Origin: Chrysemys picta bellii
Taxonomy: Eukaryota
Direction of reading: 5' to 3'
NCBI RefSeq assembly: GCF_011386835.1
Contig: NC_088791.1
Coordinates: 322,214,001 to 322,278,000 of the forward strand
DNA: 64,000 nucleotides
Shown piece after piece: positions 1-64,000 of this stretch. How positions within the stretch are numbered: position 1 is the stretch's first letter; every line of letters starts with the position of its first letter. The translations under genes and the position numbers were made by a program. Below the pieces are notes generated by a model, which worked only from the letters and a program-made list of their open reading frames with translations, was not told the origin of the DNA and did not search any database.

Positions 1-1457
1 TTCCCATTTATTTTTGAATAAAAGATTTTCTGTATTTCAGCTCCAAAGATCTTCTGTGTCCCCAGAAATATGTATTTCTGTGTTCTATGTAAGGTGGCAG
101 CACCATTTTCAGCACAGAGAAGGGAGGCAGTGACTTAACAGTTTTGTGCCCAAAACCATCCATTTGCTCCTTGCTTTACTTGTTTTTGGTTTGCTGACCA
201 AAGGAGTTGCCAGGTTTTTCTTTACCATTACAGTCCAGGGAAAATGTCTCTCTTTGGAGAAGCCCGTTGTGAAGGTCACAAAGGTTAGTTCTACAAGCCC
301 TTGTAGTCTGGCCTGCTGATGCCACTGTCTGACTTACCTGCCGTTATCCTGCATTTCCCCTTAACTCACTATTGGGAAAGGGTTATGGAAACTCTAATTA
401 TGAAAGAAAACTTAGTGAGGGGAGGAGAGACAATCAAAAAAACAACTGAGAGTTCAACTCCCTTTTAATAGTGTGGGGTTCCTAAATATTTAATTTCGTT
501 CTAGAAAGCCTCAGAAAAGTTTCCAGTTTCCAATTAAATATGCACCAGTAATTTATTTTGTTACACAAAGTTTACACAACACTTATAAAACATTACTGTT
601 GGGGTTTTTGTTTTGTTTTTTTTTGAAAAAGCAAAGAGCTTACATTGATCTGTGTGTATCTAGGAGGGGTACATCTTATAAAAGAGGAGTTGGTTACCTC
701 TTAATGGATAAATACTTTCCCCATCTCAAATGTAATCATCTGGAATTTACAGTCACTCCTTCTTAATGAGGTGCAGCAGAAACAGACACATTTTCCGCAC
801 ATTCTGATTGCTCTGATTTTAGCAATTTCCTAAACCAAATAAATAAGACAGAACAGGTACTAGGAAAGCACCAGTACTCCAAGTATGAATCAACACACCA
901 TGGGCCAATTAAACTTTGGTCTAAGTGGGAAAAACTCCAATAAAATCAGGTCTATTCACACCCCATGCTGAATTTAGCCCATTGTCTTCAAACGTAGGAA
1001 GATCCAACATGAAGCCATTAAAGGTGATGGTTGGAGAACATCTGCAGAGTTTACAAAGAGAGGTCTCACTCTGCAGCCAGGGTACAAAAATAACAGTATC
1101 TGAATCTTTAAAGCCAGAGTAAGTTGCACCAGTACATCCCCTGCTTTACATAAATGCAGTGTCTCTATACGAGGCAGGGAATGTTTGCATTGGTCCAGCT
1201 ACATCAGTGTAGAAATACTGATGCAAAAACTCCTTATGCAGGCAACACCTCAAATCAACAGCTTAGAGACTGGTTATTTCTCAAAAAGCAACAGAGAAAA
1301 AATCCAAAGACCTAAATTTCTCAAATCTATCATAACACATAAAAGAGCATCACAGACACTTATCAAAACTGCTTCCAACAAAAGGACAGAAGTGAATACT
1401 AGCAACTTCCTGGCTTAAAAGAATCGTAAATAAGACCCTGAGTATAAAGAGGATCAA

Positions 1458-3249
1458 ATAAGAACATAAGAATGCTCATACTAGGTCAGACCAAGGGTTC
1501 ATCTAGCCCAGTATCCTATCTTCCAAAAGTGGCCAGGTGCCAGATACTTCAGAGGAAATGAACACAACAAGTCAAATTATTGCTTGATAAATCCACAGTT
1601 GTCCAGTCCCAACTTCTGGCAGTCAGAGGTTTAGGGACACCCAGAGAATGGGGGAGCATCCCTGACCATCTTGGCTAACAGACACTGATAGACCTATTCT
1701 CAATGAACTTATCTAATTCTTTTTTGAACCCAGTTATACTTTTGGTCTTCACAACATCCCTGACAACAACTTTCACATGTTGACTTTGCATTGTGTGAAG
1801 AAGTACTTCCTAATGTTTGTTTTAAACCTGTTGCCTATTAATTTCAATGGGTGACCCCTGGCTCTTGTCTCATGTGAAGGGATAAACAACACCTCATTCC
1901 CTTCCTTCACACCATTCATGATTTTATAGAACTCTATCATAACCCCTCCCCCCTTAATCATCTTGTTTCTAGGCTGAACAGTCGCAGTCTTTTCAATCTC
2001 TACTGTCATATGGAAGCTGTTCCATACCTCTAATCATTTTTGTGCCCTTCTCTGTACTTTTTCCAATTCTAATATATCTTTTTTTTTTTAGATGGGGCAA
2101 CCACAACTGCACGCAGTATTCAAGCTGTGGGCATATCAGGGACTTATATAGTGGCATTATGATATTTGCTGTCTTCTTATCTATCCATTTCCTAATGGTT
2201 CCTAACACTCTGTTAGCATTTGTGACTGCTGCTGCAGATGTTTTCATGGAACTATCTATCCACAATGACTTCAAGGTCTCTTTCTTGTGTGGTAACAGCT
2301 AATTTAGACCCCATCACTTTATATGTATATGTATGTATGTTGGGATTATGTTTTCCAATATGCATTACTTTGCATTTATAAACACTGAATTTCACCTGCC
2401 ATTGTGTTGCCCAGTTACCCAGTTTGGTGAGATCCGTTTGTAATTCTTCACATTCCTCTTTTGACCTAACTATCTTGAGTAGTTTTGTATTGTCTGCTTC
2501 CTCACTGCTTATCCCTTTTTCCATATCATTTATGAATACGTTGAACACCACTGGTCCCAGTACAAATATTTGGAAGACCCTGATGTTTACCTCTCTCCAC
2601 TGTGAAAACTGAACACTTATTCCTTACCCTGTTTCTTGTCTTTTAACCAGTTACTGATCCAGAAAAGGGCCTTCCTTCTTATCCCCTGACAGTTTAAGAG
2701 TCTTTGGTGAGGGACCTTGTCAAAGGCTTTCTGAAAGTCCAAGTACACTATATCCACTGGATCACCCCTGTGCACATGTTTGTTGACCCCCTCAAAGAAT
2801 TCTAAGAGATTGGTGAGGCATGATTTCACCTTACAAAAGCTGTGTTGACTCTTCCCCAACAAATCATGTTAATCTATTATCTGATAATTCTGTTATGAAC
2901 ATAAAAACATAAGAATGGCCATACTGGGTCGGACCAAAGGTCCATCTAGCCTAGTATCCTGTCTTCCGACAGTGGCCAATGTGAGGTGCCCCAGAGGGAA
3001 AGAACAGAATAGGTAATCATCAAGTGACCCTTTCCCTGTCGCTCATTCCCAGCCTCTGGCAAACAGAAGCTAAGGACACCGTCCCTGCCCATCCTGGCTA
3101 ATAGCCATTGATCATGAATTTATCTAGTTCTTTTTTGAACCCTGTTATAGGCTTGGCCTTCACAACATCTATATTTTCAACCAATTTGCCTCGTACTGAA
3201 GTTAGGTTTACTGGCCTGTATTCACCAGGATTGCCTCTGGAGCCTTTTT
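1458..3249 (-). mobile_element. 5'-truncated, decayed CR1 LINE (RT C-terminal half plus 3' UTR)
   Basis: Minus-strand ORF fragments read as CR1 RT (KSQHSFCKVKSCLTNLLEFFEGVNKHVHRGDPVDIVYLDFQKAFDKVPHQRLL; QLEYCVQLW). A (CATAAGAA)-type tail lies at about 1458-1472. The upstream RT segment (KKGSRGNPGEYRPVNLTS) resumes at 3170-3249 after a nested insert. Confidence 0.9.
2895..3169 (-). mobile_element. Second CR1 3'-end fragment nested inside the RT of the first CR1
   Basis: Repeats the same 3' UTR and tail (acataagaatggccatactgggtc...tccatctagcc) seen at 1460-1760. The host CR1 coding sequence is continuous on either side. Confidence 0.8.
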
Positions 3250-6200
3250 TATGAAAGATTTAAGAGAAAGCACCAACCTCCCAATCTTAGAACTTATGTT
3301 TCAAGTACCACCTCAAAATGTGGTTGTACTCTAGGGAGGGGGGATGGACGGGAGATATAAAAAGTGGCTTTGTGGTGATGCGTATTTATTGACTCTTAAT
3401 GACTCCATGTCAGATGTGTCCAATTTACAAATAAAGCTGTTTTTTTCTAAACTGTCAGCCCTACACACTCACCTTGGGTTCTGAAAGTCAAGCTGGGTTC
3501 TTTCCTTTTCACACATCACTTGTTATAAAGGTTCTAGATGCCAAATTCTGCCTTCAGTAACACCTTCAGTGGGTTTGCACAGGTGTAACTAATTAGAACT
3601 TAGTTATCAATTCTGTTGATGCTGAGCCCAGCTCCATGTCCCATAGCTTTGTTGGCTCTGCAGTGCTACCAGGAGTAAAAAGCAACAATAATTTGTCACT
3701 AAAATAAGCAGGTATGTCTGAATACACACAAAGAGCAGATCTAAGGTGTAAGTGGCATTTTTTACACAGTCACTTTTCAGAGTTTAAAAAAAAAAATCAA
3801 ATGCATATACATAAGAGAAATGCAAAGGACTCCAAGTGTCCACCTGAACTTCTTTAGCAGCAAGTTTAAATTTCAAATAGTAGCAATGGAGCAGGTTGGA
3901 GATGTCCCAATAACTACCCTGTAAACCCAGGCAGCTATAGAGTCAAACGGACCCCTATCGTACCTTGGTAGTAATTAAGAATAGCTACAAAAACTAAAAA
4001 GGAATGCAACACCAAATTTATCTCATCTCTTTGAAGGAACACAGAGAGGCCTGTGCACACTGGAACACCTGATGGACACAAAAATCCTTCAGCTCCCATA
4101 TAAATGCCACATGTATAACTTCGGCTTGTCACAAGTCAGCAGGCAAGAGTCAAGGTCTCTACATCATTAAAAATGTTCTGCAATGGCAGAACTATTTATC
4201 CACCCATCATACTACAATAGTATCTGAGTTTGTGGGGAGAGAGGACCAACTCAAGTGCTACAAAAGCACTGGTCCAGCTAATGTCTGAAGTTTAGGGACA
4301 CTTTGATTTTTGGATGTTGAACTCCATGCCATCTAGAGAATAAAATTCAAGGTCCGGGTGAAGGCAGCCTTACTGCCACACTCTTGTGTTCTTAAAGAGG
4401 CAGATCAGATAATGGGAAGCAAAAAAGAATGTTTTAGTTTTTAGAAGGCCCAAGAAATCTGCATTAAAACAGTCAGCAGCAGGTATGCCCACTTAAAAAG
4501 TCAGAAATCCCATTAAAGTTCGTAGCATGTTGCGGTTTAACTAGGCTAAAGTCTCGGACTGTCCAAGGTTTATCAAAAAACAAAAACAAAAACTCAGTTT
4601 TGTGAGTTAGGCCCTTACTATCATACCATTTAATGATATCTAACTGGGTCAGGGACAACCACCTTGCTACTGGTCCCTGGACCTAGCTATATAACTGTAC
4701 TGTAGATAGCACTTTAGGGCCAGAAATTTCCCCCTTCAGTAAAATGCTTAAGCACATGCTCGAATGCTTTCTGAAAACAAGGTTTTAATTAGGAAGATAA
4801 ATTCCATCATGTCTAGATGAACAGAACAAAAGGGCATAAAAATTACTACACTGAATTGCCTATGTAAACTCAAGGTGTACACAAAATTAGAATTTTTATT
4901 TAACTTAAAATTAGAGGGATACTACCAACTTATTTTATTTTTAAATTTGACAAAACGCTTTTTAAATAAAAAATATTGTAAGGATCTTTTCAAGCCTGGG
5001 TAAAGAGTTTCCAATTGTGATCATCAAGACAATTGAGTCCCTTCAGTTACATAACATTTTAGTACCTTATTGCTTCCGATATATCCAATCACTCTGTAAA
5101 TCCAGAATAGTCAAATCACTGAAACTTAGTAAATATCACTTACCACCTCACTGAACATAGTAGGGAAGGAACAGAGAAGAGACAAGAAACTTATCCGGTC
5201 AAGCCATGACAAGGCTTCATCATTTCTATCTAAGCGATATTGTTTAACTTGTAAACGGTCACCTTTGCAGCCACCTCTGAGATCAGAATTTAAACCTCAC
5301 TTAAGTGTTGTTGGTCATTACCCTTTGCCTTCAATTCTATAACAGAATATAAAATGCCCTTTTTATATTGCTATTTTTAATCTCTTACAGATAGAAATTC
5401 ACCATTGAAACCATCAGAGACCTGCTATCCTATATCTCTGAAAAGCTGCTTTTATTTTTTTATAATGCCAATACCATGTTTCCAAAAATATAAAATCTTG
5501 CCACAATTCAGGAAGCTATCAAATTAGCTGTTCATACATACCAGGCATGAGACATACCAATGCAATTTAACTTGCTTTACTAGAAACATTATAAATACAG
5601 AAATTATTCATCCAGCTGTCAAGCATTTTCAACACCAATACACATACAGACTGCCAGGTCTTCGTTTTCCACATAGAGAGAAAAAAAAAAAAAAGCCTTC
5701 TGGCAAGTATGAACTGACTGACAAAAATGGTGATGTTAATCTTTCTGAACACTCTAGATGTCCGGACTTGTACTTGCAACTGTATTAGAGGGATATGAAA
5801 TTCTAATTTATCAATTCCTTCAACTAACTAGGCTAGACAACGTGGAAAAAGTCTGATGCAATGCTAGAAATGTGATCTACGTGTATGCAAGACATTTGCT
5901 GGAGTACAATAATTTGTGAAGAGACTGGAGATTCTATACTTGGTTGACTACAAAACCAAGTATGTGATGATAAGGAACTCTGACTTCTGAGAGGGGTCAC
6001 AGATTTTTTGTTCAACAAGAACTACTGGGTTTCTGGAGGGAAAAAAGGCACAGCTAAATTAGAAAACTGGAACAGTGCAAGGCTGTTGTTGAGGATATGA
6101 AGTCCACTTCCAATTCAAATCTAACTTTCTTGTCATCAGAAAGATTCAGAATACTGTGATGATAGGGTTGGTTCTAAAACTAAGTGGGCTGACAGCCCAG

Positions 6201-6559
6201 ATTTATAGCCCACTTATCAAGCCTATGTTTGTTGTGCAAGCATTATTTATAATGTCACATGCTAGGGCTTGTTCCCAAGCTAGCTAAACATACATGCTTA
6301 ATTGACTCTACAGACAATGCTGCATTGTTGAAACTAATCTTTCTACAAGCTATAGTTTCTAAACCACAAACGCATGCTTTTTATATTTGTATATTTATAT
6401 AATCTATTTTTGTAACTGTCAATACAAAGTTTGAAGTTTACATGACATAGATGAGAGATTGTGATTTGTATACCTTTTGTATTGACATTGTTTATCAATA
6501 ATATCCAGGTTTCTGTGTAACCACATGCACTTAACATGTATTTGAACTATATTTTAAAG

Positions 6560-6972
6560 CAGTGCTTCTCAACCAGGGATACATGTTATCCTGGGGCTAT
6601 GCAGAGGTCTTTTAGGGGGTATATCAACTCCTCTAGATATTTGCCTAGTTTTACAACAGGCTACATAAAAAGCACTAGCGAAGTCAGTACAAACTAAAAT
6701 TTCATACAGACGACTTGTTTATACTGCTCTATATACTATACACTGAATTGTAAGTATAAGATTTATATTCTAATTGATTTATTTTATAATTATATGGTTA
6801 AAAATATGAAAGTAAGCTATTTTTCAGTAATATGTGCTGTGACACTTTTGTATTTTTATGTTTGATTTTGTAAGCAAGTAGTTTTTAAGTGAGGTGAAAC
6901 TTGGGGGCGGGGGTACGCAAGACAAAGACTACTGAAAGGGGAACAGTAGTCTGAAAAGGTTGAGAGCCACTG
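6560..6972. mobile_element. Non-autonomous hAT (Charlie-like) MITE, 413 bp
   Basis: TIRs CAGTGCTTCTCAACC / GGTTGAGAGCCACTG; perfect 8-bp TSD TTTTAAAG on both sides. Confidence 0.9.
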
Positions 6973-8351
6973 TTTTAAAGCATGGAGGATCTCACAGATT
7001 ATTTAATGTAACAGTTCAGACTGTCATGATAGAAGAACTCTACTAAAAAAAAAAAAAAAAAAAAAAAACCAACCAACCAGACTTTATCCTAGATTTAAAT
7101 CTCTATCATGTATCACATTACATATCATATTAGAATTTGAACAATATGAATTAGATTAAAGTAACTACTCAATGCTAGAGGTCAAAGATAGTAGGGTGGT
7201 CTAAAAAAAAAAAAAGCATTTATTTATTGGGGAGGAGGAAGAAGATGAAAGAGGGATATGAACACCAGGGAGAAGAGGAGATCTGGTCAATTAATAGTAT
7301 GTTAGAAGTATATAAAATTTACAAAAGATCCTCCATACCAACAGTAATCGGCATTTTACTAATACCATAAATATTAGATGGCATTCCAATAATCTGTTTT
7401 TCTAAGATTTGCTGAGAGCAAACCCCGATTACACAGACTCATGCTCTTCTAAGTCTACTCTTGGTAGAACGTTATTTCCTGTCCTCCAGTCTATGACCCA
7501 GTGGCATCCACTGAATCCTCTATCTAGCCCCTCAAACTCTGAATAGGAGGGTTAACTCTTCTTTCAGCAGCCCCTCCCACAACACTTTATAGTGGGAGAG
7601 CAAAGACCTTTGCAGCCAAACGGCAGGGAGTAGACCTGGCCTGAAAACATATTTTGATGAAATTTCATCAGTTTTCTGAATATCAGATCAATAGCAGCAG
7701 CAAGTGCAAAAATGTGAGTCAAACAATGAACCAATCAAACATACCTGACAGCTGCTGAATGTGTGGAGCCTCATGTTCAGACAAACACTGAATAGCCCCA
7801 TTTTGGGATTCATACAACTCTGTATTTTGTACATCTCTTTATTTGGAACCATGTATGCCTTCTGATGACATTTTACTCCTAATTATCCTTGACGAGTTAA
7901 AATAATGTGGATGTTTGTCCTTTTGCTGCTGGTTCTTGCAGTAGCCTACATGTAACAGCAGAACACGTTTTCTTTTTCTGAAGTGATGATGTCTCATTGA
8001 GATGCTGGCACTTCAAAAAGTGACATACCCAGTACATGGAATATGACTGGGAGTGTGCACAATATGGTAGGCAGTACTGAAACTGCTAAGTGAGTCACAT
8101 CTAACACTGCACTGATCAAACCCTTGCCAAAGTCTCTCATCTTATGCGTCATACAGTAACTGAAGTTACAAAACAAGCTTGTAAAACGATTTGTATAATC
8201 TCTAAAGAGAGTGTTAAATGGACAAACAGGACTAGTCTCTCTCCCTCTGACACAGGTCCATTTTCTACCTTCCTCAGTGAGGTGGCTGGCAAATTTAAAG
8301 TCCCAAAAGTATAGGAATAAGGCTTTGTGGGCATGTTATTTTCACTTCCCT

Positions 8352-8469
8352 AGGGCTGGTGTTCACTACGGGGAGATCAACACTGCTGCAATCAATGCAG
8401 CACAGTGAAGACACCGGGGTAAGTCAACCTAAGCTACATCAACTTACCCCGGTAGTGAAGACAAGCCCT
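8352..8469. mobile_element. Short MITE with 18-bp TIRs (Harbinger-like type)
   Basis: AGGGCTGGTGTTCACTAC versus the reverse complement of GTAGTGAAGACAAGCCCT (16/18). No clean TSD, so the superfamily is tentative. Confidence 0.6.
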
Positions 8470-9774
8470 CTGTAACATGTTGTACTAAGTCTTAAATACT
8501 CAGAGCAGGCAAAAAGCTTGAAGGGACATCTGATTAACCTTCCACTATCAACAGTTATTCAAGATCTCTGATGACTAGTTTCCCCAACATTCAGTTTTTC
8601 ACAGGGTACACAACAGCATTTTTCTGACAACAGATGCTCTCAAAAACAAGGGGTATTGGAAGGCTGTACTTTATAATTGCTAGCACGTCTAAGGATATTT
8701 TGTCATGAGAGCAGTTACTCGTGTTACAAGAACTTATCTTGCTCTCTAGGTCACGCCAGGATAGAGCTACTTTTAATTAATGCTTTTCTTGTGAAACAGA
8801 TACTAGAGCAGAAATAAGCTATATAACTTAATTTCTGCTGGTAGTAAATGCTGTTCCACACTCCATCTACTCTCCCATCCATCCCTAGAAATACTGCTTC
8901 AAAATGATCTTTCAAAATTCTCAGAAGATAGTCATGTCTAGTAAAACATTATTGAAACTATGCCTCTGATTGTTCATTTCTTCAGTTCTACTTCACAGGC
9001 AGAGAACCAAATAATGGCACCGAGTGTTTGTCAGCTTCAGGGGCACCACGAGAAAAGTATATGTTGAATTGAATTTGCTTTCAAACATAACTGGTCTCCA
9101 TTTCGCTTAGGGGGAGACTTCTTTGCTGATTCCCCTAAGAGTTGACACTGTATTTCAGCACATTTTTTAGAATTTACTTTGAAGCATTATTAGTGAGATT
9201 CCAAGTACCAATCTTAGTTACTAGTGTTTAACAATCCAAACAAGAGGAAAGCTGCATCTGTATTATGACCTCTCTCTTCAAAAGCCTGTTTTTATATTTG
9301 AGAAGATTTCTGTAGGATGTTATAAAACAGAATTTCAGCAAAAAATACAGGTGCAATTACTGAATCCACAGTAAAACTAGACATACCAATTAAAACAACA
9401 GCATGGGGGGGGGGGGGGAAAGGGGCTTTAAAAATAAAAAATCCTGTGACAAGATCTAGACCCCAAATGAAACCTACTTCCTCCCCATTCCCAAAATAGC
9501 TGCAGGGTAAACATAGCTCTGTTAATTTTTTAAATGTTTTAATGGCATCTATTAATTAAAAAATTAATGCCTAATTTAACACTATGAAATGATGTAAAGT
9601 GAGGAGTTTCAGTTTCAAGTTACAAGGAGAGTCTTACAAACAGTAAAACAGTAAAAAATCATGGTTTCAAATCTGTATCAATAGTTATCATCAAGTTCTA
9701 AAAGAAAAAAGAATCAAAACACTAACTGCTGGCTTTCCAGCTTGAAGCTGCAAGGCTCAGTTTTATCTATGTAC

Positions 9775-9952
9775 ATCCTATCTCCTAGAACTGGAAGGGA
9801 CCTTGAAAGGTCATCGAGTCCAGCCCCCTGCCTTCACTAGCAGGACCAAGTACTGATTTTGCCCCAGATCCCTAAGTGGCCCCCCTCAAGGATTGAGCTC
9901 ACAACCCTGGGTTTAGCAGGCCAATGCTCAAACCACTGAGCTATCCCTCCCT
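9775..9952 (-). mobile_element. tRNA-Lys-derived turtle SINE (Cry / tortoise PolIII-SINE type)
   Basis: Minus strand reads GGAGGGATAGCTCAGTGGTTTGAGCATTGGCCTGCTAAACCCAGGGTTGTGAGCTCAATCC (A and B boxes), followed by a CR1-like 3' tail (GGTCCTGC...GATGACC...GGTCCCTTCCAG). Confidence 0.9.
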
Positions 9953-9989
9953 CCAATGATGCTTGGATTTTCTGAATCATATTTAACAG

Positions 9990-10082
9990 AAGGAATTACT
10001 GGGTAAAGTTCCTTGGACCGTGTTACGTAGGCAGTCAGACTAAATGATCATAATGGTTCCTTCTGGCCTTTAAAATCTATAA
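9990..10082 (+). mobile_element. Short CR1 3'-end fragment
   Basis: gtcagactaaatgatcataatggttccttctggcctttaaaatctat resembles CR1 3' termini. Confidence 0.55.
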
Positions 10083-12759
10083 CTATTATTGGATGGTGTG
10101 TGAATCTTAGAACCAAAGAATTTCACAGAGTTGGCATTATAATCATATTTTTTCAGTCAGGAAATCTGACAAATGGAAATTATATTGTTTTTCTTAAGTC
10201 ACTTTTTCAGAGTAGAACCACACTTTAAAATTTGAATGATGTAAATGTCTTAGATTTTGCAGCATCACCCCAACTGTAGTTACTGTATATGAAGTCATAT
10301 ATTCAACAATTCATCGTAAACAATTATATGAAACTGAACTCATTCATATAGGTATATACACGTAATGCAATTAAGTCTAATTGTTAATTTTTGGAAGTAA
10401 AATTACGTGATTCTGAACTGTACTCACCCATCTTAATTGCAACATTCTTCCATCATTAAGCCCTTTGCCAGACAATGTCCTGCTGATAGCAGATTTGTTA
10501 AAACAAAGAGGCCAAAGCCAATCAGTCCAGGAACAATAAAGATGTTCAGCACAGGTTTTCCTGATTAGGGCTGGCTTAGTTACAATAACTGATAAGCGAC
10601 TCCTCAACACTACCTTATAATCCAAGATTACAGATCTCACCCTTTTGACCCTTCAATGGCTTAACCTTTTCTTTAAAAGAGAAGCCTCTTCCCTCTGTTA
10701 CTCAGAGTTCCCAAGATTTTTTTTTTTAAAGTGTTTCTCGAAATGAATTACAGAGTAATCCTGGATTTATAAACATAATAGCATCCATTTAATGATCCGA
10801 TCAGATGAAATGAATACTAAAGTCTATGAATAAATACTGGTTAAATTGTTAGATACCACACCATGTTATTCAACATTGTCAATGTCAAATATACATAAAT
10901 CAAGATATCAAAAAAACAACACTGAATTTGTTTTCAACTAACTACATAATCACAAACCAGTATCTGAATACAGATCAGACCTAAAAAGTATGTATATACC
11001 CTAAAATATTTAAAAAAAAAAAAAAACTTTATTCCTCTTTCATTACTCACCTACATGACAGCACAAATTTCCCCTGGTACAGATGACAAAATTATTACCA
11101 CCTAAAAAAGCATCACCTGCATTATTAAATGTGAAGTTTTGGCATCAACTATTGCAGGAAAAAGAACAGAACTCTGATCTGAGTGCCTCCTCTCCCCCCA
11201 CCCCACTTTCTTTCCCTCTTCTACCATGCTTCCTCCTGGAAGCAAGTAGCTTTATGCAGAGTTTACCTTGAACAGTCTGAAAACTTATGAAACTGAATCA
11301 TAGTAAAAAATAAAAAAATAAAACAAAACATATTTGTCTTAGTTCTGTCTTCTAATTAAAGTGATTGCTATTCCCGCAAAACTTTCGGAAGATTTTTCAA
11401 ATATGTTGGATTAAACAGTATTCTGAGCAAAAAAATTGCACAGTAAGGATATCTGTCCTGTAGAGGTTCCATCTGAGAGAGAGCGCGCACACACGGAGCT
11501 GTATGTTTGCCCTTCTGTTGTGAACAGAACACAGTTGAAAAACTCTGGTTTATCACGTTATTAAAGCATCCAAAGTTTACTTTAGTTTTACACAGCATGG
11601 CAGTTAAATGAAGCAGATCAGCTGGAAAAACAAGTCATACATCAGAGGAGGAATAATTGTTAAATACAGAACATCTTCATTATTTTCATTTTGGTATTCT
11701 CAAGAGTGAACCATAGCTACAGTGATTACTATGCATTTTGAGTTGAGAGCAAGAGAGATTAGGGGGAAAAAAAAGATGTCTACCAACAGTTTACAACATA
11801 CATGCACCTCTTATAGACACAGAACACTTGGACATATCTGAATGCAACGGATAAATAAAGAAGCAAAAGCCTTATTAAAGTCTCTGTAAGTAATGCTGTA
11901 TTGTATAAGCATTACACTGCATGCGATTAATATCCATTAGCACTCTGACACTGTCATCTGCAACCAGAGAGTCACATACCTTGTGGCTTCTGTTAGCTGA
12001 GCTCATTACACACACCAGCGGCTCCTTGCATTCTCCCATACCTCCACAAACTCCCTGTGTGCCAACCACCTATCGCCCTCTATTTCAGGGACTCCTTGCA
12101 CCCACCCCCCCGGTCAGGGGCTCTGTGCCACTCACTCCCCAATTCCTCCATGCCAGCCCCCCATTGTCCATTACAAGGGGCTCTTTGTACCACTTCATTC
12201 TCCTCTTCTGCCATCCATCCTCATGGCAGAGGCTCTGTTCCCCTCCCCCCATACCCTCCCTCTGCCATATACCAGGGTCCCCCATTCTCCTTCTCCCCAA
12301 CCAGTGCTGGAACTCTGTTTGTTCCCATTCTTCCCACCACTCTTATTTCTTTCCTTTCTGTCTGTGGGACAAGTCATTCAGAACATCAACACGTGAACTT
12401 TTTTGGGGAGAATGGGGAGAGCAGGGATGGGGATACTGGTATGCTAGAAGGTATTAATGGCAACCATCAACTGGTTCTTTAACTACGGACATTTAAAGAG
12501 GTTGCTGAAGATGCTGGGTCTGCTAACCAAACACAAAGGGGTCCATGTGTCCCTCCTTTTCCCCTTCTTGTTTTCTGCTTTTCACCAAAATCAATAGGGT
12601 TCTGTCCATTGATGCCTAAAACATTCCCTGAAATTTCAGAATTGATCAAATGCAGCATTCAAAAATTATTGTGTTACAGAGACATGGCTTCACTTTTCGC
12701 TGCCAAGCAGTCAACTTCTGCAGCAGAGGTAAAATAACGGTGCTATACCAAAACAACAT

Positions 12760-12760
<1 letters not shown>

Positions 12761-12818
<58 letters not shown>
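12761..12818. repeat. Compound microsatellite (CT)11(CA)18
   Basis: Read directly from the sequence. Confidence 0.97.
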
Positions 12819-12819
<1 letters not shown>

Positions 12820-39602: not shown

Positions 39603-40380
39603 CAGGGGTGGGCAAACTTTTTGGCCTGAGGGCCGCATCGAGTTTCCAAAATTGTATGGAGGGCCGGTTAGCAGAGGCTGTGCCTCCCCAAACAGCCAGG
39701 TGTGGCCGCCCCCTATCTGACCCCTCCTGCTTCTCGCCCCCTGACGCCCCCCCCCCCAGGACTCCTGCCCCATCCAACCCCCCCCCCCCCCCCCATTCCC
39801 TGTCCCCTGACTTCCCCCTGCCACCCCATCCTCTCATTCCTGACTGCCGCCCCGGGGACTCTTGCCCTATCCAAGCCCCACTTCTCCCTGTCCCCTGACC
39901 ACCCCCAGAACCTCAGCCCCTGACTGCCCCCTGCTGCCCCATCCAATCCCCCCCCTCCTTCCTGACTGCCTCCTGGGTACTCCTGCCCCCATTCAACCCC
40001 CCCGTTCCCCGCCCTCTGACCACCCCCACCCCTATCCACACTCCCACCTCCTGACCACCACCCCGAACTCCCCTGCCCTCTATCCAATCCCCCCTCCCCC
40101 CTGCTCCCTTACTGCACTGCCTGGAGCACCGGTGGTTGGTGACGCTACAGCCACGCTGCCCAGAGCGCCAGGACAGGCAGCCGCGCCGCCTGGCTGGAGC
40201 CAGCCACGCCTCCGCGCAGCACAGAGCACTGGGTCAGGCCCTGGCTCTGCAGCTGCGCTGCCCCAGGAGCTTGCATCCCCGCTGCCCAGAGCATTGCGCC
40301 AGCGGCAGAGCAAACTGAGGCTGCGGGGGAGGGGAACAGCAGAAGGGGGCCAGGGGCTAGCCATAGTTTGCCCACCTCTG
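39603..40380. mobile_element. GC-rich hAT MITE, 778 bp, with internal C-rich tandem units
   Basis: TIRs CAGGGGTGGGCAAACT / AGTTTGCCCACCTCTG; perfect 8-bp TSD CCTTAAGG. Confidence 0.92.
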
Positions 40381-41952
40381 CCTTAAGGCCTGATCTTATC
40401 CCCATTCTTCAAAGGGTACTCCTGTCATGCCTGATTCACAATTCCCTTGCATACTGAATTGGTGGAAATGACTATGCAAAGTGGGTGTAACCTACTACTC
40501 TGGATTGTTGGTGTTTTACACCTATCCTGCACAGATGTAAATGACTACTCAAGCCCACTGGTTTCAATGGGAGTTCCTCATGAGTAGTGACTACAAATTG
40601 GGCTCCAAAGGACTATTTCATAACAGTGCAAGATATGATATGCAAAAACAGGGTTCCCAATCTTCAAGTAAACTGTACTTTAATTGTATGTATGGTGCGT
40701 ATAAAAAGGGAGGAGCACTAGCTACAGCCAGAATGTGGACAAACAAATCAAATTTTCCACAAACATCTCTGCAAACCTTCCTCAACCCTGGCCCACAAAA
40801 AACCCTGGGTCTCTCTTGACCTGAGGACAGTGAATCATGTTAAACTGTGTCATTTTTCCTGATATGGATACAAATCCACGGAGAACAAAAAAAAGCTATG
40901 AAAACTATATTTAAATGTTGACATATATATATAAGGGAATTCACTTCCCATGTACAGTAGGATAATTTGCACTCCTATATTTTATTACGTAAATGCCAGC
41001 CCTTGCCATACTACTGTACCTAGGTATTGCAGAATACATGGGGCTCATTTATGAACTCAGAGGTGTACACTCATCCCATTTCTCATTAAATCAGCTACTG
41101 TGCCTTATGATGTAATAGAATGCAAACTCTCAAAAGCAGAATTTGGCCTATGTTACACAATTATCCAGTGTCTGCATTTTGCTAAAATTTGCAAAAGCAA
41201 CCATGTATTGGAAGGACATAACTCACTCAAATGTGAAGTATTTGGTTTTTTGGATTTTAACCAAACACTTAATATTTTCCTTACCCCCCTCCCCCCCAAA
41301 AAAATCCCAAGGTGGATATTCTTATGGCAGGATCAGATAAGAGCCAAGGAAAAAGGACACCATCACAATCATTTTAAAATGAAAAGGTCAACAATGAACC
41401 CAATAATCCTATGACTTCAACTGGCTTTTAACTACATGATTTACTACAATATATTGTACTAAAACCAGTCAGCACCAAGGAACAAAGAATTTAGCTAAAT
41501 TGTGTACTCTAGTAGCATTTGCAATGTACATACACAGCCCCCAAGCTTTAAGGTGCATGCTATATGGATAGATATTAATAACGTGCACCTCATACAATAC
41601 ATTTCAAATATGTAATATACTTATTTTGTCGTCTTAATATGTACTCAACAGTATACATGATTACAGCATCTAGCTATAAATGATTGCTGAATACCTATTA
41701 GTACACATTTGTGCATAGGAACACCATGATAAAACTTGCATAGTAAAAATAGTTATAAGTAGTATTAGCTGTACACGTAGTAACCTTCTTCCCAAATCTC
41801 AAGAGTTCAAATGGGCTGTTACCACCCACTCCAAATGGGACTAACTCTGTGAATCATGATCAATAATTCATAGTTCTATAAGTTACAAGAAAGCAAGAAT
41901 CTAGAAATAACCCACCCCCACCATTTTCTATTTTCTTTGCAGTCCTTTAACT

Positions 41953-42170
41953 CAGGGGTTCTCAAACTGGGGGTCAGGACCCCTCAGGGGGTCACGAGCT
42001 TATTATATGGGGGGTTGCGAGCTGTCAACCTCCACCCTAAACCCCACTTTGCCTTCAGCTTTTATAATGGTGTTAAATATATAAAAAAGTGTTTAATTTA
42101 TAAGGGGGGGGTCGCACTCAGAGACTTGCTATGTGAAGGGGTCACTAGTAAAAAAGTTTGAGAGCCACTG
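41953..42170. mobile_element. hAT MITE, 218 bp
   Basis: TIRs CAGGGGTTCTCAAACT / AGTTTGAGAGCCACTG; perfect 8-bp TSD CTTTAACT. Confidence 0.9.
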
Positions 42171-43347
42171 CTTTAACTTAAAGACTAGACTGTGTTTTTT
42201 TGTTTTTGTTTTTTTAATATTTGGGAAATGAATCAACTCCTAGGCTGAGAGGATATATGCCAAGGCTTAGCTTGGAGTAAATTTTTTTACAGCCGAGTTA
42301 TAAATCCTTCCAAACCGGAGTTTAATAATGGAAATGTTGACAGACCCTTAACTACAGGAGTACCAGGCACCAGTGTAATACAGAGCAAATCTCTTTTCCA
42401 TTGGCTACACAGATAAAGTGACAATAGCTTACAATAAAATCTATTTTATAACTTAGCAACAAAGTTCATTGCTTAATAAAAACATTTGAGCAGAGAGGCA
42501 GTTTACAAAAATTTAGTAAACAGCAGCCTAAACATTAACTTTTAGTCATATGTGTATCAACACTTCAATCTTGGCACATGAGTCAAACTGCTTAAAGAAC
42601 AAACACTGTTAGAGACTTATTATGGGCCCAATCCTGCAACTCTTTTTCAGCCTGTACTTTAGGCCTGCAGGATTGTACCCTGTGTGTTCAGACTACAGGA
42701 CTGCAGCAAGCAAGTTATTTCAGTCCAATCTGCATATATTATTACTTTAATGGTACTTCAGTAAAGCTGAAAGGTGATTAGTACCAACAGGGACAGAAAA
42801 ACCAATGCACTGGAATTAGCTTCTGATGTGGGAAATTTAATCCTACGGAGTGCAATGATGAAATGGTGGAAAAGCCACATCCATATTGGTTTTTTTTAAA
42901 AGTTTGGACACAATCCCTCTATCTTCCTCTCCTCCTCATCCTCCCCACAGATAAACAAACAGTGTGAAGATTACATCAGAGAACCAAATCCTTGTGTTCT
43001 TTCAAGTGAAAGATTTCTAAAATTAATTTCAAGGGCTTTAAATCCCCCTCTCTCGACAAAAGCTGGAAAACAAGAGAACAATTATTGGGTGCCCAAGTAG
43101 GCTGCTGGGGAGTGAGAGGCCCTGGCGGGAGACAGGGCCTAATGTGAACAGCACAAAAATCAGCTGCTGACACTGGTAACTCCTGCTCAGAACTATTTAC
43201 AAGATTTCCCAACTAAAATCCCTAAGGATCCCAGAAAGCAGGCAGGAAGAGGGGCGCACCCCACCCCCTCTAATAAACTGGGGAACTGCCCCACAACACT
43301 CCACAAGAAAGGGAGTGAGCCCCCTGCAAAACTCCTGAACGCAAGAG

Positions 43348-44202
<855 letters not shown>

Positions 44203-44229
44203 TCAGAGCCCGGGCTCCCCACCCCACAT
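44203..44229 (-). other. Candidate uORF (MWGGEPGL*) in the presumed YAP1 5' leader
   Basis: ATG at 44229 (G at -3) to TGA at 44205-44203, ending 30 nt before the main ATG. It is only relevant if the TSS is upstream of 44229. Confidence 0.55.
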
Positions 44230-45337
44230 GCCCCGCTGTCTAGGCTGGGGCTCCCCCGCTGCTGCTGCTCAGCCCCCCACAGCCGGAAAACACAACCGGC
44301 GGCAGCAACTGCCAAAACAAGCCCCACCGAGCAGCAACTTCCCCGAGCCCGGCCCAGCCCGGCCGGCGCCTGTGTCCCGGCGGCGGAAACTAACTCACAC
44401 AACACACTAAACAAAAGTTCTGAGATGTGCCCGCCCGCATCACTTCCCAGCCAGCTCCGCCCCTTGCGAGCCCGCCCGTACCGTATCCTACAGCCAGCCT
44501 CTAGCAGAGTCCTGCTGCGCCCGCCCGCACAGAATCCAATCAGAGGCGCCGGTTCCTTCTGCGCCCGCCCGCACGGAATCTGGCAGACTCAGTGGCCGCT
44601 ATCAAGTCTTGCGCGGACTGCTGCCCGCACAACATCCAGGAGAGCCAGCCCTTTTGCACCCGCCCGCCTCATTTTTCAAGCATCTACTCCCGCCCGCCTG
44701 CGCTTCCCTGCAACGCAGAAGTCCATGCATCGAAAAGTTAAAAATAAATTCCTCCAAACTTCCAGACTCCTGTTGCGCCCCTCCCCCGACCTCAGCGCCG
44801 GAATTGGGAAGGAAAAATAGCCCCCCCTTGCCTCTAGAACGGGCTGCGGGAGAAGAGATGCGACTTCTCCGATCCCTGACCCCCAGGAGAGGGGCACCGC
44901 TCCCCCCCGTCCCCATCCCCTGAACGGGCGCGGGAGAAACCGGTCTTCCCACCGCCCCCCTTTCCACCCGCAGACTTAGGCAGGGGCGGGGAGGGGCGTA
45001 AGTGAAGGAAAGAAATGGGATCCCTTGCCCCCATCCCCAGACTGGGGGCGGGGGGGGGGGGAAGAGCTGGAACCCGCCATCGCACAATGGAACCCCACCC
45101 TCCCCGTAACTGCTACTTTTCACTAAGGACACTAATTTTGTCACGGAGTGACTGTCCTGGGAGAGGGTAAATTACACAGAGAAAACATTAAAAACATTTC
45201 TCTAGTTACTGAGTTCAATGGAAACCTGCTTTTCAGTCCATTTAACCCAAGAGGTTAGATTCAGTATGCTGCATAATACAGACCAGTGAGTGTATAACAC
45301 AGCTATCATTTACTAACTAGATTATGCAAAATGAAAT

Positions 45338-45390
45338 TTTATTAAAATTAGTGACAAAAAGATGAGAATAAGAATTTTTATATATTTATT
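45338..45390 (-). terminator. Candidate CFAP300 polyadenylation signals
   Basis: Two minus-strand AATAAA hexamers (tttatt at 45338-45343 and 45385-45390), about 490-540 nt after the stop codon. Usage is unverified. Confidence 0.45.
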
Positions 45391-45878
45391 GAGGCTTTTG
45401 AAACACAACAGGTAACAAAATGTAGGGGGTTGGAAGAGCAAGATTCATGGACCCTTGTAAGAATTCAGATAGTCTGATGCACTCACTATGGGCCCACTCC
45501 TGTAAAGATTTATGTATGATTAGTTCCATTGCCTTCAAGGCGGGCTTAGGCTGCTACATCCATAAGTAAAAGTATGTACAAGCATCAGTGTTTGCAGGAT
45601 CTGAATCTTACAGTTAAAGTCAATTTAGGAAAAACAAAGACTTTTTAAACATTTTGTATAAAATTATGATTTATCTGTGAACATAAAACATTCTTTCTTA
45701 ATCATTCAACAAAAACTACGTAAAATGTATATCACAGTTCACATTTTTGCATAGGCAGGCAATGTGTATTTCATTGAAGGGAATGGAACTATGGAATTTT
45801 TAATTAATTCCATATAGAAAGACGAGCTCCTCCATTCCATTATACTGCTAATACGTAGAATTGGAGATTAAGAATAAA

Positions 45879-46025
<147 letters not shown>

Positions 46026-47482
46026 CTAGTATTAATAACAAACTAGATATAACTTAGAGAATTTTTCACTTGACCACAGCTCAAAGAGCCAGGAAGCGAT
46101 CACGTGTAACGCTAAACAGCTTTATTTGAACATTATGAATTCTTACATTCAATTACTCTTATATTCAGTTAATTTATTATCTACAAAATGCACTGTGACA
46201 ATTTTGCGGACAGTGTGGAGTTCATGTTAATGGTAGAATAGATGCCCATTAAGGCAAGAATCCTGAAAACACTTGCACAGGTAAGTAACTTTATGTAAGT
46301 CAGTAGTTCCATTTAATTTAATGTGTAAAGATATTCACCTACGTAAGTCTTTGCATAATTAGGGACTAAATTACAAATGGTTGAAGAATAAGGATCTGAT
46401 CATACTGCCATTGAAGTCAATGGCAAAACCTGTTAACTTCAGTGGGGCCCTAAATATATTCTCTTACTGACCCTTTTCCAGTCAGGATTCACTTAGGCAT
46501 CTGATCACCATCTCATCAAATATTTACATACTCAAAAATAACTTTCTCTGTATTTACCTAGTAAGAACTACTGCATGTTGTTGAAAATAATGTTTTAAGA
46601 TTCAAGAAAAATGAGAGGAGCAATATCAAGCTATGGTTGTGGATCAAATTTTATTGATTTCTGACTGTTATTGAAGAGCCCAATCCGGTAGTCCTTACTC
46701 AGGCAAAATTGACTTCAATTGAAGTTTTGACTGTGTAAAGGCTACAGAATCCCACCTAAAGTTTGCTGGATAAAAAATAAAAGTATGTGTTGTATAAATA
46801 CTAATGTGTCAAAAAGTAATATTGATCAAAATATTTGATACCATGAAATACAATCAGGTTTAAATTAGGCAGAGTTTTTGCACTATGTTCTGGGTGCCTT
46901 TTAAAGTCATTTTAGTTAGCTGAGATACATTTTATTGTATTTTTTATTTGCACTAGTTTTTGATAAGAGTAGTTCTATCTGTATATTTTGGTGCCTCATC
47001 ACCATAATATTTGGATGCCTTATATACAAATTAAGAATAGCATAATTTCCATCTGCAGTTCAGAGTTTAAACAGGTGGTGTGTGTGTGTGACACTCGGTT
47101 GACTTAGTGATACCAGAGCTGGATCATTTTAACTTCTGGCTTTGGAGAAATGGAGATAATCTGGTGATGATTTTAGATAGCATGTGTGTGACATACTGTA
47201 AATAATACTATTGAACATCTCTCCAAAACAACATGTGTAACATTTTATCAATACAGTATATCTTAAGAGTTAGCAAATATATATGTGTTTGTATTTACTA
47301 CTCTGGTGCCAATAGCACTGCTGTAGTTAAGGATGAGTTAGCATTCAAGAAATTTCTTCGTTATTTAATATCATAAATACTTCAGGTTTCTTCATGCTGA
47401 AATGTGGTTATATGCAAATAATTTGAACTTCTTAAACCATTTTGAGTTCAGAAGTATACAATTGTTACAAAAATTTCTAATA

Positions 47483-47670
47483 TACCTCTACCTCGATATA
47501 ACGCTGTCCTTGGGAGCCAAAAAATCTTACCGCATTATAGGTGAAACCGGGTTATATCGAACTTGCTTTGATCCATCAGAGTGCATAGGCCCGCTCCCAC
47601 GGAGCACTGCTTTACCGTGTTATATTCAAATTTGTGTTATATTGGGTCGCGTTATATCGGGGTAGAGGTG
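47483..47670. mobile_element. Tc1/mariner-type (Tigger-like) MITE, 188 bp
   Basis: TIRs TACCTCTACCTCGATATAAC / GTTATATCGGGGTAGAGGTG; TA on both flanks. Confidence 0.88.
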
Positions 47671-47929
47671 TACTTCCCTTCCCCACTCTCTCTGGACTGC
47701 CAAAATCTGTGCTAAAATACTTATATTCATGTAACTAAGTCCTAAAATCTAGTATTAGTTTGATTTTTTTTTGAAAGGTCAGAAGATTAAAAATTGAAAA
47801 GAGTTTTGGAACATATTCAGTACCAATTTATCACAGTGCTTTCTGTAATTACATGGTTTCAGCACTTAAATCAGTGTTACCAAGTTGTCAAGTTAAGCAT
47901 ATGGGGCTGGGGTTAGTAAGGAGGCATGG

Positions 47930-48560
47930 GATGACACAGTGTTTTCATTATGCTGATGACTCCAAGCTCTATTTCTCTATTTTATCTGATCCAGCCAGTT
48001 TTTGGTAGAGATTGGGCTAGCTGGCTGAGGCTCAGTCCAGATGAAAAAGAAATGATGCTCGTAGAATGAGGATTCAACAAGAAGATATAGTGAGGATTAT
48101 CTTTGCCTCATTAATTGAGGATACGTGTCTACCATTTGTTACTCCAGTTTTCAGAATTAGCATTCTATTAGATTCCCAGCTGCTGTTAGATGATCATATA
48201 GCAACAGTGACCAAGACAGCTTTCTTTCATCTATGTCTGGCTAAGCGGTTGTTACTATTTCTTTCGGATGCGGACACTACCAATATGATCCGTGTCTTTA
48301 TCACCTCAAGATCAGATTACCATATGCACTCTACATAAAACTACACCTAAATCAACTCAGAAACTGAACCTGTTTTGAGGCAGTACAGGTACTCAAACTA
48401 GAGTCTCTTCATTTTATAAGAGGAAACTGTGCGCAGGCCTTTCTCCATGGTGGGCCTGGATTTTGGAATTCACTCTCCCTACTTCATCTGAAATAACCCA
48501 TGTTTGCTGACCTCCAGAAAATGCTGCAAAGCCAACTTCTTTTCCTAAGCTTTTGGGAAG
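47930..48560 (+). mobile_element. Old L2-type LINE fragment
   Basis: YADD motif (TATGCTGATGAC, 47949-47960), then LLDSQLLLDDHIATVTKTAFFHL...FITSRSDY, typical of the L2/CR1-group RT C-terminus. Confidence 0.75.
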
Positions 48561-49442
48561 GAGGGAGTGTGCTAAGGACAGGGATCTGTGATTGGAATGG
48601 GATTTCTTCCCCATTCCTCCATTTGTTGGTTTTGTGGAGACCACTGAATATATTCTTGGTATTTTTAAAATATGACAAAGGCACCCAGAAGTGTTTTCGG
48701 ATGTTTTACCTAAATCTAACCAAACAATAATATAAATCTCTGAAGTTCTTGTCAAACGAATACCAATTCACAGATATGAAAACAATTGCACAGTGTTAAA
48801 ATAAAAATGCTAATGAGTAATTTTTGGTTCCAGGAATATAGTTTTAGCATTTTTTATATGAAAAGAAACCTGAGTGTAATGGGCAGGAGAGAGGTAAAAA
48901 TACTGACAAACACACAAGAGATTATTTTTTTTAAAGTGTTCCAAAACATTCTATGAACGATGCATAATAGTTAAAAGATGATGGCCCACTGATGAACAAC
49001 TGTGTGTGTTGTCTGCAGTGACACCAACTCTTTTTCTTTTGGAAGATATGTTATCTTACATTTAAATTGTTGCATGCTCAGGTGCATGGTGGAGGATTTG
49101 GAACGGATCTGCCTAGCGGAGGAACAACAAAACTGGGAAGCATGTAGTACAGTTCAGGTGGGTTCCAAGCTCATCTTTATGGTAAGCATATGGTGTTGCA
49201 CGGGGAAATAGGGAAGCCAGAGGCTTCAGAAACTCAGCAGCCAGAAGGACAGAAAACAATTGGAGGAGGTCTATAAGTGGGTACCCACCTGGCCCCTCAA
49301 GCCCTCTTATGCTGTAAACCCTCCTGTAATCTTTAGTAAGAATCAGGCACACCACACCCTATCCAGCAAATTCTCTATGATAAATCCAAACTGCAAGTGC
49401 AAAACAGAAGCCTGAATAAAGGCAGGCTCAAAATAAAACTTA

Positions 49443-50482
49443 GGGCTAGATTCACAAAAGGAACTTAGGTGCCGAACTGCCACTTTAGGTGCCACTGGCA
49501 TTCACAAAAACCCTGCTCAGCTGCTGTCTCACCCTGGAGGTGTGCAAATTCCCTAGACAACTAAATTTCTGCCATTAAAGTCCCCAAGGTGCTTAAATTT
49601 CAGCAGCTGAGGCACAGCTGCCTCAGTCCTGACCCCGCACAGCAGCTAGGTGCCTATTTCATGCCTAAACCCCAGCAGGATCCTTAGACTTGGCGTTACC
49701 CTGCCTAACTTTCGTGGGGAGCCCCTCTGGTAAGTATGCTCAGAGCATGCCTAACTCCATACAAAACAGCCTAGAGAGGATGAGGACAACTCCTTCCTTT
49801 AGCCCAGTGGTTAGCACAGCCAGGATGTGGGAGAATCCAGTTCAATTCTCCTCACTGCATGATGGGGAGCAGGGATTTAAACATGGGTTTCCCACCTCTC
49901 TGGGGAGTGCCCTCAAACCACTGGACCATAGAGTCAGTTATATTCTCTTTCTCACTGGTCCAAATGCATATTTAAGTATTTCATACACAATGAAACATCT
50001 GCAGCTGGAGAGATTAAGACTGACCCACAGCATAATATCCCATAGCTCAGTGATTAAAGCACTTTCCTAAAAAGAGGGAGGGGAACCCCTGTTTGAATCC
50101 ATTCTCCTCATGGGGCGGGGAAATTGAATTGGGATCTTCCACATCTTGGATGAGTTTCCTATCCATTAGGCCTCCTCCCACAGCTGTTTTGTGTGGAGAC
50201 ACATATGCATCACTCCCTTTCTTGCAAGAAATGGCTTAAGCATCTGACTCCAATAGAAGGTTCCCAGCTGTGAATCCCAAATGGTGCTGAACTCTGAGAA
50301 GGGTGGGACTTAGTAGCCACCCCATTCTCAGCATCTACTATTGGCTAGTTTAGGCAGCTTTTGTGAATCCTATTCTTCTTTTCCCCTGCATTGTATAGGG
50401 AGACGAGACGCCTAACTCAGGGAAATTACGTAGCGCAACACTGAGCATTGTTAACACCTAAGCTCCTTTGTTACTCTAGCCC
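49443..50482. mobile_element. PIF/Harbinger-like MITE (about 1 kb) with internal tRNA-like modules
   Basis: TIRs GGGCTAGATTCACAAAAGG / CCTTTGTTACTCTAGCCC; 3-bp TSD TTA on both sides. Confidence 0.8.
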
Positions 50483-50527
50483 TTAGCTTCTACTGATTCT
50501 ATCTTGAGTTTATATCGAATAACAGTA

Positions 50528-51547
50528 CAGTAACTCCTCACTTAACATTGTAGTTATGTTCCTGAAAAATGCAGCTTTAAGTGAAACAATGTTAAACAAA
50601 TCCAATTGTCCCATAAGATTTAATGTAAATGTGGGGGGTTAGGTTCCAAGGAAATTTTGGGGGGACAGACAAAAGACATTATACTGCATACTGTACAGTA
50701 CTGTACTGTGGTTGGGAAGTGCCCCTGGCTTACCCCACACAGGCACAGCCCGCTGCAGGCAACGCTAGGAAGCACCTTTGCAGGAGTAGCAACAGCTTCC
50801 CTGGAGAACAGGCTCGGATTTTGCTGGGAATGCTCCAGGCCCGCCTCTTCCTGTCCCCCCTCCACTCCAGGCCCACCTCTTCCTGTCCCCCCTCCACTCC
50901 AGGCCCACCTCTTCCTACCCCCACTCCACCTCCTCTCCGGAGCACGTGACACCCCTCACCCCCAAAAGTCCTAAGCGCCACCAAACAGCTGTTTGGCGGC
51001 ACTTAGGACTTTCTGGGAGGGAGGGGGAGAAGCGGAGACACAGCGCTTCCCTGCTCCTGCCCCTCCCTCCCAGAAAGTCCTAAGCGTGAAGTGCTGGGAG
51101 GGAGGGGGAGGAGCAGAGAAGCCCCATGTCTCCACTCCTCCCTCTCCCTCCCAGAAAATCCAGCTGTTTGGTGGCATTTAGGATTTTCTGGGAGGGAGGG
51201 GGAGGAGTGGAGATGCGGCGCTTCCCTGCTCCTCCTCCTCCCTCCCAGAAAGTCCTAAACGGGAAGTGCTGGGAGGGAGGAGGAGGAGCAGGGAAGCCCC
51301 ATGTCTCCACTCCTTAGGACTTTCTGGGAGGGGAAATGCTGGGAGGGAAGGGGAGGAGGTGGAGAAGCGGAACTTGTGCAGTGCTCCCTTGTAAAGTCAC
51401 TGCTCTTCCACAGAATCTTACAAGCAGGCAGCCAAACGACGTTATAAGGGAGCATTGCACAACTTTAAACGAGCATGTTCCCTAATTGAGCAGGGACATA
51501 ACATTGAAACAACGTTAAGTGGGACAACGTTAAATGAGGAGTAACTG
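50528..51547. mobile_element. Tigger/pogo-like non-autonomous element with internal tandem and inverted GC-rich arrays
   Basis: TIR CAGTAACTCCTCACTTAACATTG matches the other end at 20/23; TA TSD. Confidence 0.85.
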
Positions 51548-51922
51548 TATGAGCTAAATGGCTGCACTGGGCTGGAATGTATTGCTTTGCATATGCTCTT
51601 CTCTCTAGAGCTCTACACCTATATTCCTAGAAAGCCACAGGGCCCAACAATTATTTTTTAACTGAATAGAAAATGAAGTGGTGCTCGTGCTCATTGGTGA
51701 AATGTTATTAAAGACCAGAACAAAGATGACATCAGGAAAAGGGTTAATAAAAAATAGTGTGCCTGAACAATCTCTTCAAATTAAATACTACATTTTATTT
51801 ACATTTTTGTCTGATTTTCAAATAAATTTGATATTTTCATGTTGTATAATTAAACTTGAGAATGTGTTTTATGCCTAGCTCTCATGATGTATAGGTGCCA
51901 TGGCAAGAAAGTTAATACTTAC

Positions 51923-51989
51923 ATATGCAGAAACTTTGAAGATAGTTGATGTAATAATTATTTCCTTTGTTTCAGGATCCTTTTGAACA
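51923..51989 (-). CDS. CFAP300: CFAP300 penultimate coding exon (67 nt)
   Basis: (S)VQKDPETKEIIITSTIFKVSAY; tttcag| and |GTAAGT; phase 2 in, phase 0 out. Confidence 0.95.
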
Positions 51990-54900
51990 CTGAAATATGG
52001 GGAAATAACGCATATTTAATACCAGCATCTACAAAATGACTAATAGACATCTTTAATATTTACTAAATTAGTTGCAAGCTTTTACATTATGTTCTTGCTC
52101 AAATCTATGAAGGGAAATTTAGTGGTTAGGACTTGATCCATGTCATCTCAACCCTAGAAATGGTTGGACATTGCAACATTTTTATAGAGAGTACTGAATT
52201 ATTTTTCAAAAATTGGGGCTAGTTTCTCCTTATTTCCATCCACTAAATTACAACTGCATCACAGAGTCACAGTAATGACTCCAAAGTTAAGGTTGTAAAA
52301 CAATTTTCATTGTCATCAGAGATGCACCTCTCTCTCTTAGCTAATTAATATTTTTACCTCATGTATTTTTTAAATAGAAGAACTGCAGAGTAAAAAAGAG
52401 TGATTATCTTAAGGATGCAAAAAGCCAATAACCTTAACCAAGAGATGTGGACGTCCATCCATTTATAGTTGAAGTGGTTTATATATTTATTTAACACATT
52501 TTTCCAATAAGGAATGTTTTGTGCATAGCTATAAAAGGGTGTATCTAACTGGTGGGGTGTGATTTTTAAAGTGCACTAATGTATTGCAGGGTCTACACAG
52601 AGCAATTAATATGCACCACATTAATGAATGCACTTTAAAAGTCACACCCCCATAGAGCGCATTTCCCCAGTAGGGACACAAGCCCTAACTTAGGAGTGTT
52701 TTCTGTTTACTGCATCTTTACATTTCTAAACTACCAACCTATTTGCTGTGGAGCTGTCAATTTCCTCAGTTATAATATCTGCAGACATCCCAATGCTTTT
52801 ATTCACCATTAAAGTTTTTCAAAATTGCATCCGTTTCTCTCAATTTTATATTGACATTTATTTTTACATTTCTTCAGAAATCAGATAATATAGCCTCTAT
52901 CAATTTTCACTAATTCCACATAATTTTTATTTACATCAACTCATTATGGTGCACTTGAGTCTTGTAGAGTCCATACTGCATACAGTTCTGAGAAATGTGT
53001 TAACTCACAAAACGCCTTATCATGAAGAGGTTCAGTTTCTGAGACAGATTCTGCTAGAGTCTAATAACTAATTAGGTGAGTCAGACTTTTAAGCATTAGT
53101 ACTTCTGTTCATGTTGTACACCACAACAGCACAGAACAGGTGGCCTTGGCAACCTGTCCTCTTTTACCAAAGCTTCTACTTATTGAAAAGAGACTGTGAA
53201 CTGGACAAAAAACAAAACAAAAACCCAAACTGCTCCAATCAATACAATCTCTTTAACCAATAGGCACTTGGCTTCTTTTGGTTTGATGATATCATCTGTA
53301 GGATGGTGAAGCTGTCATCAAATCTACATGCTGTGGACTGGGTCTCTCTTCTAGTACATGGTATTTTAGCAGAGATTTTTAAACTAAATCTTTTCAGATA
53401 TTACAACTGTATCTGCAGGTCCTTCTAGTGTTAGTTGCTTTGTATGAAAATGTTCAGCAGCCTTTCACTTGCATGTTTCTTAATTCAAAAAAGGAAATTC
53501 TAAGTTACCAAAATAGATGGTGAAAAGGGGTGTTGTTTTAAATGGGCTAAAAATTCAGAGGTATTTTCTGCTTCCTGTTGGTTTCCTGGAAGGAAATTAT
53601 AATTTTCAGCTTCAGTGTTTGTTTCTAGTACATAATGCTTTGGAAGCACCTCTATTAAAACTCTTAGGCGGAAATTGTGATCCTATTGAAGTCAATGGGA
53701 CCAGGATTTTACCCTTATGCTCTGACACGTTCATGTGAAAACAAGTCTAAGAGCCGCAATTCATTTTTCCCTAAGAGTTTTAGGGAAAAATGACTAACCT
53801 TCTTAGATACAGTGATATTTGTCCAAATCTCTGCATCTATATTTCACACGTAATTGTTAAACTGGGAAACTTCCATATTCCATAAATGGCTATTTTAACC
53901 TAGATCTAAATTGTAAGTGATAAAATATTTAAAGGTTTGAAATTTCCTTTTACTAAAAAGCATGTTGTAATAATTTGAATTTTGGGTAGAATAGTGCTTG
54001 GACTCGCAGAATTTGTTAGGTACAGGCTGTTGTAAGAAGGGGGGACAGGAGAAGATCATTAAGGGCTGCCACTTCAGGTGTTAGGAGGGCTTTTCTGGAG
54101 ATCTTTCAGCTTAGACTAAAGCCCCTGTGTGTACACAAACTGAGTATTACAGAAACAACCACAATAGATAGAGAGTGGGGGAGAAGAAGAAAATGAGATT
54201 AGTGATGTAAAATGATGTACAACTTTAAGGGAGAAGTTGAAGGGTTTTACTCTAATGAGGGAGGAGCTAGGAAGCCAGTGAAAGGATTTAAAAAGAGGGT
54301 AATATTATCAGAGAGCGGTTTGAGGAAAACAGGGGTAGCAGCAGCATTTTGGATAAACTGCACATGAAAAGGAGACATCAGAAAGGAGACCATTATGTGT
54401 AATTTGGAAATATTGAAAAGGAAGAAGCAACAAATAAAGCCCAGGAGAGAGAAGAAACAGAGAAGAGTCTAAAATGACATCATGGTAGCAAACTTTGGTC
54501 ATGGGATTAACAAAGATCTCAGTACCTATCAAGATGAAAGATATGGGCTAGATTCATAAAAGAATGTGGGCATCTAACTGCCACCTTAGGTGCCTAAATC
54601 CCAGAATCCGGCCCCACTGGGATCACAAAACCCACACTCGGCTGCCTTCAAACATAGTAGGCACCTAAACTCACTCAGCATTTAAATTTGGCAATAAAAA
54701 AATTCTCTAGGAGCCTATGTTTCTGTCTCTACATATGCACATTGCAGCCACACCAGGAATCTGGACACCTAACCCCAGAATGATTCACAAACCAGGGAAA
54801 GATAAGCATTCATCTACCTTACTTGCCTGCAGGGCCCAATCTGTTAGGAAGCATGCTCAGAGCTCACCTACTGGATTGGGCCCCCCATAGATGCACAAAA

Positions 54901-55981
54901 TGGCCAGGGAGGGATGAGGAGGAGTTGAGGCCCAGTGCTGAATCTGATCCACTGTGCATAAATAATAACAGAATTTTTTTTGTATATGTGTAGACCCAGG
55001 ATCCCCTGCTCCAATTAAATTTTTAATGATATATCCACTATAGAATCGCTTCAACAGGAGAGACTGAAGGAGCCCAGTGGATCCCTGTTCAAATCCCTTC
55101 TCTCCGAGTGGGGGAACTTGAACTAGGGGTCTCCCACATCCCTGGTGAGTACACTACCCGCTGGGCTTTAAGTTATGAGGGAGGTCCAGCTAGTCTTCCT
55201 CCTGCTGCTTGCAAACAAAAAAACAAAAAAAAACATAGGCACCTAACACCAAGAGAGGGTTTGCATCTCAGAATCCCAAGCACAGGGACGTCTCCCTGCA
55301 GCCTCTCTCTCAGAGAGAGGTGAGGCTTAGGACACACCCCTTGCCTTGGCATCTCCCTTTGGCTAGCTTTGGCAGGTAACCAGCTAGCATGCTGACTTTT
55401 GTGAATCCCATCCTGAGGTGCCTATTGCTTCCCATTCATTGCATATGGAGCCTAAGATGCTGAATTCAGGCTTTGTCAATCCCAGTTCTTTTCTAGGCAC
55501 TAGGCAAACCAGCTAGAAATAGTCCAAAAGTTCAGCTATTTAGGTTCTACAGAGACCACCAACCTCTCCTTGGATGAAGAACTAAATGTTTGCATTGGAA
55601 AGGCTGCCACCACTTTTAGCAGACTAAAAGAACATGGAACAAAAGCTTACCAAGACCAAATGCTAATGTATCAAGCTTGCATTCTCATGTATGGTGGGAA
55701 AACATGGACAACTTATGCTCATCAGGAGAAAAGGTTAAACAGTTTCCACCTATGCTGTTTACACCGCAAACTCAAGATCAAATGGCAAGATAAAGTCACC
55801 AACACAGAGCTTCTTCAAAGGGCAAATTTACCAAGTGTGACAGCCCTGCTCAAGCACAGACGATTGTGCTGGCTGGACCATCTGAGTAGGCTGGAAGACT
55901 GAAGCATACCCAAGGACATGCTGTTCGGGGAGCTATCACAGGGAACAAGAGCAACAGGATGTCCCAAGCTTCGCTATAAAG

Positions 55982-58342
55982 CACATGTGTCAAACTCAAG
56001 GCCCGCGGGCCACATCCGGCCCGCCATACAATTATATCCGGCCCGCGAAATCGTTTTATATATCTGTTTTTAATGGCCCTGTGATATGACGCCCCAATAA
56101 CACACACTACAAATCCCATGATGCAGTGCAATTGCCGCCAACGGCAAGCCGCGGTTCAAGTTCGCGGTCTGTTGATGTATACAACGCTAATATCAAATCA
56201 AAGCTAGACCCCAACAATGGCCAAGAGAAAAATTGATTCTGAAAACCGAGGCTTTCAAAGCCGGTGGGAGAATGAGTATATGTTTACTGAAATTGCAGGT
56301 AAACCAGTGTGTCTCCTTTGCGGGAGTAATATCGCTGTAATGAAGGAGTATAACCTAAGACGGCACTACGAGACGAAACATGAGAACAAATTCAAAAACC
56401 TGAGCGCAGGACAGAAGCTACAAAAGGTAGAGGAGTTGAAGAAGAATTTGACATCCCAGCAGACGTTTTTCACCAAAGCAAAATCACAAAGTGAAGCTGC
56501 TGTGAAAGCAAGTTTCATTGTGGCCGAAGAGATCGCCAAATCAGGACGGCCGTTTACCGAGGGGGAATTCGTAAAGAATTGTATGATGAAAGTGTGCGAC
56601 GTCCTTTGTCCAGATAAAACGCGAGCGTTTGCAAATGTAAGCCTCAGCAGAAACACTGTTGCTAATCGGGTTTGTGAGATGGCGACTGATTTGAAAACAC
56701 AGTTGATTGAAAGAGCAAAAGATTTTGTTGCATACTCCCTTGCCGTGGATGAAACTACTGACGCGACTGACACTGCACAGCTGGCGATATTTATCCGTGG
56801 TGTGGATTCCAATTTGTGTGTAACAGAGGAAATACTGGACATTAAATCGATGCACGGGACAACGAAAGGAGAAGACATCTTTGGAAATGTATTTCAAAGT
56901 GTAACCGACATGAAACTGCCGTGGGAAAAACTCGTTGGACTTACAACAGATGGCGCACCTGCTATGTGTGGTGAAAAAAATGGACTGGTGGGAAGGATGC
57001 GCTCAAAGATGCGGGAGGAGAACTGTGCCGGTGAGTTGACAGTGTATCACTGCATCATACACCAGGAATCGCTGAGTGCTAAAGTCCTAAAAATGGATCA
57101 TGTGATGAACACTGTAACACAAACCGTCAACTTTATCAGAGCCCACGGTTTAAATCACCGCCAATTCCAGTCTTTTCTGCGGGAAATAGATAGCGAGTTT
57201 GGCGATATGCCATATCATACGGAGGTCCGGTGGCTAAGTCGGGGAAAAGTTCTCAAAAGACACTTTGAGCTGCGAGAGGAAATCTGCCAGTTCATGGACA
57301 GTAAGGGGAAAGACTGCACAGTTCTGCGGGATGAAAAGTGGAAATGTGAGTTGGCGTTCCTGGCTGACATAACGTCGCATCTTAGCGCTTTAAACCTTCA
57401 ACTCCAGGGACGGGAGCACATAATAACCGATATGCATGATGCAGTGAAGGCATTTCAAGTGAAGCTGCGCTTATGGGAGACACAAATGCACCAATGCAAC
57501 TTGTCTCACTTTCCCTGTTGCCAAGTAATACGGAACCAAGAAAGTGCCACAGTTTTCCCAAATGCCACCTTTGCTGAAAAACTCAGCGCGCTGCGCACTG
57601 AGTTCGCACGGCGCTTCAGTGACTTTGAGGCACAGAAAAGTAACTTCGAGCTGCTTCGCAACCCATTTGCAGTCGATGTGGAAACCGCACCTGTAGAAAT
57701 GCAGATGGAGCTGATAGAACTGCAATGTAACGGGACACTGAAGGCAAAGTACGACACTGCGGGGCCAGCACAGTTCACTCGCTTCATTCTTGAAGCGATG
57801 CCGCAGCTCCGCCAACATGCGGCTCGAATCCTGTCCATGTTTGGCAGCACATATCTGTGCGAGCAGCTGTTCTCTGTGATGAAAATTAACAAAACGTCAC
57901 ACAGGAGTCGCCTCACTGATGAACACCTGCAATCGATCCTGAGAATCTTCACAACACAGAACCTAACCCCAAACATAAACGAACTTGTTGCAAAGAAAAG
58001 ACTCCAAGTATCAGGCTCTGACTAAATAGGACAAGAAAATGGAATGTTATGATTTGTTATGATTATACTTTTGCTTTAAATTCAATTTTTTATTTATATT
58101 TTCAGATTTTTTAATATTCCAGCATGTACAGATTTTGAATGTATTGTATTGACAGGATATTTTTTTATGAAGAGCAAAATATTTTAAGTTGAAATGTATT
58201 TATTTTGGAATGATATCCTGTATTTTGGTTCATATTAATGGTTAAAAAACATAAATATTTAGTCTGTTAAATAAATGGTTATACTGTTCGGCCCGCGAGT
58301 TTTGAGTTTTGGCCCCCTGTGCAATTGAGTTTGACACCCCTG
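55982..58342 (+). mobile_element. Full-length hAT DNA transposon (Charlie/SPIN/GTF2IRD2-like group), 2361 bp
   Basis: TIRs CACATGTGTCAAACTC / GAGTTTGACACCCCTG (13/16); subterminal GGCCCG repeats; TSD CTATAAAG versus C-ATAAAG; internal AATAAA at 58270. Confidence 0.93.
56217..58025 (+). CDS. hAT transposase, 602 aa, uninterrupted
   Basis: N-terminal Zn finger (CLLC...RRHYETKH); catalytic D (AVDETTD), D (TTDGAPAM) and E (STYLCEQLFS); HCIIH (CxxH); EVRWLSRG; C-terminal dimerisation region (RSRLTDEHL); Kozak acaATGG. Confidence 0.96.
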   Translation: MAKRKIDSENRGFQSRWENEYMFTEIAGKPVCLLCGSNIAVMKEYNLRRHYETKHENKFKNLSAGQKLQKVEELKKNLTSQQTFFTKAKSQSEAAVKASFIVAEEIAKSGRPFTEGEFVKNCMMKVCDVLCPDKTRAFANVSLSRNTVANRVCEMATDLKTQLIERAKDFVAYSLAVDETTDATDTAQLAIFIRGVDSNLCVTEEILDIKSMHGTTKGEDIFGNVFQSVTDMKLPWEKLVGLTTDGAPAMCGEKNGLVGRMRSKMREENCAGELTVYHCIIHQESLSAKVLKMDHVMNTVTQTVNFIRAHGLNHRQFQSFLREIDSEFGDMPYHTEVRWLSRGKVLKRHFELREEICQFMDSKGKDCTVLRDEKWKCELAFLADITSHLSALNLQLQGREHIITDMHDAVKAFQVKLRLWETQMHQCNLSHFPCCQVIRNQESATVFPNATFAEKLSALRTEFARRFSDFEAQKSNFELLRNPFAVDVETAPVEMQMELIELQCNGTLKAKYDTAGPAQFTRFILEAMPQLRQHAARILSMFGSTYLCEQLFSVMKINKTSHRSRLTDEHLQSILRIFTTQNLTPNINELVAKKRLQVSGSD

Positions 58343-58412
58343 CATAAAGATATATGCAAACAAGATATGAAGGAATTTGGAATTGATCCTGACCAATGGG
58401 AAATCTTGGCAA

Positions 58413-58551
58413 CCATCCTTAGAGGTTTTTAAGGCCCAGCTTGACAAAGCCCTGGCTTGGATGGTTAGTTGGTGTTGGTCCTGCTTTGAGCAGGGGGTTG
58501 AACTAGATGACCTCCTGAGTCTCTTCCAACCCTAATCTTCTATGATTCTAT
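58413..58551 (+). mobile_element. PsCR1-type 3'-end fragment nested in the RTE
   Basis: ccatccttagaggtttttaaggcccagcttgacaaagccctgg...cttctatgattctat; the RTE sequence resumes after it. Confidence 0.85.
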
Positions 58552-61526
58552 AATCGTAACAAGTGGCACCATTGTCTCCATCAGGGCATCAAAGTCCATG
58601 ACAGGAGTGGCTCCTACAACTTGAAGAGAAAAGAGCTCATAGGAAGCAAGCAGCTTCCAACCAAGATACATACATTTGCAATAACCGCCAAAGATCATGC
58701 AAATCTTGGATTAGACTATTTAGTCACATGAGGTGTTGCAAACTATCTACATTATAGGCTGCAATTCCCACCATCTCTTGCAGGCAAAAGGATGCCAACA
58801 GAAGTTAAGGGTGGTGATGCTGAGCATCAGCATACCTATGTTTTTTTGTGAATCTAGCCCATGGAGTTCAGCTTTGGAAAGACTGAGTTTGAGATGGGAA
58901 TCCCACAGCCAAAAGGAGATGCCTGACTGGCAGCTGAAGAGGACAATGGCCACAGAGATTATGGGCAGAGGGGAAAGTCAAGTAAGAAATAAAGGAAAAG
59001 AATAGGGAAAAAAAGTCTTAGCCTAGAGATGGTAGTTAGTGATCTTGGTTAGGACAGTTTTAGTGGAGTGAAGAAGGCAGACTGGAGGGATCAAGGAGAG
59101 AGAGTTGAAGGAGAGTAAGTAAAACGAGAAAACAGCATATTTTAGGACTTGGAAGACAAAAGGAAGGAGAAACAGACAATTTCTGTTGTCCATAAGGAAA
59201 GAAGCAAGAATGAAGGTAAGGGAATGAGAAGGAGCAAGGAAGACGATAAAACAGCAGGGGAATGGAGTCAAGGGAACAAGTTGAGGCTTTAAAAGGTAAA
59301 TAGTACAAAGGTAAAAGTCAGAGCGGCATGAAAGAAGAAGATAGAACTAGTGAAGGGGTGAAGCAATTTTGCCAAATAATTTCTTGTTTTTAAAAGTTTG
59401 CAAGATCCTGGTCAGAGAAAGCAGTATATAAAAAGAAAAGCCAAGAAGAAGGTTTAACGAGAGTTGAAGGTAAAGGAAATCCAGCTGGAGATAGCAGCCC
59501 AGGAGTGGCTCAGAGAGTAGAAGTAAAGCTGTCTAGAAGAAAGAGGGTAGTTGAGAGGCAAAAGGAATGAAGAGTGTGGAGGAACTAATTGTAGTCTTAG
59601 CACTTTGTCCCATGTCATTCAACAGCATGGGAACAGGAACAGCTGTAGTAAAATGCAGAGAGTAAGCTAAGGCTGGGGATTAGAGTGTGGAGTGAAGGAT
59701 TTAACAGAAAGGAGAAGATAGAGTTTCTGTTACTGTTAGCTCCTTTCTTGCCATGTTCAGATTTCCTGAGGTGCCCATTTGAATACTCTGTACAGTACTA
59801 TGGAAACCATATAGCCAAGCACCACGTCTACACTACTTAAGAAAACTGCTGGGATTAGTTGTGATACTGTAACTAGTTAAATAAACTTAATATGTAACAC
59901 TATGTGCATATTAAAAAGAATATTCAAAACAATCTTTAGAAATAAAAATCTCTATTTCAGTATCTTCAGTCTGTTAATGGGGTTGTTTCAATGGCAGAAA
60001 CTGTCTTAACGCTACTTCCCAATGAAAGCTCATTTTGATGATTTCAGTATTATAGAACTGAATCAGCGTGCCCATTGGAAAGCGCTGGACATTAGAAAGT
60101 TTTAAAATTGTTTAGAATGGAGGGTGATTTAAACTTAGTCAACCGAAGTGGTTTACACAAATATTTAAAACAAGAAAATTCCAACAGGAAAGTAAATTCT
60201 TCCAGTTTAAGGCCAGATACAGCAATCCTTATTCACAAGTGACATGGAATTCAATGGAACTCCTTACTTACATGAATAAAGATTGCTTCTTCCGGCATTA
60301 GTGTCTAATTTATGGGTTGTGTGGCTAGTCTTGATTTTTAAAATTTTGCAGAATACATAACTTTGAAACAAGATTTTTTTAAATGGTCATTGTCAACCTA
60401 TGATCTATCACTGACAAACAGAATAAGCAATAGTTAAAAAAAATTAAATTGATGTGAATACCAGGTGCTGATTCAGAAAATATGGATTAGTCTTAAGCAA
60501 AATAGACAAGCTCTTTCATTCTCCAAACCAGGCAAGAATGCTCACTTTAATCCATTATGTCAAGTTAAGAAGGACCAGATTCTTACCTTTATTAAGTAGT
60601 ATTTACACTGCAAAAGTCTCACTGGTTTCATTCTGAGTACTTAAAGCGTAGGGTACTACCAGCAGAATTAAGGGTGGCAAAAATCAAGACTTAAATATTT
60701 TATTCCAGGTGACTGTGAAAGAACCAACATTTCAATCCAAAGCATCTTGTTTGGGCCTGATTTATAAGACAAACAGAGCTTGATTTTGCAAGATGCTGAA
60801 CACTAGCCTCGATCCAGCAAAATTATTAAGCACGTGCTTTGTAGGGACATGAGTTGTCCCATTGACTTGTTTTATATATCCTTTAGTGCTTAACTTCAGT
60901 GGGATTATTCACATCCTTAAAGTTAAGCATGTGTTTAAGAGTGTTGCTGGATCAGAGCCAAAGTGCTCAGCACCTTATAGGACTGAGTCCATAATGTAAA
61001 AATAAAAATTTCCATTGATATCATTTTAACAACTTTCAAACTAGCTACTTTGAATTGTGAAAGCTACATGCACCAGGGGATAGGAGATGACTCAGAAGTC
61101 TATTCTCCTGAGAGTAAAATGTTAAACTCAGAAAATAATAACTTTATTAGGAACTTATATATTTCCACAATTGGTTGATGTGATTTTATCTACTACAGTT
61201 GGAGCACTTAATCTGGTTTCAATGATATTCCCCATTTTCCATATGTAGAATAATCACTGGAACCAATCAAATGGAAATGAACTATACTGTAAATATTTAT
61301 AATGTGGCAAAAAGTTCCTTTATAAGAGAGTTGCCATTAAAACTATATTATTTTGCTAGTGAAGCATTAATGTTCTGTTTCAACTTATCTTTGATCTTAT
61401 CGCACAAAATATATTCATAAAATTCAAAGAGCGTAATTTTCAAAATGTGCACATGCAATTCTATGCACAGCTGCATAGAATTTTGTATGCATTTCTGAAA
61501 ATCTGATTCTAAATGCAACAACCTTA

Positions 61527-61739
<213 letters not shown>

Positions 61740-61921
61740 CTAATATGAAATTTCAAAAAATTAACAAATGCAGCTATTTTGTTGTATGTTAACCACAGAG
61801 ACTGATCATTTAGGAATTTCCATTATTTACATATAAAATATGGGAAACTTTTTCAGTCAGGCAGAAATCCTCTACAGTGGATGTGATTTTCACTTACATA
61901 TTTTACATCTGAAAAATGCAT

Positions 61922-63212
61922 TCAGAGAATCACAGAACTGTAGGACTGGAAGGGACCTCGAGAGGTCATATAGTCCAGTCCCCTGCACTCATGGCAGGAC
62001 TAAGTATTATCTAGACTATCCCTGACAGGTTCCTGCCTAACCTGCTCTTAAAAATCCCCAATGATGAAGATTCCACAAACTCGCTAGCAGGGCTGGCTCC
62101 AGCATTTCTGCCGCCCCAAGCAAAAAAAAAAAAAAAAAAAAAGCTGCAATCGCAATCGGCGGCGGCAATTGGAAAAAAAAAAACCCGCGATCGGCGGCGG
62201 CAGTTCAGCAGCAGGTCCCTTCCTAGAGGGAGTGAGGGACCTGCCGCCCCCAAATTGCTGCAGGTGCCGCCCCTCTCCCTTGGCCGCCCCAAGCACAAGC
62301 ACCTGCTTGTTAAGCTGGTGCCTGGAGCCGGCCCTGCTCCCTAGGCAATTTATTCCAGTGCTTAACTACCCTGACAGTTAGGAAGTTTTTCCTTTTGTCC
62401 GACCTAAATTGCACTTACCACAATTTAAGCCCATTGCTTCTTGGCCTATCCTCAGAGATTAAGCAGAACAATTTTTCTCCCTCCTCCTGGTAACAACTTT
62501 TTATGTACTTGAAAACTGTTATCATGTCCCCTCTCAGTCTTCTCTTCTCCAGACTAAACAAACCCAATTTTTTCAATCTCCCTCATAAATCATGTTTTCT
62601 AGACCTTTAATCATTTTTGTTGCTCTTCTCTGGACTTTCTCCAATTTGTCCACATCTTTCCTGAAATGTGGCACTCAGAACTAGTCACAATACTTCAGGT
62701 GAGGCCTAATCATCGCGGAGTATAGTGCAAGAATTACTTCTCGCGTCTTGCTTACAACACTCCTGCTGATACATTCCAGAATGATGTTTGGTGTTTTTGC
62801 AATAGTGTTACACTGTTGACTCATATTTAGCTTGCGATCCACCATCATCCCCAGATCTCTTTCTCAGTACTCCTTTCTAGGCAGTCATTTCCCATTTTGT
62901 ATGCGTACAATTGATTGTTCCTTCCTAAGTGGAGTACTTGGAATTTGTAGTTATTGAATTTCATCCTATTTACTTCAGACCATTTCTCCAGTTTGTTCAG
63001 ATTATTTTGAATTTTAATCCTATCCTCCAAAGCACTTGCAACCCCTCCCAGCTTGGTATTGTCCGCAAACTTTATAAGTGTACTTTCTCTGTCATTAGCT
63101 AAATCATTGATGAAGATATTGAACAGAACTGGACCCAGAACTGATCCCTGTGGTACCCTACTTGATATGCCCTTCCAACATGATTATGAACCACTGATAA
63201 CTACTCTCTAGG
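61922..63212 (-). mobile_element. 5'-truncated CR1 LINE interrupted by a MITE
   Basis: RT C-terminus (EDRIKIQNNLNKLEKWSEVNRMKFN..QVLHLGRNN) and CR1 3' UTR and tail. Confidence 0.88.
62088..62336. mobile_element. hAT MITE nested in CR1
   Basis: TIRs CAGGGCTGGCTCCAG / CTGGAGCCGGCCCTG; TSD CTCGCTAG / CTCCCTAG (7/8); the CR1 is continuous across it. Confidence 0.88.
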
Positions 63213-63276
63213 AATTGTGAGCACAAATCTAAATAGTTGCATCTCTAACTATCGGATTTGTGTTAATGCTTTCCTA

Positions 63277-63630
<354 letters not shown>

Positions 63631-63795
63631 TCATTAACAGGGAAAACCTGAGGTGAAATACAGGATAACTTCCCCTTATTAAGGGTTCCACAAAAATTCA
63701 AGATACATTTTCACAAGTGAACACAGCATGCACATAATTACTCCAAACAAAACCATTTTGAGAAATTTGTAATATATGCAATTATGGCTAAAACA

Positions 63796-63981
63796 AACAA
63801 ACATGGGCTGAGGGATGTGCTGGCCACCGCTTCCTGCAGCCCCCATTGGCCTGGAGTGGCAAACCACAGCCACTGGGAACCGCGATCGGCCGAACCTGCA
63901 AACGCGGCAGGTAAACAAACCGGCCTAGTCCGCCAGAGTGCTTACCCTGGCGGGCCACATGCCAAAGGTTGCCGATCCCTG
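63796..63981. mobile_element. Partial hAT MITE (one end only)
   Basis: GC-rich segment ending GGTTGCCGATCCCTG, a hAT-type TIR. The partner TIR was not found. Confidence 0.55.
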
Positions 63982-64000
63982 ATCTAACCTATGTAAATTC

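Follow-up and report, generated by a model that had tools for sequence, protein, structure and literature searches.

An intact hAT transposon, very probably of the hAT-6_XT family, upstream of YAP1 in the painted turtle, with a near-identical relative in a characiform fish

A coding-competent hAT element with both ends

The stretch of Chrysemys picta bellii DNA analysed here (64,000 nucleotides; hereafter, the window) carries a hAT transposon of 2361 bp at positions 55982-58342. In a reading that we consider very probable, it is an autonomous copy of the hAT-6_XT family, the family reached emydid turtles by recent horizontal transfer, and the copy then entered an old LINE some 12 kb upstream of YAP1. 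This copy is coding-competent and, judged from its sequence, potentially active. The discovery was already in print: a 2024 paper described hAT-6_XT and its horizontal transfer between turtles, fishes and a frog (PMC11008031). What is added here is small: intact full-length copies in the painted turtle, the fish Hoplias malabaricus as a further, very close carrier, and target duplications of the Buster type.

The element has the traits of a hAT transposon, namely an 8-bp target-site duplication (TSD), short terminal inverted repeats (TIRs) and a DDE transposase modelled as a Hermes-like RNase-H fold into which a helical domain is inserted. Its transposase gene occupies 56217-58025 on the plus strand, with 602 codons and a stop and without an intron, and the product is 99% identical to XP_065444398.1 of C. 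picta bellii. The start codon lies in the context CCCAACAATGGC, with A at -3 and G at +4, and a putative polyadenylation signal, AATAAA, can be read on the plus strand at 58270-58275. On the same strand, the element opens with the TIR CACATGTGTCAAACTCAA (55982-55999) and closes with a subterminal CGGCCCGC motif followed by the TIR TTGAGTTTGACACCCCTG (58325-58342), which together span 58289-58342. These 18-nt termini contain a 13-nt perfect inverted core (55987-55999 and 58325-58337) that is found at the element ends alone within the window, while the outer five bases of the 5' TIR mismatch those of the 3' TIR in every turtle copy. The termini are identical across all turtle copies, and the boundaries at 55982 and 58342 are the same to the base in three other full-length turtle copies; the 3' terminus also recurs in the Hoplias copy described below.

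Next to the 5' TIR, at 56000-56060 on the plus strand, lie GGCCCGC repeats arranged as a palindrome, GGCCCGCGGGCC, and two direct ATCCGGCCCGC units (motif positions 56000, 56005 on the minus strand, 56018 and 56040). Four GGCCCGC motifs fall in 56000-56046 and one at 58290, with three more in the other 61.6 kb of the window. Since the Hermes and Ac transposases use subterminal repeats, these are presumed, by analogy, to be transposase-binding sites.

The base composition of the element also sets it apart from its surroundings. The observed/expected CpG ratio is 0.875 in the element versus 0.29 in the rest of the window and 0.12-0.14 in the 2-kb bins on either side, and 15 CpG dinucleotides were counted in 56461-56760 versus 0 in 52021-52320. 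An earlier note on this DNA had claimed an uninterrupted 602-residue reading frame, a good start context with a polyadenylation signal, the presence of both ends and these very CpG counts, made by hand, with 52021-52320 taken for a host intron; the frame and signals are present, the ends are fixed by the other full-length copies, and the counts are exact.

Transposase domains and predicted fold

The protein begins with a C2H2 zinc finger of the SPIN-DOC type (56256-56435, plus strand, residues 14-73), detected by the Pfam profile zf-C2H2_12 (PF18658) with 36.3 bits against a cut-off of 27.3, which is the probable DNA-binding domain. The catalytic residues were assigned by motif and conservation rather than by residue-level alignment to Hermes, because searches of PDB sequences, with the single protein and with a 36-sequence profile, matched no hAT structure, and the fold search alone reaches Hermes. 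On this basis, the first catalytic Asp is D178 in the motif VDETTD (56748-56750), the second is D245 in TTDGAP (56949-56951) and the catalytic Glu is E549 in LCEQLFS (57861-57863), within the probable hAT C-terminal domain, all encoded on the plus strand. C279 and H282 belong to the sequence HCIIH, and R338-W339 form the RW motif. Conservation in the 36-sequence family alignment is at least 90%, or complete, for every one of these residues (at least 90% for D178, D245 and E549). The DDE triad, CxxH, RW and zinc finger named in the earlier note were each located by motif or Pfam.

An AlphaFold2 model built from 36 homologues has a mean pLDDT of 82 and places D178 in a beta strand of an RNase-H-like core. 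A Foldseek search with the model returned Hermes transposase for each of its best 12 PDB matches (probability 1.00, E from 1e-10 to 2e-8). The model resembles Hermes (PDB 2BW3, 4D1Q, 6DWW) in its overall fold, with a Foldseek E of 1e-10 and a TM of about 0.5-0.6. Further features in common are the DDE, RW and CxxH motifs and, probably, a hAT C-terminal domain, whereas sequence identity is 12-14%. The Pfam profile Dimer_Tnp_hAT (PF05699) scored 19.9 bits over residues 528-575, under its gathering score of 21.4, and DUF4371 was also below threshold; the resemblance of the model to Hermes would agree with the presence of a hAT dimerisation domain.

Insertion site and target preference

The element lies in the tail of an old LINE, on the plus strand, the remnant of a C-terminal reading frame, which spans 55570-55981 and resumes at 58350. 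The 5' TSD, CTATAAAG (55974-55981), adjoins the boundary that the window copy has in common with the three other full-length turtle copies (L001, L003 and L004), and fits the pattern nnnTAnnn. On the other side, CATAAAG (58343-58349) is, by comparison with the other copies, a 3' TSD one base short. When the element and the next 7 bases are deleted, the frame of the LINE tail is restored (…PKLRYKDICKQDMKEFGIDPDQWE…; …PKLRYK joined to DICKQDMKEFGIDPDQWE…). Since it is the removal of 7 bases that restores the frame, the left-hand TSD is read as CTATAAAG and the right-hand one as CATAAAG, which has lost one base.

The earlier note had described the surroundings as an RTE full of stops. An old LINE tail is indeed there and is CpG-poor, with an observed/expected ratio of 0.12 in 54001-56000, but the 137 codons directly upstream of the element hold a single in-frame stop, at 55900-55902. 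Pfam searches gave no match on this flanking LINE tail, nor on the CpG-rich reading frames at 16.9-18.3 kb of the window. Exon 1 of YAP1, which matches solved YAP1 chains with E 3e-32, is the nearest identified host exon. It lies at about 43.9-44.17 kb on the minus strand, and its position puts the element about 11.8 kb upstream of YAP1, outside the gene.

In all four turtle TSDs (CTATAAAG, AGTTAGAG, GCATACAG and AGCTAGCA), as well as in the 3' flank of the Hoplias copy (GTCTAAAC), TA occupies positions 4-5. Hermes belongs to the Ac clade, whose target consensus differs. The turtle duplications fit the consensus of Buster-type hAT elements, nnnTAnnn with 8-bp duplications (PMC3499496). This likeness to TcBuster and the Buster clade is one of target pattern; in sequence TcBuster is distant, and the N-terminal finger of the turtle protein is a SPIN-DOC C2H2 finger by Pfam, rather than a BED finger.

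Probable membership in hAT-6_XT, and other turtle copies

The family hAT-6_XT was described by Hassan, Galbraith & Adelson (Mob DNA 2024;15:7, PMC11008031). Its turtle hosts are Malaclemys terrapin, Trachemys scripta elegans, C. picta bellii, Dermatemys, Sternotherus and Mesoclemmys, and its other hosts are five fishes, including Scophthalmus maximus, and the frog Xenopus tropicalis (PMC11008031); S. maximus is also among the protein matches obtained here. A sequence counted as a member if it had TIRs and TSDs and matched at least 90% of hAT-6_XT_MTT with a nucleotide identity of at least 75%, and the family was characterised by TIRs, TSDs, a DDD/E triad, the RW motif and less than 1% divergence in turtles (PMC11008031). 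It is missing from other turtles (tortoises, sea turtles), crocodilians and birds, and also from the emydids Emys and Terrapene (PMC11008031).

By its sequence, the window element is very probably a member of hAT-6_XT. The printed sequences hAT-6_XT_MTT and hAT-6_XT_TSE begin …CAGGGGTGTCAAAC…TTGCACAGGGGGCCAAA…CGCGGGCCGAACAGTATAACCATT…, and the former ends …GACACATGTG; they correspond to the window element on the minus strand, with the same termini, as compared by eye, and the same subterminal sequence. Two strings of hAT-6_XT_MTT match the window exactly, one in each non-coding end (25 of 25 bases at 58274-58298 and 21 of 21 at 56103-56123), and that study's Trachemys assembly contains full-length copies with 99.6-99.75% identity to the window copy. 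A transposase of about 600 residues with DDE and RW motifs, the host clade, the low divergence and the interpretation as horizontal transfer are likewise the same. The two accounts differ in two respects. No full-length copy was reported from C. picta bellii assembly 3.0.4, for which assembly incompleteness was raised as a possible cause (PMC11008031), whereas the window copy and a second painted-turtle copy, the latter from a newer assembly, are full-length and intact; and H. malabaricus is not among the species of that paper. In our literature search, the family name was used by PMC11008031 only, and no publication linked Hoplias to hAT-6_XT.

The top match in the protein search (99%) was a C. 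picta bellii protein annotated as 'GTF2IRD2A-like', whose 90% cluster includes two Trachemys scripta proteins. At the DNA level, full-length copies with perfect TSDs are present in C. picta (L001; CM062320.1 of GCA_011386835.2; TSD AGTTAGAG) and twice in T. scripta (L003, CM023065.1, TSD GCATACAG; L004, CM023057.1, TSD AGCTAGCA). The reading frame is intact in L001 and L004, and that of L003 has a 1-nt insertion in codon 4. Together with the window copy, they are 99.5-99.75% identical pairwise and have unrelated flanks, that is, they occupy four different loci, in keeping with the youth that the earlier note had proposed for the element. A further sequence, the Logan contig L005 (SRR33529794), joins element position 332 to about 1179 and is 98.6% identical where aligned; it looks like an internally deleted derivative of the hAT element.

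Two bases are private to the window copy, a synonymous change in codon 201 (56819) and the substitution P525L (57790). If the neutral rate in turtles is assumed to be of order 1e-9 per site and year, or lower, two private changes in 2361 bp give an age of roughly a million years for this copy, with a wide Poisson interval. Two features of the window copy were counted against the overall reading, namely the 3' TSD that is one base short and the private P525L.

How the family came to be in several turtles admits a second account, in which a single horizontal entry into the ancestor of Chrysemys, Trachemys and Malaclemys was followed by vertical persistence with low-level transposition, instead of separate entries. 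Copies of Chrysemys and Trachemys (99.5-99.75%) are indeed as alike as the two Trachemys copies are to each other (99.62%), and the slow substitution rate of turtles, to which the published study cautiously attributed part of the low divergence, makes old copies look young (PMC11008031). However, presence/absence tests found no insertion sites common to these turtle species, from which independent entries were inferred, and the family is absent from Emys and Terrapene (PMC11008031); the four turtle copies examined here likewise lie at four different loci. We regard a single ancestral entry as unlikely.

Far less credible is domestication, with the element a host gene of the GTF2IRD2/FAM200 type that owes its intact frame and CpG richness to selection and hypomethylation and not to youth. 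Such an account would draw on the name 'GTF2IRD2A-like' given by the NCBI pipeline, on the intact reading frame and on a CpG content like that of a CpG island. In precomputed assignments, the turtle protein has Pfam families in common with GTF2IRD2, the FAM200 family, ZBED5 and EPM2AIP1 (PF27046, FAM200-GTF2IRD2-like; PF27073, FAM200-ZBED5 RNase-like; and PF18658). Those are, however, single-copy host genes without transposon ends, whereas the turtle element is multicopy, with both inverted repeats and target duplications, in at least four copies at unrelated loci of two or three genomes, and its non-coding ends are as conserved as its reading frame. Moreover, within the reading frame, most changes that occur in one turtle copy alone are non-synonymous, and pairwise dN/dS among the copies is 0.34-1.37 with very few changes, a pattern that points to neutral drift after insertion and not to a host gene under selection; one copy, L003, is frameshifted. 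Domestication was rejected on these grounds.

A near-identical copy in a characiform fish

After turtles, the next protein match was from the characiform fish H. malabaricus, with 93% identity over 86% of the query. The corresponding Hoplias DNA (L002) aligns with element positions 404-2361 (1958 bp), including the 3' non-coding end to the final base of the 3' inverted repeat, at 98.3% identity (98.7% without gaps). The fish copy is 5'-truncated, with deletions of 3 and 5 nt, and carries 23 private substitutions spread over all three codon positions, 11 of them CpG transitions. This pattern indicates a decaying insertion whose source was nearer still to the turtle sequence. The synonymous divergence between the Hoplias and window copies is 0.020. 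Silent sites are expected to be saturated between teleosts and turtles.

Cross-contamination between assemblies would itself yield near-identity between a teleost and a turtle, but it was rejected as a most improbable source of this one, given that the Hoplias copy is truncated and has its own 23 substitutions and two deletions, that it adjoins a fish NLR gene on a chromosome record of 86 Mb whose sequence is free of Ns at this locus, a gapless fish flank that argues against contamination, and that the family was found independently in several fish assemblies (PMC11008031).

The relationships of the transposase were assessed with a maximum-likelihood tree of 47 family proteins. The turtle and Hoplias proteins form a clade with 100% support, placed among sequences from turbot, grunion, octopus and metagenomes, while a snake clade is separate. 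The tree also pairs a stingray with a rockfish and a bat with a frog, and it places a bryozoan within the fishes. The phylogeny of the family disagrees with that of the species.

The earlier note had pointed to a resemblance to 'GTF2IRD2-like' transposases of fish and had suggested that the element was acquired recently by horizontal transfer, perhaps out of an aquatic lineage. Relatives of the element are so annotated, the nearest after turtles being the characiform fish and then other teleosts, and the transfer is supported by the Hoplias DNA and its low silent-site divergence. Beyond vertebrates, a viral contig collection (mostly phage), scanned for a vector with the protein and the family alignment, contained no relative, which is a weak test. 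When metagenomes were scanned with the 32-nt 3' terminus, one contig was returned (L006), which has the terminal 122 nt in common with the element; as it shares these at 78% identity only, it would be a distant relative or a miniature element.

Proposed mechanism and significance

Cut-and-paste transposition of the ordinary hAT kind is the mechanism proposed here. The family would have entered emydid pond turtles by recent horizontal transfer, and the present copy would then have transposed into the tail of the old LINE about 12 kb upstream of YAP1. In each such cycle, the N-terminal C2H2 finger and adjacent helices would bind the GGCCCGC subterminal repeats, the DDE core would, like Hermes, excise the element by way of hairpins formed on flanking DNA, and reinsertion would take place with an 8-bp stagger at nnnTAnnn. 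It is conceivable, although we hold it rather doubtful, that transposition of the family continues in present-day painted turtles and sliders, with polymorphic insertions, and that the Hoplias copy belongs to the same recent New World freshwater wave.

The value of this analysis lies in the confirmation of a case in print since 2024 and in three small updates to it. It also calls for caution with 'GTF2IRD2A-like' gene models in turtle and fish annotations, which are transposon copies. Cut-and-paste transposons with recent activity are a rarity among amniotes, and the genomes of turtles change slowly; for both reasons, an intact hAT element near-identical to a fish copy makes a clear case of transfer between vertebrate classes. 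The turtle element is also a natural candidate for activity tests. If the family were still transposing, it would be among the very few currently active DNA transposons of amniotes and a tractable system for finding the vector.

Genomic surroundings of the transposon

The CpG-rich block at window 42-46 kb, where the observed/expected CpG ratio reaches up to 0.74, contains the first exon of YAP1, in which the TEAD-binding region is encoded (window 43873-44172, minus strand; E 3e-32 against solved YAP1 chains). The hAT transposon lies approximately 11.8 kb upstream of the YAP1 start, on the strand opposite to that of YAP1. Just past the transposon, at window 58415-58565, the frame of the interrupted LINE tail collapses into a series of stop codons. 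This stretch, which includes …GAACTAGATGACCTCCTGAGTCTCTTCCAACCCTAATCTTCTATGATTCTA, presumably resembles the 3' end of CR1-type repeats of reptiles and birds.

Elsewhere in the window, positions 16000-20000 form a block with a GC content of 55-57% and an observed/expected CpG ratio of 0.48; on its minus strand, several ORFs of 117-277 aa overlap one another. The block has the look of a decayed repeat or retroelement, but a Pfam search of three of these ORFs returned no match. Within window 36500-36900, 188 consecutive N mark an assembly gap or masked sequence.

Probable derivatives and relatives of the element

A Logan contig from SRR33529794 (L005:1-1203) was found to join element positions 303-332 directly to approximately 1179-2349, with 98.6% identity to the element over the aligned parts. 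It also has in common with L004, a full-length Trachemys scripta copy, a variant at element position 1447. Judged by its sequence, this contig looks like a derivative of the same hAT element with an internal deletion.

A more distant match was retrieved from metagenome contig MDSO01008529.1 (L006:941-1062), in which the 32-nt 3' terminus of the family is present exactly. Identity to the family is 78% across 122 nt only, with no similarity further inward. The eight bases directly after the terminus, ATCTAGGT, fit nnnTAnnn, the Buster-type target-duplication pattern that the turtle copies also fit. This is probably a related element or a miniature derivative, located in eukaryotic DNA inside the metagenome.

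Gene models placed on transposon copies

NCBI gene models cover transposon copies in Trachemys (L003:7025-9385) and in the fish Hoplias malabaricus (L002:4001-7763). The Trachemys model encodes 613 aa over a span of approximately 5 kb, which apparently serves to skip the single nucleotide inserted in codon 4. In Hoplias, the model (542 aa) combines an exon lying upstream with a frameshifted, 5'-truncated transposon copy. The 'GTF2IRD2A-like' annotations at these two loci are transposon copies.
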